From Candidatus Bathyarchaeota archaeon (GTDB lineage Archaea > Thermoproteota > Bathyarchaeia > Hecatellales > Hecatellaceae): a stretch of DNA of 64,000 nucleotides. The DNA lies in the NCBI GenBank assembly GCA_052246995.1, contig JBQPWD010000007.1, positions 1 to 64,000 of the forward strand, given 5' to 3'. A program made the translations under genes and the position numbers. The notes beneath the pieces are model-generated. The model was not told the DNA's origin. It saw only the letters and a program-made list of their open reading frames with translations, and did no database searches. Shown one piece after another: positions 1-64,000 of this stretch. The stretch's first letter is position 1. Every line of letters starts with the position of its first letter.

Positions 1-359
1 CTTCTCACAATTCAATCTCTTGGTAAGCTTCCTTTGTTGTATAAATAAATTTAAATGATAAAGAGATGAAAGATTTCTCAATCCAGATGTAGCTCAACTA
101 CTCTAACCTTTTTGTCTGCCCGTAAATCCTCCTCCTATCTCACGTAAGAATTAAGAATGATGTTGGCGTAACGGGTTGCTAGGCGAGAATGATATTACTA
201 TTATGATTACGTAGTGCAGTATAATTTGGGCATTTTTGCTTAGCTACTAAGTATCCTTTGACCTATAGTGGGATACAAGAGCTCTAAGCAAAAAAATAAA
301 AGCACTTAACTAAAGGCCGAAATCGAGATAAGCATGTCAGTAAAAGTTATTTTATTTGG

Positions 360-785
360 TTAAGTGGTATTTGGCGGTTTCGCATCTTCACAACATGACC
401 TGTTGATTAGGTGTAGGGCTGCGAGTATTCCGGCTCTAACTATTAGGTCAGATGTGATCGTCTCATAGGTTTTTCCCTCTACCTCAATTGTTCTGCATTC
501 ATATGGGCCGCATACACCACAGCATAAGCTCTGCCCAACCTTCCCACTAAGCCAATCTTCTATTGGCCGTCCTTCAACCCAGATCCTATTAGATTCTAGA
601 GGATTTTTACTGAACTCATCAACAGAGAGTTCGTCTTTTTCTAGAGTAACCTCTATTCTGAGTGGTGCAAGAATCTGCTTAAGGATAGAAATAGCCTTCT
701 CAATCTCTTCATCCGTAGACATGCATCTCGGACATGTCTGCCCCTCATGTACAAGTCTCTGCCACCTAATTTTTAGCACTCTCAA
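360..785 (-). CDS. DUF2703-family thioredoxin-like protein (often near arsenic/metal resistance genes)
   Basis: TCPRC motif, ESNRIWVEGRPIEDWL and Cys-rich CCGVCG...CRT segment. Confidence 0.75.
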   Translation of the reverse strand: MRVLKIRWQRLVHEGQTCPRCMSTDEEIEKAISILKQILAPLRIEVTLEKDELSVDEFSKNPLESNRIWVEGRPIEDWLSGKVGQSLCCGVCGPYECRTIEVEGKTYETITSDLIVRAGILAALHLINRSCCEDAKPPNTT

Positions 786-1008
786 ATCTTTTCACCTTAT
801 TTAATCTTCCCTCATTAATTCCCTAATAAATTTGTAAATCATTATTGTACTATTACCATATATTTAAACCTCCGCAATTAGAGGAGTTGTCATTCACCAT
901 AGTCATGAATAAATTTTTAACTAGAAATATGCAAAATCACCCATATAAACGTCTTAAATCATTAAACCTTTCTTATTTTGCTAAAATACGAATTTTTATA
1001 AGCTTTTT

Positions 1009-1147
1009 TGGTGCGGGGGGTGGGATTTGAACCCACGAAGGCCTACGCCACAGGATTTCTCCTCCAAGCCTTGGATCTTAAGTTTAGCCCCAACCTCAGA
1101 TTGTGGAGGTGGGCCCTGCCCCTTTGTCCTGGCTTGGGGACCCCCGC
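1009..1147 (-). tRNA. tRNA-Leu(TAA) with introns at 30/31 (1084-1114) and 37/38 (1057-1076), CCA encoded
   Basis: GCGGGGG/CCCCCGC acceptor stem, long variable arm, T-loop TTCAAAT; removing both introns gives CAGGA-CT-TAA-GA-TCCTG. Confidence 0.88.
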
Positions 1148-1212
1148 ACCCGTCCTAAAATATTTCTATTATAGTTCCTCATTAACTTTATCCATTCTCT
1201 CTATAAAGTTTC

Positions 1213-2382
1213 TTAGAAAATCACTCTTCTCTCTTTAAGCTTCATAATTTCCATTTTTGTGTACCCCAATTCTCTTAAGATTTCCTCAGTATGTTCACCA
1301 TATTTTGGTGGTTGTTTTCTAACTTTTAAGTTTAGGTTAAAAATCTTTACCGGTATACCTGAAGTTTTTGTTTTTTCTCCTGTTTGCGGATTTCTTAAAT
1401 TAATAAGCATTTTTCTTGCCTGAATATGTGGGTGAGCTAGAAGCTCATCCAAAGTTTGAACTGGAGCTGTAAGAATATCATGCTTTCCCAACAATTCAAC
1501 AAGTTCTTCACGTGTATAATCTTTAAGCTTGTCTTCAATAATGTTTATAAGCTCAAACCTATGTTTACATCTTTCCTCATTTGTTACAAAACGGGGATCT
1601 TTAGGAATATTTCCTAAACCTACAACCTCGCAAAACCTTTTCCAGCTTTCCTCATCAACTGTTCCAACAAAAACATACCCATTTTTAACTTTAAAAGCTC
1701 TATAAGGCTCCCACCACCTATAACCTGAACCGAATTTTTCTGGAATTTCACCGGTCATGTAATAGTTTGTTACCTGCCAACCCATCCATGAGGTTACAAC
1801 ATCAAGCATAGAAATATCAATCCTACAGCCCTTACCAGTTTTTCTCCTTGAAAATAAGCATGATACAATAGCATAAGCTGCAAGTGTACCAGCACCAGCG
1901 TCAATAAACATTCCAGCAGTTCTTGCTGGAGGGGTTTCAGGTTCACCAGTAGCAGCCATAACGCCTGAAAAAGCCTGAATTAAAGGGTCAAAAGCTGGAA
2001 GATGGGAAAGTGGTCCTGTTTGACCATAACCTGAAATTGAGCAGTAAACTATTTTAGGGTTAATCCTCCTAACACGATCATATCCAAAACCAAGTTTATC
2101 AATAACGCCAGGTCTAAAGCTTTCAACAAGAATATCAGAATTCTTAACAAGTTTTTTAACAATCTTTTTACCCTCAGGTTTTTTAAGGTTTATAACAATA
2201 CCTCTCTTATTCCTATTATAAGATAAGAAAACAGCTCCATTAAGCATAAAACGGAAAACATCACCCATAGGTTGTTCAACTTTAACTATGTCAGCTCCAA
2301 GGTCTCCAAGCAACATCGTACAATATGGACCTGCACCTGCATGGGTAAAATCTAAAACTTTAACACCATCTAATGGAAACAT
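1213..2382 (-). CDS. CaiB/BaiF family (class III) CoA-transferase
   Basis: PLDGVKVLDFT..AGP, YNRNKRGI, ESFRPG, CSISGYGQTGP motifs. Confidence 0.92.
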   Translation of the reverse strand: MFPLDGVKVLDFTHAGAGPYCTMLLGDLGADIVKVEQPMGDVFRFMLNGAVFLSYNRNKRGIVINLKKPEGKKIVKKLVKNSDILVESFRPGVIDKLGFGYDRVRRINPKIVYCSISGYGQTGPLSHLPAFDPLIQAFSGVMAATGEPETPPARTAGMFIDAGAGTLAAYAIVSCLFSRRKTGKGCRIDISMLDVVTSWMGWQVTNYYMTGEIPEKFGSGYRWWEPYRAFKVKNGYVFVGTVDEESWKRFCEVVGLGNIPKDPRFVTNEERCKHRFELINIIEDKLKDYTREELVELLGKHDILTAPVQTLDELLAHPHIQARKMLINLRNPQTGEKTKTSGIPVKIFNLNLKVRKQPPKYGEHTEEILRELGYTKMEIMKLKERRVIF

Positions 2383-2510
2383 TCACCTCAACCCTGCACA
2401 TACATCAATTACACTCTACCTCTTCTTTCCCTTAAAAAGCATTACTAAACAATGAATGAGGAGAAAAGTAAAATAGTTAGTGATGTAGATTATTACGTTG
2501 GTGTAGTTTT

Positions 2511-2744
2511 ATGGTCCATGCCTTTATACTTGTTAAAAGTGCTCCTGGCAAAGATAAAGCCGTAGAAGAAAAAATTTTAAAAGTTAAAGGAGTTAAAGAA
2601 ACCCACGCAGTAGCAGGCCCATACGACCTTATAGCAGATGTAGAAGTCTCAGAATTAAAAGAGATAAGCAATCTTGTAAGGGAGAAGATAAGGATAATAG
2701 ATGGAGTAATGGAAACCTTAACGTTAATTTGTGTAAGCTGCTAA
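2511..2744 (+). CDS. Stand-alone Lrp/AsnC ligand-binding (RAM) domain protein
   Basis: AFILV...VAGPYDLIA...IRIIDGVMETLTLI pattern, no HTH. Confidence 0.88.
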   Translation: MVHAFILVKSAPGKDKAVEEKILKVKGVKETHAVAGPYDLIADVEVSELKEISNLVREKIRIIDGVMETLTLICVSC

Positions 2745-2877
2745 AACTGGTAATAAAGCCCTATAAAAGTGGCTTTTTCAGCCGTAACAAATATACAAAA
2801 TGGGTCTACGAGAACAAAGACACGGTTAAAAGCTACATAACCAAGCCTATTTTGAGAAATGTTTAACAATAAAGGAG

Positions 2878-2993
2878 TGGTGGGCCCGCCCGGATTTGAA
2901 CCGGGGACCAACAGGTTATGAGCTTCAACCCTTTATCTTGGTCTGTCGCTCTTTCAGGCAAGATGTTAGGTAACCTGGCTGAGCTACGGGCCC
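2878..2993 (-). tRNA. tRNA with CAT anticodon, probably tRNA-Ile2; introns in the D-loop (2953-2971) and at 30/31 (2924-2942), CCA encoded
   Basis: GGGCCCG acceptor stem typical of archaeal Ile tRNAs; spliced arm ACAGG-CT-CAT-AA-CCTGT; BHB central helices CAGG/CCTG and CGAC/GTTG. Confidence 0.85.
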
Positions 2994-3034
2994 TAAATAG
3001 AAAATGTTTAAAGGAAATTTAAGATTTTCTAGTG

Positions 3035-3532
3035 TTAGGTTTGTTCTTTTTCCTCTTTTTCTAATCTTTCAAGCTCTTTTCTTAAAAAATCTTTGTACTT
3101 ATCTATTATCAGCTTTTTCTTATCCTTTGCAAGCCCCTCCAATTCTTGTTGAAGTGCTAAAGCAAGACGCATCATTCTGTCTAAAGCTTCTTCAACAATT
3201 ACTTTTCCTGTTAAAAGAAAACGTAAACCTAAACGTCTTAGTACTTCAATTTGATTTTCAATCTGCTCTCTAAGTTTTGCGTAATCTTCAAGAGCTTTCT
3301 CACCTTTTGCAGTTATCTTAAACTTTCCACCTTCAGTTTCTTCAACTAGTCCTTCAGCTAGAAGTCTTCCAAGTAAGGGGTAAATTAATCCTGGAGATGG
3401 TTTCCAAAGCCCCCCGCTTCTTTTTTCAGCTTCATCCATTATTTCTTTACCAGTTAAAGGCTTTTCTTTTAACATCTGCAGAACATAGAATCTTGTAAAG
3501 CCTCTTGGAATCAAACTTTTGGTTTTTAGCAT
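3035..3532 (-). CDS. PadR family transcriptional regulator with C-terminal coiled coil
   Basis: WKPSPGLIYPLLGRL...FKITAKG signature. Confidence 0.9.
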   Translation of the reverse strand: MLKTKSLIPRGFTRFYVLQMLKEKPLTGKEIMDEAEKRSGGLWKPSPGLIYPLLGRLLAEGLVEETEGGKFKITAKGEKALEDYAKLREQIENQIEVLRRLGLRFLLTGKVIVEEALDRMMRLALALQQELEGLAKDKKKLIIDKYKDFLRKELERLEKEEKEQT

Positions 3533-3543
3533 ATTTTCATCAT

Positions 3544-3580
3544 TATCTCTAGAGATATTTAAACATATCGCTAAAGATAT
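3544..3580. promoter_or_regulatory. Two palindromic operators (TATCTCTAGAGATA and ATATCGCTAAAGATAT) flanking a TATA-like TTTAAA upstream of padR
   Basis: Palindromes at 3544-3557 and 3565-3580 share TATC-N6-GATA. Confidence 0.65.
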
Positions 3581-4669
3581 CTAAAAACTTTTCATTTCTT
3601 CAAGTCTTCTGGGCAGATAATCATCAACAATCTTTGTCAACCCGTATCTGCTAAAAGCTTCCTGCTCAGCTTTTCTCTGAATGTTGTAAAAAACCTGAAT
3701 CTCCCTAAGCCAAATTTCTCCACCATATCTTGGATCCTTCTCCAACTCCTTCAACCGTTTAACATCAAGCTCATTTAACCTTTCACTAGGAAGTTTAAAG
3801 GTTACAATATCTGAAGCCCAAACACCAGCCCATTTAGCATCCGGCGCTGTAAGCTCTTTTAAATGAGCAGCATTAGCTGAACCTGAAATTATTACTTGAG
3901 CTATATGCATACCCCAAGGGTCAGCATCACAAAAAATGTATACTGGCAGGTTAAGCTCCTCGTTTAATCTGCGAATTAAGTGACGTGTTGCTCTTGGAGG
4001 TTGTCCTGCAGTATGTATAACTATTGCATTAAACTTTTTATGAGCCTCCTCCTCAAGCAACCTTGTAAACATTGCACCCTTCTCAATACATAAAACAATT
4101 TCAGCACTAGTATCAACAAAATCGGCTGTTGCCAACGCAGGACCAATCATAACACCATCCGGATGTACTGTAAGATTTATTCTTTTTCCCTCATACCTCG
4201 GCACGGTATACTCTATTGTTAAATCTCCATAAATTGCACTACGCTCCTCAGGGAAAACGTTAAAATCTTCACGCGCATAGGATATTATACTTTCAAGGTC
4301 TGTTATAATGTCGTCTGATTCAGATTGATCTGCAAAATCAACTTCATAGGCCTGAGACATGTAAAAAATATCCCTTAAAGTACATGTTTTACCCTGATTT
4401 ATAAGTTGGTAGGCAATATCTGCAAGCCAAATAAGCTGGGTAAAAGGTCTAAGATGCCTAATGTTCCGCGTGGTTCTTTTAACACGTTTATCACCCAAAA
4501 CATACTGCCTTAACTTTTCATCATAATAGATGTTTTTTGTAGACCTGCTTGGCATCTCAACATACGGGAAATTTTCATTTAAAAGCTGCTCGTAAACTTG
4601 TTTTCCAAGCTTTTTAAGAACTTCTAAAACTTCACCTTTCCTAATCTTCATCGATTTTTTCTGCGCCAT
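3581..4669 (-). CDS. top6A: DNA topoisomerase VI subunit A
   Basis: TLRDIFY catalytic Tyr, IEK and DADPWG TOPRIM motifs. Confidence 0.97.
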   Translation of the reverse strand: MAQKKSMKIRKGEVLEVLKKLGKQVYEQLLNENFPYVEMPSRSTKNIYYDEKLRQYVLGDKRVKRTTRNIRHLRPFTQLIWLADIAYQLINQGKTCTLRDIFYMSQAYEVDFADQSESDDIITDLESIISYAREDFNVFPEERSAIYGDLTIEYTVPRYEGKRINLTVHPDGVMIGPALATADFVDTSAEIVLCIEKGAMFTRLLEEEAHKKFNAIVIHTAGQPPRATRHLIRRLNEELNLPVYIFCDADPWGMHIAQVIISGSANAAHLKELTAPDAKWAGVWASDIVTFKLPSERLNELDVKRLKELEKDPRYGGEIWLREIQVFYNIQRKAEQEAFSRYGLTKIVDDYLPRRLEEMKSF

Positions 4670-6203
4670 ATTTAACCACCCTCCTTAATAAAGGTTTAAC
4701 GTCGGGAACATTCTTACTTCCAGCAAGTTCAGCTGAAAAATTAGCAATTTTTGGAAGATACTTTTCAAAAATATCAAATTTTCTTTTCTCCATTTCAATT
4801 GTTCTTCTTCTTGTAAGATAAAGAGAAAGGTCTCTTAAAGTTTCCCTAAGCCCCCCAAGTATTTCCCTCTCTATTTCAGGAATATCCGCAATAAACTCTT
4901 TACCAACACTCCTATAAGGAATTTTTGTAGAGCATATATGTACAAAAACCGCTATGGGCGAATTTTGAATATCAATTTTATAATGACGCCAATTTATTAG
5001 GTTGTGAATAACTTTCCAAGAAACATCACTAGCCTCATCATATAATAGGGGTATTCTGTTTGCAAACCTGTAAAGTATTACATCACCTCTTACCGGAATA
5101 TTACCTCCATAAGCAACAGCAACTTCAACAATAAATGGATAGCCAGAGTAAACCGATGGTTTACGCTGCCTAACGGATATAAATTCAGGGTTTAGTTCTT
5201 TTTGTATTCCAGCCTTAAGAAGATTTTCACCTAAGGGTGAAAGACAATCTGCTGATGGGGCTCTGAAGCCGTTAAACTCTTTCATAGCTTTTACAAGCTT
5301 AACTATTTCATCGTTCGATAAACTTTTAGGTTTTCTTTTCTCAGGCATGTTTGCAAACTTTAAAAACTTTTTAGCAGTAGTTTTCCCTATTCTGTGAAAG
5401 TGAAACATCATAAAGCTTAACATATCCCTACATTTTGTTACACTTATTATGCGCTTAATTGTTTCAACATCACAACCATAAGGATGGGGTTTTATTTCTA
5501 TTGGAGGTTTAGGAAGTTGCGAAACAGCCCTTTCAAACCTGTAAAGTCTACCTTTAGCATCAACAAACGTGATGTTTGCGTATGGAGCAACTATTGCTGT
5601 CTGCTTAAAATATTCCAAGATTTTTGAAGATGCTCTTGAGAAGTCTCCCTCAATCTTAACCTCAATAACTGTTCCATGCCAATGGTCCTCATTCTTGTAA
5701 GTTTTATGTTTTAAAACTACTGGCTGGTTACGCTGAACATCTATCATTAAAACATACTCGTGTATTGAATGTCTTCCTGTTGAAGAAATAACCTTTACAG
5801 GACTATTAGTGGTTATTTGCCCATAAAGTATAGCCATTGTCCCTCCTAAGCCAAAAGTCCCTCTTGACTGTCTTAGCCTATATTTTGAACCGTAAAAGAC
5901 TTGACCAAAAGCAGAAGGGATGTGCTGCGGAGGAACACCTGAACCGTTATCCTCAACATGTAAAATGTAAACATTAGCATCTCCACTATCCTTAGATTCT
6001 TCATCAACGCTAACCCTAACATATACGTCAGGTAAATAACCGTAAAGTTCGCTTGCATCAAGAGAATTTTCAACAAACTCTCTTATGGCTGAATAGATAG
6101 CCCTTACAGGATTACTAAAACCAGCAATATCTCTATTCCTGTAGAAGAAGTCTGCTGGACTTATCTCGCAAAAGTATTCTTCTTTAACAATTTTATTAGA
6201 CAT
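4641..6203 (-). CDS. top6B: DNA topoisomerase VI subunit B
   Basis: EFVENSLDA, EDNGSG, QSRGTFGLG GHKL motifs; RFANRIPL. Confidence 0.97.
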   Translation of the reverse strand: MSNKIVKEEYFCEISPADFFYRNRDIAGFSNPVRAIYSAIREFVENSLDASELYGYLPDVYVRVSVDEESKDSGDANVYILHVEDNGSGVPPQHIPSAFGQVFYGSKYRLRQSRGTFGLGGTMAILYGQITTNSPVKVISSTGRHSIHEYVLMIDVQRNQPVVLKHKTYKNEDHWHGTVIEVKIEGDFSRASSKILEYFKQTAIVAPYANITFVDAKGRLYRFERAVSQLPKPPIEIKPHPYGCDVETIKRIISVTKCRDMLSFMMFHFHRIGKTTAKKFLKFANMPEKRKPKSLSNDEIVKLVKAMKEFNGFRAPSADCLSPLGENLLKAGIQKELNPEFISVRQRKPSVYSGYPFIVEVAVAYGGNIPVRGDVILYRFANRIPLLYDEASDVSWKVIHNLINWRHYKIDIQNSPIAVFVHICSTKIPYRSVGKEFIADIPEIEREILGGLRETLRDLSLYLTRRRTIEMEKRKFDIFEKYLPKIANFSAELAGSKNVPDVKPLLRRVVKYGAEKIDED

Positions 6204-6412
6204 CTTTGTTCAGCTTTCTATCTAAAACTTTTCAATTACTAATACAAATACATATTGTTAAGCTTTTTTTACTATACATTTTAATACTCCTAAAAATTAA
6301 GTTTAGACATAGAAGAAATGTTGTATCAGTTGAGGTTTACATACTCTATAAATTAGCACGATAATGTAAAAAACGGATAGCAGAAAAAACATAAATAAAA
6401 ACTGAAAACTTG

Positions 6413-6994
6413 CTATGAAGGTTTTTCCCATAGGTCAAGTTTAGACTTCTTTAGTTCACTACGTTTTCTTCCAAGAAAACGGTAAACTGTTTTATGGGGA
6501 GATCCTTTAATAAGCTTTTCAACAGCTTCCTTAGCAATTTCAATGCTTTCCACAACCCCTATAATGGCTACGGTATGACCGTAAACTGAAACATCTACTC
6601 CTGCTGTTTCCTCGATTATTCTACGAGTTTTACCACCCTTACCAATAATTCTACCCTTAACTCTTGTCAGGTTACTTTTAGATTTACCTAAAACTTCCCT
6701 TAAATCTATTATATGCAAATAGTAGTTATCATCTAAAAGTTTAAAGGCCTTTTCAGGAGAAAAACCTCTACCGATAGCCAGAATTATGTTCTGAGCTTTA
6801 AACAGTAGAGTGGGATCGGGTGTATCATCACCAGTAATGATACAAACTTCACCAGTTTCACCATCAATGTTAAGTTTAACTTTACATACAGATTCTATTC
6901 TCTGCTTAATTATACCGTCCTTACCTATTAACACACCTATCCGTTCAACAGGAATTTTTACCCTGAAAATTTGTCCTACTCCCCAGTTATCCAT
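6413..6994 (-). CDS. KH-domain rRNA processing protein Dim2/Pno1
   Basis: IGVLIGKDG, GRGFSPEKA, GRIIGKGG; adjacent to rio1. Confidence 0.93.
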   Translation of the reverse strand: MDNWGVGQIFRVKIPVERIGVLIGKDGIIKQRIESVCKVKLNIDGETGEVCIITGDDTPDPTLLFKAQNIILAIGRGFSPEKAFKLLDDNYYLHIIDLREVLGKSKSNLTRVKGRIIGKGGKTRRIIEETAGVDVSVYGHTVAIIGVVESIEIAKEAVEKLIKGSPHKTVYRFLGRKRSELKKSKLDLWEKPS

Positions 6995-7782
6995 TTGTAA
7001 GCATCCTCCTCATTGAGGACTTCAACACCAATTTTTCTAAAAAACCTATTGATGTTAAATATGTCTCTTTGGAGAAGTCTCTCAGCTAATGAATGAGTTA
7101 TTAAAATAGCTTGCGACATGTCAAAGATTACTGGCTGCTCATTCTCCAAAACCATTATGTTATATTCGCTTAAATCCCCATGTACAAGCTCACCACTTCT
7201 ATAAAGAAGTTTAACGTTCTCTAGAACCCTTAGATAAAATTTTTTAGGGTTTGTTAACTCAACATCCTTTAGTAACGGAGCAGGAACTCCGTTTTTACCG
7301 ACAAACTCCATAACAAGAACATTATTTTCAACAATGTAGGGTTTTGGAACTCTAACACCAGCTTCATAAGCCTTTTTAAGGTTTTTAAACTCTTTTAAAG
7401 CCCAAGCATATATTAACGACCTTGTCCCACGTTTTACATGTTTAAACCTTTCATCACCCTCAATATATGGAAGCATACCCTTTTTAAACTCGGAGGAAAC
7501 TGTCAAAAAAATTTTTACTGCAAGCTCCTCCCCGTTTGGAGATAAACCTCTATAAACCTTAGATTCTTTGCCACTTTTAACACTACCATAAAGTTGGTTT
7601 AAAATACCCTTATTCATTAAGTGATAAATAGTCATTAAGGTTGGCTTATCAAAAACTTCTTCTAAAACCTCGTATTCTTCTGAATGTTTAATCTTCATTC
7701 GCTGCGTTTTATCGTACATTCTTTCTTTATGTAAAAGTTTTTCTTCAATTTTTTTCTTTGTTAAAAATTTTTCTCCAACCAA
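6976..7782 (-). CDS. rio1: Serine kinase/ATPase RIO1
   Basis: SGKESKVY, VHGDLSEYNI, IFDMSQA. Confidence 0.95.
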   Translation of the reverse strand: MVGEKFLTKKKIEEKLLHKERMYDKTQRMKIKHSEEYEVLEEVFDKPTLMTIYHLMNKGILNQLYGSVKSGKESKVYRGLSPNGEELAVKIFLTVSSEFKKGMLPYIEGDERFKHVKRGTRSLIYAWALKEFKNLKKAYEAGVRVPKPYIVENNVLVMEFVGKNGVPAPLLKDVELTNPKKFYLRVLENVKLLYRSGELVHGDLSEYNIMVLENEQPVIFDMSQAILITHSLAERLLQRDIFNINRFFRKIGVEVLNEEDAYKWITGE

Positions 7783-7800
7783 AAATATGTTCTCCCAAAT

Positions 7801-8106
7801 TTAAATATTCATTTTTAAGTAGCCGTTGGCCTTTAACCAGTCAACTTGATTCATCGTGTATCTCCAAACAACATCACCCCTTGAAGAATCAAATTCCCAA
7901 GGGGATACTAAAACAACATCTCCCTCCCTAATCCAGACTTTACGTTTAAGCTTACCACTTATTCTGCAAAGTCTTTCTTTCCCATCGTCACATCTAACAA
8001 CAAGCCTATCATAACCAAGCATTCTTACAACAACACCTAAAACTTGACCTTCACCTGGAAGAACAAGCTCTTTAAGTTCTTCCTCGCTTAAAACCTTCCT
8101 CTTCAA
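7801..8106 (-). CDS. eif1a: Translation initiation factor aIF-1A
   Basis: CRISGKLKRKVWIREGDVVLVSPWEF. Confidence 0.96.
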   Translation of the reverse strand: MKRKVLSEEELKELVLPGEGQVLGVVVRMLGYDRLVVRCDDGKERLCRISGKLKRKVWIREGDVVLVSPWEFDSSRGDVVWRYTMNQVDWLKANGYLKMNI

Positions 8107-8193
8107 GCAATTCCACCACTACTTAATAGATGTAGTAGTAACATATGAATAAAAACATTTTAAGGTAATTTTAGAATTGAATTTATTAGAAGT

Positions 8194-8544
8194 TTAACGC
8201 ATTTTTATAAGCTGGGCATGTGGAATGCCGCCAATCCATAATACTCCTGATGAGCTTATAAACCCTTTTTCCACAGCTAAACTTACAGATTTTTTACCAA
8301 CAATATTTGCTATAGTAGCCTTTTCAACATACTGGATAACATCAGTAAGCTTAACTTTAACTCCGCGGTAAAATTTTTCTTTAACATCAAGCTTTAAACC
8401 CCTATCTTTATCCTCAAATACTTTACCTAGAACATCCTCATCGCAGACAGCTACAATAACATCGTTTCTAACCTTCATAACCTTAACGTATACATAACAT
8501 ACTTTATTATCAGCGTCTTTTTCGTTTTCATCTCTGTTTGGCAA
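8194..8544 (-). CDS. DUF424 family protein
   Basis: VAVCDEDVLGK, FYRG, ANIVG, IGGIPHAQ. Confidence 0.9.
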   Translation of the reverse strand: MPNRDENEKDADNKVCYVYVKVMKVRNDVIVAVCDEDVLGKVFEDKDRGLKLDVKEKFYRGVKVKLTDVIQYVEKATIANIVGKKSVSLAVEKGFISSSGVLWIGGIPHAQLIKMR

Positions 8545-8569
8545 TACAAACTACTTCCAATTTTGTTTA

Positions 8570-9004
8570 CTAAATACTTCTAATAGAGGATTTAGCCCCA
8601 CATGCCTCGCAAACTATAAATCGGAAACGTTCTTCTTTAATTATCCTAGTATCAGGACTTCGGCAAACAGGACATATCACATACTCTTTTACATAAGATT
8701 CAACTAAGCGTTTTATAGTTTCAACATTAAACTTACCATGAAAAACAGCTTGCTCACCTTCAATAGCTGCAGCTGTAGCCATTTCCTTAGCTAGAAACCT
8801 TAACAGGTGGTTTTCATCTCTTCTAATGGTTTCACTTATTTGCCTAAAGTTTTTAATAAATGTTCTATTTCCAACAACCATATGTTTAACGTCGGGAATT
8901 TCAAATCTTCCAGTTCTTTTAGATGCCATGTTAGGTAATTTTGAGAGAGCTCTATTAAGCATACTCACATATTCCTTCTCCGCATTCATGTTAACTAACA
9001 CCAT
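8570..9004 (-). CDS. eif2b: Translation initiation factor aIF-2 beta
   Basis: YVICPVCRSPDT...CEACGA zinc ribbon. Confidence 0.96.
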   Translation of the reverse strand: MVLVNMNAEKEYVSMLNRALSKLPNMASKRTGRFEIPDVKHMVVGNRTFIKNFRQISETIRRDENHLLRFLAKEMATAAAIEGEQAVFHGKFNVETIKRLVESYVKEYVICPVCRSPDTRIIKEERFRFIVCEACGAKSSIRSI

Positions 9005-9009
9005 TATTC

Positions 9010-10269
9010 TTAAGTTGTTCCAGCTTCCCAGCTTTTAATGTATTCTTCTTGCTCCTCTGTTAACCTGTCTATTGATATATTTCTGACTTCCAAAGCTAAA
9101 CATGCAACCTTACTATCTATCTCATCAGGAACCCTGTACACACCAGGTTTAAGTTTACCTTTTTCCCTCCATAAATATTCAATAGATAAAGCTTGATTTG
9201 CAAACGACATCATCATAACCTCAGGAGGGTGTCCCTCGGCAGCAGCAAGGTTAACAAGCCTACCCTCAGCTATAAGGTATATTTTTTTACCGTTCTTTAG
9301 CTTATACTCTTCAACATATGGTCTAATTTTTCTCTTGGAAACAGTAACACTTTCAAGCTTAGGTATATCTATTTCAACATTAAAATGTCCAGCATTGGCA
9401 AGAATAGCTCCATCTCTCATGTTTAAAAAGTGTTGAAGAGAAATCACGTTAACATTTCCCGTTGCAGTAACAAAAAAATCTCCCAGTTTTGCAGCTTCAA
9501 TTAAAGGCATAACCTGAAAACCATCCATAACAGCTTCTAAAGCTCTTAAAGGATTAACTTCTGTAACTATTACATTTGCACCCATTCCTTTTGCACGCAT
9601 GGCAATTCCTCTACCGCACCAGCCATAACCAGCAACAACAAAAACTTTTCCTGCAATCATTAAACTTGTAGCCCTAAGAATGCCGTCAATTGTGCTTTGA
9701 CCTGTACCATAACGGTTGTCGAAAAGATATTTTGTATACGCATCATTGACAGCTATAACAGGATACTTAAGTAAACCTTTTTGAGCCATGATTTTAAGCC
9801 TAGCAACTCCTGTTGTTGTTTCTTCCGTTCCCCCAACAATTTTTTCAGCAAGGTCTAGCCTTCTAGAATGCACTGTGGTTATTAAGTCCGCACCATCATC
9901 TACAGTAATTTCTGGCTTATAATCTAAAACTTTGTTAATACACCAGTAATACTCCTCAGTTGATTCACCCCTCCAGGCATAAACATTAACGCCAGTCTGA
10001 GCTAAAGCTGCGGCAACACTATCTTGAGTTGAAAGAGGGTTGGATGCACATAGAGCGACCTTAGCACCCCCAGCCATTAAAGTTTTAACAAGAACAGCAG
10101 TTTCCTTAGTCACATGAAGACATGCTCCAACAGTTAAACCTTTTAAAGGTTTTTTCTCATTAAACTCCTCCATAATCTTTGCTAAAACAGGCATCCGATT
10201 TTCAGCCCACTCTATAAGCAGGAAACCTTCATCAGCAAGAGACAAATCTTTAACTTTAAACTCGCTCAT
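9010..10269 (-). CDS. ahcY: S-adenosylhomocysteine hydrolase
   Basis: [36 protein letters not shown]. Confidence 0.97.
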
Positions 10270-10412
10270 TACAAAAAAACCCTTGTTGTTTATTAAAAAA
10301 ATGAAGGTTCTTTATTAGATTAAAACATTTTAGGTCTAAAGAATGTCTAGAGTTTAGCTCTTCAATAACCCTTATATAACCTTTTAGAAAAGGGTATTCG
10401 TGGTGGTTTACA

Positions 10413-12080
10413 CTGGTTAGATGGGTTATCTGCTCAGCTTGGCCTTACATCAACTACATTCCCCACCTTGGAACGATCATAGGTTCTGCTTTATCAGCTG
10501 ATGTTGTTGCACGATTTTTAAGGCTTAGGGGGGAGGAAGTTGTTTTTGTCAGCGGTTCTGATGAGCACGGAACACCTATAGAGCTTGAAGCTATAAGAAG
10601 AGGCGTTAATCCAAAACAGCTTACAGACGAGAATCATAAACTTATTAAGAAACTTTTTCTAGAAGAATGGCAGTTGTCGTTTGACAACTACACCAGAACT
10701 GAAAGCCCTATTCATAAAGAATTTGTTCAAAAGTTTTTCTTGAAAGTTTACAAAAACGGGTACATTTTTGATAAAGAAGAAGAGTTTCCTTACTGTCCAA
10801 GATGTCAACGGTTCCTACCGGATAGATTTATACAAGGGTTATGTCCAAGATGCCAATACGAGTACGCTAAGGGAGATCAATGTGAAAATTGTGGATGGCC
10901 TTTAGAACCATATAGACTAATCAACCCAGTATGCGCAGTTTGCGGTGAAAAACCTGTTTTGAAAAAAACAAGACATTGGTATTTTAATCTTTCAGAGTTT
11001 TCTGAGAAAATTAAAAGTTATATCGAGAATAATGATAGATTACCTGCTAACGCAAAAAATTTTTCTTTAAACTTTATTAAAGAAGGTTTAAAACCTAGAC
11101 CACTAACTCGTGACAATAAATGGGGAATACCTGCCCCGTTTCCAGAAGCCGAAAATAAAACAATTTATGTTTGGATGGAGGCTGTTTTAGGGTATATATC
11201 AGCAACCATAGAATACTTTAGTAATTTAGGAAAGAACGAAGCTTGGAAAGATTTCTGGCTTAACCCTCAAGCAAGATCAGTTTACTTTATAGGTAAGGAT
11301 AATATTCCATTTCATACAATAATTCTACCAGCACTACTTTTAGCTTCAGAAGAAGGATACAACCTACCATGGACTGTTGAATCAACAGAATTTTTGTTGT
11401 TTAAAGGTCAAAAGTTTTCTAAAAGTCGAAGAGTTGGTGTTTGGATTGATGAAGCTACTAAAGTTTGCCCTACGGATTATTGGCGGTACAGCTTGGTAGC
11501 CATAAGGCCTGAAGTTAGGGATACAAATTTTACGTGGGATGTTTTCTTAGAAAAAGTTAATTCCGAGCTTAATGATACGCTTGGAAACTTGATTCATAGA
11601 GTTTTAACCTTTATCTTTAGATATTTTAATGGTTTTACACCTGAACCCGCTGAGTTTGATGATGATGATCTTAAAGTTTTAAACATGATTGAAAAAACCT
11701 ATATGGATGTAGAAAAACTTATGGAAAATTTCAGGTTACAAGCGACTGTATTATCAATTATGGGACTTGCACGTTTAGCTAATAAGTACATTAACGATAA
11801 GGAGCCGTGGAAGACAATTAAAACCGATGTTAAAAAGGCAGCTACAACTGGCTATGTTTCAATTCAGGTTGTTAAAGCTTTAACAATTCTGCTTTACCCT
11901 ATCATGCCTCAAACATGTGTAAAAATTTTAAGCATGCTAAACCTTAAAACTGAAGATTTAAGTTGGAGGAAGATTTTTGAAAGAATTCCAGCTAACCATA
12001 GAATAGGTAAACCTAAACCTGTCTTTAAAAAGTTAGCAGTAGAGATTATAGAAAAAGAATTAGGGTTAACTCAATGTTAA
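10413..12080 (+). CDS. metG: Methionyl-tRNA synthetase (short form, no C-terminal Trbp domain); inferred CTG start
   Basis: Frame upstream of the track ORF encodes SAWPYINYIPHLGT and SGSDEHGTPI; zinc knuckles; KFSKS. Confidence 0.93.
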   Translation: MVRWVICSAWPYINYIPHLGTIIGSALSADVVARFLRLRGEEVVFVSGSDEHGTPIELEAIRRGVNPKQLTDENHKLIKKLFLEEWQLSFDNYTRTESPIHKEFVQKFFLKVYKNGYIFDKEEEFPYCPRCQRFLPDRFIQGLCPRCQYEYAKGDQCENCGWPLEPYRLINPVCAVCGEKPVLKKTRHWYFNLSEFSEKIKSYIENNDRLPANAKNFSLNFIKEGLKPRPLTRDNKWGIPAPFPEAENKTIYVWMEAVLGYISATIEYFSNLGKNEAWKDFWLNPQARSVYFIGKDNIPFHTIILPALLLASEEGYNLPWTVESTEFLLFKGQKFSKSRRVGVWIDEATKVCPTDYWRYSLVAIRPEVRDTNFTWDVFLEKVNSELNDTLGNLIHRVLTFIFRYFNGFTPEPAEFDDDDLKVLNMIEKTYMDVEKLMENFRLQATVLSIMGLARLANKYINDKEPWKTIKTDVKKAATTGYVSIQVVKALTILLYPIMPQTCVKILSMLNLKTEDLSWRKIFERIPANHRIGKPKPVFKKLAVEIIEKELGLTQC

Positions 12081-12982
12081 AAATAAAAATTGACACACAT
12101 ATACATACAATCTTTTCAGGAGATAGCCTAATAACGGTCAAGGATGCCCTATACATTTCAAAAATAAAGGGCTTAGACTGTATATGCGTAACAGACCATG
12201 ACATAGTAAAAGTAACAGAGAAGTTTAATCGAGAAAGCTCAAAAAACGATGTTATCATAATACCTGGAATTGAAGTAACAACAGAAGAAGGTCACCTTGT
12301 AGGCTTAGGGGTAACTCGTCCAGTAAAAACAAAACTTTCAGCAGCTGAAACAGCTGAAAAGATACGTGAAGCTGGAGGTTTGGTTGTCATCCCTCACCCG
12401 GAAAATCCTTTTAAACATAGTTTAAAGCTGAATAAAGACATATTATCAGAAGTCAAACCTAATGCTATTGAAGCTTTAACTATCGTGCAAACCTTGCTTA
12501 AACCCAACCTTAATAAGCTTATCAAAACATTCAATATACCGCTAATTGCTGGAAGTGATTCACATATCCCCCACACAGTAGGAAGCATCTACACAATTGT
12601 TGAGGTTGAAGAGAAAAATGTAGAAGGCGTACTTAATGCAATAAAGCAGGGGAAAACATTTCCCATCGTAAACTTAAATCCTTTATTAAACCTTCAATTT
12701 TTTGTAAAGTTATGGTTTAAATTTTTGAATAAAGTAGCAAATATAAAGGTTATAGGCGACAATATAGGAAAGTTTCAATCTATCTCCATCTGCTCTAGGT
12801 CTATTTCTAGAGTTAGTTTACCTTCAACTTTAGCAATCGCTTCCTCCATATCTTCTAAATCTATCAACTTTAACCACTCCCCAAAAATTTTATCTAAACT
12901 TTGGTTTTTTTCTTCCAGCTTTCCAGGAACCAAAACTTGGAATACTTTCATCAACCTCTCTCCCTCCCAGCCGTTAAGATAA
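12074..12982 (+). CDS. PHP-domain phosphoesterase; atypical C-terminal extension after ~12670
   Basis: DTHIHT, TDHD, GIEVTT, PHP, AGSDSH motifs. Confidence 0.85.
   Translation: MLKIKIDTHIHTIFSGDSLITVKDALYISKIKGLDCICVTDHDIVKVTEKFNRESSKNDVIIIPGIEVTTEEGHLVGLGVTRPVKTKLSAAETAEKIREAGGLVVIPHPENPFKHSLKLNKDILSEVKPNAIEALTIVQTLLKPNLNKLIKTFNIPLIAGSDSHIPHTVGSIYTIVEVEEKNVEGVLNAIKQGKTFPIVNLNPLLNLQFFVKLWFKFLNKVANIKVIGDNIGKFQSISICSRSISRVSLPSTLAIASSISSKSINFNHSPKILSKLWFFSSSFPGTKTWNTFINLSPSQPLR
12775..12951 (-). CDS. Small acidic hypothetical protein, 58 aa (MKVFQVLVPGKLEEKNQSLDKIFGEWLKLIDLEDMEEAIAKVEGKLTLEIDLEQMEID)
   Basis: ATG preceded by GGGAGGGAGAGAGGTTG; natural amphipathic composition; own TATA and operator upstream; below ORF-track cutoff. 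Confidence 0.6.
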   Translation of the reverse strand: MKVFQVLVPGKLEEKNQSLDKIFGEWLKLIDLEDMEEAIAKVEGKLTLEIDLEQMEID

Positions 12983-13006
12983 TCTTGATAATTAAACTAT
13001 TATGTT

Positions 13007-13041
13007 AATCGTATTTAAAATTAAATACGATTTAAATACGA
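13007..13041. promoter_or_regulatory. Perfect 12-bp inverted repeat AATCGTATTTAA-AA-TTAAATACGATT plus a third half-site
   Basis: Arms 13007-13018 and 13021-13032; TTAAATACGA repeated at 13032-13041. Confidence 0.65.
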
Positions 13042-13106
13042 ATGTAAAATTAGTATAAAAATCTTAGCAAAAAACCGCTAAAATGATAAACAAAATTTTG
13101 TTTAAA

Positions 13107-14471
13107 TTAGTTTAAACCTAAACCAACTTGTTCAGAGTACATGTTAATTGATTGTTGGGTATTTAGCTTAACCTCCCTGCCTAAAACTTCAGCTTCAAGA
13201 TGGTTGATGAACGCTTTTTTAACTAAAACTTTTAGATACTTACCCATAAGGTCACCTGCACAGGATAATTTAATGACGATGGGCTTATACGAAATATTTC
13301 TTCCGATCCATGAGTAATTTAAACCTTTTTCATCAATAAGCACGTATCCAACCCATCCAACCCATTTAAGGTTATTTTTTAACGAAATTTCTGTTACAAG
13401 CTTGGTTAAAGTTTTAGACCTTCTCTTAACTTCCTGTGTTGGAATCGTTTTTATTTTTTCAGCTATGGTTTTTGGTCGAGGATAAAACTTTGAGATGTTA
13501 ACAATATCAGGCTTTACTTCCTTAATAAGCTTTAACGTGTTTTCAAAGGCCTCTACAGTTTCTGTTGGGAAACCACATATAACATCAGTTGCAAAGGTTA
13601 AGTTTTCTATTTCACCTCTCATACTATAAACTATCTTACTGTAATCTTCAACAGTGTAAAACCTATTCATATCCTTTAAAACTTTGTTATCACCGCTTTG
13701 AAGGGGTAGGTGTAAAAACTTAAAAATTCTTTTATCTTTGTAAAACCTTATAAGCTCACCCAGTATCTCAATAACGTTATTAGGATTCATCATTCCAAGT
13801 CTAACAAAAAATTTTTCGTTAAGGTTTAACAGTTTTTCAAGCAGGTCTACTAAACTTACACCTATATCCTTACCATAAGCAGCAAGGTCTTGAGATGTAA
13901 ACCAAAACTCCTTTACACCTTCCTTAAGATAGTTTTTAACCCCCTCTAAAATTTCCTCAACATAATAGCTTCTAAGTTTTCCACGTGCAAAACGTACACA
14001 ACAATATGTACATGAACCTAAACAACCATATGAAATGGGAATAATTCTTATTATAGGTGTAACGGGAATTCTTGGTAGAAGAGGATTAGGTTTTAAGTCA
14101 TTTCTTAAAATGATGGGTTTTTCTCCATTTTCAACCATTCTAACAACATCAACAATAAGCTCACCTGGCGAGGGACCAACAACACCATCAAATTTTACCT
14201 CTTTTCTAAGCCTTTCAAAATTTATTAGTGGAAGGCAGCCTGCAACAATAAGCTTTTTATTTTCAGGATTTGTCTTTAAAATACCTATTATCCTGTTTTC
14301 TGTTGGAGATTTGACCGCACATGTATTGTAAACTACAATATCAGCGTCATTCACATCAGGAACAATCTTGTAACCTGCTTTAGCTAAACATCCAGCCATA
14401 ACTTCTCCATCAGCTGTGTTGGTTGCACAACCAAAGCTTTTAATAAAAATTTTTTTAAGCAATTTTATCAC
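13107..14471 (-). CDS. mtaB: tRNA t6A37 methylthiotransferase (archaeal MtaB/CDKAL1 type)
   Basis: SFGCATN, YNTCAVK, CLGSCTYC radical SAM motif, TRAM domain. Confidence 0.9.
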   Translation of the reverse strand: MIKLLKKIFIKSFGCATNTADGEVMAGCLAKAGYKIVPDVNDADIVVYNTCAVKSPTENRIIGILKTNPENKKLIVAGCLPLINFERLRKEVKFDGVVGPSPGELIVDVVRMVENGEKPIILRNDLKPNPLLPRIPVTPIIRIIPISYGCLGSCTYCCVRFARGKLRSYYVEEILEGVKNYLKEGVKEFWFTSQDLAAYGKDIGVSLVDLLEKLLNLNEKFFVRLGMMNPNNVIEILGELIRFYKDKRIFKFLHLPLQSGDNKVLKDMNRFYTVEDYSKIVYSMRGEIENLTFATDVICGFPTETVEAFENTLKLIKEVKPDIVNISKFYPRPKTIAEKIKTIPTQEVKRRSKTLTKLVTEISLKNNLKWVGWVGYVLIDEKGLNYSWIGRNISYKPIVIKLSCAGDLMGKYLKVLVKKAFINHLEAEVLGREVKLNTQQSINMYSEQVGLGLN

Positions 14472-16259
14472 TTAAATGCCGAACCCAAAATATGGTATTT
14501 TTTTCCTTTTAACCTCAATAAATTCCTTTATGCAGTCCATATCTTCCTCTTTAAGCTCATCCTTAAACTCCCTAATTAAGGTTTTAAGATGTTCTTCAGG
14601 TATATCAACATATAAGATGTCGTTTTCCCTAATTTGTCTACCTATAGTTGGCTCTTTCATGGATACCGCAACCTTCATACCTTTTACCGCTTCGTGTATG
14701 TTTTCCCCCCTTTCCTGAATTTGAACTATTCTTCCCACACTATTACCATCAAACCTTAACATAGGGTATTGAGGTTGAATTCTCCCCGCCAAAACTTCAA
14801 CACCAAAAATTGCAGGATTGCTTCTTCTAAAAACAAACCCTTGAAGAACCTTAACCTTTCCAGGCTTAATTAAAGATTCAAATGTTCTTTTTACCTTCTC
14901 CTCCTCAAGTTTTTTAGCCCAGTCTACATATTCCTCCAGAAGCCTGTAGATTATATTGTTCCGGAAAACCTTTACACCAGTTTTTAACACCTCTTCTTCG
15001 GCGTCTGACAAAATTTTAACATTAAAGGCTAAAATAACACCGAACTTTAAATTTTCATCCTTAACTATTGACGCCTCAACAACATCTCTTTTTGAAACGT
15101 CTCCAACATCAGCTATACGGATAGGTATGTCGTTCTTTTTAAGCTCTTCAACTAAAGCCTCTAATGAACCTAAGGTATCTGCTTTTACTATAACACCTTC
15201 CTTATCAGTTAAAATTCTGATACTTTCAACTTCACTTTTAACCCTTTCCAAAACTTCTTCAAGTTCATCCTTAGATGAAACACCATAAATAGGGGCTCCT
15301 GCAATAGCTTCCTCAAGTCCTGAGGCAACAATTTTAACACCAACAGCAGCAGAAACCTCCATAACTTCTGTAAACTTTTCTCTTGGATCCCTAATTTCAT
15401 CTAAAGGTTTAGGTATAAGAATTGCCTTGACCTTTGTAGTTATAGGATCCTTTTTCCCGCCTAAAACTATCAAGTCATTCTTACGTAAAATGCCATCATA
15501 AATTATCGCATTAACATTTACACCTAAACCAATATCTTCACAAACCTCAAGAACAGTACCTTTGGCTGCACCACTAGTTACCATAAGCCTTTTCTTCATG
15601 TATTGTTGAGTTAAACCTGTTAAAACAGCAAGTAGGTCAGGTAAACCTTCACCGGTTTTTGCACTAACAGGAACAATAGCAACATTTCTTGTGAAATCTT
15701 TTATTCTATCATATCTTTCACAATTAAACTTGTACTCGGCCAGAGACCCAGCAATAGAGTAAATCTTTTCATCAAGAAGACGTACCGCTGAAGGGTCAGC
15801 TAACCTAACAGATTCAAGAAAAGACTTTCCAGGTTGAGACTTCCAACCCTTAATAAGGTCAATTTTATTCGCCGCAACAACAAACGGAGTTTTACGTGTC
15901 CTAAGAATTTCAATAGATTCCACTGTTTGGGGTTTAACTCCATCTATAACATCTACAACAAGGATTGCTATATCAGCTACAGAACCCCCACGCCTACGAA
16001 GATTTGAAAATGCTTCATGTCCGGGGGTATCTACAAACAAGAGCCCAGGAATTTCAATTTTAAACTTAAACATTTTTAAAAGGTTTCCACAAAGTTTCTC
16101 AATAACGAACGATGGAACAAAACTTGCACCGATATGCTGAGAAATTGCTCCAGGTTCTCTTGCAGCAACAGCTGTACCTCTAATTCTATCCAAAAGAGTT
16201 GTTTTACCATGGTCAACATGTCCAAGCACTACAACTATTGGCTGACGTAAAGTTGACAA
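14472..16259 (-). CDS. infB: Translation initiation factor aIF5B (IF-2)
   Basis: GHVDHGKTT, DTPGHEAF, NKID, KADTLGSLEAL; no intein. Confidence 0.97.
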   Translation of the reverse strand: MSTLRQPIVVVLGHVDHGKTTLLDRIRGTAVAAREPGAISQHIGASFVPSFVIEKLCGNLLKMFKFKIEIPGLLFVDTPGHEAFSNLRRRGGSVADIAILVVDVIDGVKPQTVESIEILRTRKTPFVVAANKIDLIKGWKSQPGKSFLESVRLADPSAVRLLDEKIYSIAGSLAEYKFNCERYDRIKDFTRNVAIVPVSAKTGEGLPDLLAVLTGLTQQYMKKRLMVTSGAAKGTVLEVCEDIGLGVNVNAIIYDGILRKNDLIVLGGKKDPITTKVKAILIPKPLDEIRDPREKFTEVMEVSAAVGVKIVASGLEEAIAGAPIYGVSSKDELEEVLERVKSEVESIRILTDKEGVIVKADTLGSLEALVEELKKNDIPIRIADVGDVSKRDVVEASIVKDENLKFGVILAFNVKILSDAEEEVLKTGVKVFRNNIIYRLLEEYVDWAKKLEEEKVKRTFESLIKPGKVKVLQGFVFRRSNPAIFGVEVLAGRIQPQYPMLRFDGNSVGRIVQIQERGENIHEAVKGMKVAVSMKEPTIGRQIRENDILYVDIPEEHLKTLIREFKDELKEEDMDCIKEFIEVKRKKIPYFGFGI

Positions 16260-16427
16260 AGTTAACCACCGTACCCTAATTATTTAGCATAGCCTATCCC
16301 TTTAACATTATTTTTAGGTGAGAAATCTTATGTTCTTGGTAGCATGTAAAGTTACCGAAGGCTCTTAGAGACTAAAACTTTTATGGGTGAGCAAATTAAT
16401 AAAACCCTAGAAGAGAGGTGCAAAAAC

Positions 16428-18572
16428 ATGGAGTTGATGATACCGTTAACAGCTGCAATATTAGCTCTTATTGTTGCTGTAGTTTTTGCATTATGGGTAC
16501 TTAAACAAAACCCAGGAAATCAAACTATGCGCGAAATTTCCGAGGCAGTACACACGGGTGGTTCAGCCTTTCTTAAACGTGAATTCGCGTACATTTTACC
16601 TATTGCAGTTGTACTAGCAATTATAATATATTTGGCATTACCTCTTGCTGGGGAAACAACAGGTTTAGCCGGAAAAATCCCAGGTTTTTCGTGGAGTGAA
16701 AGTTGGAAAGTTGCCGCTGACTTTCTTATAGGCGCAGGCTTATCAGCCTTAGCAGGCTATTTAGGAATGGCTGTAACTACACGGTCGGCAAGCCGTGCTG
16801 CTGAAGCTGCAAGAAGAGGTATGGGGCCATGTTTAACAGTGGCCTTTAGAGCCGGAGCCGTGATGGGAATGTGTGTTGCAGGCTTAGCACTTCTAGGCGT
16901 TACAGGGTTATATATAGCTTTTGGAGCCCACCCAGACGTTGTACCATTAATTGTTGGTTTAGGTTTTGGAGCCAGTCTTATCTCAATGTTTATCAGGGTT
17001 GGTGGCGGAATTTATACTAAAGCAGCAGACCTTGGAGCCGACGTTGTTGGAAAAGTTGAAGCAGGAATTCCTGAAGATGATCCACGTAATCCTGCTGTAA
17101 TAGCAGATAATGTAGGAGATAACGTTGGCGACTGTGCAGGAATGGGGTCTGATGTTTTTGAGTCGTACATTGTTATAGCCGTAGCAGCTATGCTTCTAGG
17201 ATACTTTACTTTTCACGGCTCCTACCTATGGAGTAAAGCTGTAACATTTCCGCTACTTCTTTGTGCAGCGGGAATATTTGGGTCTATTGTTGGAGTTTTA
17301 TGTGTGCATAGCGGTTGGAAAGGAGAACCTATGCGCGCACTAAACTTAGCCTTTTACGTTACGGTAATTGTTGCAGCTATTTTAACCTATACTTTTGCGG
17401 GATTGTTGTTTGGCTTTGGAACGCCATTAACCAATGCACTTTTAGCATGTAGCATTTTAGGATTTGTTGTTGTTGTTCTTCTTGAAAAAATTGCTGACTA
17501 TTACACATCATACAAGTATCCACCTGTACGCTCGATTTCAGAAGCCTCACAAACTGGAGCTCCGACTAACTTTTTAACAGGTTTGTCAGTTGGTTTAAAA
17601 AGTACGTTTCCAAGCATGATTGTGCTGGTAGCAGCAATTCTCATATCCTTCACTTTAGGATATGTTTCAGCTCCAGCAAACATTGATAAAATAATGAGTG
17701 GAATCTATGCTACAGCTATAACAACAGCAGCTATGCTTTCACTATCAGGAATAATAATGTCAATAGATTCTTTTGGACCTGTATCAGACAACGCAAATGG
17801 TATTGTTGAAATGGCTAGTCTTGGAGAAGTACGTGAAGTTACTGATGTTTTAGATGCTATAGGAAACACAACTAAAGCAACAACAAAAGGTTTTGCTATT
17901 GGAAGTGCTGCTCTCTCAGCTTTAGCTTTATTCCAAGCTTTTAGAGTTGATGCAGTAAAGGGTCTTGGATTTTTGGGGAAAACAATACCGGAATTTTCTT
18001 TAATAGACCCGCTTGTAATCGTAGGATTGCTAATTGGAGGATTGCTTCCATTTTTCTTCAGCTCATTCCTTCTCTTAGCTGTTGGGAAAACTGGAATGAG
18101 AATAGTCAATGAAGTTAGAAGACAGTTTAAGGAAATTAAAGGTATAATGGAAGGGACGGCAAAACCTGACTATGCAAGATGTGTAGACATTGCTACCAGA
18201 GGAGCTTTAAAAGAGTTAGCGGTGCCTGCAGCCCTAGCAATATTAACCCCAGTAGTTTTGGGAGTACTTTTTGGAGTGAGAGCTGTAGGTGGGTTACTCA
18301 TCGGGTCAATTGTTTCAGGAGTGTTTTTAGCATTTTGGATGGCTAATGGTGGAGGGGCATTGGACAACGCCAAAAAATACATTGAGTTAGGGCATTTTGG
18401 TGGAAAGAAATCTGAGGCCCATAAGGTAGCGGTTATGGGGGATACTGTAGGAGATCCTTTAAAAGATACCGCAGGACCTGCAATAAACCCGCTAATTAAG
18501 GTTCTACAGACAATTTCAATAATTTTCCTGCCAATCTTCTTGGCAACAGGGTTTATATCATTAATTCTTTAA
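16428..18572 (+). CDS. hppA: Membrane H+-translocating pyrophosphatase, predicted K+-independent
   Basis: DVVGKVEAGIPEDDPRNP, GNTTKA; start placed at the ATG after GAGGTG. Confidence 0.93.
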   Translation: MELMIPLTAAILALIVAVVFALWVLKQNPGNQTMREISEAVHTGGSAFLKREFAYILPIAVVLAIIIYLALPLAGETTGLAGKIPGFSWSESWKVAADFLIGAGLSALAGYLGMAVTTRSASRAAEAARRGMGPCLTVAFRAGAVMGMCVAGLALLGVTGLYIAFGAHPDVVPLIVGLGFGASLISMFIRVGGGIYTKAADLGADVVGKVEAGIPEDDPRNPAVIADNVGDNVGDCAGMGSDVFESYIVIAVAAMLLGYFTFHGSYLWSKAVTFPLLLCAAGIFGSIVGVLCVHSGWKGEPMRALNLAFYVTVIVAAILTYTFAGLLFGFGTPLTNALLACSILGFVVVVLLEKIADYYTSYKYPPVRSISEASQTGAPTNFLTGLSVGLKSTFPSMIVLVAAILISFTLGYVSAPANIDKIMSGIYATAITTAAMLSLSGIIMSIDSFGPVSDNANGIVEMASLGEVREVTDVLDAIGNTTKATTKGFAIGSAALSALALFQAFRVDAVKGLGFLGKTIPEFSLIDPLVIVGLLIGGLLPFFFSSFLLLAVGKTGMRIVNEVRRQFKEIKGIMEGTAKPDYARCVDIATRGALKELAVPAALAILTPVVLGVLFGVRAVGGLLIGSIVSGVFLAFWMANGGGALDNAKKYIELGHFGGKKSEAHKVAVMGDTVGDPLKDTAGPAINPLIKVLQTISIIFLPIFLATGFISLIL

Positions 18573-18597
18573 ACAAAACACAAAACAAATTTTTTTG

Positions 18598-19017
18598 TTA
18601 ATAGCTTAAGATTTCATTCTCATTAAAGAATATTTTTGATTCTCTGATAAAATTCTCAGGACTATCTGCCGCATGAATAATGTTCATGGTTATAGATATA
18701 CCTAAGTCTCCACGAATTGTTCCAGGTTTAGCTTCCTTTGGATTTGTTGCACCAATAAGCATCCTCATCCGTTTAACAGCATCCTCACCTACAACAATCA
18801 TAGGAATAATCGGCCCTGAAGTTATATGGTTTATAAGCTCGTTGTAAAAGCTTTTACCTTTATGTGGTTCGTAAAGCTTCTCAGCTTGGCTTAAATTTGC
18901 CTTAACAAATTTCATAGCTAGGATTTTAAAGCCAGCCTTCTCAATTCTGCTTATAACCTCCCCAACAAGCTTATTCCTAATAGTTTCAGGTTTAAGAATT
19001 ACAAAAGTTTTCTCTAT
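18598..19017 (-). CDS. ndk: Nucleoside diphosphate kinase; inferred ATA start
   Basis: Upstream frame gives EKTFVILKPE; PGTIRGD and NIIHAADS motifs; GGAGGTGA SD. Confidence 0.92.
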   Translation of the reverse strand: MEKTFVILKPETIRNKLVGEVISRIEKAGFKILAMKFVKANLSQAEKLYEPHKGKSFYNELINHITSGPIIPMIVVGEDAVKRMRMLIGATNPKEAKPGTIRGDLGISITMNIIHAADSPENFIRESKIFFNENEILSY

Positions 19018-19049
19018 TAGGCTTCACCTCCAAAAACAGGCTTAAACTA

Positions 19050-21068
19050 TCATTCAGAAAACCTTTTATTTAAAATAAAAGCCTTACCAAAAGGTATTTG
19101 CGACCTAATTTCTTCTAAAGATAAACTTAAAACTTTATCTTTAAAATCCACAGGAACAAGCTCAGCCAGCATTTTCTTAGCTTTTAAAGCTACAGTTTTA
19201 GCATCTTCACCACCAGGGGAAATTTCAACGAAGTATTTAGTCATACTTTCTACAGCTGAGGGAGGTGCAACGTAAACCTTAACCTTACCATCTTCAAAAG
19301 TAACTCCAATTTTAAGTTTTAAAGGTACATTTTTAACATAGTTTCTTACACCAACAATCATAAAGGAACCCTTTGCAAGATATTCTCCTGAAGGAGCAGT
19401 CTTCTTAACTTGTTCAGGACTAACATAGTACACATCTATGGATGAGAACCCCTCCTTCCAAGCTTTACTGTAACATGCTGTAAACTGAGCAGCTTCATAA
19501 ATTGTTTTCTCGGATGGAATTTTACCAGCAGTTTTTATAACTGTAAAGGGGGAACCTGGAATATCTACATGCAAAATTAAGTCTGATTGCTCAACATAAT
19601 GTTTAATTATAGCTTCATTTGATGATGCGTCCTTACCAGATATAACAAGAAAACCTTCAGATGAGAAGAAGAATCTATACTTTTCAAACCATTTTTTCTC
19701 AACAAGCTTTACAGGTTCTTCCTTTTCAAGCTCACTAAGTAAAACACTTTTTTCAAGTTCCTCCATTCTTTTTTTAGTTTCCTCAATTGCTACTTTAAGC
19801 TTTAAAGCCTTCCTACGAAGCTCCTTAGCTTTCTCATAGTATAGGGAAGCATTTTGATGGATACTTTTTTCAATGTTTAGGGAAAAAGTGAGGTTTTCAA
19901 CATCAACCTCTAAAACTTTGTCTTTAACATTCAAGCTTTTAAAGTAAATAAAGGGTTTTTCGCCCAAACTTTTTCTACAAAGAATTTCTTCAGAAACCTT
20001 AACCCAGTCTTTTAAGTCATTTTTAGCCTTGATGATCCAGTTTAAAAGGATTTGAAGTTCATTTAAAAAAGCAAAAATACGCTCCCCAATTTTTTTACAG
20101 TTTTCGGCTTCATTCTCAACTTTTTTAAGTTTTTCAACCTGCTCTTCTAAGATTCTTTTCTGCTCATTTAGCCTTGAAAGAAAAACCTCCTTTTTCCTGA
20201 CTTTTTGTTCTTTAAATGTTAATCCTGTAAAGTATTCATCCAAAACTTCATTAAATGTTGAATAAAATTTAAACTCGTATCCATCATAAATTGAGAGTGG
20301 AAAAGGTAAGAAGTCTATAGGTTCACCGTTAGAGTAAACAATACATGGATGAAGATTGTTTCTTTTTTCAAGAAGCGTCATTAAGGCTTTGTGTATACGC
20401 TGAAAATCTTCAATTCCAAGCATAGAGCAGTCAAGATTTTTCTGTATACCTGCAAGTTTTAAGATCTCCTCAACGTACACTCCTCCAACCCCAAGAAGTC
20501 GTGTAAGAATTCTGATAACCTCACCTTTACTGTTAGTTAGATGTTTAAAGAGTTCATCAGCGTGAAGTTTTTCTGGGTTTAAACTTGATGAAGGTGGAAG
20601 CTTAAAATTTTCATGTGGAATAATTGACCTATCCTTCATTTTCCTGTAAGTTAAAGCATGAAGAATTTTTTCTTCCCCATCAACCAAAACAATGTTTCCT
20701 TTACTAAAAAGCTCAAAAACAAGTTTAAACTTGTTAACACCTTTAACAACATGAAGAATGACCATCCTTTCAAAGTTTGGTTGTTCAACATCTTTAATCA
20801 TCCCGTTTACAAGATATTTTCTAAGGGAAGAACAAAAGGTTGAAGGTTTACTAGGCTTTTTTATTCTATAGCTTGTTAGATGAATTCTTCGACCAGCCTC
20901 AACAAGCAGATACTTTTCAGGGGAAGCAGGCTTGTTAAATCTTAAAAGTATGGACAAATGTTCAGGGTGGTACACGTTCTCAATATAGTAGCCTTTAAGC
21001 TCGTTTCTAAGCTCTGAGCATAAAACTGATACATCAAAACTTGTTAACTGTTTTCTTTGCTCAACCAA
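19050..21068 (-). CDS. rqcH: Ribosome quality control factor Rqc2/NEMF (NFACT family)
   Basis: NFACT-N (ELFSKGNIVL), coiled coil, NFACT-R (WFEKYRFF, GKDASSNE, GEYLAKGSF). Confidence 0.92.
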   Translation of the reverse strand: MVEQRKQLTSFDVSVLCSELRNELKGYYIENVYHPEHLSILLRFNKPASPEKYLLVEAGRRIHLTSYRIKKPSKPSTFCSSLRKYLVNGMIKDVEQPNFERMVILHVVKGVNKFKLVFELFSKGNIVLVDGEEKILHALTYRKMKDRSIIPHENFKLPPSSSLNPEKLHADELFKHLTNSKGEVIRILTRLLGVGGVYVEEILKLAGIQKNLDCSMLGIEDFQRIHKALMTLLEKRNNLHPCIVYSNGEPIDFLPFPLSIYDGYEFKFYSTFNEVLDEYFTGLTFKEQKVRKKEVFLSRLNEQKRILEEQVEKLKKVENEAENCKKIGERIFAFLNELQILLNWIIKAKNDLKDWVKVSEEILCRKSLGEKPFIYFKSLNVKDKVLEVDVENLTFSLNIEKSIHQNASLYYEKAKELRRKALKLKVAIEETKKRMEELEKSVLLSELEKEEPVKLVEKKWFEKYRFFFSSEGFLVISGKDASSNEAIIKHYVEQSDLILHVDIPGSPFTVIKTAGKIPSEKTIYEAAQFTACYSKAWKEGFSSIDVYYVSPEQVKKTAPSGEYLAKGSFMIVGVRNYVKNVPLKLKIGVTFEDGKVKVYVAPPSAVESMTKYFVEISPGGEDAKTVALKAKKMLAELVPVDFKDKVLSLSLEEIRSQIPFGKAFILNKRFSE

Positions 21069-21193
21069 GTCTACGACAACCACTAACAACTGCAAGTTTA
21101 GACATAACTTGGGAAAGCTTTAAGTTTTAACTGCCTAATTGTTTTTATTAGCTATAAGCTTTAAGGTAACGGTTTTAGGAAGGTATGGTTTAA

Positions 21194-21484
21194 ATGAATG
21201 CCAATGAAAAGCTTTGGTGGTTTAGATATACGCTTGCTATTCCAGTCGCAGCTTTATCCACAATTTTAACAGCTAGCGGATTTTTTCAAGAAATGTTCGT
21301 CTTAAACTTTTTTCTAGCAGTATTTTTTTACATTTTAACATATCCTGTAAGCATTTACATCCTAAAAATTACACCCGATAAAACTAAGCGTAAGAGAGAT
21401 CCGGTGCTTTACGGTGTTTTTGCATACTTTATTTCATGGTTCTTCTTTTGGACCTTATTTTACACCCTGGCAAAAATAATATGA
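21194..21484 (+). CDS. EMC6/Rab5ip-like three-TM membrane protein
   Basis: Three hydrophobic helices; C-terminal GVFAYFISWFFFWTLFY resembles the EMC6 G..Y...FWT..Y pattern. Confidence 0.6.
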   Translation: MNANEKLWWFRYTLAIPVAALSTILTASGFFQEMFVLNFFLAVFFYILTYPVSIYILKITPDKTKRKRDPVLYGVFAYFISWFFFWTLFYTLAKII

Positions 21485-21502
21485 GTTTATTAAGAGGTGT
21501 TT

Positions 21503-21880
21503 TTAGTATTTTTCCTTCTTCGCTCCAAAAGTGCTTTCAAGTTTGGTTTGGTTTAATGCTTCCAGGTATCTTGTAAATTCAATCCACGCTGAAAAATATC
21601 CCTTGTCAAACTCTGAAGAGACAACATTTTTTATTCTTCTTTCAAAATCTAATCTTAAGTTTTTAAGATAGTTTTTATCGGGTTTTAGTTTATTAATAAA
21701 GTAGTTGTCATCTTTTGTTTTGTAGGCTGAAATTAAACCTTCTAAGGCTAGAATGTAACCCCTATCCCATTCACTTTTTAGGCTGTTTCCTTTTATCTTT
21801 TCAAGGATTTTCTCAGCATCAGAGTAGTTTCTTTCAACCAAAAAGTCAAAAAATCTTTTAGTAAGAGAAACTAAAGCCAA
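21503..21880 (-). CDS. Conserved hypothetical helical protein downstream of radA
   Basis: Internal repeat EWDRGY / EFDKGY; co-oriented with radA. Confidence 0.7.
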   Translation of the reverse strand: MALVSLTKRFFDFLVERNYSDAEKILEKIKGNSLKSEWDRGYILALEGLISAYKTKDDNYFINKLKPDKNYLKNLRLDFERRIKNVVSSEFDKGYFSAWIEFTRYLEALNQTKLESTFGAKKEKY

Positions 21881-21896
21881 ACCTAATGTTCAACTC

Positions 21897-22880
21897 TTAA
21901 GGTTTTTTCTCAACAACATCCTCAATACCATTTTCAGTAATTCTAAATAAAACTTCCTTACCCTCAGGTAGAATCGGGCTTACAACAAGCCTCGCAATCT
22001 TCATTCCAGGTGTTGGAGATTTTCTTAAGAATACCCTTGTATGGCTTGTATGAGCAAGAACATGACCACCTGTAGGCTCAATGTCGGTAAAAAATGAGTC
22101 AGGTTTAGCCATAACTTGATTTGTAACCACCGCCGCAGCGTTAAATGCTCTAGCAAGCCTTATAAGCTTATGCAAGTGTTTCTCAAGTTTCTGCTGCCTT
22201 TCAGCAAGCATCTCTCTACCAATGTATTCACTTCTAAAGTGGGCGATAAGAGAATCGATGATAACCAGCCTAACGTTATTCTCCTTAAACTGGGTATCAG
22301 CATTTTCAAGCAGGTACATTTGATGGTCAGCGGTTAAAGCTTCAGCATAAACTATTCTACTAAGAACTTTTGCATGGTCAAGTTTCCATTGTTTAGCAAT
22401 CTGAACTATACGTTCAGGCCTAAAACTATTTTCGGTATCTATGTACAAAACTCCACCTTCTAATCCACCCTCATCTCTTGAAAGTTGAGCAGTAACGCAT
22501 AGTTGATGACATATTTGTGATTTTCCAGTTCCAAATTCACCGTAAAACTCGGTTATAGCTTGGGTTTCAATCCCTCCACCAAGAAGTTCGTCAAGTTTTT
22601 TACAGCCGGTTGTAAGCTTTTCAACAGTTTTTCTAAGCTTCATATATTCATCGGCTCTCATAAATGGAATTGAAATAAGATACTTTCTAGCTTCAGTTAT
22701 AATCGAATATGCTGTTTTTTCGCCTAAAAATTGGGTAAGCTCCTTAAGACTTGCTGTGGCAAGGGCTTCTACTGTTGAATAACCCATTTTCCTAAGTTTT
22801 TCAGCTGTAGCAGGACCTATACCTGGAATATCTTCAATATCTCTATACCTGGTTTCATGTTTAGGTGATTCTTCACCCAT
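21897..22880 (-). CDS. radA: DNA repair and recombination protein RadA
   Basis: HhH IPGIGP, GEFGTGKSQ, YIDTENSFRPER, GGHVLAH. Confidence 0.96.
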   Translation of the reverse strand: MGEESPKHETRYRDIEDIPGIGPATAEKLRKMGYSTVEALATASLKELTQFLGEKTAYSIITEARKYLISIPFMRADEYMKLRKTVEKLTTGCKKLDELLGGGIETQAITEFYGEFGTGKSQICHQLCVTAQLSRDEGGLEGGVLYIDTENSFRPERIVQIAKQWKLDHAKVLSRIVYAEALTADHQMYLLENADTQFKENNVRLVIIDSLIAHFRSEYIGREMLAERQQKLEKHLHKLIRLARAFNAAAVVTNQVMAKPDSFFTDIEPTGGHVLAHTSHTRVFLRKSPTPGMKIARLVVSPILPEGKEVLFRITENGIEDVVEKKP

Positions 22881-22982
22881 TTTAAGCTCCCTAAAGAGGA
22901 AACATCACCTGTAATATTTAAATAGTTTTAGCTCTTAAGGAAGAGGTGAAAATGAAAGTATTACTTTAATGGTGATTTAAAT

Positions 22983-23849
22983 TTGAAGCTTAATATTAAA
23001 ACTGTTGAAGAAATCGGCTTAAACCTTCTAGCTAAGGCTGCAACAAGACTTCCTGACGAAGTTATAGAGGCCTTAAAAATTGCATATGAATCTGAAGAGA
23101 ACTTGACAGCAAAAACCGAACTTAAAAATATTCTAGATAATGTGGAAGCTGCAAAAAAGCTGCAAAAACCACTATGTCAAGATACAGGATTAATTTCCTT
23201 TTATATTAAAGGTAGAGAAATTGAAAATTTTTTGGATGTTGTTGAAGCCCTTAAAAAAGCTACAACTAAAGCCACGGAGCAAGTTCCTTTAAGACCAAAT
23301 GCTGTTCATCCTTTAACAAGAAAAAATACTGGAAACAATGTTGGTGAATACATCCCAAACATTAACTGGATTTATAGCGAAGCAGACCATGCTGAAATTA
23401 CAGTTTTCCTTAAAGGAGCAGGTTCAGAAAACATGAGTAAGTTAGAAATGATTACACCTGGACTTGGTATTAAAGGTGTTAAAAAGTTTATTGTTGATTT
23501 TGTTGTTAAGGCTGGGGCTCAACCATGTCCACCAATCTTTGTGGGTGTTGGAATAGGTGGGACAATAGACCTAGCAGCAAAACTTGCAAAAATAGCTTTA
23601 CTAAGACCTTTTAAAAGTAGAAACCCAGATAAAGATGTTGCTAAACTTGAAGATGAGCTTTTAACGCTCATAAATCAAACAGGTATTGGACCTATGGGTC
23701 TTGGTGGAAAAACAACAGCACTGGATGTTAGAGTTGATTTTGCCCATTGTCACACTGCAAGTTTACCTGTATGTGTAAACATTCAATGCTGGGCTCATCG
23801 TAAAGCATCAGCAAGAATATATGGTGATGGCTCTGTTGAGTATATTTAA
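22983..23849 (+). CDS. Fe-S fumarate hydratase/tartrate dehydratase alpha subunit
   Basis: CQDTG, KGAGSEN, PCPP, GIGPMGLGG, CHTAS. Confidence 0.93.
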   Translation: MKLNIKTVEEIGLNLLAKAATRLPDEVIEALKIAYESEENLTAKTELKNILDNVEAAKKLQKPLCQDTGLISFYIKGREIENFLDVVEALKKATTKATEQVPLRPNAVHPLTRKNTGNNVGEYIPNINWIYSEADHAEITVFLKGAGSENMSKLEMITPGLGIKGVKKFIVDFVVKAGAQPCPPIFVGVGIGGTIDLAAKLAKIALLRPFKSRNPDKDVAKLEDELLTLINQTGIGPMGLGGKTTALDVRVDFAHCHTASLPVCVNIQCWAHRKASARIYGDGSVEYI

Positions 23850-23869
23850 AGGAGAGGAGGTATCCAAAA

Positions 23870-24466
23870 ATGGTTGAATATAGATTAAAAACGCCCATAA
23901 GTGAGGAGGAGGCTAGAAAACTCAACGTTGGAGACGTAGTTTACATTACTGGAAAAATTTATGGTGCTAGGGATCAAGCTCATAGGAGAATTTTAGAATA
24001 TGTTGAGAAGGGTTTAAAAATACCGGTAGATTTAAACGGTTCAGTAATCTTCCACGTTGGACCAATAGTTAAGAAGCAAGATGATAAGTGGTTTGTTATT
24101 TCAGCTGGACCTACAACAAGTACAAGAATGAACATTACAACACCAAAACTTCTAGAAAATTTTGCTGTAAGAATCATTATCGGTAAGGGAGGAATGAGTA
24201 AGGAAGTTGTTGAGGCATTGAAGCGTAGAGGGGCAGTGTACTGTCACTTTACAGGTGGTGCTGGAGTTTTGGCTACAAAAGCTGTTAAAAATGTTGAGGG
24301 TGTTGACTGGCTCGACCTAGGAATACCTGAAGCGTTATGGAGGTTTGAAGTTGAAAACTTTGGCCCTGTGATAGTTACCATAGACTCTAAGGGCAGAAGT
24401 ATCTACGAAACTGTTGAAAAAAGTGTTGAGAAAAATCTTGAAAAAATTTACCAGCAAATAGGTTAA
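23870..24466 (+). CDS. Fe-S fumarate hydratase/tartrate dehydratase beta subunit
   Basis: ARDQAH, GPTTSTRM, GKGG, DLGIPEA. Confidence 0.93.
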   Translation: MVEYRLKTPISEEEARKLNVGDVVYITGKIYGARDQAHRRILEYVEKGLKIPVDLNGSVIFHVGPIVKKQDDKWFVISAGPTTSTRMNITTPKLLENFAVRIIIGKGGMSKEVVEALKRRGAVYCHFTGGAGVLATKAVKNVEGVDWLDLGIPEALWRFEVENFGPVIVTIDSKGRSIYETVEKSVEKNLEKIYQQIG

Positions 24467-24529
24467 AAAAGCTTCCAAAATCACTTTAAACATAAATTTT
24501 TGTGAAGTATAGTAGACTACAGAATTAGC

Positions 24530-25300
24530 ATGTCGGTTTTAACCTACAATTCTCCAAGTTTAGAGGATTCCCTACATATTATTAGGAATGCGTTATCAAA
24601 GCATATGCTAACAGTCATATTTGGAAATTGTAAAATTACATACAACGGAAGAGCTTCCTCCACTCTTGAATGGGGAGTAAGACTTACAATCCTAAAAACC
24701 GACGGCTCTGTTCTTGTTCACCGTCCAGCAGGATACGAACCTGTAAACTGGCAACCTCCAGGTTCAACTCTTAGAGTTGAATTTTTAGAGAATAATCTTA
24801 AACTTACAGCTACAAGAAATCAGCCAAGAGAAATCTTAAGCATATTTTTTAGCCAAATACACTATATACTTACCTCAAATTTAACGGATACTGGCGAATT
24901 TTCTCTTTATGTTTCTGAGCTTGACATGAAAAAAGCAATATTAGCTTCACCAAACCTTATTGAGGAGGGTTTTCATCCGCTTTCCGCCGAGAAGGATACC
25001 GGAGAAGCTGGTCTTGTTGACGTTTTTGGGGAGGATAAAAACGGAAACTTTGTTATAGTTGAGGTTAAAAGAACTCAAGCTGGAAAAGATGCTGTTTTGC
25101 AGCTTAAGCGTTATGTTGATGCCTTAAAAGAGAAGTTTAGTAGACCATTACGGGGCATACTCGTAGCACCTGAAATCCAGAAAGAGGCGCAGTTTCTGTT
25201 AGCAGCAAATAATCTTGAATTTAAACAGTTATCGCCAAAAACGTGTTACGACGTTTTAAAAACATTTAAAGTGAAAAAGCTTAGCGAATTTTTAACCTAG
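24530..25300 (+). CDS. nucS: Mismatch endonuclease NucS/EndoMS
   Basis: YNGRASS, KTDGSVLVH, PVNWQPPG, EVKR...QLKRY. Confidence 0.94.
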   Translation: MSVLTYNSPSLEDSLHIIRNALSKHMLTVIFGNCKITYNGRASSTLEWGVRLTILKTDGSVLVHRPAGYEPVNWQPPGSTLRVEFLENNLKLTATRNQPREILSIFFSQIHYILTSNLTDTGEFSLYVSELDMKKAILASPNLIEEGFHPLSAEKDTGEAGLVDVFGEDKNGNFVIVEVKRTQAGKDAVLQLKRYVDALKEKFSRPLRGILVAPEIQKEAQFLLAANNLEFKQLSPKTCYDVLKTFKVKKLSEFLT

Positions 25301-25314
25301 ATTTTCTAGTTAAA

Positions 25315-25920
25315 TTGGGTAAATATAAAAATTCATGCACCTCTTCAACCTACAAGACAATTAAAGGAGTTAAAAACTTCTACAACAAAATTGCAGACTC
25401 CTATGATGCTCTTTACAAGGATGAGCAAAAAGAAAAGTATGACCTAACATTAACATTGTTAAACAACAAAAAACTTAGGGGAAACATTTTAGATGCAGGT
25501 TGCGGTACAGGACTTTTTGAAGAATTTTTCAGGTCAGAAAAGAAAAACTTAGCCTTTTTTTGTGTTGATGTTTCGGATGCTCTCTTACGAAAATTAAAAT
25601 TTAAACATAAAATTAAGAACAAAAATATTAACGTTTTTTTGGTATGTTGCAACTTGCACAACTTGCCATTTAGAAGCAATATTTTTGATTACTGCTTAAT
25701 GTTTACGGTTCTTCAAAATTTACCAAAACCACTCTTAGCATTAAAAGAAGTTAAAAGGACACTAAAAAAGGGTGCATGCATTGTGGTTACGGGTTTAAAG
25801 GTCAAATATACGCCTGTAAAACTTCAAAAAATTCTTCTAAAAGCAGGGTTTAAAAGCAAAGTTGTCAATAATTTCGCATTAAGAGAGTATATTGCTGTTG
25901 GAAAAACGGAAGAATGTTGA
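25315..25920 (+). CDS. Class I SAM-dependent methyltransferase
   Basis: ILDAGCGTG motif I, LPFRSNIFD. Confidence 0.85.
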   Translation: MGKYKNSCTSSTYKTIKGVKNFYNKIADSYDALYKDEQKEKYDLTLTLLNNKKLRGNILDAGCGTGLFEEFFRSEKKNLAFFCVDVSDALLRKLKFKHKIKNKNINVFLVCCNLHNLPFRSNIFDYCLMFTVLQNLPKPLLALKEVKRTLKKGACIVVTGLKVKYTPVKLQKILLKAGFKSKVVNNFALREYIAVGKTEEC

Positions 25921-25932
25921 TAGTGGATGATG

Positions 25933-26433
25933 TTAAAGTTTCCCTTTTAAATGTGCTTTTAAATACCTTCCACCAATCATCATAACCATCTTTTTATCAT
26001 TCTTTATCACTGGATGGTGGGGGTCAACTAAGATGACTTCAAACCACTTATATTTTCCATCTTTCCAGATCCAGTAGCTACCTAAAACTTTAAGATTTGG
26101 ATACTTCCGTGCAACTCTTTCTTCAGCTATTTGCTGAAGGCTTTTTGCAGGAGTATGTTTTAAAACTCCCATAGCTTTTTGCCTTCTTCCAGCTCTAGGT
26201 CTAAGCTTTCTTAGTCCTCCACGTCTGACCCTAACCCTAACAACAACAAAGCCCTGTTTAGCTTTGTAGCCTAATGCTCTAGCCCTATCAAGCCTCAAAG
26301 GTTTTTTAACTCGAGTGATTGCAGGGCCACGACGCCAGACAATTGCACGCTGACGAATAATTTCAGTTAAACTAGATTTTAAAGGTTTTTTCCACATCTC
26401 TCCTAAATACTTGTACATTGAAGACGTAACCAT
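25933..26433 (-). CDS. rpl15e: 50S ribosomal protein L15e
   Basis: [35 protein letters not shown]. Confidence 0.96.
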
Positions 26434-26610
26434 CAACTCCAACTGTTTCAAGTATAAGGTTTTACGCATAAAAGCTGATAAATTTTACTTTTACTTTAAT
26501 AAACTTATATATAAGGTATGAAGGTTGTGGTTAAAATTTATATTTGACGGTTCATATATTTATGGTACAGACAAGAATTAACAAAAAGAAAAACCTTGAT
26601 GTGGTAAAAT

Positions 26611-26994
26611 ATGACGAGGAAAAACAGCAACCTTGAGTACAGAGTTTTACAAATGATTAAAGATGGAGGCCCGGAGGGAATTCTACAAAGCCAACTCTGG
26701 AAAAGCATTAAAGCCACAAGCAGAGAGGGTTCACGGATATCGTTAAAACTTGAAAAAGCTGGGCTCATTGAGAGACATAGGGTTCTTCATGAAGGGAAAT
26801 GGACATATAAGCTTGTTGCCAAGAAAAGGAGTATAAACATAAACTCCATTATTGACATTCCATGCGCATTTTGCGTGGAACAAGCTAAATGTGATGTTGG
26901 TAGTGAAATATCTCCATTAACCTGCAAAAAGCTTTCATCTTGGGTTGAAAAAGCTGCCTATGAGTACAACCACGAATTTGAAGAGTCATCTTAA
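26611..26994 (+). CDS. TFE beta / RPC34-like winged-helix protein with C-terminal FeS motif
   Basis: GILQSQLWK..SREGSR wHTH followed by PCAFC-x5-C-x10-C. Confidence 0.8.
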   Translation: MTRKNSNLEYRVLQMIKDGGPEGILQSQLWKSIKATSREGSRISLKLEKAGLIERHRVLHEGKWTYKLVAKKRSININSIIDIPCAFCVEQAKCDVGSEISPLTCKKLSSWVEKAAYEYNHEFEESS

Positions 26995-27165
26995 ATAGAA
27001 AGAATTTTTAGCAGATTTTGCTAGATAACCTCTTCCACCCTATAAACCTTTAGATTGGGATGTTAAATCAGCTTTATCTAAATCGTTTAATGTTTATTTT
27101 CAAGCTATTTATAAAGGATTTTGGATATTAACTTTGGTGATGTTAAGCTTAACTGGGAGATTGCT

Positions 27166-27792
27166 TTGAGTTGGCTTGAAAGACGCAAAAGAGATTTTTT
27201 CTACAAAAAATCTAAGCTTGAGGGTTATAGGAGTAGAGCGGCTTATAAGCTTCTTCAAGCAAATAAAAGTTATCATTTTATAAAACCTGGAGATGTTGTA
27301 GCAGATTTAGGATGTGCTCCTGGTGGATGGCTTCAAGTTGCTGTAAAGGTTGTAGGTTTAAAAGGAAGGGTTTTTGGTGTTGATGTTAAACCCATAAAAC
27401 CCTTAAACATGGAAAATATTAAATTTCTTTTGGATGATGTTTCAAACCCCGAGCTTCCAGAAAAACTTTTAAAGCTTGCAGGAAAAAATTTTGACGTTGT
27501 ACTCTCAGATTTGTCACCAAATCTTACTGGAATTTGGGAAGTCGACCATGCCAGACAGATAGACCTTGCTGAAAAAGCATACAAAATTGCATACTTAATT
27601 TTAAAAAACAATGGGACATTTTTTACTAAGGTTTTTGATGGTCCATACCTAAAGGACTTTATACATAAAGTTAAGAAAAACTTTAAAGATGTTAAAATTT
27701 TAAAGCCTAAAGCAAGCAGACCTGAAAGTGCTGAGCTATACATCCTAGCAAAAGGGTTTAGTGGAGAAGTTTTCAGGGAAAAATCTAAGTAA
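27166..27792 (+). CDS. rlmE: 23S rRNA Um2552 2'-O-methyltransferase RlmE/FtsJ
   Basis: GYRSRAAYKL, DLGCAPGGW, SDLSP, KPKASR. Confidence 0.95.
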   Translation: MSWLERRKRDFFYKKSKLEGYRSRAAYKLLQANKSYHFIKPGDVVADLGCAPGGWLQVAVKVVGLKGRVFGVDVKPIKPLNMENIKFLLDDVSNPELPEKLLKLAGKNFDVVLSDLSPNLTGIWEVDHARQIDLAEKAYKIAYLILKNNGTFFTKVFDGPYLKDFIHKVKKNFKDVKILKPKASRPESAELYILAKGFSGEVFREKSK

Positions 27793-28968
27793 ATTTTTTT
27801 TAAGAACATTTACCGGTGCATCTGTTTTAAAGCCTTGAGGGTTAAAATGAGTTAACGTTACATTAAAACCTGCTTCTTTAATCATACCCAAGAAAGCTTT
27901 AAGCGGGGGAGTAGGTTTACCCATCAAGTCACAAAGCGTGTTTATAGTGTAGTAGGTTGGTGGAGAATCAATTTCAGCTAAGATTTTTTCAACAACCATC
28001 ATTATACGCTTAGGTTTAGATAAAGGCTTTTTTTTAGTAAGCATAGCAACCTTTTCAACAATTTTTCGAGCCCAAAGTTTACCAAGCCAAACAGGACCTG
28101 CAAACTTCATTAATCTTCCGCAAACATCGCATGTAAGATCTGCTTTCTGGAGAAAGCCATAAAAAACTTTTCTGTTTAAACAGTTAAAGCAATGTAAAAT
28201 ATAGCCTATATCATTTTTCAAGGATTCATCAACAATTTTAGCTCCTCTAAAAACTTCAACATAAACTCTGATATAATGGTCTGTTGAATGTGTAAAAATT
28301 GGCTTAACTGCAAGGTCCATTTTTGCTGCCGAGAAAGCTATGGATGCCAGAAGGATTCTTGCAGCTAGTTCATGACAATATTCTGTTCTTAACGGTTTTG
28401 CCCAGTAATGTCGTATACACGCCTGTTTATGAATACCGCATAAAACAGCCATATCTGTTGCTGTTACAGACAAAAGTCCGCCAATTTTTAAAGCTCTTAA
28501 TGCGAGGTCAAGGTAGAGGCTTGGAGAACCAAATGGATCTATATCTATCACATCAAACCTTAAACCCCTTTTTACATGTTTAGCAAGCAAAAAATTTGCA
28601 TCTTCATTGTAGACCTCAACCTTATCCTCAACCATATTTTTCCGGACATTTTCAATTATTAAATTGTAAGCTTTAGGGTTCAAATCGTTTAAAACAATTC
28701 TGTTAATACCCTCAACCTCTTTTGCAAACCTAATTCCTCTAACACCACAACCAGCCAAAGGTTCGCATACAACTAGCATATTGGACTTTTCAGATTGATA
28801 TGCCTGCAAAACCAAAACCGCAAAATCACGATTTAAGCTCATGATGGGATTATAGAATACTGGAAGACGTGATGTTGGAGGCTTCTCCTTTGATGTGGCT
28901 TCTACCGGTACAAATACTTCAACACTTCCCTCCCTAACGGAGATGACAGGAAAATCAAAATCCCTCAT
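27745..28968 (-). CDS. trm1: tRNA (guanine26-N2)-dimethyltransferase Trm1
   Basis: VFYNP, GVRGIR, DIDPFGSP, TATD, GPVWLG. Confidence 0.95.
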   Translation of the reverse strand: MRDFDFPVISVREGSVEVFVPVEATSKEKPPTSRLPVFYNPIMSLNRDFAVLVLQAYQSEKSNMLVVCEPLAGCGVRGIRFAKEVEGINRIVLNDLNPKAYNLIIENVRKNMVEDKVEVYNEDANFLLAKHVKRGLRFDVIDIDPFGSPSLYLDLALRALKIGGLLSVTATDMAVLCGIHKQACIRHYWAKPLRTEYCHELAARILLASIAFSAAKMDLAVKPIFTHSTDHYIRVYVEVFRGAKIVDESLKNDIGYILHCFNCLNRKVFYGFLQKADLTCDVCGRLMKFAGPVWLGKLWARKIVEKVAMLTKKKPLSKPKRIMMVVEKILAEIDSPPTYYTINTLCDLMGKPTPPLKAFLGMIKEAGFNVTLTHFNPQGFKTDAPVNVLKKNLLRFFPENFSTKPFC

Positions 28969-29050
28969 TATTTATCAACCTTTTAACGAAAAGATTTAGT
29001 ATTAAGAATGTTATAAAAAGTAGATGTAAAGGTTTAATGGTTATTTTGAG

Positions 29051-29485
29051 ATGAAAAATCTCTTAAGAAGCAAACCCTCTGAGGCAGAATGGAAACGTAA
29101 AAAGTTCGAAGAATTAATGCTATTCTTGGATAAGCTTAAGGAAAAGTGTGAGGAAGGAGCCATTATCATTGTTGAAGGTTGGAGAGATGCTGAAGCTTTA
29201 AAAAGTTTAGGGGTAGATGGAGAATTCTGCTGCATTAAGAACACTAGAATTCCTATTTGCGACCTACTAATCGAATATGCTAATATAAACAGAGAAATAA
29301 TAGTTTTAACAGATTTTGATAGGGACGGGGTTAAGCTTGCAGAAAAAATAAGAAGATACCTTGAAAGTTACGGTAAAACAGTAAACCTTAACTTTTGGTT
29401 AAAAATTGGCAGTTTAATTTCTAAAGAGGTTAAAGACGTGGAGGGTTTATCCTCCTATTTTAGGAATATTTTAGAAAAAAATTAA
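29051..29485 (+). CDS. Small TOPRIM-domain protein
   Basis: IIVEGWRD, LTDFDRDG. Confidence 0.9.
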   Translation: MKNLLRSKPSEAEWKRKKFEELMLFLDKLKEKCEEGAIIIVEGWRDAEALKSLGVDGEFCCIKNTRIPICDLLIEYANINREIIVLTDFDRDGVKLAEKIRRYLESYGKTVNLNFWLKIGSLISKEVKDVEGLSSYFRNILEKN

Positions 29486-29654
29486 AAAGATTAAAAATTT
29501 TAAAGCTTATAAGATTGCTTAAACATATTTAAAATTTAAAAGCTACAAATTCGCTTTAAAATCTGTCTAAAGCTTTTGGTAAAGTTTCCAGTTGATTGTA
29601 AATAGCAGTACTTAGTAAGGTGAAACCTTAAAATCATGCTTAGGAGGGAAAAAC

Positions 29655-30800
29655 TTGGCAAATTTTTCACTAATACCAACAGCAAAATACATTATTCACG
29701 CAAAATTTGAAGTTAACGGTATAGTTGAAAAACCTGATGTTATAGGTGCAATTTTTGGACAAACTGAAGGATTATTCGGCCCAGAATTAGACCTTAAAGA
29801 GCTTCAAAAAAATAACAGAGTTGGCAGAATTGAGGTTGAAGTTAAAAATGAACATGGTAAAACCTACGGATCCATAACGGTAACTTCAAGTTTGGATAGG
29901 GTTTCAACAGCAATTCTTGCAGCTGCAATTGAAAGTGTTGAAAGGGTTGGACCATGGGAGGCCAAGGTTATAATAGAAAGAATTGAAGATTTGAGAGAAA
30001 TCAAAAGGAGACAAATAGTTAAAAGAGCTAAAGAGATTCTTAGGAAGTGGATTGTTGAAAAAACACCTGAAATTGATGAAGTTATCAAAGATGTTTCAAG
30101 CGTTTTAAAACCTCCAGAAATAGTTCTTTATGGTCCTGAGCAGCTTTCAGCGGGACCTGACATTGATTCTGCGCAATCTATAATAGTTGTTGAGGGGAGA
30201 GCTGACGTTCATAATTTACTTCGATGTGGAATAAGGAATGTTATAGCTATTGATGGAGCAAGAATACCTGAAACAATTGTTGAGCTAAGTAAAAATAAAC
30301 AAGTTACAGTCTTTCTTGATGGAGATAGAGCTGGAGATTTAATCTTAAAGGAACTTTTTGAAAAAGTGGATGTTAAATATGTTGCTAGAGCTCCTCCTGG
30401 GAAGGAGGTTGAAGAGCTTACATGTAAGGAGATAATGAATGCTTTAAGAGAAAGAGTTCCAGCTTCAGAGGTTAAAATAAAGTATGCTAGAACCTCACTA
30501 CCACAAAAAATTGTCGAAGCCGTTGAAAGTTTAAGGGGGACGTTGGAGGCAATACTTTTCAATGAAAATTTTGATGTTTTAGCAAAAATACCTGTAAGTG
30601 AACTTGCAGAAAAAATTTCAAGTTTAAATGGTATTTCTATTGTTGTTTTTGATGGCATAGTTACTCAAAGGATTGTAGATATTGCCGAAGAAAAAGGTAT
30701 AAAGTGCATTATTGGAGACCAGATTTCAGATGTTGTTAAAAAACCAGTTAAACTTAGAATTCTAACTTTTGATGAAATTATGCCTAAAAAATCAGGGTAA
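29655..30800 (+). CDS. dnaG: Archaeal DnaG (exosome-associated)
   Basis: EKPDVIGAIFGQTEGL, VVEGRADV, DGDRAG. Confidence 0.95.
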   Translation: MANFSLIPTAKYIIHAKFEVNGIVEKPDVIGAIFGQTEGLFGPELDLKELQKNNRVGRIEVEVKNEHGKTYGSITVTSSLDRVSTAILAAAIESVERVGPWEAKVIIERIEDLREIKRRQIVKRAKEILRKWIVEKTPEIDEVIKDVSSVLKPPEIVLYGPEQLSAGPDIDSAQSIIVVEGRADVHNLLRCGIRNVIAIDGARIPETIVELSKNKQVTVFLDGDRAGDLILKELFEKVDVKYVARAPPGKEVEELTCKEIMNALRERVPASEVKIKYARTSLPQKIVEAVESLRGTLEAILFNENFDVLAKIPVSELAEKISSLNGISIVVFDGIVTQRIVDIAEEKGIKCIIGDQISDVVKKPVKLRILTFDEIMPKKSG

Positions 30801-30816
30801 AAACGGTGTAGAAAAG

Positions 30817-31659
30817 TTGAGAATAGGGTTACCCACAACATTATTTCCAGATATACGCATAGAAAAAGTTATGGAAAAACTTTTTAAGCTTGGGGCTGAG
30901 TGCATTGAAATTGTTTTTGAAATACCTCATTTTCCACCTGAAAGAAGAGAAATAGAGGACTTAAAGGGGTTAAAAAAGATTCTTACCCAATACGGTTTAC
31001 CATTATCAGTTCATTCATGTTTTTACGAACTTAACCTTGGAGGAGTTTACTATAATGTTAGAAGCTTTACTTTAAATGAGGTTAAAAAATGTTTAAAGTT
31101 TGCTGGCCTTATTGAAGCTGATGTTGTAACAGTACATTCAGGCTACTTCCCAGTTTACGACGATGAAGTTTTACGCAGAAAAGCTATGGAAAGATTTATT
31201 GAAGATATTGAGTTATGCTTAAAATTTTCTAGGGAAGAAAATGTTCAGCTTTCACTAGAGAATATCCAATCACCGTACTTCCTTTTTTCTACTCTGGAGA
31301 GCGCGCCTGAAATTTTTACGAGAGTTGAAGATTTAACCGTAACACTTGATATAGGTCACGCATACATCATAGAGAACAGTAGCGGAAAAAAGGGTAAAAA
31401 AGGTGCTGAAGAAAGAATAGCGGAAAAAATTGAGAATATTCTAAGCAAAAAAATACGCCACCTTCATATACATGACAACTTTGGAGTAAAAGATGACCAT
31501 CTTGTCCCAGGAGATGGAAAAATAAATTTTAAGCCTATAATTGGAGCTTTAAGAAGAATAGGTTATAACAACCAGATTATTGTTGAAGCTTGGAGCCCTA
31601 AGAAATCTATGGATACCGGTATAAAAGCTTTAAAAAGGGTTAAAACACTTTTTACATAA
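30817..31659 (+). CDS. Sugar phosphate isomerase/epimerase (xylose isomerase-like TIM barrel)
   Basis: SLENI, LDIGHA, HIHDN, DDHLVPGDG. Confidence 0.88.
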   Translation: MRIGLPTTLFPDIRIEKVMEKLFKLGAECIEIVFEIPHFPPERREIEDLKGLKKILTQYGLPLSVHSCFYELNLGGVYYNVRSFTLNEVKKCLKFAGLIEADVVTVHSGYFPVYDDEVLRRKAMERFIEDIELCLKFSREENVQLSLENIQSPYFLFSTLESAPEIFTRVEDLTVTLDIGHAYIIENSSGKKGKKGAEERIAEKIENILSKKIRHLHIHDNFGVKDDHLVPGDGKINFKPIIGALRRIGYNNQIIVEAWSPKKSMDTGIKALKRVKTLFT

Positions 31660-31684
31660 ACCTCTAAAAATTTATTAAGGTTGT

Positions 31685-32773
31685 ATGTCTAGCTTAGAAA
31701 AAAATGCTAAAACAATTTTCTCCAGGCCTAACATTAAAGAAGCTAGGCTTTATGAGAAACTTTCTGATGATAAGGTTAGATGCATACTTTGTGAACGTAG
31801 GTGCATAGTTGTAGACGGGGAAAAAGGTTTTTGTAAAACAAGGGTAAACATTAACGGAAAGCTTTACACACTTGTCTATGGAGATTTAAGTGCTGTTGAA
31901 AGCAGACCAATAGAGATTAAACCATTTTTCCATTACTGGGTTGGGTCGACAGCCTTAACATTCTCTACATGGTCATGTAACTTTACCTGTCCATGGTGTC
32001 AAAACCATCATTTATCAAAAGTTGACCCTAACCCTTTAAATTCAATCTACTATTCACCAGAGGAAATTGTAAATCTAGCCTTAAAACTTGGAGACGAAGG
32101 TTTATGTGCAAGTTTTCAGGAGCCAACCCTTTTAACTGAGTGGTGTTTAGATACTTTTAAGCTTGGAAGTATTAAGGGGCTTTATTGCTGCTACGTTTCA
32201 AATGGATATATGACTACTGAGACCTTAAAACTTCTAAGGTTAAGTGGAATGGATGGATTAAAAGTTGACGTTAAGGGTGGTAAAGAAGAGTATAAAAAAT
32301 ATTGTGGAGGAGTTGATGTTGATGTTGTCTGGAGAAATACCATTGAAGCTAAGAGGATGGGAATTCATGTTGAGATTGTAAATCTTATAGTTACTGGTGT
32401 TAATGATGATGATGAATGTATCAGAGAAACCATAGAAACTCATGTTAAAAAGCTTGGTGTTGATGTCCCTATTCACTTTACACGCTACTATCCAGCTTAC
32501 AAGTTTAACAATTCACCAACAAAAATCGAGGTTTTGGAAAAAGCTTATAAAATGGCTAAAAACCTTGGAGTTTACTATCCATATCTTGGAAATGTTCCAG
32601 GACATCCGTGGGAAAACACGTACTGTCCAAGTTGTGGGGAGCTTTTAATTGGCAGAATTGGATATAAAATTGTTAAATACAACATCAATCCGGAAAATAG
32701 ATGCCAAAGATGCGGATTTAAGATAAACCTTACAGGAAAATTTGTAAAAAAACCTTACAAGCCGCCTTTTTAG
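31685..32773 (+). CDS. AmmeMemoRadiSam-type radical SAM enzyme
   Basis: PIEIKPFFHY, CNFTCPWCQN, YLGNV, TYCPSC. Confidence 0.88.
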   Translation: MSSLEKNAKTIFSRPNIKEARLYEKLSDDKVRCILCERRCIVVDGEKGFCKTRVNINGKLYTLVYGDLSAVESRPIEIKPFFHYWVGSTALTFSTWSCNFTCPWCQNHHLSKVDPNPLNSIYYSPEEIVNLALKLGDEGLCASFQEPTLLTEWCLDTFKLGSIKGLYCCYVSNGYMTTETLKLLRLSGMDGLKVDVKGGKEEYKKYCGGVDVDVVWRNTIEAKRMGIHVEIVNLIVTGVNDDDECIRETIETHVKKLGVDVPIHFTRYYPAYKFNNSPTKIEVLEKAYKMAKNLGVYYPYLGNVPGHPWENTYCPSCGELLIGRIGYKIVKYNINPENRCQRCGFKINLTGKFVKKPYKPPF

Positions 32774-32864
32774 TTTAAGTTTCTTTTTCTTTTGGAAAAA
32801 TTTAGCAGTTAAAGAATTTTTACAGTTTTAGGTTTAAAGTGTTAACATGCCAGAGAATTAGACT

Positions 32865-33716
32865 TTAAAAAATTTTAACATCAATACAAACCTTCCATGT
32901 ACGTGGACCGTAGGGTAAAACTTTCTTCTTACCCATAACCTCCAACTCTCTTCCAAGTTTTTTAGCAGCCTCTCTAACAAGTTTTTCAGCATCAGAAAAA
33001 AGGTCTTCTTCAGTAGCCCAGTGGTAAAAGTGTAAAAAACCATAATTTTTTAAGCATGAAATAGCTAAATCAAGGTGTTGGTAACCTCCCTTTGGAAGGG
33101 GCATAATAACCCTATCAAATTTTCCCTCAAATTTTGGGCAAACATCTTTAACATCACCAAATATAGGGTAAACCTTATCATTAACCTTATTTAGCTTAAC
33201 ATTTTCTAAACAATAGTTGTAAGCTATAGGGTTTAGCTCAACAGTTAAAATCTTTTTAACTAAGGGTTGCCTCTTAGCTATAACTATCGAGTAAGGACAT
33301 ACTCCCCCAAACATAACAAGAACGTCTTCACTAGGGTTGACCTTTTCCGCTATTCTAAGTCTTTCAGTCGATTCCCTAGGTGAAAAGTATACTTTTTGAG
33401 GGTCAAGCTTAAAAAGGCAACCATACTCTTTATGAAGAACTTCAGTATTATGGTCTCCAAGTAGAAGTTCATATTCTCTAACTCTAAAAATGTTTTTTCG
33501 AGGTGAAGCTTTTCTTAAAACTGTTTTAACATTTTTATGAAGCCCCATAAGCTTTTCAGCTATAATCATCTTATAAGGTTCAAGCTCATCTGGAATTTCA
33601 ATAACGGCTACAGCCTTTTCCCTTGAACCTATTATATCAAAAGATTTCGGGATAAGGGTTAAAAGTTCTGGTGGAAGAACGCCTCTTAACGCACCAACTA
33701 AACCTTTCTCAGCCAT
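32865..33716 (-). CDS. Trm5/Taw2 (Met-10+) family tRNA methyltransferase
   Basis: HKEYGC, VYFSPR, ELNP, FDRVIMPLP. Confidence 0.88.
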   Translation of the reverse strand: MAEKGLVGALRGVLPPELLTLIPKSFDIIGSREKAVAVIEIPDELEPYKMIIAEKLMGLHKNVKTVLRKASPRKNIFRVREYELLLGDHNTEVLHKEYGCLFKLDPQKVYFSPRESTERLRIAEKVNPSEDVLVMFGGVCPYSIVIAKRQPLVKKILTVELNPIAYNYCLENVKLNKVNDKVYPIFGDVKDVCPKFEGKFDRVIMPLPKGGYQHLDLAISCLKNYGFLHFYHWATEEDLFSDAEKLVREAAKKLGRELEVMGKKKVLPYGPRTWKVCIDVKIF

Positions 33717-33718
33717 TT

Positions 33719-34279
33719 CTAGGCCACATCAACCTCTTTAACATAGCCATGTTTAACAAGTTTTTCAATATTTTGCAGTGGAATTGCAACTACATCTTCA
33801 ACTTTAAAAGGCCCATACGTTTTCATATCCGATCCAACTAACGCTGGAATATCGCTTAAAATTCTTAAAACAACATTAGCTTTTTTTACATTAATAATTT
33901 TGTAGGTTGACTTTAGAGTTTTACCTTCAACAGACTCCTTAGCAAGTTTTCTAGAAAACCTATAACTCTGGTTTAACTCCTCATAAAAACTTTTCTCTTC
34001 TAAGGTTAAAAGAGATGGTTTTATCTCGCCTTTCTCTTCAAACAGGAGTTTAACAATTTTTTTAAGCCTTAAATCTATAAGTAAGTTTAAAAGTTCAGAA
34101 GATTTTTCAACTTCAAGCTGCTTAAGTTTATACTTAAAAGATTTCTCATCTAAACCTTTAATCTCCTCTCTTAAATTTTTGATGTAAACTGAAAAATCTT
34201 GATAAAAATTTTCGGGTAAAGGTTGAAGTTTTTCATCGTCAACCTCATTTTTCCATGCTTCGTAAATTTTTTTATACAA
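33719..34279 (-). CDS. GINS subunit (Gins51-type)
   Basis: LQPLPENFY, C-terminal GSDMKTYGPF B-domain; lies after priS. Confidence 0.88.
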   Translation of the reverse strand: MYKKIYEAWKNEVDDEKLQPLPENFYQDFSVYIKNLREEIKGLDEKSFKYKLKQLEVEKSSELLNLLIDLRLKKIVKLLFEEKGEIKPSLLTLEEKSFYEELNQSYRFSRKLAKESVEGKTLKSTYKIINVKKANVVLRILSDIPALVGSDMKTYGPFKVEDVVAIPLQNIEKLVKHGYVKEVDVA

Positions 34280-34296
34280 GAATTAAACCTCCAAAC

Positions 34297-35535
34297 TTAT
34301 GTTAAAGATGCAACACCTCTAGCTAGGAGAAAGATTGCTACGGATGATGGTAAAGTAATCATTTCACCTTTACTTAGCTTAAATATTTCTCCATTAAACC
34401 TTAACATTCTTGAAATTTTAACCTTAATCCTAACTTTTTCATCTTTAAAGGCTAAACCATCAGTTAGTGGGTCAAATTCTTCAAGCATATTTATGGGAAT
34501 TACAACAGTTTTTAGCCCAGTTTTACCATGAAGAGTCCCAGGGAGTCTTATTAACCGATGAATATCTGTTGTTACTACGGTGTCTACCGGAATAACTACT
34601 TTTGTTAAGGCTTTCTCTACAATTTTAACCCACTTTTTCTCACTACCAAGAATTCTTATCAAAACTTCCTCTTCAACCCCGTTTGAAAGCCATGTTAGAA
34701 TTTCACTTCTCTTCTCATTAATCTTTTTAGCAGTTTTCTCATCTAAACCATTTTCTAAAAGTTTTTTTGAAGGTTGAACCAGTAAATCATAAACTGCCCT
34801 GCTAATTCTACCCTGAAAACCAGGTTTGGATATGTTTAGAGGAGAAAGAATCTTTTTTCTGATTTTTTTATCTTTAAAGTCTAGCCCTACTCCCCTAATA
34901 TAGTCAACAATCTCCTTTCTTTCATCAGCTCCAAGACTCATAACGGCTTCATCCTCAACATGAAGATGATAACCTCTATGACCTGAAAAAACTATAGTCA
35001 TGTTTTTCTGGTGTATAGCAAAATCCTCCTCAAGTATAGTAAAAAGCTTTAACAATTCATCTTTAGCTTTATTAAGACAAAACTCACAAAGCCAATAATC
35101 TTCTTCAATCCTACTTCCTCCACAGGTGGAACAAAGAGAAATATTTTCACTAAACGTTTCCCCACAGTCTAAACATTTCCAAAACTTATGTTCGACAGGG
35201 CTTTTTCTGCATAAGTCTTGAATGTCATCACAATCAATATCAAATATTAGGTCTGCTCCAAGCCAACCCTTTTCATTCATCTTTTCTTCTGAGGGGTTTT
35301 TATAGTAAGCTGAAGAATAGTAAACATCCGATGGTACCAAGTTTATCATGAAGTCGGAGAATTCCTTAAAACTTTTAAAACCTTTATGTCTAACCATGAG
35401 AACCTTATCATGTCTAAAAGGTACGAAACCAAACTCCCTTTTTTCAAAAAAACTTGGAAGGGAAACTTCTTTAAGGTTTTTAAGATAGTAATCCCTAAAT
35501 TTTTCTTTGAGAAATTCTACGGTTTTTGTATCCAT
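34297..35535 (-). CDS. priS: DNA primase catalytic subunit with zinc-ribbon insertion
   Basis: REFGF, LIFDID, FSGHRGYH, RLIRLPGTLH. Confidence 0.95.
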   Translation of the reverse strand: MDTKTVEFLKEKFRDYYLKNLKEVSLPSFFEKREFGFVPFRHDKVLMVRHKGFKSFKEFSDFMINLVPSDVYYSSAYYKNPSEEKMNEKGWLGADLIFDIDCDDIQDLCRKSPVEHKFWKCLDCGETFSENISLCSTCGGSRIEEDYWLCEFCLNKAKDELLKLFTILEEDFAIHQKNMTIVFSGHRGYHLHVEDEAVMSLGADERKEIVDYIRGVGLDFKDKKIRKKILSPLNISKPGFQGRISRAVYDLLVQPSKKLLENGLDEKTAKKINEKRSEILTWLSNGVEEEVLIRILGSEKKWVKIVEKALTKVVIPVDTVVTTDIHRLIRLPGTLHGKTGLKTVVIPINMLEEFDPLTDGLAFKDEKVRIKVKISRMLRFNGEIFKLSKGEMITLPSSVAIFLLARGVASLT

Positions 35536-36644
35536 TTTTCACGTTTTAAGCTAGCTTTTAAAGTTCTTAAATAATATGTTAACGGATTTTTAACTTTTGC
35601 ACAAACTTTATCTTCACCGAAGCAAAGGCCATGGGTTTTCATATTTCCACAATTTAAAGGTTTATACTTTGTTTTTCCACCAACAACCCCAGCAATATGT
35701 TCAACCTGATATCTTGTTATACGTTCATCAAAATCTGTTGTGGAAGTATAAATTTTAACTATCTCATCAACACTCACTCCAACTTGGATTAGGAAGGCAG
35801 TAAGGGTAAATCTTCCTATATGAGGAACGTCCTTGCCGCTTAAAACATCCATATAAAGATTTTTAATGCAGGGAGGGAAAAAGTCAGGTTTAACATCATA
35901 AAAGGAAAATTCTTTAACACTATCCTTTTTTCTTGTTTGAAGAAAATTTTTAAGCTTGTCAATCTCATCTAAAAATTCCTTCTTAGTTTTCTCATCAACA
36001 CTCTCTAAAATATCAAAAGAGACTACTTTTCCAGCTTCATTAAACTTAGCTTCAACATGTCTCCTGATTTCCTCCTCTAAAAGTCTTGCAACCTTTTTTC
36101 TTGTAAGATAAACTTCCCCATCAATAATAAGCTGATTTACAAGTTTCCACTCATCCTCACGTATTTTTGCAGCATTTTTAAGGTAATCTTTAAAGTGTAG
36201 TTTAATTTCCCCCAAACTACCATTTAAACCTGCTAAACTTACTTTCCAACCAAAGTTTTTGGAGGCAATTTTAACTATTTTTTCAGGTGACTCGTTTTCA
36301 AGAAGTAATGAGACTTTTTTTGCTTCAAATAATGCAAATCTTTTCTCAAAGTAAGAGTCACCAATAAACTTTAATATGGCTATGGCCAAAGGAAAAGATA
36401 AAATTTCAATGTAAGGCTCCAATTTTTCAAGTTTTAACGCTTGGTAGCTTAATTCTTTAATTGTTAATGTTGCTGAATCTTTTATCCTTAAAATTGCCCT
36501 ATCAAAAATTGGTTTGAAATCTGGGCTTAAAACCTCGTTAAACTTAAGAAGACCAAGCCTTTCTTTTACGTACTTGGCTGCATCAACAATAAATGGATAT
36601 TTTACTAAATCTTGCTCTGTTAAGTTATCCTCAAACCTGCTCAT
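35517..36644 (-). CDS. priL: DNA primase large subunit
   Basis: KYPF, FPPCIK, TRYQVEH, FeS cysteines, NPLTYY. Confidence 0.94.
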   Translation of the reverse strand: MSRFEDNLTEQDLVKYPFIVDAAKYVKERLGLLKFNEVLSPDFKPIFDRAILRIKDSATLTIKELSYQALKLEKLEPYIEILSFPLAIAILKFIGDSYFEKRFALFEAKKVSLLLENESPEKIVKIASKNFGWKVSLAGLNGSLGEIKLHFKDYLKNAAKIREDEWKLVNQLIIDGEVYLTRKKVARLLEEEIRRHVEAKFNEAGKVVSFDILESVDEKTKKEFLDEIDKLKNFLQTRKKDSVKEFSFYDVKPDFFPPCIKNLYMDVLSGKDVPHIGRFTLTAFLIQVGVSVDEIVKIYTSTTDFDERITRYQVEHIAGVVGGKTKYKPLNCGNMKTHGLCFGEDKVCAKVKNPLTYYLRTLKASLKREKWIQKP

Positions 36645-37394
36645 TTACTCTATTCTTGGAGCAAGGTAGTATGTAAGTTTACCTTTCTCCGGAAGCTCAA
36701 AATCTATTTTTATAGGCTTATCCGTGGAAAATTCTATGGTGGATATTTTTGATGAAGCTGAACCTGCTTTAAGCATATCTTCAAGATAACTTATACCATA
36801 AAGAGCTTTAACTTCCCCGTTAACCTTGAACTCTAAAATAGAAACATTATCCTTTTCAAATTCAACAACAATATTACCAGTTTCTCCTGAACCACTTAAT
36901 ACAAGTTTTTCAGGGTTAGCTTCAAACTTAACTTGTTCACTTACGCTTGAAATGTCACGTATAGCATCATAAAGCGAGTCTCCATCCATTTTAATTTTAG
37001 CATCAAAAGTTATTCTAGGTGTTGGGACTTCTGAGCTTGACGGTTGAAGTAACGGTAGGGAAAAACGTTTAACGTACTTTCCTGTAATTTTAACTTCAAG
37101 ATTTGCCTTATCCTTGCTAAGTGAAAGTTCTAAAGGCTCACCAGCGGTAACCCTTTTCATAAGCTTTAAAAAGTCACTAAGATTTATGCAAAGCTTTGTA
37201 GGTTCAGAACATTCGTAAACTTGAAAAGCATTTTTCGAATACTCAAAATCAACCATGGCAACATGAGAAGGATCCATAGCCCTAAGTTTCATACCATCTT
37301 CAGCTACATCAAAAGTTGCTTCCTCAATTAAGGCTGAAATGGCATCCATAAGGTTTTTCCACCTTTTGGAATCTGAAATTACCAGTCTAAACAT
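36645..37394 (-). CDS. pcn: DNA sliding clamp PCNA
   Basis: RAMDPSHVAMV, YYLAPRIE. Confidence 0.97.
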   Translation of the reverse strand: MFRLVISDSKRWKNLMDAISALIEEATFDVAEDGMKLRAMDPSHVAMVDFEYSKNAFQVYECSEPTKLCINLSDFLKLMKRVTAGEPLELSLSKDKANLEVKITGKYVKRFSLPLLQPSSSEVPTPRITFDAKIKMDGDSLYDAIRDISSVSEQVKFEANPEKLVLSGSGETGNIVVEFEKDNVSILEFKVNGEVKALYGISYLEDMLKAGSASSKISTIEFSTDKPIKIDFELPEKGKLTYYLAPRIE

Positions 37395-37662
37395 TTTAAA
37401 CCCCTTCCTACCTGTAAGTTATAGATGAAGTAAAAAAAACTTTCTATTTTAAGAATATGTAAATAAAGAAGTTTAAAACACGTATAAGCATTGTTAAATA
37501 GGAAATATCCCTTTTTAAACATTAAACTTTAAAAGTGCGAAGTTCGTCATCAATATGTTTAAGATTTGGCCTATGTTAAAATCATGTACAGCAACACGTT
37601 TAGGGGAATATAAGATACGTGTAAATAAAAAAATTGACCACTTTTATGAGGTGGGTTAAATT

Positions 37663-38856
37663 ATGCGGATCTTTCATACAGCTTCCGATGAGGAAATTAA
37701 GAAGGGAAAAACAACAGATGTATATTTCCTCAGAACTATGGAGGTTTTAAAAGCTAAAGGAAAGGACAAGGTTAATGTTGTAGCGGAGGTCACTCCACAA
37801 ACAAGATTACCTGAAAATTGGCCTTGGGCTGTTTTATGCGGAGTTGAAGAAGCTTTAAAACTTCTTGAGGGATACCATGTAAATGTCTATAGTTTACCGG
37901 AGGGAACAATATTCCGTCCAAAGGATTTTAATGGTATCAGACTACCTGTAATGTTTATTGAGGGAGCTTATGGAGAATTTTGTTTTCTTGAAACACCTTT
38001 ACTAGGTTTTATCTGTCAATCTTCTGGAATAGCTACCAAAGCTGCAAGAATAAGAAAAATTGCCGGGGATAGGCTTTTGATATCCTTCGGAATTAGAAGG
38101 ATCCATCCAGCTATAGCTCCCATGGTTGATAGAGCAATTTATATCGCAGGATTTGATGGTGTTTCTTGCGTACTGAGTGCAAAAGTTATAGGTAAAGAAC
38201 CTATAGGTACAATGCCCCATTCATTAATAATAGTATTTAAAGATCAAGTTAAAGCATGGAAAGCGTTTGATGAAGTTGTTGATGAAAAGGTTCCACGCAT
38301 AGCCTTAGTTGATACCTACTTTGATGAAAAAATTGAGGCTGTTAAGGCTGCGGAAGCTTTAGGTGAAAGGCTATTTGGTGTAAGATTGGATACACCATCC
38401 TCAAGAAAAGGAAACTTTGCTGAAATCGTTAAAGAAGTAGGCTGGGAACTTTTTATTAGAGGATATGGAAATGTTAAAATTATAGTTTCAGGAGGGATTA
38501 ACGAGGAAAACATTAAACCTTTAATGGATGCTGGGGTTTATGGGTTTGGAGTAGGAACATCTATAAGCGCAGCACCAACAATAGATTTTGCCTTGGATAT
38601 TGTTGAAGTTGAAGGAAAACCTGCTGCTAAGCGTGGAAAACTTGGAGGTAAGAAGCAGGTTTGGCGTTGCTGGAAATGTATGGTTGACAAAGTTCTACCA
38701 TTTAACTTAGAGAAGCCAAAATGTCCTAGTTGTGGTGGAGATATGGAAAGTATGCTTAAACCAGCAATATTAGATGGAAAAATGCTCATTCAGCTTCCAA
38801 GTCCAGAAGAAGTTAGGCATTATGTACTTAAACAGCTAGAGAAGGTAGCTTTATAA
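37663..38856 (+). CDS. pncB: Nicotinate phosphoribosyltransferase
   Basis: TDVYF, FGIRR, GTMPH, VRLDT, VSGG, GVGT. Confidence 0.92.
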   Translation: MRIFHTASDEEIKKGKTTDVYFLRTMEVLKAKGKDKVNVVAEVTPQTRLPENWPWAVLCGVEEALKLLEGYHVNVYSLPEGTIFRPKDFNGIRLPVMFIEGAYGEFCFLETPLLGFICQSSGIATKAARIRKIAGDRLLISFGIRRIHPAIAPMVDRAIYIAGFDGVSCVLSAKVIGKEPIGTMPHSLIIVFKDQVKAWKAFDEVVDEKVPRIALVDTYFDEKIEAVKAAEALGERLFGVRLDTPSSRKGNFAEIVKEVGWELFIRGYGNVKIIVSGGINEENIKPLMDAGVYGFGVGTSISAAPTIDFALDIVEVEGKPAAKRGKLGGKKQVWRCWKCMVDKVLPFNLEKPKCPSCGGDMESMLKPAILDGKMLIQLPSPEEVRHYVLKQLEKVAL

Positions 38857-38901
38857 GTCAAGTTTAGCAATTTTTACCATTAAAATTTAGATTCGTCCTT
38901 T

Positions 38902-39240
38902 TTAGGAATATTCACGCCAAGTTGTTCCACATTTTGTGCACCTGAAAAACTGAGTTGAAGATTCATCAGCGCCTCTTGTTTGAACAATCCAAGCATAGGC
39001 CTCCATGTTTCCACAATGGGGACATTCAACTTTTTCTGTTGGTAAAGTTTTAATTTTAGCCTCTTGTTCTCCAATAACAACTATAGGTTCGATTTCTGGC
39101 TTCTTCAACCTCTTTACAACAACATTTTTTTTTGACCTAGCTTCATAACCACATTTTGGACATTTTAAACAAAGTTTTGAGCTATCTCGCTTCTTACTTC
39201 CTAACAAAAGTTTTGTACCACACTTAGGGCAAAACTCCAT
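38902..39240 (-). CDS. tfs: Transcription factor S
   Basis: MEFCPKCG and QTRGADES..FFRCTKCG. Confidence 0.95.
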   Translation of the reverse strand: MEFCPKCGTKLLLGSKKRDSSKLCLKCPKCGYEARSKKNVVVKRLKKPEIEPIVVIGEQEAKIKTLPTEKVECPHCGNMEAYAWIVQTRGADESSTQFFRCTKCGTTWREYS

Positions 39241-39305
39241 TAATATTCCCCTTAAACAGGAAAAGGTCACTTGACCTTGCATTCTTCACATAGAAGAGGA
39301 AGAAT

Positions 39306-39878
39306 TTAAATGTTTTGGGTTAAGGAAGAGTTTAAAGCTTTAGCTATAAGCCTTGCAACCCTTAAAGGTTCAGGCAGCTTGTTAAAAACAGTAACCTCTA
39401 GCACCCTTTCAGCTTCCTTTAAGTCTAAACCATGAAGGTAAACGTAAAAAATTAAGCAGTTTAGAACTTTAACTTTTAATGGTTTTTTAAACTCCTCTAG
39501 TTCTGAGGATCCTAAATCCTTAAAGAATTCTGCTTTTAAGGGTTTGCTTGTAACAACCATTATAGGCTTTTTGACCTTCTTACTAAGCTTACAAGGGTTT
39601 AAAGGGTTTAACCCTAAAAATGTAAGCTTATTTAGCATTAATAGGCGTATTTGACCATAATGAACTGAACTTTTTATAATTTTTGTAAGCTTGCTTGTTA
39701 AATCTAAGCAACCTTCTTTAACTTTAAGTTTAAAAACACCGTCAATCCAACTTCCACCCCTATAAACAACGCCAACCAAGAAACCTTCTCCAAAATTTTT
39801 TATACTGTTTACACATCCATCGTCAATACCAACAATTCTAATCTCCTTTTTAATGTATCCTAACTTTAACCCTTCCAA
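39306..39878 (-). CDS. DUF99 family (endonuclease V-like) protein
   Basis: IVGIDDG, GVVYRG, LPEPLRVA. Confidence 0.88.
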   Translation of the reverse strand: MEGLKLGYIKKEIRIVGIDDGCVNSIKNFGEGFLVGVVYRGGSWIDGVFKLKVKEGCLDLTSKLTKIIKSSVHYGQIRLLMLNKLTFLGLNPLNPCKLSKKVKKPIMVVTSKPLKAEFFKDLGSSELEEFKKPLKVKVLNCLIFYVYLHGLDLKEAERVLEVTVFNKLPEPLRVARLIAKALNSSLTQNI

Positions 39879-40546
39879 CCATATTTACCTCTTAAAGGAA
39901 CAAACACAACAGAACATAGCTCGTCACACTTTAAAGTACCCTTAACCTTCACAACTCTTTTAAGAACTTGAGAAAGGTGAGGTTCTCCTAAGGGTATAAC
40001 AAGTATGCCATCATCAGCCAACTGATTTATTAAAGGTGTAGGTATTGATGGAGCTGCAGCTGTAACAATAATTCTGTCAAAAGGGGCGTACTCAGGTAAA
40101 CCTAGTGTTCCGTCGCCATGAATAACAGTAACCCTATTCTTGTAAGAGGTCCTTTCAAGATTTTTTCTTGCAAAATCAGCAAGCTCCTCAATAAGCTCAA
40201 CGGTATAAACATGCCCTAGATTTTTAGCCCCCTCTGGTGCAACAATTTCAGCTATTACTGCTGCATGATAACCACTTCCAGCACCAACTTCTAAAACTTT
40301 ATCTCCAACTCTTAACTCTAAAAATTCACACATCATTGCAACCATATGGGGAGCAGAAATTGTTTGACCACAACCTATTGGCAAAGGAGTATCTTCATAA
40401 GCCTGATTTTTTAGATGTTTAGGAACAAATTCTTCCCTTGGAACTTTAAGCATAGCTTTAATAACATTTTCATTCCTCAAAACTCCCGCTTTTACCAAGT
40501 AATTTACAAGATTTCTTCTTTCAGCCTCAAAATTCATGTTTGTCAT
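39866..40546 (-). CDS. pcm: Protein-L-isoaspartate O-methyltransferase
   Basis: VPREEF, GQTISAPHM, LEVGAGSGY, APFDRI, FVPL. Confidence 0.96.
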   Translation of the reverse strand: MTNMNFEAERRNLVNYLVKAGVLRNENVIKAMLKVPREEFVPKHLKNQAYEDTPLPIGCGQTISAPHMVAMMCEFLELRVGDKVLEVGAGSGYHAAVIAEIVAPEGAKNLGHVYTVELIEELADFARKNLERTSYKNRVTVIHGDGTLGLPEYAPFDRIIVTAAAPSIPTPLINQLADDGILVIPLGEPHLSQVLKRVVKVKGTLKCDELCSVVFVPLRGKYGWKG

Positions 40547-40812
40547 AATTCTTCAAAGCTTAGTTGGATTTAAAATTAATATGTTGCTTGTAACCTTTTA
40601 TGTATTCTTCTTCTTTTTATTACCATAAATTAGACTGTTAGGCCATACATAACAAAATTTGCATTTGTTTTTAATGTTGATGGGAAAATTGGTGTAAGGA
40701 AACCATTAAGAGGTTCAGTAAAGCTTAAGACTACCGGAGTACGTGGAAGATTCAGAGTTATACCAGAAAGTTAAAAGTTTCAATTAATCAGCCATGTGAA
40801 GGGTTTTTAATA

Positions 40813-41265
40813 TTGAGGTTTGTTGAAGTTTTTATTGCATACGGACATGAGGCGGTAAAAGCTACCCATCCAACAACATTAGAGGTGACTAAAGAACGGA
40901 ATTTAACGTCTAAAGGGGATTGTATAGTGGCGGTTGGAGCCTCAAAATCAACAATGGATTTAAGTGGAAACTTTAAAATTTTAGCTAGAAAACCAGATAC
41001 AAAAATTACTTTAAAAATTAGAGTTGGAAAACTTGTAGAAGTTGTTGAAGGTTTTGGAAATCCAAACCTAACTTTAAATCATCCAACAGATATAGTTGCA
41101 CGAACAAGTACTTATACATGCCCACGAACAGTAATGGTTAAAGCTAATAAGGCTGCAGTGAACCTTTCCCGTCAGCTAATTTCAAAACTTCAAAATCCAA
41201 ATACATTAGCAATAATAACGTTAACAGCAGAAAACCCCGCCTTTAAATTTTTAAGCGGGAGCTAG
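40813..41265 (+). CDS. DUF371 family protein
   Basis: GHEAVKATHPTTLEVT, GDCI, ANKAA. Confidence 0.9.
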   Translation: MRFVEVFIAYGHEAVKATHPTTLEVTKERNLTSKGDCIVAVGASKSTMDLSGNFKILARKPDTKITLKIRVGKLVEVVEGFGNPNLTLNHPTDIVARTSTYTCPRTVMVKANKAAVNLSRQLISKLQNPNTLAIITLTAENPAFKFLSGS

Positions 41266-41281
41266 AATTTAATATTCTAGA

Positions 41282-41409
41282 GGGCCCGTAGCTCAGCCAG
41301 GTGGAGCGGCGGACTAGATTAAACTAGGCCGTAGCTCTTAACCCGTTGGTCGAGGGTTCAAAAGGTTAAAGCTGGTAAAGCTTTAACCTTGAAAATCCCT
41401 CCGGGCCCG
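41282..41409 (+). tRNA. tRNA-Lys(CTT) with introns at 30/31 (41313-41333) and 59/60 in the T-loop (41363-41395)
   Basis: Spliced arm GCGGG-CT-CTT-AA-CCCGT; BHB with CGGC/GCCG core; T-loop intron hairpin with TTCA/TGAA core. Confidence 0.9.
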
Positions 41410-41572
41410 TCACTATTTAGAAGTAAACTCTTAAACAGCTGAGTTTTTCCAATCCTATTTAAGGAGATAACAAATTTTTTGTAGCTCTTGCTAAGGTAAG
41501 TTTACACTCTTTTTGACGGGGGACAGTATATCATTCTTGACGGTTTATTATTTTTCCTTCATCTCTATGTCA

Positions 41573-41587
41573 GAAAAGTTTATATAT
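41573..41587 (+). promoter_or_regulatory. BRE-TATA promoter (GAAAAG-TTTATATAT) upstream of the micro-ORF
   Basis: Close match to the archaeal BRE+TATA consensus, ~20 nt before ATG 41605. Confidence 0.6.
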
Positions 41588-41604
41588 CTGGTGAAACTAC
41601 ATTC

Positions 41605-41670
41605 ATGCTCGAGGTAGAGGTAAGGTTGTCTAAGAAGAAGAAAGAAGAGAAAAAGGAAGAAAAGAAGTAA
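41605..41670 (+). CDS. Putative Lys/Glu micropeptide (MLEVEVRLSKKKKEEKKEEKK, or MSKKKKEEKKEEKK from TTG 41626)
   Basis: Promoter, GAGGT SD before TTG, mixed synonymous Lys/Glu codons, T7 tract downstream. Confidence 0.45.
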   Translation: MLEVEVRLSKKKKEEKKEEKK

Positions 41671-41775
41671 AGTCTAGGTTAACCTCCAACAAACTTTACA
41701 TGTCTACCTAATTTTTTTGGAAAATATTCAAACTTTTTGTGTAAAAATTTTGAATAGTAAATTATGAAAACCTTC

Positions 41776-43011
41776 TTAGTTGGCTACTATTCCATAACCT
41801 ATTAAACGCCACTTTCCACCTATCCTCCTACTAAATGCTACTCTTCCACCTCTCTTAGCACAAACAGGTTTTTTGAGCGAAACCTCAAATTCATCTTTTT
41901 TCGCATTTTTTACAACCCCAACGGTTACTGATGTCCCAACATTTAAAACTAAAGTTTCACCATTCCTAACACTTTCAACTTTTGCAAGTTCTGCTGTGCC
42001 TACAGCATATTCAAAAAGTGATACTTTGAGAGTTAAGTCTTTTCTTACTTCTGGTAATTGTCCAGGTTTACCTGCAATATTACCTATAAGACCATCAGCC
42101 TTAGTTAATGCAGGGTCGAGTTTTGAGCCTACACCTACAAGCCCTCCGCAACCAACCTCTTCAACATTTCTACCACCAGCCTGGAGACTTACAATTGACG
42201 TGTAAAGGTTTTCATACTCTTCGCTAGAAGATTTTCTTATTCCAGGCCTTATTTCAATTTCATCTCCAACCCTTAGTTTACCTTCAACAATACTTCCACC
42301 AAGAACTCCTCCAACAATGTTTTCAATCTTTGTTCCAGGCTTGTTTATGTCAAAAGACCTTAAAACATGCATAAATGGAGGTTTTGCAGGGTCACGGGGA
42401 GGTGTAGGAATATACTTTTCTATAGCCTCTATTAACAGGTCAAGGTTTACGTTATGTTGGGCTGAAACAGGTATTATTGGAGCATTTTCAGCTAAAGACC
42501 CTTTCAAAAATTCCCTTATACGTTTATAGTTATCTAAGGCCTGTTCTCTCGTTACAAGGTCTATCTTGTTTTGAACAACAATAATGTTCTTCACACCCAA
42601 AATTTCTAAGGCTAGTAAATGCTCTCTTGTTTGTGGTTGAGGTACAGGTTCGTCAGCAGCAATAACAAGGATAGCTCCATCCATAACAGCTGCACCTGAA
42701 AGCATTGTTGTCATCAATATTTCATGCCCAGGACAGTCAACAAAGCTTACAGTTCTAAGATAGACTGTTTTTGAACTACAGTTTGGGCAGGTAGGAGATG
42801 TTGAGTAACACGTAGGTGGAGAACACACAGGACACTTGTAAAATGATGCGTCAGCATAACCAATCCTTATGGTGATACCTCTTTTAAGCTCTTCAGAATG
42901 TCTTGCAGCCCAAACACCTGTTAAACCTTGAATAAGGGTTGTTTTACCATGGTCAACATGACCTGCAGTACCAATATTTACGCATGGTTGGGATGGATGA
43001 ACTTTTGACAA
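41776..43011 (-). CDS. eif2g: Translation initiation factor aIF-2 gamma
   Basis: GHVDHGKTT, RGITIRIGYA, zinc ribbon, DCPGHE, WRLIGYG. Confidence 0.97.
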   Translation of the reverse strand: MSKVHPSQPCVNIGTAGHVDHGKTTLIQGLTGVWAARHSEELKRGITIRIGYADASFYKCPVCSPPTCYSTSPTCPNCSSKTVYLRTVSFVDCPGHEILMTTMLSGAAVMDGAILVIAADEPVPQPQTREHLLALEILGVKNIIVVQNKIDLVTREQALDNYKRIREFLKGSLAENAPIIPVSAQHNVNLDLLIEAIEKYIPTPPRDPAKPPFMHVLRSFDINKPGTKIENIVGGVLGGSIVEGKLRVGDEIEIRPGIRKSSSEEYENLYTSIVSLQAGGRNVEEVGCGGLVGVGSKLDPALTKADGLIGNIAGKPGQLPEVRKDLTLKVSLFEYAVGTAELAKVESVRNGETLVLNVGTSVTVGVVKNAKKDEFEVSLKKPVCAKRGGRVAFSRRIGGKWRLIGYGIVAN

Positions 43012-43057
43012 GAAAACTCCACCAATAGTTTTCAGTATTTAATGAAAGATTTTACTT

Positions 43058-45109
43058 TCATGCCTTATAAACTCTGCAGGGGATGCCTCTTAAATTTACA
43101 GCACCGATTCCAGTCCAAGCTGCGGATTCATCATCTGTAAGAATGTTTATGTTTGACTTATTCCAGCTGAATAAATTCTCTTCTTCTGGAAACCACCAAC
43201 CATAGGCAGCTATAACAACTCTTGGGTCCAAATCATCTTTTAAAGTTACTTTTTGCTTAATTCTTCCGTTTTTGGTTTCAATATAAATGTAATCACCCTC
43301 CTTGATACCAAGTTTGCTGGCTGTTTCAGAACTTATTTCAGCTAAAGGTTCAGGGTAGACCTTTCTTAAAGATTGAACAATTCTATGAGCTGAGTGTGTG
43401 AAAAACTCTGATTTATAGTTTGTTAGTATAAACGGATAGCTAGATGAAGTTTTAGGTGTTGGTGAAAGCTTAGGTAGCGGGTTAAGGCTTAAACTCTCAA
43501 GTCTGGAGGAATATATTTCAATCTTTTTTGAAGGTGTATTAAAACCCTCCTTCTCAAATTTTTTGTAGGTATTTTTAGCTATTAAAACTCTTTTCTCTTT
43601 TAAGTCTTGAAAGCTTAAACCTGATGGCTTAAGAATTATGTTTAATGCTTCTCTATAATCATTCCAGAAGTATTTCTCAAAACCAAGTCTTTTAGCTAAC
43701 TCGCATATTATTTGAGGATCAGGTAAACATTCACCTGGAGGTTCAACAAGTTTAGGGTAGGATAGTAAAACCTCGGTAGGAGGAGGATAGGGTGAAACTT
43801 CATCATACTCAAAAAGGTATGCTACGGGAAGTATGACATCTGCAAGTTTGGCTGTTGGTGTCATAAACAAGTCTAATACAACAATAAACTCAAGCTTTTT
43901 TAAAGCTTCATAAACTTTACTTGAATTTGGGAATGTTAAAAGCGGATTGGTACCAATAAATATCGCAGCCTTAATAGCGTAAGGTTTTTCATCCAAAATA
44001 GCTTTAAACGCAGCTTGTCTAGGTAGAAATGCAGACATCCTTGCTAGACTATACTCGTCACCAACACTACCAGTTCTTGGAAAATCTTTAAGAAGCATGA
44101 AGGCTCCAGGTCTAAGTATAGGAATACGGGCGGCTAAAAGCTCACCTCCAGCAACATCAATACTTCCTGTTAATGCACGCAAGATACAGATTGCTCTAGC
44201 AGTTTGAAAAGCATCTAAAGTATGGTCTAAAGCATTCCCCCAAAGAATGATTGAAGACTTATTTTCAGCGTAAAACCTTGTAGCCTCAGTAATACTTTTT
44301 CTTGAAACCCATGTTTCCGTCTCTAACTCATCAAACGTTAAAGAGTTTAAGAATTCCTTTAGCTTGTTAAAACCTACAGTCCAACTTTCAACAAAGTTTT
44401 TATCGTAAAGCTCCTCCTCTACCATAACCTTTAACATTCCAAGTGCAAGCCAACCATCAGAACCTGGTTTAGGTTTAAGCCATATTTGAGATTTAGATGT
44501 AAGTGCAATTTTTCGCGGATTGACAATCATCAACTTAACTCCCTCATCAACATAAGAGGAAATTACAGGTGTTGGAAGTGGGGCACTATTTGTTTGGTTT
44601 GGATCGATACCCCAAACAACCATAAGTGAGGGTTTGTTCTCGTAATCTGGTAGAAGAATAGAGCCAAATGTAAATGTAAAGGCTAGGTCTCTTGGCAGAT
44701 GACAAAGGTTTCCAGGGGTTGCTATGTTTGGAGTTCCATAAACACTTGCAAATCTTTGAGCAAAAGCAAGTTCAAGCCCCTTAGGATCTCCAACGGCTAT
44801 AAGTAGAGATTTAGCTCCATACTTTTCCCTAACTTCCTTAAGTTTTTCGGCAACAAGGTTTAAAGCTTCATCCATTGAAACATTTCTCCACTTTCCACTC
44901 CCACGTTCACCATCTCTTACTAATGGGTGTAAAAGACGTTTAGGGTGGTAAAGTATTTCAGGTATAGCTAAACCTTTAGGACAAATATGTCCTAAACCTG
45001 GAAGAGGTGGGTTTGGGTCAGGCCTAACTTTAACAATTTTCTCATTTTCTATGGTTATATTTAAACTGCATCTTCCATGACAAATTCTACAAAAAGCTTT
45101 TACATTCAT
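43058..45109 (-). CDS. Stand-alone DMSO reductase-family bis-MGD Mo/W oxidoreductase (acetylene hydratase-like clade)
   Basis: CRICHGRC..CPKG FeS motif, Cys ligand in GNLCH, DLFMTPTAKLAD, TPSKKIE. Confidence 0.88.
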   Translation of the reverse strand: MNVKAFCRICHGRCSLNITIENEKIVKVRPDPNPPLPGLGHICPKGLAIPEILYHPKRLLHPLVRDGERGSGKWRNVSMDEALNLVAEKLKEVREKYGAKSLLIAVGDPKGLELAFAQRFASVYGTPNIATPGNLCHLPRDLAFTFTFGSILLPDYENKPSLMVVWGIDPNQTNSAPLPTPVISSYVDEGVKLMIVNPRKIALTSKSQIWLKPKPGSDGWLALGMLKVMVEEELYDKNFVESWTVGFNKLKEFLNSLTFDELETETWVSRKSITEATRFYAENKSSIILWGNALDHTLDAFQTARAICILRALTGSIDVAGGELLAARIPILRPGAFMLLKDFPRTGSVGDEYSLARMSAFLPRQAAFKAILDEKPYAIKAAIFIGTNPLLTFPNSSKVYEALKKLEFIVVLDLFMTPTAKLADVILPVAYLFEYDEVSPYPPPTEVLLSYPKLVEPPGECLPDPQIICELAKRLGFEKYFWNDYREALNIILKPSGLSFQDLKEKRVLIAKNTYKKFEKEGFNTPSKKIEIYSSRLESLSLNPLPKLSPTPKTSSSYPFILTNYKSEFFTHSAHRIVQSLRKVYPEPLAEISSETASKLGIKEGDYIYIETKNGRIKQKVTLKDDLDPRVVIAAYGWWFPEEENLFSWNKSNINILTDDESAAWTGIGAVNLRGIPCRVYKA

Positions 45110-45192
45110 TTTTTGGTCCTCCAACCAATATAATGTCCTTTTAGCTTATAAAATAAGAACACCTCACAAGTTTACGGAGAATGGTTAATTTT

Positions 45193-46188
45193 TTATCTCC
45201 AAGGTATCGGCACATCATCAAGCCTCCATCTAGGTTTAACAAAGCTTTTTTCAATGTCAACTTTAACTCCACATTTTAAGGCTAAAACCCCAACCCAAGC
45301 TATTTGGGCACCGCAATCACCACTAAACTCTTTAGGCACAGTATAAAATTTTGCCTTATGTTCATCGGCAACCGTCTTAAGCATTGATTGAAGTCTTCTA
45401 TTGGCGGCCACTCCTCCAGCTAGCAGAAGTTCATCTTTTTCAAGAAAAGCTAAAACTCTTTCAGCAGTCTCCGTTAAGGCTGTAAACGCAACTTCTTGAA
45501 GAGAGAAGCTTAAATCTTCCCTACGATATCGGCCTTCCTTAAACTTGTTTAAGGCTGCTGTTAAAAGACCGGAGTAGGATACGTTGTTACCTTTAACAGT
45601 TAAAGGTAAGTCTATAAAGGTTTTACCTTTTTCGGCATCAGCCTCAACTAACGGTCCAGCGGGAGATGGAAAACCTACATTTCTACCGTAGGTATCAAAC
45701 AAGTTTCCAAGAGTTATATCCTCAGTTTCACCAAAAATTCTCCATCTTCCAGCCATAAAAGCTGTTAAACATGTATGACCTCCTGAAACAAGAACAACAA
45801 GCGGATCTTTTGCACCCGTGGTAAGAATTGCAAGCTCAATATGACCTATAGCATGGTGAACAGGTATTAAGGGGATGTTAAGGTGGGATGCTAAAGCTCT
45901 TGCGGCAGTTGCTCCTGTTCTTAAGCATGGACCTAAACCTGGCCCTTGAGAAAAAGCTACTGCGGCTAAATCTTTAAGCTTAACATTGGCTTTTTTAACA
46001 GCTTCACGTATTATTTTAGAGGCTACTGCTGAGTGATGTTGAGCACTTTCTCGCGGATGAATACCTTTACCGGGCGGAGGCTGATACATACTTTTCTCGT
46101 TTGAAATTATTTTGCCATCAAAAGATACTACACTAACCCCGTAAGTGTGGGCTGTACTTTCAATACCTAAGCAAAACTTTTTTGGCAA
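45193..46188 (-). CDS. kae1: KEOPS t6A transferase Kae1
   Basis: GIESTAHT, GPGLGPCL, HAIGH, VSGGHT. Confidence 0.95.
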   Translation of the reverse strand: MPKKFCLGIESTAHTYGVSVVSFDGKIISNEKSMYQPPPGKGIHPRESAQHHSAVASKIIREAVKKANVKLKDLAAVAFSQGPGLGPCLRTGATAARALASHLNIPLIPVHHAIGHIELAILTTGAKDPLVVLVSGGHTCLTAFMAGRWRIFGETEDITLGNLFDTYGRNVGFPSPAGPLVEADAEKGKTFIDLPLTVKGNNVSYSGLLTAALNKFKEGRYRREDLSFSLQEVAFTALTETAERVLAFLEKDELLLAGGVAANRRLQSMLKTVADEHKAKFYTVPKEFSGDCGAQIAWVGVLALKCGVKVDIEKSFVKPRWRLDDVPIPWR

Positions 46189-46206
46189 ATTTTCTCAAAA
46201 TACTAG

Positions 46207-46884
46207 TTGATGCTAGCAGAAGATAAAATGGTTTTGCTTAGGAAGGGAGCTGAGGCGAATATATATCTAGCCTCGTTTATGGGTTTTAAAGTTGTAGTTA
46301 AGAGAAGAATACCTAAACTCTACAGAATTAGGGAGGTTGATTATAAAGTTAGAGAATATAGAACTATACATGAAGCTAGGTTACTTAGCGAAGTTAAGAA
46401 GTTTGGTGTTCCAACACCAGCAATCTACTTCGTAGACAGGGAAAACTTTGATATAATTATGGAGTATATTGAAGGTGTAAGATTGAAAGATTATCTTCAA
46501 AATATTAGAGAAGTAAAAAACTTAAAGGAGACATGTTTTAAGTTTGGATACTTAATAGGTAAACTTCATAAAAATGGAATTATCCACGGAGATTTAACAA
46601 CATCAAATGTCATATTAACAGAAAAAATGAAGATGTTTCTAGTAGATTTTGGTTTAGGTTTTTATTCTGAGAATATTGAAACTCAGGGTATTGATTTACA
46701 TTTGCTTAAACAAGTTTTTGAGGGTTTTCACCACAACGTGGCAACAGAATGCTTTAAAGCTGTTTTAAACGGATATGGAAAAGTCGTAGGCAATAGGAGA
46801 AGAGAAGTAATTGAGAAGAAGCTTAAGGAGATTAAAAGTAGGGGAAGATACATTCCAGCAGAGGAAAGATACCAATACATCTAA
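46207..46884 (+). CDS. bud32: KEOPS kinase Bud32 (start may be ATG 46228)
   Basis: GAEA, KRRIPKLYR, HGDLTTSN, DFGLG, SRGRY. Confidence 0.94.
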   Translation: MMLAEDKMVLLRKGAEANIYLASFMGFKVVVKRRIPKLYRIREVDYKVREYRTIHEARLLSEVKKFGVPTPAIYFVDRENFDIIMEYIEGVRLKDYLQNIREVKNLKETCFKFGYLIGKLHKNGIIHGDLTTSNVILTEKMKMFLVDFGLGFYSENIETQGIDLHLLKQVFEGFHHNVATECFKAVLNGYGKVVGNRRREVIEKKLKEIKSRGRYIPAEERYQYI

Positions 46885-46902
46885 AAGTAAAAATTTTAGT
46901 TG

Positions 46903-47268
46903 TTAAAATAGTGGTAAACCTCCAGTTACCTTATTAACAAGGTTTAAGGGTGCAGGACCAATAGCTAAACATGTAACTGTGCCTGGAGGAAGCTCCGTCA
47001 ACCCTTTATCCTCAATTAAAGCAAGTGGTAAACCTAGCTTTTCAGCTTTAACTTTAATCTCATAAATCTTTTCTAACGACTCAACCTTCAAAATAACCTT
47101 TCTTTGCCCCTCTTTAAGCCATTTTTCAGCCCATTCTACGTGACTTTTTCTAGTCTCTTCATATGCTGAAACTGCTGCATGAGCAACTTGTGCACAAATT
47201 TTTCCTTTAGAGATTTTTAAATCGTCCCTAATAATGATGTTCTGAGTTAAACTGAATTCTTCAGACAT
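46903..47268 (-). CDS. pth2: Peptidyl-tRNA hydrolase Pth2
   Basis: SKGKICAQVAHA, GQRKVILK, DKGLTEL. Confidence 0.95.
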   Translation of the reverse strand: MSEEFSLTQNIIIRDDLKISKGKICAQVAHAAVSAYEETRKSHVEWAEKWLKEGQRKVILKVESLEKIYEIKVKAEKLGLPLALIEDKGLTELPPGTVTCLAIGPAPLNLVNKVTGGLPLF

Positions 47269-47427
47269 TTAACCTCGCCTCTATAAACATAAAAGTTAAA
47301 GCATCATTTTTGATGGCTAACTTTATTTAATTTTACGCTAATCAAGATGAAAAACCTGGTAACATATATATACTAGTGTTAAAGGTAGATTTGTTAATAG
47401 TTTAAAGCCAAGTTTAGGAGAAGAAGG

Positions 47428-47607
47428 ATGAGTAGTGATATAAAAATACCTAAATGTAGTTGGTGTAACAGACTTATTATTCCCAAAGAAAACTTTGTTA
47501 AATTTCCATGTCCAAATTGTGGGGGAGTAACCATTGTTAGATGTAGTAAATGTAGAGAATTGGGGAGGCCTTATAATTGTCCAAAATGCGGTTTTCGAGG
47601 ACCGTAG
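47428..47607 (+). CDS. Small zinc-finger protein (HVO_2753/DUF1610 family), 59 aa
   Basis: CSWC, FPCPNCG, RCSKCR, YNCPKCGFRGP; family usually precedes EF-1beta; missed by ORF track. Confidence 0.92.
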   Translation: MSSDIKIPKCSWCNRLIIPKENFVKFPCPNCGGVTIVRCSKCRELGRPYNCPKCGFRGP

Positions 47608-48045
47608 AATATTCAAGGTTAACAATAGACGGTTAAGAGTTTTCCTTTATAACTCAAATTAGCTTCAACATAGAGTTTTCCTAGATTTTAAGCTTCCAGA
47701 CAACCTCTTACCTGTCTTGTTATCTCTTTTTGAAGAAAACAATCACAATCGATATCCCGCGCCAAGAAGCTATAAACCTCAAAATAGGTAAGTTATGCAC
47801 AAGGAGATACAAAAAGTTAAAATTTGTAATCTCGAAACTAGGCTTTTCAAATTTCTCTTAGGTATACCACTACTATCCAGAATTTATTAAAAACATGAGA
47901 AATTTGCTTGCTTAAGTAAACAAAAACTTCATAGCTATAAGATTTTTTCATTATAAAAGAGAATAATAAGGTAGGCTTAATGATTTATACGTGAGAAACT
48001 GACTATAATTTTGTTAAGAGTCCTTTCAGGGATGCGGTGAAATTT

Positions 48046-48315
48046 ATGGGTAAGGTTGTAGCATCCTTTAAAGTTTTTCCTGAAGATGTTAATGTAAATC
48101 TTGAAGAAATTAAGAGGAAAATTGAAAAGAAGCTTCCACCCGAAGCGTTCATCCATAAATTTGAGGAGGAACCTGTAGCTTTTGGTTTGAGGGTTGTAAT
48201 AGCACATATAATTCTTCCAGAGGATGTTAGTGGAGAAATGGATAAAATTGAAAATATTTTAGGTGAAATTGAGGGTGTAAGTCAAGTTCAATTTTTAATG
48301 GTTAGGAGAGTTTGA
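48046..48315 (+). CDS. ef1b: Elongation factor 1-beta
   Basis: KVFPE, EEEPVAFGL. Confidence 0.95.
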   Translation: MGKVVASFKVFPEDVNVNLEEIKRKIEKKLPPEAFIHKFEEEPVAFGLRVVIAHIILPEDVSGEMDKIENILGEIEGVSQVQFLMVRRV

Positions 48316-49662
48316 TTTTATTTGAGGTTTTACAAGCTTTCCACTAGGTTTGCCTACAATTTCTCCATTCTCCATGACAATACTGCCTCTAACAATGGTG
48401 TAAACAGGTTTAGCTTTAACAGTCCAACCATTAAAAGGCGTAAACCCTGATTTACTATGAAGTTTATCAGCCTTAATTTTTTCTTCAACACCAAGCTTAA
48501 CAATGGTTAAATCTGCATCAGAGTTAACCTTAATACACCCCTTTAACGGATATAAACCGTAAACCTTCGCAGGATTTTCACATAAAAGTTTGGTAAACTG
48601 GTTTAGGTTTAATCTACCATCAACAACCTGGGTTAACATTAATGGTACAAGTATTTCAACACCAATGAAACCTGACGAGGCTTCCCAAACATCGTTTTTA
48701 AACTTTTCATCGTAAGTGTGAGGGGCATGGTCACTTGCAATAGTATCTATAACACCTTCATGAATCCCTCTCCAAAGAGCTTCAACATCATGCTTAAACT
48801 TCAGTGGAGGGGTAACTTTAAAAGCTGTTGAAGCAGAACTTAATTCTTCTATGTTTAAGAGAAGGTAATGTGGACATGTTTCGCATGTAACATTTCTAAG
48901 TCCTCTACCTCTAACTTCGCCTAAAACTTTAACTCCATCCCTTGAGCTTACATGACATACATGGATTTTTGCGCCAACTTTTTCCGAAATTGAAGAAACC
49001 CTAGCAATAGCTTTAGCTTCAACATAGCCAGGCCTAGCTTCGGTATAAGCATAAATATCCTTCCTACCCTCACATCTAACCTTATTGGTTAAAATTATGA
49101 TATCATCAAGATTTTCAGCATGAACAGCTACAGGTAAACCTAGTTTTTTTACAATATTAAAAGCATTATAAAGAAAATCATCAGTTACATGTTTTCCTAA
49201 AAAATCAGCCATAAAAAGCTTAAAACCTAAAACTCCGGTTAACTTAGAAATCTCATCAATATTTTCAGTTGAAAGAAGACCTAGAAAGCCATAATCAACA
49301 TATGATTTACTCTTAACAGCTTCAATCTTAATCTTGAAAGATTCAAGGTTGGTTAAGGGGGGTATGGTGGTAGGCATGTCAACAACCACTGTAACCCCTC
49401 CAGCAGCTGCAGCCATGCTTCCAGTAGAAAAATCTTCCTTGTAAGTTAATCCTGGGTCTCTAAAATGTACATGGGAATCTATTACTCCTGGAAACGTTAG
49501 AAGCCCTTTACAGTTTAGCTTTAAATCAGCTTTAGGTAAGTTGGCATCTTTAGCTATTCTAACAATTTTTCCGTTTTTAATAGCCAAACCCGCTTCAACA
49601 ATTGTTGAAGAAAAAACAAGCTTAGTGTTTTCTATGGTAAGGTCAGCTAGAGACAAAAACAT
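48295..49662 (-). CDS. Dihydroorotase-family cyclic amidohydrolase
   Basis: DSHVHFRDPG, GFKLFM, HAE, CHVSS, SDHAPH. Confidence 0.85.
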   Translation of the reverse strand: MFLSLADLTIENTKLVFSSTIVEAGLAIKNGKIVRIAKDANLPKADLKLNCKGLLTFPGVIDSHVHFRDPGLTYKEDFSTGSMAAAAGGVTVVVDMPTTIPPLTNLESFKIKIEAVKSKSYVDYGFLGLLSTENIDEISKLTGVLGFKLFMADFLGKHVTDDFLYNAFNIVKKLGLPVAVHAENLDDIIILTNKVRCEGRKDIYAYTEARPGYVEAKAIARVSSISEKVGAKIHVCHVSSRDGVKVLGEVRGRGLRNVTCETCPHYLLLNIEELSSASTAFKVTPPLKFKHDVEALWRGIHEGVIDTIASDHAPHTYDEKFKNDVWEASSGFIGVEILVPLMLTQVVDGRLNLNQFTKLLCENPAKVYGLYPLKGCIKVNSDADLTIVKLGVEEKIKADKLHSKSGFTPFNGWTVKAKPVYTIVRGSIVMENGEIVGKPSGKLVKPQIKSNSPNH

Positions 49663-49715
49663 CCAGTCCTTAATCTTAAAAAAGATTAAAAATATGTAGC
49701 TGACACTACTTCTGT

Positions 49716-50807
49716 TTACAAGGAAGCTACATTCTTGTGCTGTTGTTTTATTTGATATGCTAAACGAGTTGTTTCATTAAATATTGTATCATCAGCCAAA
49801 GCTACACAATGACCAGCGGTTCTTCTAATTTCACGAATTAACGCTGTAAGTTTAACAGCAACTTTAACATCCTTAATACCCTTAAAAATCTCCGCCGTTA
49901 AAACTTCATCAAGCTTACGAATTTCATTCATCCTATCCATGATTTCACTTGCAAGCTTAGCATCTCTTTCTAAGAAGGCTTTGAAAACGTCCATAACCAT
50001 TTTATAACCTTCATCAATAATTTTTGATAGTGTCTTAGATATTGTGCCTTCATCATTCAAAGAAAAGTTTAACTCTACCAGTTCTTTGCATATTCTCCCT
50101 ATTTGGGATATATGGTAGATTAAACGACTTACATCCCTTGCGGTAATAGCAAGAATAATACATTCGGCCGCGTTTTCTATTCCAAGGCTTTTAGCAATTA
50201 TTCTGTCAGAGTATGAGAGCATAAGTTGCCTAACAATAAGCCTATAAAGCTTCATAGCCTCATTAGACCTTTCAATAGCATCCTCAGCAAGCCCTAAATC
50301 TTTATCCCTTAAAGCCCTTACAGAATCAATGTAAATTGAAGATGAAAGGTTACAAACCCTGCTAAATATACTTTCAAGAGGAAAACCTGCAGGATCCACT
50401 ATTGCTCTAAGACTAAGTCTATTTGAAGTTTCATCAGCTATTTCAACACCAATAAGTTCTGATACTGTTGTTTTAACAATTTTTTTGAATTCCTGTTCAA
50501 TTCTTCTATCAGACTCAACATTTATGATGTCAGACCCACTCATGTAATGGGCTTTTATAAATAGGTCTAAAGATTTTGGAGAAGTTTTCTCATCAACTTT
50601 AAAAGTTGCAACTTTTACACGTGTACGTGAAAGTTCAACAGGTACAATTCTAATGGAGCCATCCTCTTCAAGAAACATGTTAACCATTCCGCCTCTTTTA
50701 AGCCCAACTTCCCTAGACCAATCCTTAGGAAGAACTACAAAAAAGCTTCCACCAGCACTTACCTGGAGCTTCCTTGTTTCAATAGATTGTTGCTCTCTAC
50801 CTAGCAT
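49716..50807 (-). CDS. phoU: Archaeal AbrB-PhoU phosphate uptake regulator
   Basis: ETRKLQ..GGS..VVLPKDW AbrB domain plus two PhoU repeats. Confidence 0.88.
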   Translation of the reverse strand: MLGREQQSIETRKLQVSAGGSFFVVLPKDWSREVGLKRGGMVNMFLEEDGSIRIVPVELSRTRVKVATFKVDEKTSPKSLDLFIKAHYMSGSDIINVESDRRIEQEFKKIVKTTVSELIGVEIADETSNRLSLRAIVDPAGFPLESIFSRVCNLSSSIYIDSVRALRDKDLGLAEDAIERSNEAMKLYRLIVRQLMLSYSDRIIAKSLGIENAAECIILAITARDVSRLIYHISQIGRICKELVELNFSLNDEGTISKTLSKIIDEGYKMVMDVFKAFLERDAKLASEIMDRMNEIRKLDEVLTAEIFKGIKDVKVAVKLTALIREIRRTAGHCVALADDTIFNETTRLAYQIKQQHKNVASL

Positions 50808-51121
50808 AGGCTATTCCTCCAGCTATCAGTAGTATATTTATGCAATATTTATCTTTTTCTATTTGAACAACATACAATTAGAATGATTTTATAAAATAAA
50901 CCTAACCAATAAAATTTTTAAGGAAAATAGATTGTTAAAAAGTTTTATCTACAATTAAAGCAAAAACATCATAGATGGTAAAAATTTAAATCATGTATAA
51001 GAAAACGTATCGTAAATTTTTAAGTGACACCCCTAAGCAATTCAGATGAAATTAAGTATAGAATTACAATCCTAATTTTAGCACCTATGCAAGGCAACAA
51101 ACTTCTCAAGAAAATTTTTGA

Positions 51122-51196
51122 AGCCCCGGGCGGGATTTGAACCCGCGACCGGTGGCTTACGAGGCCACCGCTATAACCGGGCTTAGCTACCGGGGC
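51122..51196 (-). tRNA. tRNA-Thr(CGT), no intron
   Basis: GCCCCGG acceptor; GTGGC-CT-CGT-AA-GCCAC. Confidence 0.95.
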
Positions 51197-51272
51197 TGAT
51201 GTTTAACCTCTAAAATATTCGTTCTTACTTAAGATTTTTAAACTCAATGCTTCTTAGATTTTTTGATGCTTA

Positions 51273-52280
51273 ATGTCTGCTAAGCCTGCATTCCAGATTG
51301 GTGAAAGGAAAATAATTGAAATTTTTCTTAAGGTTTTTGGTAAACCAGAAATTAAGCACATACCGATTGGCGATGATGTTGCAGGATTTGAAATTAATAA
51401 AAATTTGTGGGTAATCTTAAAGGTGGATTGTTTTGTAGATAAAACCGACATGCCTCCTGGTATGAGCTTCAGGCAGGCTGGGTGGAAAGCTATGATTATG
51501 AGTATAAGCGATTTTGCATGTAAAAACGTGATACCTAAAGTAGCGCTTGTAAACATAAATCTCCCATCCAACATGGATAAAAAAAGCTTAACTGAGGTTG
51601 CCCTAGGATTAAAAGATGCCGCAAAAATGTATGGAATTTATATTTTAGGGGGAGATACAAATGAAGCTTCAAACCTCACAATAACCACGATAATTTCAGG
51701 ATTGGCGAGGTTTAAAGATATCATTTTAAGAAGTAAGGCAAAACCAGGAGACCTTCTAGCCGTTTCAGGAAAGTTTGGTAAAACGAGCTGTGGATTAAAA
51801 ATTCTTTTAGAAAATTTAAATGCTCCGGAAGAAATCAAAAAAAAATTGCTTAAAGCTGTTTATAAGCCTAAAGTTAAACTTAACCTAGGATTTAATCTTA
51901 AAAAGCTTGGTGTAACATCATCCATAGATTCAAGCGATGGACTTGCATGGAGTCTTTATGAACTCTCAAATGCAAGCAATGTTGGCTTTATAATCAAAAA
52001 GCTCCCAATAGCTGAGGAAGCCAAAATTTTTGCAAAAATCAACAAGCTTGACCCCATAGACTTAACATTTTACGGAGGAGAAGAGTATGAAGTGATTGCA
52101 ACTTTAAACCCAAAAATTTATGAAAAAGCTAAAAATGAGTTTAAAAGAAAATTCATGGTAATAGGAGAAGTGGTAAAGGAGAAAAAAATTGTTTACATTG
52201 AAAATGGAAAAGAAGTAAAAATTAAGCCTAAAGGATGGGAACATTTTAAAATGAACAAAAACCCACTTCCTCACACTTAA
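51273..52280 (+). CDS. thiL: Thiamine-monophosphate kinase
   Basis: IGDDVA, SISD, GGDTN, DSSDGL, GGEEYE, GWEHF. Confidence 0.93.
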   Translation: MSAKPAFQIGERKIIEIFLKVFGKPEIKHIPIGDDVAGFEINKNLWVILKVDCFVDKTDMPPGMSFRQAGWKAMIMSISDFACKNVIPKVALVNINLPSNMDKKSLTEVALGLKDAAKMYGIYILGGDTNEASNLTITTIISGLARFKDIILRSKAKPGDLLAVSGKFGKTSCGLKILLENLNAPEEIKKKLLKAVYKPKVKLNLGFNLKKLGVTSSIDSSDGLAWSLYELSNASNVGFIIKKLPIAEEAKIFAKINKLDPIDLTFYGGEEYEVIATLNPKIYEKAKNEFKRKFMVIGEVVKEKKIVYIENGKEVKIKPKGWEHFKMNKNPLPHT

Positions 52281-52895
52281 GAGGTTTGAGAAACAGAGTT
52301 TAATTCTAGTTTGCTATAGCTGTAAGGGTAAAAATAAGTTTTCTCGGGTTTTATTAAAGTTAAATTTTGTGTTTTTAATCCATTCATCTCCTCAATTGAG
52401 GTAGGAGGGGATAGTTGATACAAGACACGGTATGAACAGCATACCTAGAAAGAAACTTGAGAAGTTGATGCCAAACCGATTGAGAGAAAAAGGTTTAGGG
52501 GTATTTGGTGGATATGCTGAAAGAGATATAAGTGATGTTGGGACGGAATTCTTGGAAGAAAAAGAACAGTAACCGTGATTACAAGGATGAGGTTGCTTTT
52601 GTTTTTCACAACTTAAATATCCTGCCCTTTCAGAGTTCATGGTATGCGTCGCAAAATAGGGATTGCTAAAATATCTAAGTTTCTCACCCTCTAGCCTGTT
52701 AATCTAGCACGACTACCGTCTCTTAAAGTAAATCTCAAGTTATTTAGGACGTACAAACAAAATAAACTTCTACAAAATTATGAAAACCTAGGATTTGCTG
52801 AAAGCCTAAAAAGACTTCTACAATATACTGTCTGATTTACATGAACTAAGTTTATCATAAACATCCAAAAGTTAAAGAATTTGAAACTAAAAAGG

Positions 52896-52973
52896 TGGCG
52901 GGCTCGGGGGGATTTGAACCCCCGATCTCCAGCTCCGAAGGCTGGCGCGTTTTCCATGCTACGCTACGAGCCC
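52896..52973 (-). tRNA. tRNA-Arg(TCG), no intron, CCA encoded
   Basis: CCAGC-CT-TCG-GA-GCTGG; A20 identity element. Confidence 0.95.
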
Positions 52974-53080
52974 GCTTATATGGTTTAGAATGGTTTAACT
53001 AGTAGGAAGGCTTATCTATCTTAAAATTGTTAGCTTTTTTTAGTTAAGGTTATGGTTTAAGGCTTGCTGGTGCAGAAGGC

Positions 53081-53812
53081 ATGGAAACGCATACTAGAGA
53101 TTTGGAGTTTAGACTTATGACCATTAAACTCTTGAACACGATTAAAAGAAAGCATACTTATAGAGAAATTTCCCAGTGGACAGGTTTACCTGTAACTGTT
53201 TTAAGTAGATATGTTAAGGGGCATGTTTTACCTACATCTAAAAGAGCTAGAGAGATATGGGCAGCTCTCCAAAAAATTGCAAACTTAGAAGATACGTTAA
53301 TTTCAAGGATTAAGTTTGATGAGATGGGATACTTTGATAACACCCAAATAGTTTACGATGTCCCTCTTCTACGTCTTGCAGCACAATACGCAATATCAAA
53401 ATTTGCTGGTAAAAGAATAAATAAGGTTTTAACACCCGCAGTTGATGGAGTACCTTTAGCAACTTTAATAGCAAATTCGCTGGATGTTGACCTTGTTATT
53501 GCTAAAAAAAATAAGGAAATAGGAGTTAAAGAGTATATTGAGGAGAACTATATACCGCAAAACTTAGGGGTAATCTTAACATTTTATATTCCAAAAGATG
53601 CAATAAGAAAAGGAGATAGTATTCTTGTTGTTGACGACGTTATTAGAACAGGAGAAACACAACAAGCATTAATTCAACTTGTAAACAAGGTTAAAGCTGA
53701 ACTTGCAGGAATTTTTGTTCTTATAGCCGTTGGAGAGGATTGGAAAAAAAGACTTACAGTCCCGCCAAACTGCATGGTTGAAGTTTTAGCAACAATTGAA
53801 AAAGAACGCTAA
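53081..53812 (+). CDS. HTH-fused type I phosphoribosyltransferase (APRT-like, possible PRPP-responsive regulator)
   Basis: TYREIS..LSRYVKGHVLP HTH; VVDDVIRTGET PRPP loop. Confidence 0.85.
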   Translation: METHTRDLEFRLMTIKLLNTIKRKHTYREISQWTGLPVTVLSRYVKGHVLPTSKRAREIWAALQKIANLEDTLISRIKFDEMGYFDNTQIVYDVPLLRLAAQYAISKFAGKRINKVLTPAVDGVPLATLIANSLDVDLVIAKKNKEIGVKEYIEENYIPQNLGVILTFYIPKDAIRKGDSILVVDDVIRTGETQQALIQLVNKVKAELAGIFVLIAVGEDWKKRLTVPPNCMVEVLATIEKER

Positions 53813-53834
53813 GTAACAAGGAAAATTTATAATT

Positions 53835-54854
53835 TTAGATTAAGTTTTTAATTTCTTCAGTTAAAGGTTTAATTACACCCTTTTCAGTAATTATTCCAGT
53901 TATAAGTTCAGGAGGGGTTATATCAAAAGCTGGGTTTAAAACTTTTACATTTTTAGGTGTTATCCTCCTACCCATACACGTTAAAACTTCTTCAGGTTTT
54001 CTTTCTTCAATTATAACATCTTCAATACTACCTCTAGAATCTATGGTTGAAGTTGGAGCTGCAACATAAAAAGGTATACTATGCTTTTGAGCTAAAACAG
54101 CAATAGTATATGTTCCAATCTTGTTTATAACATGACCTGAAAGAAGAACTCTATCAGCCCCAACAACAACTTTATGCACTAAACCTTTCCACATAACATA
54201 ACCAACCATGTTATCGGTAATTAAAGTAAATGGGATTTTTGCTTTTTTAAGCTCAAAAGCTGTAAGTCTTGCACCTTGAAGTAAAGGTCTAGTTTCAGTT
54301 ATTATAACATTAATCTTCTTACCTTGCGTAAAAGCAGCCTTAATTACGCCTAAAGCTGTTCCGTATCCTACCGTTGCAAGCTCACCAGCATTACAATGCG
54401 TTAAAACAGATTCACCATCATTAATAAGTTCAGCACCTTTAAAGCTGAGTTGACGATTAACCTCATAATCTCTATTAACAAGTTTAAGACATTCATCCAT
54501 AACATGTTTCTTAAGCTTCTCTACACTTCCATCAAACTCCTCTGCAAGTTTTAACACGTAGTCTGTTGCATTAAAAAGATTTACCGCTGTTGGACGTGTA
54601 CTCCTTATAAGACTTGCAGTTTTTTTAAGTTCACTAATAAAATCATCAACGTTCTTAGCTTTACTATAATAGGCTGTTTGCGCTAAAGCTAATGCCGCGG
54701 CGGCGCCTATAAGCGGGGCGCCCCTAATTTTCATGTCTTTTATTGCATCTGAGATTTCTTTTGGAGTTCTAAGTTTAATGTATACAAGCTTTTCTGGAAG
54801 TTTTGTTTGGTCAATTGTTACAACTAAGCCTCTATTCCATCTAATAGTTTTCAT
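53835..54854 (-). CDS. mtnA: S-methyl-5-thioribose-1-phosphate isomerase
   Basis: IRGAP, RPTAVNL, THCNAGELAT, ETRP..QG, NPAFDITP. Confidence 0.92.
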   Translation of the reverse strand: MKTIRWNRGLVVTIDQTKLPEKLVYIKLRTPKEISDAIKDMKIRGAPLIGAAAALALAQTAYYSKAKNVDDFISELKKTASLIRSTRPTAVNLFNATDYVLKLAEEFDGSVEKLKKHVMDECLKLVNRDYEVNRQLSFKGAELINDGESVLTHCNAGELATVGYGTALGVIKAAFTQGKKINVIITETRPLLQGARLTAFELKKAKIPFTLITDNMVGYVMWKGLVHKVVVGADRVLLSGHVINKIGTYTIAVLAQKHSIPFYVAAPTSTIDSRGSIEDVIIEERKPEEVLTCMGRRITPKNVKVLNPAFDITPPELITGIITEKGVIKPLTEEIKNLI

Positions 54855-54960
54855 TTTAACCCAAAAATTTAAACTAACACTCTACCTAATAGAGTTTGCT
54901 TATTCCTATAAAGTTTTTAGCTTAAATACGTTGTCAGTAACTAAATTTTATGGGATAAAA

Positions 54961-55497
54961 TTGAGTGAAAAAAAGCTGATTAAAGGATTTTTTTCATCAA
55001 AACTTGGCAAAGTTTTTGTTAAAGATGAGGAGAGTGTAAGGGTTCTACTTGAAAAAGGTTATGGAGAAAAGATTGAAAACGCTGTGGAGCTTGAGCCATA
55101 CGAGGTTTTATATCTTGTATATGAGGGTTTGTTAGAAGTTTATGATGAAGAAACAGGAGAAAAAAATGATGGAAAAAAGTTACTTAAAATTTTTTCCCAG
55201 CAGAATGGGTTAGCATGGTCTAAGTATCTTGTTTATAGAGACTTACGTAAAAGGGGGTATGTTGTTAAAAGCGGTTATGGTTATGGGGTTGATTTTAGAG
55301 TTTATGAGAGAGGAGAGTATAACAAGAAAGCTGCAAAATACCTTGTTTGCAGTATTTTTGAGGGGGAGCCTGTACAAATTAAAGCTTTAATGAACGTTTT
55401 AACTAGCGCAAGTAATGTTAAAAAGGAAGTTATTCTTGGAGTTATTGAACGTAGAGGAGAGGTTGTATACTATTCTCTTTCAAGTTTTAACCCTTAA
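54961..55497 (+). CDS. endA: tRNA splicing endonuclease subunit, probably structural (catalytic His not evident)
   Basis: YLVYRDLRKRGY, GVDFRVY, GEVVYY; TTG start; the track's N-terminal extension overlaps mtnA. Confidence 0.85.
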   Translation: MSEKKLIKGFFSSKLGKVFVKDEESVRVLLEKGYGEKIENAVELEPYEVLYLVYEGLLEVYDEETGEKNDGKKLLKIFSQQNGLAWSKYLVYRDLRKRGYVVKSGYGYGVDFRVYERGEYNKKAAKYLVCSIFEGEPVQIKALMNVLTSASNVKKEVILGVIERRGEVVYYSLSSFNP

Positions 55498-56797
55498 CTG
55501 TTAAAAAATCTTTAAGCTTCTCAAGCTTAACCTCAAATTCTTCAAATCGATTCATATCCTTAACTTTAACCGCACCTCTCTCCAACTCCTTTTCACCAAC
55601 GATAATCGTAAAGCTAAAGTTAAGTTTACTAGCATGCTCAAGCTGTTTTTTAAGTGGACGTTGTCTAAGGTCAAAATCTGCCGAAAAACCCCAGCTTCTA
55701 ATTTTTTCAACAATCTCCAAAACCTTTCCACGAACATTTTCATTTACAGCTGCAACAAACACTTTACCAGATTTTTCAATTTTTGGAAGAAGGTTTGCCT
55801 TTTTTAATGTTAAAATCAATCTTTCAATTCCACCTGCAACACCTGTAGCTGGGAGGTCTCTACCATAAATTTTGCAGAGACCATTATATCTTCCACCTGC
55901 AACCACTGCTCCAACATCAACTTCAGCTTTATCGTACACCTCAAAAACAACACCATCATAGTAGCCTATTCCACGAACGATTCCCATATCTAAAATACAC
56001 TTACTATTTTTTCCAAAAGCCTTGAGAAAGTCAATAACGCTTTTAAGCTCTCCTAAGCCATTTAAAGCCTTTTCATTCTTTCCTACAAAATCAGTAACTT
56101 CGTCTAAAACTTTGTTAGGTTCCCCTTTAATTGAAACAAAACCTAAAACCTTGTTTAAAATTTCATCTTTTAACCCAATCCTTCCCAGTTCGCTTAGAAA
56201 TTCTTCCTCAGAAATTTTTTCATGTTTATCAATAACCCTTAAAACTTGTTCAACCTTACCACCCTCAAAAATGCCAACGCTGTTTAAAAAACCTTCAACA
56301 AGCTTTCTACTGCTAATTTTAACCTCAAAATCTTCCAAACCAACTTCTTTAAGAACATCTATGCTTAAAGCTATAATTTCAGCATCAGCTTCAGGCATCT
56401 CACTACCAAAGATTTCGGCATCCCATTGGTAAAAACAACGATACCGACCATACTGAGGTTCATCATATCTCCACATATTAGAAATTGCACAAAGCTTTAA
56501 AGGTAAAATTAGGTCTTGACGTGTTGCAACCATTCTTGCCAAACCAACAGTTAAATCAAATCTTAACCCAAGCCTTCTTCCAGCTTTATCCTCAAACCAG
56601 TAAATCTCATCTCTAATAGACGGTCCACACTTAGCTTCTAATGTCTCAAGGTTTTCTATTGTAGATGGTTCAACAAGCTCAAAGTTGTACCTTTCTAAAA
56701 CTTTTAGTATTTTTTGTATAACCCATAGTCTAATTTTCATTTCCTCAGCATCAATATCTCTCATACCTCGAGGAGGAGTGTACTCATGGACTGACAA
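55487..56797 (-). CDS. hisS: Histidyl-tRNA synthetase
   Basis: PRGMRD, LRFDLT, RYDEPQYGRYR, RGIGYY, GGRY, GIER. Confidence 0.96.
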   Translation of the reverse strand: MSVHEYTPPRGMRDIDAEEMKIRLWVIQKILKVLERYNFELVEPSTIENLETLEAKCGPSIRDEIYWFEDKAGRRLGLRFDLTVGLARMVATRQDLILPLKLCAISNMWRYDEPQYGRYRCFYQWDAEIFGSEMPEADAEIIALSIDVLKEVGLEDFEVKISSRKLVEGFLNSVGIFEGGKVEQVLRVIDKHEKISEEEFLSELGRIGLKDEILNKVLGFVSIKGEPNKVLDEVTDFVGKNEKALNGLGELKSVIDFLKAFGKNSKCILDMGIVRGIGYYDGVVFEVYDKAEVDVGAVVAGGRYNGLCKIYGRDLPATGVAGGIERLILTLKKANLLPKIEKSGKVFVAAVNENVRGKVLEIVEKIRSWGFSADFDLRQRPLKKQLEHASKLNFSFTIIVGEKELERGAVKVKDMNRFEEFEVKLEKLKDFLTVKG

Positions 56798-56903
56798 AGT
56801 TTATCAACCTAACCTCTAACCCTAACATTAAAGCAAACTATTTTAACTTTAACATTTCTTTTTTTAAATTAATTAAAAAAAAAATATCCTTTGGTGAAAA
56901 AAG

Positions 56904-57104
56904 ATGGTTGAGAAGCATAAACATTGTATTGTATGTGGAATATCAATTGACCCGGATAAAGAGCCACCTATTTGTAGCAAAAAATGTGAATACATATGGG
57001 GAAAAAGGGTTAGAAGAGAAAGAATAGCGGTAACCCTTCCGTTTATATTTATCATAGCATTTATTGGTGTAATGTTTTTAATTTCAATACTTTCTGGAAG
57101 GTAA
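56904..57104 (+). CDS. DUF2116 family Zn-ribbon membrane protein
   Basis: HKHCIVCG..ICSKKC plus C-terminal TM helix. Confidence 0.88.
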   Translation: MVEKHKHCIVCGISIDPDKEPPICSKKCEYIWGKRVRRERIAVTLPFIFIIAFIGVMFLISILSGR

Positions 57105-57108
57105 AATT

Positions 57109-58227
57109 TTAAGTAAATTTTTTCTCCAAAAAAATTTGGAGACCACTTAAGTTACTAAAAATTTTTGTTGAATGGAATACAATCCATGGACTTGGATTTT
57201 TAAGTTTACAAACAGTAAGGGTGGGTTTACCTAGATTTCTTGCATAAAAAAGTTCCATACATGTTCCTGCTGAAAGTGTTGGTAAGTATGCAACAAAAAG
57301 GCTGGAAACACCTATATCAAGCAAGTCTCTCTTAATAAATCCTTCTGGAAAAGTATTACGTTTACTATTAAACCTGTAAAAAACTTTTTCACGTTCCCAT
57401 GCATCTAAAACTTCAAACCCAAGATTCTTAAGAATTCTTTTAAGTTTAACTCTGTAAGCTTGTTTTTTCTCCATACCCTGGATAGGCCCCGCAACGAATA
57501 CTCTTTTAAGGTTAAACTTCACACCCGTAAAAATGTCAGGTTTATCAGTAACTATTCCATCAACTCCATTTTTAATGAGTATTTTACCATCATCAACATT
57601 GTTAACAGTCCAAGCATAAACTTTTAAACCATCTTTATGCAGATTTTCAACAAAATCCTTTGATGCATAACTGTAATGCTGGAAAACAGCCTCAGCCTTA
57701 GCATTGAGTGCTTGTTGGGATGGGTTTAAAGGTTTACATTTAAATATGATACCACAAGTAATTTTCTTGTTAAGTGTTTTAACACTTCTTATTATTTGAT
57801 GATTAAATGATACCATAATGACGTCTTCAACGATTCTCTCTTTTTCTAAAAGTTTTACGATCTTTCTTTCTAAACCCTCAGATTTAACTTCAATAACAAG
57901 TTTAACCCTACCTTTAACAGCATTTAAAACCTCCTTAAGCGTCGGGATTTTTTCGCCTAAGGCTAAATTAAGCCTTTTAAGCCTGTTTAAAGTTAAATTT
58001 TTAACAAACCCTTTTCCATCACTAACTCTATCAACAAACTCATCATGAATAACAATAAGCTCGCCATCCTTACTTTTCCTAACATCAACCTCAACCATGT
58101 CTGCCTTAAGCTTTATGGCGGTTTCAACGGCTTTTAAGCTATTTTCAGGTTCATATGCGCTTGCACCTCTATGAGCAATAATGAGGGTTTTACCCAAAGA
58201 ATTCACCAACAACAAAGGTTTCAACAT
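57109..58227 (-). CDS. Glycerophosphodiester phosphodiesterase fused to a nucleoside 2-deoxyribosyltransferase/Rcl-like domain (likely start TTG 58197)
   Basis: AHRGA, EVDV, IEVK, WTVN, TDKP, then FVAGP..RDL..GTCMELFYA. Confidence 0.85.
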   Translation of the reverse strand: MLKPLLLVNSLGKTLIIAHRGASAYEPENSLKAVETAIKLKADMVEVDVRKSKDGELIVIHDEFVDRVSDGKGFVKNLTLNRLKRLNLALGEKIPTLKEVLNAVKGRVKLVIEVKSEGLERKIVKLLEKERIVEDVIMVSFNHQIIRSVKTLNKKITCGIIFKCKPLNPSQQALNAKAEAVFQHYSYASKDFVENLHKDGLKVYAWTVNNVDDGKILIKNGVDGIVTDKPDIFTGVKFNLKRVFVAGPIQGMEKKQAYRVKLKRILKNLGFEVLDAWEREKVFYRFNSKRNTFPEGFIKRDLLDIGVSSLFVAYLPTLSAGTCMELFYARNLGKPTLTVCKLKNPSPWIVFHSTKIFSNLSGLQIFLEKKFT

Positions 58228-58440
58228 AAACTATTAAACCTTTAACACAAACAAAAGCATGGAAAAACTGTTAATTTTTGAAGTTGAGCTTATGCTAAAA
58301 TAAATGTAGATAAGATTGGATATATGATATTGTTTAACAAGCTTAGAACTTGGTAATAGTGAAACTTTTGGTGTGCCGATACGGCCATCAAGACGAGAAT
58401 AATTTAATTTTACAAATTTCCAATTTGACAGTTAGTAGAT

Positions 58441-58612
58441 ATGGTAAAGATAATAAAAGTAAATCCAATAAATCCTGAAAAAACTGATTAGAGAAGTCGC
58501 TGAAATAATTTCCAATGAAGAACTTGTAGCCTTTCCCATAGAAACAGTTTATGGGTTAGTGGCTACGCTTACGGCAGTGAAGCAGTTATTAAGATTTTTA
58601 AAGTAAAAAGAA
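58441..58612 (+). pseudogene. Frameshifted, truncated Sua5/TsaC N-terminal remnant
   Basis: MVKIIKVNPINPEK / LIREVAEIISNEELVAFPIETVYGL / AYGSEAVIKIFKVKR in three segments separated by frameshifts. Confidence 0.8.
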
Positions 58613-58698
58613 ACATTTTCTTTTTCTGCTTCATGTCTTGCGTTAGGTTTATTTTTTAGCAAACTGGTATTTTTTTAAAAAACATTTGTGGAAGTTTT

Positions 58699-59556
58699 AT
58701 GGTTAGAATTTCGTCCATACAGTTTAAGGTCAAAAATGTTAAAAATTTTAAAGAGTTTGAAGAACATGTTGAGGAAATAGTGGTTAAGGCTAAGAAGAAT
58801 AATTCAGAGTTTATTGTTTTTCCTGAATATTTTACAATTGAAGCCGTCACCGCCTATCCTTCCCCAGTTAAGCTTAATGAGGCATTAAAAAGGCTAGCTG
58901 AGGAATATTTTGAAGAGTTTAAAGGATTTATGGAGAGTTTAGCTAAAAAATATCAAGTATTTATTGTTGCTGGAAGTACTCCGGAAAAAATTGGAGATAA
59001 ATACTACAATACAAGCATGTTAATTTCACCTGAGGGAGAGGTTGGCAGATATAGAAAAATTCACCTTCACGCCGCGGATAAGGTTATGGGATTAGATGGA
59101 CATGGAGAAGAATTAAAGATTTTTGAAACACCTTATGGAAAAACTTCGATAATAATCTGTTATGATTCAATTTTTCCTGAAATTTCAAGAATTTTAAGGT
59201 TAAAAGGTGTTGAAGTTCTCTTTGTACCATCAGCAGCACCAGATAAATCAAGCTTCCTAGATTTAAGAAGATGCTGTGAAGCGAGGGTTGTGGAGAACCA
59301 GTTTATTGTTGTTCATTCAGTACTTGTTGGAGAGATAAAAACTGAAGAAGAATTTAGATTTTACGGTAAATCCTCAATACTTTATCCTGGTGGAAACAAA
59401 GTTTTATCTGATGGAAAAATAGGCAAAGAGCTTGTTGTAGTGGCGAATGTAGATATGGAGCGGGTGAGGTTGAGAATAAAAAATCAGCATGTTATAAAAG
59501 ATTTAAGACCGAAAATTTACAGTGAGCTTTGCAAAAGTAGCTGGAAAGTTGAATAA
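58699..59556 (+). CDS. Carbon-nitrogen hydrolase (nitrilase superfamily)
   Basis: Glu-Lys-Cys triad: FPEYF, YRKIHL, ICYD. Confidence 0.92.
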   Translation: MVRISSIQFKVKNVKNFKEFEEHVEEIVVKAKKNNSEFIVFPEYFTIEAVTAYPSPVKLNEALKRLAEEYFEEFKGFMESLAKKYQVFIVAGSTPEKIGDKYYNTSMLISPEGEVGRYRKIHLHAADKVMGLDGHGEELKIFETPYGKTSIIICYDSIFPEISRILRLKGVEVLFVPSAAPDKSSFLDLRRCCEARVVENQFIVVHSVLVGEIKTEEEFRFYGKSSILYPGGNKVLSDGKIGKELVVVANVDMERVRLRIKNQHVIKDLRPKIYSELCKSSWKVE

Positions 59557-59566
59557 AAATTTCTGT

Positions 59567-60502
59567 TTACTTTACGTGAACCATCTTTTTTAATTCTCCA
59601 ACAGTTACGAGTTTTTCAGCTACAAAGTCGTGTTTATGGATTGTTTCCTTGCTTAGCTGTTTAAATTTAACAGAAATATTATCAGGTAAGTTTTTAAATT
59701 CTTTAATGAAGTTTTTCATCATGAATCTTATACAATCCTCAACAAATCTGGGTTTGTTAACAGCCTGCTTTACAAGCTCAGCTTCATCAACCCTTTTAAG
59801 TAAACCATAACTTGAAGAGCTCATAGAATCCTCTATAATTTTTACAAGTTTAAATGCATCAACACTAAAGCCGTCAGGAACTTCCATAATAATCAAACCA
59901 TAGCTACGCTGCATATGAGTTGCCCATGGAAAATCATTAAGGAGACTTTCATATTGAGTTTTTTTCCTGTTAAACTCCTCCTTTAGCATTTCCTGGGCAC
60001 AAGGACAAGCAGTTATCCCTTCAACAAGTACACCTATCTTCTTCTTAGTAAAAATTGTACCATCAGATTTTTTGTAAGCTGAAGCCAAAGCAAAAATTTT
60101 ACATGGTTCATAACTTACCATACCTGTTTTTGGCGCGGTTTTTTTAACCATAGCCTCACCAACAGCCCTAACTTCAGCACGAGTTACATAGTTATGCTTG
60201 TTTAGAAGATCTTCAACAATATGTTTACAAACATCTTCAAGCTTGTAGGTTTTACCCGCAAACTTCTCTAAACCCTCAACAATAGTTTCATAATGTCTTG
60301 ACGCATGAATCCCTCTTTGATTTTTAGGCAAATTTACATATACAGAAAATGTGGGAACAACCAATGTTGGATGTTCACCAAAATAAATAAAACCTATAGG
60401 CATTTTTACACCAACAATTCCAACCTTGTCTAATGGAATCTTTATTTGTGGTTGAACGTCATGAACTTCAGGTAAATTTTCTAGGGGATCCACTCTAACC
60501 AT
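59567..60502 (-). CDS. mptA: GTP cyclohydrolase MptA (FolE2 family)
   Basis: RGIHASR, TACPCA, THMQRS, PRFVED, ETIHKHD. Confidence 0.9.
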   Translation of the reverse strand: MVRVDPLENLPEVHDVQPQIKIPLDKVGIVGVKMPIGFIYFGEHPTLVVPTFSVYVNLPKNQRGIHASRHYETIVEGLEKFAGKTYKLEDVCKHIVEDLLNKHNYVTRAEVRAVGEAMVKKTAPKTGMVSYEPCKIFALASAYKKSDGTIFTKKKIGVLVEGITACPCAQEMLKEEFNRKKTQYESLLNDFPWATHMQRSYGLIIMEVPDGFSVDAFKLVKIIEDSMSSSSYGLLKRVDEAELVKQAVNKPRFVEDCIRFMMKNFIKEFKNLPDNISVKFKQLSKETIHKHDFVAEKLVTVGELKKMVHVK

Positions 60503-60578
60503 GAAAAACAACACCACAAAATCTATACACAGCCTCTTAAGGAGAAGTACAACATTCATAATTAAAGATTTTTAAAAA

Positions 60579-62132
60579 CTAAAAAACATCAAAGTCTTGA
60601 AGATAACCTCTCCCAGTTTTAAGTGCAATATTTGCTTTTTGAAGTTCAGAGCCAAGATAAATTGCATGGTCTAGAAGGGAAATTAAGCCTTCTTTAACAA
60701 TTCTTCTACCTAACATCATCGGGTTTGAGCCCTCAAAGATAATAGGCGGCTTATTTTTATCGTAGCTAAAATAGAAAACAACAATTTTCCCTTTTTCCTC
60801 GTTAACATAGATTTTAAAGTACCCCCTAGGATCTTTAACATAACCTTCACTTTCCATGTCAACCTTGACCATGCATGCTTTAGACTTCCAGCATTTGAAC
60901 TCCTTTTTAAGTAGATCTTCGTCCTTTCTAGTTTTTTCCTTAAACCTTAAAAGGTCTATACCAAGATTTTTTGGTGGAACTTGAAGATTTTTTGCAACTG
61001 AAACCATTTTGATGGCTGTTGAAACTTCAAAAACGCTTCCTTTAGTTTTGTTGCTGGCTTCGGTTGTAAGTATGATGTTTGCTTTAACATCAAAGGCTAA
61101 GAGTGTAAGTAAAAAGTTTAACCCTTGAGAGTCAGCATCAACAAGCTCGGTTATATTTCCAGCGCCAAAAAGCATAGGAATCTTAGGGTTCCTTTTTCTA
61201 AACTCAAAGTATCCAAGTATTGAATCAACAAAGTTGTTAATGCTTAGTAGAGGGTCTGCAATTATGTAGTTAAAGCCAAATTTTTTAGCAAAATAAATGT
61301 TTTCTTCTAGTACCTTAACCCTTTCAACATAATTTTTAGGAATGTAACCATCTTTAGCTACAGGGGTTACAACAACTGGTGTTTTAAGGATTCTGTCATC
61401 CTTAGAGAGTTTTTCAACATTTTCACTATTAATACTTAAAATAAGGTTTGCACCAGCTTTAACAGCAGCTTTAATCTCATTTACATTAACAGAGTCTATG
61501 CTTATAGGCTTACCTAAGTTTTTAGATAAAAATTTAACTAGACTATAAGCTTTTTCGGGTTTTTCGTCACCTGCTTCCATGCCTACATCAATAATGTCGG
61601 CTCCATCTTTAACGTACTTTTTAGCCTTATCCAAGACTTCGCTCTTTGGAAGGGAGGGGGCGTTAACAATCTCCGCCATAACAATTGGTAAGGTTTTACT
61701 AGAAGCGTAAACATTTTCTCCAGAAAAGCTTTTGTCTTTAAACCTTAAAGATTTAACACCAGCTTGCCAGCATTTTTTAAGTTTTTCACTTAAAAGTTCA
61801 CATGCTGGTTTAACTGTTGAAAGCTCAAGCTTATCTATGTTTTCAAGGATTAGTTGAAGGTCTACTGCATGTTTAGGTCCTTTAAAAACGGCTACACCTA
61901 GGCTTTTTGAAATTTCAGCTACAGAACCTTTAATCATACCTGGAACAAGTATAAGGTTATAACCGTCAATGTTAGCCTCTTTAAGCTTTCTTAAAATGTA
62001 GGCTGGAGTTAAAAAAGCTGCAACCTGAATAGGTAAAACCAGCACATCAGCCTTAACACTGCTTTTTTTAACCTGTTTTTTAACAGCACCTTCTGCAAGT
62101 AAACCTGTAACTATAAGAATTTTCTTATTCAA
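60579..62132 (-). CDS. Dihydropteroate synthase-like protein with C-terminal DUF4346-type domain
   Basis: VTGLLA, KGPKHA, GADIIDVG, GNITELVDADS, DPRGYF, HAIYLGSEL. Confidence 0.88.
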   Translation of the reverse strand: MNKKILIVTGLLAEGAVKKQVKKSSVKADVLVLPIQVAAFLTPAYILRKLKEANIDGYNLILVPGMIKGSVAEISKSLGVAVFKGPKHAVDLQLILENIDKLELSTVKPACELLSEKLKKCWQAGVKSLRFKDKSFSGENVYASSKTLPIVMAEIVNAPSLPKSEVLDKAKKYVKDGADIIDVGMEAGDEKPEKAYSLVKFLSKNLGKPISIDSVNVNEIKAAVKAGANLILSINSENVEKLSKDDRILKTPVVVTPVAKDGYIPKNYVERVKVLEENIYFAKKFGFNYIIADPLLSINNFVDSILGYFEFRKRNPKIPMLFGAGNITELVDADSQGLNFLLTLLAFDVKANIILTTEASNKTKGSVFEVSTAIKMVSVAKNLQVPPKNLGIDLLRFKEKTRKDEDLLKKEFKCWKSKACMVKVDMESEGYVKDPRGYFKIYVNEEKGKIVVFYFSYDKNKPPIIFEGSNPMMLGRRIVKEGLISLLDHAIYLGSELQKANIALKTGRGYLQDFDVF

Positions 62133-63765
62133 CTCGGTCTTTAACCCCTATGTAAATTGTTAAAAAAGCTATGATAAGAAGGAGGAAACTTAAGGTTAAG
62201 GGTAAAGCTAGGCTTTCTAAGCCTACCAGATAAGTTACCATAAAAAGTATTAAAGGGAATAAACTTACAACTAAGCCAACAAAAACTACTGGCATAAGTT
62301 TGATAAGGTTGGAAGGTATGTTTATAGTCAAGGTTTCACCACCAACCTTAAAAGCCACATAAAGCTCAAAAAGTATTCCAGCAACAATTGCAGGTTGAAA
62401 GGTAAAGAAAAGTGCAAGGAAATAAAAACTAAAACTTTTAGCAATAAGAAAAGTTGAAACTACCGTTAACGTTGGGGCATAAACAACTGTTACAAGTAAA
62501 GCTTTAGAGAAAATTATTGTTCTTAGACTTAGGGGTAGGGTTAGTGGATAAGCGTTTGAAGAAACATCACCCCCAAGAATGTATGGAGTAAGAAAAGCAA
62601 AAATTGCAGCTAAGCTTGAAAAAATGAAAAAAATATCATTTAAATTGATGCTATTCTTCCAGCTTATTGGAAGGATAATAGAACCAATAAAAACTATGGG
62701 AAAAATAAAGGCTAAAAATTGCGAGGGATCTCTAGACATAATTTTAAGGTCTTTTAAAATTAAAGCTTTAAATACGCCTCCACTAAACCATACCCAAACA
62801 TTTTCCACCAACTTTAAATCTTTCCTGAAAAACTTAACTCCTTCACCTGTACAGATTTTTGTTAAAGTTTTTCCAGCCCATTTACTGCCAAAAAAACCTA
62901 AAAGGGTGTAGAAAGTTAAAGATATGAGAAGCAGCAAATAATGGCTGGAAGTAAAAACAGAATGTGGTTTAAAGTTTGCAGTTAATGATGCCAACAAGCT
63001 TAATGGTAAAGGATATATTAGGTATGCAAGCCTATTTGAAGTTAAAGCCTCTTTAAGAAAGGCTACAACAAGGTTTATCGTGAAGGGTTTTGATATAAAA
63101 ATAAACCATATGAAACCTACACCCGCAAAACCCAGTGCCCATAAAAACATTAAAAAAATTCTTAGAAGAGATTTAGCTTTTGAAGAAGTAAAAACAAGAA
63201 ATCTACTGTAAAATATTTTTGAAAACCAAGTTATGCATAGAAAGGCAATCAAGATATTTATAAGACTTACAAATATAATGGATAAAAATGCAAAAACTGA
63301 CATTGACAGATAACCATAAACTATTGATAATGGGACAATAAGTAGCATAAGTGGAATGTCAAAAAATGAGACAAAAGTTGCTGATGGAAGCTTTGCCAAG
63401 TCGTTAGGGGATATGGGTAGGTGGTTAATAGCTAAGAAGACTTTAGAAGTATACATTGAAATTATAAGGTTTAAGCCAATAAAGATTATGAAGAAGAAGC
63501 TTAGAAGTAGGTATAGCGTTATCAGCGTTACATCAAAAAAGAAAGCATCCTCAGGGTTAAATAAATCTAATCTTAAAAAACTAAGGTAGATGGATAAAAA
63601 AATGAAGATTCCTGTTAATGAAATTCTACTAAGCTTGCTATCTCTAAGTGAGAGTTTTATTGCTGTTTTAAGATCACCCTTAAATATTCTTTTTTCAAAC
63701 GAAGCTTTAAAAATAGCTTCTTTATAGAGGATTTTGCCGATTTTAAATATTTCTTTAAACTTCAC
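62125..63765 (-). CDS. ABC-2 type exporter permease
   Basis: About 14 TM segments, KDLKIMSRDP, LPLS; follows an ABC ATPase. Confidence 0.8.
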   Translation of the reverse strand: MKFKEIFKIGKILYKEAIFKASFEKRIFKGDLKTAIKLSLRDSKLSRISLTGIFIFLSIYLSFLRLDLFNPEDAFFFDVTLITLYLLLSFFFIIFIGLNLIISMYTSKVFLAINHLPISPNDLAKLPSATFVSFFDIPLMLLIVPLSIVYGYLSMSVFAFLSIIFVSLINILIAFLCITWFSKIFYSRFLVFTSSKAKSLLRIFLMFLWALGFAGVGFIWFIFISKPFTINLVVAFLKEALTSNRLAYLIYPLPLSLLASLTANFKPHSVFTSSHYLLLLISLTFYTLLGFFGSKWAGKTLTKICTGEGVKFFRKDLKLVENVWVWFSGGVFKALILKDLKIMSRDPSQFLAFIFPIVFIGSIILPISWKNSINLNDIFFIFSSLAAIFAFLTPYILGGDVSSNAYPLTLPLSLRTIIFSKALLVTVVYAPTLTVVSTFLIAKSFSFYFLALFFTFQPAIVAGILFELYVAFKVGGETLTINIPSNLIKLMPVVFVGLVVSLFPLILFMVTYLVGLESLALPLTLSFLLLIIAFLTIYIGVKDRVE

Positions 63766-64000
63766 TGTTCATTAAAAGCCTCACGTAAAGCTTTAACAGT
63801 TTCAGCTACAAGCTTATCTTCCTCAATTACTCTTAAAAGTATTTCTTCAAGGGAAGCATCAGCCTCACGTATAAGTTTTCTTAACTCTTCAACAGTTCCT
63901 TCAGCAATAATTTTACCTTTGTTAATTATACCTATTCTTGTACAAAGTTTTTCAGCAACCTCTAAAATATGGGTTGAAAAAAGAATTGCCCCTCCTTTTT
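63762..64000 (-). CDS. ABC transporter ATP-binding protein, C-terminal part (runs off window)
   Basis: GAILFSTHILEVAEKLCTRIGIINKGKIIAEGTVEEL...SLEE. Confidence 0.9.
   Translation of the reverse strand, partial: KGGAILFSTHILEVAEKLCTRIGIINKGKIIAEGTVEELRKLIREADASLEEILLRVIEEDKLVAETVKALREAFNEQ

Follow-up and report, generated by a model that had tools for sequence, protein, structure and literature searches.

Whether the spacer between a tRNA-Lys gene and a translation-factor gene holds a genuine small gene was the question raised by this locus. In the window, that is, the whole stretch of 64,000 nt of DNA analysed, about 145 bases of this spacer (41573-41720, here called the unit) look like a complete tiny gene for a 14-residue Lys/Glu peptide. 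The initial annotation had described a self-contained arrangement of promoter, SD, ORF and terminator. This anatomy was recovered in full: the BRE/TATA, the GAGGT SD, the TTG-TCT followed by 12 Lys/Glu codons, the TAA, the AACCTCC and the T7 tract were all located at the positions it had given (Table 1). The unit was tentatively interpreted as a young, species-specific mini-gene that is probably transcribed, at a confidence not far short of even. Being restricted to a single species, it can at most be a very young gene, and it may do nothing.

Table 1. Features of the unit and its neighbourhood, in window coordinates.
Feature	Position	Strand	Detail or basis
tRNA-Lys(CUU) gene, upstream neighbour	41282..41409	+	two introns, 41313-41333 and 41362-41394
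Species-only DNA, ~207 nt, holding the entire unit	41520..41726	.	comparison with sister species
BRE/TATA-type archaeal promoter, GAAAAGTTTATATAT	41573..41587	+	TATA from 41579
Predicted transcription start	41609..41612	+	TATA-to-start distance; likeliest G41611 after C41610
Two SD-like GAGGT motifs	41611..41621	+	41611-41615 and 41617-41621, in GAGGTA tandem
Closing stem, 5' arm	41612..41627	+	centroid fold; second SD and first two start-codon bases paired
Micro-ORF, 14 aa, MSKKKKEEKKEEKK	41626..41670	+	TTG (41626-41628) to TAA (41668-41670); ORF list
Purine-only tract, 36 nt, 12 Lys/Glu codons	41632..41667	+	all AAR or GAR, after TCT
Anti-SD-like AACCTCC, 3' untranslated part	41681..41687	+	sequence
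Closing stem, 3' arm, with 1x3 internal loop	41692..41709	+	duplex prediction
T7 tract, putative oligo-T terminator	41712..41718	+	sequence
T5 run of the aIF2-gamma gene	41743-41747	-	sequence inspection
aIF2-gamma gene, convergent downstream neighbour	41776..43011	-	ORF listing

The upstream tRNA gene was detected by neither ARAGORN nor Rfam on the raw window; once both intron stretches were removed, ARAGORN called a tRNA-Lys(ctt) of 74 nt. The downstream ORF, which from its translation we take to be aIF2-gamma, has a relative in 39 of 41 genomes. Between the tRNA gene and the promoter of the unit there are four T runs of 5 or 6, so the unit is more than a trailer of the tRNA. The genome measures 1.53 Mb with 36.5% G+C, and ORFs of at least 100 aa span ~85% of it. 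Counted from the last 13 bases of the tRNA to the first bases of the aIF2-gamma gene, the stretch is 391 nt long here versus 175-187 nt in three sister-species assemblies (L039, L040 and L119), in which the unit was not found. The flanks of the species-only ~207 nt align with the sister species (left TTTGAC; right TCAAACT...AATAGTAAA...TTAGTT). Only ~30 nt separate the tRNA and aIF2-gamma in a third genus.

The putative promoter is the strongest part of the unit. Its 12-mer, AAAAGTTTATAT, occurs at nine sites in the genome, eight of them intergenic, and these include the tRNA-Glu(UUC) promoter and two SD-led genes. The strict motif AAAANTTTAWAW was 5.3-fold denser in intergenic DNA than in ORFs (75 versus 83 sites). 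No gene or tRNA lay downstream of 34 of the 75 intergenic sites. The density of these orphans, worked out from the site counts, was ~0.077 per kb per strand, which is close to the estimated chance rate for AT-rich spacer DNA. Across both strands of the 41414-41775 spacer, the strict motif matched at the promoter of the unit and nowhere else. Neither a strict nor a relaxed BRE/TATA turned up on the minus strand, weaker promoters being beyond the scan. Archaeal transcription usually starts ~26-27 nt from the centre of the TATA box, and the start of the unit was predicted by applying this distance.

The translation signals were compared with those of the whole genome. TTG starts were present in 212 of 511 SD-led long ORFs, and SD-led TTG starts are normal in this genome. 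SD 4-mers in 1183 long ORFs peaked at -15 to -9. In the unit, GAGG begins at -15 and -9 relative to TTG; the genome-wide GAGG peak lies at -14 to -11 (47 at the peak, 21 at -15 and 18 at -9), and the spacing therefore misses the optimum by 3 nt on either side. Both SD-like motifs are covered by the GAGGTA tandem, of which TRF counted 2.8 copies. An in-frame ATG at 41605 would extend the peptide to 21 aa. It is probably outside the transcript, because it is only 26 nt past the first T of the TATA box, and a leaderless 21-aa form was considered less likely for the same nearness to the box.

The peptide contains 8 K, 4 E and one hydrophobic residue, with a net charge of +4; it has 12 charged residues out of 14 and no hydrophobic segment. 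Every frame is open in a purine-only tract, so the open frame is no evidence of coding. AAG was used for 6 of the 8 Lys codons, versus 32% AAG genome-wide. Among the 41 purine or pyrimidine runs of at least 20 nt, the tract shares third place in length. TRF found it weakly repeat-like (AAG x 12, 72% matches), at a score of 33, below the usual threshold of 50. A clean trinucleotide-repeat origin was thus weakly supported by TRF and was set aside. The 1.53-Mb genome contains just two SD-led, K-rich micro-ORFs with a K/E run in intergenic DNA, one of them that of the unit.

The leader and the trailer had been proposed to fold back on each other. The stem arms were present as described (41612-41618 with 41703-41709, and 41620-41627 with 41692-41699, with one G-U pair), and the fold-back held in silico. 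The closing stem comprises 15 bp, is interrupted, and spans from approximately the predicted start to 3 nt ahead of the T7 tract. The predicted duplex energy was -17.8 kcal/mol; among 2000 shuffles 0.25% equalled this value, as did 0.43% of 28,712 intergenic windows of the genome. When the trailer was widened, the stem was equalled by 2.6% of 500 shuffles. By these models, the leader-trailer stem is uncommon. At 37 °C the mean in-silico pair probability was 0.98 for the lower helix and 0.83 for the upper one; at 70 °C these values were 0.92 and 0.56. The terminal stem kept a pair probability of at least 0.8 up to 50 °C. In silico the stem weakened from 37 to 80 °C and persisted to 70 °C, while its predicted stability changed from -16 kcal/mol at 37 °C to -2 kcal/mol at 70 °C. 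The whole RNA, as modelled, folds no better than shuffles: its MFE was -16.2 versus a shuffle mean of -19.8 (z +1.22), and 180 of 200 shuffles folded at least as well. A K-turn or H/ACA reading of the 1x3 loop was rejected by eye, there being no tandem G-A pairs.

The evidence that the unit exceeds chance is mixed. The full set of features was defined as a strict promoter followed by a closed, SD-led ORF with 10 or more codons and by a run of 6 or more T. Among the 33 orphan sites listed, the unit alone had this full set after its promoter; the chance expectation among these sites was ~0.85 (marginal rates 4/33 and 7/33). Across the genome, each strand carries 0.38 T runs of at least 7 per kb.

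If the unit is a mini-gene, the consensus BRE/TATA promoter (41574-41586) would start transcription near 41611, and RNA polymerase would stop at the T7 tract, giving an RNA of ~100-108 nt. This RNA would carry the SD-led TTG micro-ORF for the 14-residue peptide. Its two ends would pair, burying the second SD and the start codon and looping out the purine-only coding tract. Because the stem would bury these signals, translation would need its opening by heat or by a ribosome. The stem may also protect the ends of the short RNA. What the sequences show is the features themselves, their agreement with the promoter, SD and start usage of the genome, the in-silico stem, the absence of the unit from the sister species and the analogous micro-genes; transcription, translation, gating and any role of the peptide are inferred. 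The peptide acting as a short charged helix, or as a nucleic-acid or ribosome binder, is a guess.

The unit was also compared with other Lys-rich micro-ORFs of the family. The second K/E micro-ORF of this genome is located on contig C5 between the terminase and portal genes, and a Lys-rich counterpart occupies the syntenic position in the sister species. The local alignment of the C5 cassette with the unit scored 56 (best of 200 shuffles, 62). Homology of the two was not accepted, their likeness being inseparable from low complexity and their DNA similarity within shuffle range. In genus g5, four of five genomes keep a 14-20-aa MA[KR]KK... ORF between a 117-aa gene and pdxS, with conserved promoter, SD and T run. 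Two of these genomes were compared, and 5 of 7 changes were third-position and synonymous; by its sequence the g5 micro-gene shows a coding-type substitution pattern. The present genome has the same 117-aa gene and pdxS pair without the micro-gene, which mirrors the absence of the unit from the sister species. Further Lys-rich micro-ORF loci were found in G001, G002, G003 and G024.

The seven loci compared, the unit included, had an ORF of 14-23 codons, a TATA ~40-47 nt ahead of the start (counted from the upstream sequences) and a T run 34-59 nt past the stop. In the wider set of loci the ORF had 12-23 codons and the oligo-T, where found, lay 19-59 nt past the stop; for the G024 micro-ORF, no oligo-T run was present within 110 nt of the stop. 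The N-terminus M-A/S-K-K-K is common to these micro-ORFs, and the unit opens with M-S-K-K-K-K. All features of the class, namely an own BRE/TATA, an SD, a 12-23-codon ORF with this opening and an oligo-T, are found in the unit. The frame is conserved between species at the g5 and C5 loci; for the unit, no counterpart was found in the sister species. The other micro-genes are K/T/A/S/G-rich and strongly basic, while in the unit (net +4) and the C5 micro-ORF Lys is mixed with Glu. The TTG start also distinguishes the unit from the other Lys-rich micro-genes, and among those compared it alone has a significant leader-trailer stem. At the six analogous loci, the leader-trailer pairing was equalled by 11-73% of shuffles. 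CCTCC-like motifs could be read in the 3' parts of several of them, with a leader pairing no better than that of shuffles, and an SD/anti-SD fold-back common to the class was rejected on this ground. No family was found in Pfam or NCBIfam for three analogous peptides of 20-23 aa. The shorter pattern ATGKCNAARAARAAR was not enriched over a reversed control (10 versus 13 matches), and individual loci alone were used from this search.

By its architecture and N-terminus, the unit can be placed in a loose class of stand-alone Lys-rich micro-genes at lineage-specific places in this Bathyarchaeia family; the class is defined in this analysis by likeness of architecture, homology not being demonstrable at such length and complexity. 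The common SD-led TTG starts and the analogous micro-ORFs lend indirect support to the micropeptide reading. The wider proposal is that an unannotated class of autonomous Lys-rich micro-protein genes was gained in the family at different lineage-specific intergenic sites, including the provirus head module, and that the unit is a newborn K/E member whose translation would be gated by end pairing. We regard this proposal as rather unlikely.

Several known systems were considered for comparison. Archaeal spRNAs and stand-alone sORF genes have been catalogued in Methanosarcina mazei and Haloferax volcanii (PMC11456600, PMC10117724, bioRxiv 10.1101/2025.10.28.685009). As far as the accessible text of these reports goes, the unit resembles them in its predicted short independent transcript with own promoter and terminator, in an ORF of at most a few tens of codons, and in being unannotated by gene callers. 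By the same text it has no sequence relation to the spRNAs; its candidate peptide is 14 aa long, almost purely Lys/Glu, and belongs to one species. In type I toxin mRNAs (hok/Sok, tisB), which fold back 5' to 3', encode hydrophobic membrane toxins and are paired with an antisense RNA, the likeness is that long-range pairing of both RNA ends conceals the SD and start codon of a very small ORF. The suggested analogy to these toxins fails on peptide chemistry, because the peptide is highly charged and lacks a hydrophobic segment. No strict promoter for an antisense RNA is found on the opposite strand of the spacer, weaker ones being beyond the scan. RNA thermometers (ROSE, fourU) are local 5'-UTR hairpins of bacteria. 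As in these, the SD and start of the unit are paired in a predicted stem that loses stability with heat; unlike in these, the pairing partner comes from the 3' end of the short RNA itself and the host is a hot-spring organism. Phage morons are promoter-ORF-terminator cassettes inserted between genes. The unit is similarly an autonomous cassette in one lineage, missing at the same place in the sister, and a look-alike cassette occurs inside the provirus-like head-gene module on C5. Unlike morons, the unit lies at a chromosomal locus between a tRNA and a translation-factor gene, with no sign of transfer. Within the same contig (C7), 79717-79759 on the minus strand, which from its printed tail we take to be the hinge of the ribosomal stalk protein aP1, shares an identical KKEEKKEEKK with the micro-ORF (20-nt DNA match, 95%). 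This low-complexity match had an E of 0.11, and aP1 runs on into a conserved ...EEEEALAGLSALFG tail, which the micro-ORF lacks.

Searches for relatives of the unit were negative within their scope. The DNA search of G000 and 40 relatives gave only chance-level matches of at most 42 nt, and short-word BLAST of the whole spacer against its own genome gave no paralogue. Rfam covariance models on the 64 kb returned two tRNAs only and no family for the unit; the sole overlap was mir-5391 on the minus strand (13.9 bits versus a gathering score of 99.3 bits, E 7.8). For box C/D sRNA, RTGATGA and TGATG were absent on both strands of the spacer, and CTGA occurred only outside the unit. The ribosomal protein eL41 profile (PF05162, 25 positions) had no match at E <=10 in the six-frame genome, and control genomes were also below the cut-off. 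Scans of metagenomes and genome collections with the neighbouring DUF371 protein brought back the sister species, at 84-85% identity, and Bathyarchaeia further removed, and nothing at strain level among the records covered. Nine public runs from four studies, mostly hot-spring metagenomes, contain the region of the unit, some of them with 20-31% of its words. In the literature, as far as its accessible text goes, no described Lys/Glu micropeptide or Bathyarchaeia small-RNA study was found.

The main rival to the mini-gene is neutral spacer DNA. The 207 nt would have been gained here or lost in the sister species, the purine tract would happen to lie between imperfect inverted repeats, and the motifs would have arisen by chance, untranscribed or transcribed without consequence. 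We hold this only slightly less probable than the mini-gene. It agrees with the absence of the unit from the sister species and the short spacer of the third genus, with the 34 of 75 strict promoter matches that are orphans, with the ~0.85 full sets expected by chance, with the whole-RNA fold (z +1.22) and with the lack of an Rfam match. The weakly repeat-like purine tract and the hexamer tandem that makes up the SD pair point the same way, as does the over-use of AAG against the genome preference, which a slipped AAG/GAA tract would show. However, tRNA-Glu and two SD-led genes use the same promoter 12-mer, and the stem, which is rare (0.43% of windows), links precisely the predicted 5' end and the terminator. 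Extra spacer between convergent genes also needs explaining where ORFs of at least 100 aa cover ~85% of the genome, and other members of the family carry real, conserved Lys-rich micro-genes of analogous make. A non-coding sRNA of ~105 nt, whose stem would present a ~70-nt, mostly purine-only loop to a protein or a pyrimidine-rich RNA and whose ORF would be incidental, shares the promoter and terminator evidence with the mini-gene. Its predicted 5'-3' terminal stem is typical of stable small RNAs (upper helix 0.56 at 70 °C), and the SD and start codon within the stem disfavour translation. On contig C3, codons 5-10 of a 391-aa ORF repeat the 16-nt 5' arm exactly, which makes pairing of the 3' arm with the mRNA of this ORF conceivable. 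This match (E ~0.1) was treated as chance and the C3 gene start was rejected as an sRNA target, and the pairing arm is already paired intramolecularly at the same energy. The sRNA is improbable, as there is no Rfam family, no C box, a D-box tetramer only outside the unit and no conservation; the loop is predicted to be unstructured in an overall fold at shuffle level, and coding is the better explanation for the analogous loci of related genomes.

A mobile-element remnant or passenger was also weighed. It would be either a MITE, bounded by terminal inverted repeats, or a moron-like cassette of viral origin that was copied from the provirus-like region of C5. The presence of the unit here and its absence from the sister species would suit such an origin, as would its place beside a tRNA gene, the imperfect inverted repeats flanking the purine tract, and the similar K/E cassette between terminase and portal genes. 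We consider it very improbable: no second copy was found in the genome, no target-site duplication was seen in the printed sequences of the junctions, the promoter is not enclosed by the inverted repeats, viral contigs scanned for exact 32-nt matches gave none, and the DNA similarity to the C5 cassette is within shuffle range.

If the mini-gene is expressed, it would be a clean natural example of a minimal archaeal gene, ~145 bp long with promoter and terminator included and observed shortly after it arose, with the sister species as the 'before' state. If it is not expressed, a convincing promoter, SD, ORF and terminator can arise by chance about once per genome of 36.5% G+C. ORFs of 12-23 codons are below the usual length limits of gene calling. 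The conserved example adjoining pdxS in one genus suggests that tiny polycationic peptides are a real, overlooked part of Bathyarchaeia proteomes, with nucleic-acid or ribosome binding in thermophiles as candidate roles.

The unit at positions 41573-41720 was most simply read as a complete minimal gene confined to this species. This reading is proposed tentatively, at a probability somewhat short of even. A sequence check found every feature of the initial annotation in its place, from the promoter to the T tract. The ORF listing also gave a potential 21-aa product from an in-frame ATG at 41605, 26 nt past the first TATA-box T. Archaeal transcription usually starts about 26–27 nt past the TATA-box centre. 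From these distances, we infer a transcription start near G41611 and take TTG as the start codon. A likeness to type I toxins, suggested earlier, was abandoned because the peptide chemistry is unlike theirs. A box C/D RNA and a MITE were ruled out as identities of the unit, and Rfam placed it in no family.

Features of the unit, its neighbours and analogous micro-genes
Feature	Position	Strand	Remarks
DUF371 gene	40813-41265	+	upstream of unit
tRNA-Lys(CUU) gene	41282-41409	+	upstream of unit; two introns; 74 nt by ARAGORN after intron removal
tRNA-Lys(CUU) intron 1	41313-41333	+	predicted; non-canonical position, anticodon stem
tRNA-Lys(CUU) intron 2	41362-41394	+	predicted; T loop
BRE/TATA	41573-41587	+	
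GAGGT motifs (two)	41611-41615 and 41617-41621	+	
Helix segment 1	41612-41618 with 41703-41709		
Helix segment 2	41620-41627 with 41692-41699		
TTG start codon	41626	+	
Twelve Lys/Glu codons	41632-41667	+	
TAA stop	41668	+	
AACCTCC	41681-41687	+	
T7	41712-41718	+	
Presumed aIF2-gamma gene	41776-43011	-	downstream of unit
Micro-ORF MAKKKEVKKKEEKKKEEKSKCAK	C5:45617-45688	-	23 aa, K/E; within L140 (C5 40000-50000)
Genus g5 micro-gene copy	L145:1481-1537		
Genus g5 micro-gene copy	L151:233-289	-	
Genus g5 micro-gene copy	L152:1497-1556	-	
Genus g5 micro-gene copy	L153:850-891		

The translation signals were compared with those of the genome. SD-type 4-mers concentrated at -15 to -9 upstream of long ORFs, and the two GAGG motifs of the unit, at -15 and -9, miss the optimum of -12 by 3 nt each. 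The genome as a whole uses TTG as a start codon unusually often: a crude caller assigned it to 212 of 511 SD-led long ORFs (ATG, 240), so the TTG start of the unit is ordinary here. Within the window, the ORF listing likewise begins the genes for aIF2-gamma, DUF371 and molybdopterin oxidoreductase at TTG.

Promoters of the AAAAN-TTTAWAT type were common in the printed regions upstream of many of the 44 tRNA genes given by ARAGORN with introns allowed. The strict promoter AAAANTTTAWAW had 83 sites within ORFs of 100 aa or more and 75 in the remaining 222 kb, where its density was 5.3-fold higher. The exact promoter 12-mer of the unit had nine genomic copies. Eight were intergenic, including the promoter of tRNA-Glu(UUC) and those of two genes with clear SD sites. 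At 34 of the 75 intergenic sites, neither an ORF of at least 60 aa nor a tRNA followed at 25–200 nt; the calculated density of these orphan sites was about 0.077 per kb per strand, close to a rough chance estimate for AT-rich spacer. The promoter of the unit is somewhat more probably active than silent. The same 12-mer near position 50615 of contig C2 (minus strand) is followed by about 70 nt that end with a T6 run, without an ORF, and is a possible small RNA gene.

Neutral or chance DNA is a serious rival, given a probability only a little below that of the minimal gene. T runs of at least 7 nt occurred at 0.38 per kb per strand in the genome. Among the 33 orphan promoter sites listed, the unit was the only one to combine a T run of 6 nt or more with a closed, SD-led ORF of 10 or more codons. 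Marginal rates of 4/33 and 7/33 gave a chance expectation of about 0.85 cases, so the feature set by itself does not exceed chance. It is strengthened by the stem and by the pure K/E composition, though both were spotted post hoc. The Lys/Glu tract was equal third in length among the 41 purine/pyrimidine runs of at least 20 nt and was only weakly repeat-like by TRF. Since all frames are open in a purine-only tract, the open frame is uninformative on coding. AAG made up six of the eight Lys codons, against 32% genome-wide (binomial p ~0.016), an excess as compatible with a slipped AAG/GAA tract as with anything else. The gene for a tRNA that reads only AAG lies about 200 nt upstream of the AAG-rich micro-ORF; this may be coincidence.

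The leader-trailer duplex had a free energy of -17.8 kcal/mol, equalled by 0.25% of 2000 shuffles and by 0.43% of 28,712 intergenic windows with matching geometry. With the transcript set as 41611-41716, both helices were predicted from 37 to 70 °C, and the predicted stem free energy was -16 kcal/mol at 37 °C and about -2 kcal/mol at 70 °C. The whole 116-nt fold was no better than shuffles, with z +1.22 on the plus strand (180 of 200 shuffles at least as good) and z +0.33 on the minus strand. The second SD motif would sit inside the helical stem, as would the start codon; with the energy drop on heating, the stem could gate translation by temperature, or it could just shield the RNA ends. The alternative that the unit acts as an sRNA is unlikely. 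Given a transcript, translation is favoured over a purely RNA role, as roughly twice as probable, because SD-led TTG starts are routine in this genome and similar micro-genes of related genomes behave like coding sequences. The 5' stem arm (41612-41627) recurs as an exact 16-nt copy at 188173-188188 of contig C3 (plus strand), in codons 5–10 of a 391-aa ORF starting at 188159. The copy is probably due to chance (E ~0.1); that ORF is a possible candidate pairing target of the 3' arm.

The genome is archaeal (1.53 Mb, 17 contigs, 36.5% G+C), the window belongs to its contig C7, and most public runs containing the region are labelled hot-spring metagenome. The spacer that contains the unit is 366 nt long (41410-41775) and is flanked by convergent genes. 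The downstream gene is presumably aIF2-gamma, a name taken from reading the translation and not from a family scan. The upstream tRNA-Lys(CUU) was undetected by ARAGORN and Rfam on the raw sequence, and no second tRNA-Lys(CUU) was present among the 44 tRNAs given by ARAGORN. The copy in G007, of a third genus, has an apparent third insert in the D loop, as read from the printed sequence.

The initial annotation proposed a comparison with related genomes, and no conservation appeared: when this genome and 40 relatives were searched at the DNA level, the unit was present in this genome alone. Matches elsewhere were at most 42 nt long, with E values of 0.0018 or worse. A short-word BLAST with the whole spacer found no paralogue in this genome, and the matches from collection scans held no strain-level relatives. 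The sister species (G001, also represented by metagenome contigs L039 and L040 and genome record L119) has an 88% identical aIF2-gamma and the same order of DUF371, tRNA-Lys and aIF2-gamma. From the last 13 bases of the tRNA to the first bases of aIF2-gamma there are 175–187 nt in the sister species versus 391 nt here. The flanks align on either side of an additional stretch of about 207 nt in this genome (41520-41726), which includes promoter, ORF, stem and terminator. This alignment is consistent with either a gain in this lineage or a loss in the sister species. A mobile-element remnant is very improbable. In G007, the tRNA nearly abuts aIF2-gamma. The 14-mer GCTAAGGTAAGTTT at 41491-41504 is kept in the spacer of both species (sister: L040, L119), which has otherwise diverged.

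Analogous micro-genes were found in the same genome. Four micro-ORFs had K/E runs of 7 or more; the two outside long ORFs were the unit and an ORF on contig C5. Both were among the SD-led ORFs with at least 45% K or R (four rows, three loci). The C5 ORF follows a consensus promoter, and a T7 tract lies 41 nt past its stop. This ORF is placed between a terminase large-subunit gene matching Terminase_6N/6C (PF03237, PF17289) and a gene matching Phage_portal (PF04860, below cut-off), with a Phage_capsid_2 (PF19821) gene nearby, so the region looks like the head module of a provirus. The sister species has a syntenic Lys-rich ORF of 21 aa, MAKKKTKKASKAGKKSGKKKK (L142:1582-1644), and an IMG/VR terminase relative (59% identity) has another small basic ORF in that place. 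DNA similarity between the unit and the C5 cassette was inside the shuffle range. No Pfam or NCBIfam model matched the analogous peptides, and PF05162 (eL41) gave nothing in this genome.

In 145 loci (596 kb) from relatives, one further K-run micro-ORF was found, in G012. Its DNA was present in four of the five genus g5 genomes; a search of 20 other genomes did not find it. All four copies keep the promoter GCATAAATTTTTTAAAC, an SD and an ORF MA[KR]KK... of 14–20 aa, with a T run of at least 5 nt (T6–T7 as printed) 44–59 nt past the stop and a 3' hairpin read from the printed 3' parts. In G012, G005 and G008 this unannotated micro-gene lies between a 107–117-aa gene and pdxS; at the G010 locus, the upstream neighbour was the only one of these among long ORFs. 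Between G012 and G010, 7 of 60 positions differ from stop to stop, 5 of them third-position and synonymous (p ~0.045). On contig C6 of the present genome, the 117-aa gene and pdxS are adjacent with no micro-ORF in between, so the g5 micro-gene is also lineage-specific at its site. Leader-trailer pairing was rejected as a common trait of Lys-rich micro-genes: 2.6% of shuffles paired as well for the unit, versus 11–73% at six other loci.

The pattern GGAG-N3-10-ATGGCNAARAARAAR gave 22 matches in 20 of 201 class genomes versus 3 for the reversed control. Seven were K-rich ORFs of at most 24 aa and the rest ordinary proteins, including what we take from the N-termini to be a 54-aa zinc-ribbon protein and argininosuccinate-synthase-like genes. 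A shorter pattern was not enriched in five genomes (10 matches versus 13 for the control); one of its matches, in G003, was MAKKKSGKKGKKGKKK, which is accompanied by a promoter, GAGGT and a T run. Lys-rich micro-genes as a wider class are a lead of more interest than the unit itself, whose gene status is putative.

As a minimal gene, the unit would operate in the manner described in model archaea for small-protein-encoding sRNAs and for stand-alone sORF genes. The alternating K and E blocks of its 14-residue peptide would suit a short charged helix. KKEEKKEEKK of this peptide also forms the hinge of a protein of this genome that we take to be the ribosomal stalk protein aP1, an identity that we take to be low complexity in common and not descent.
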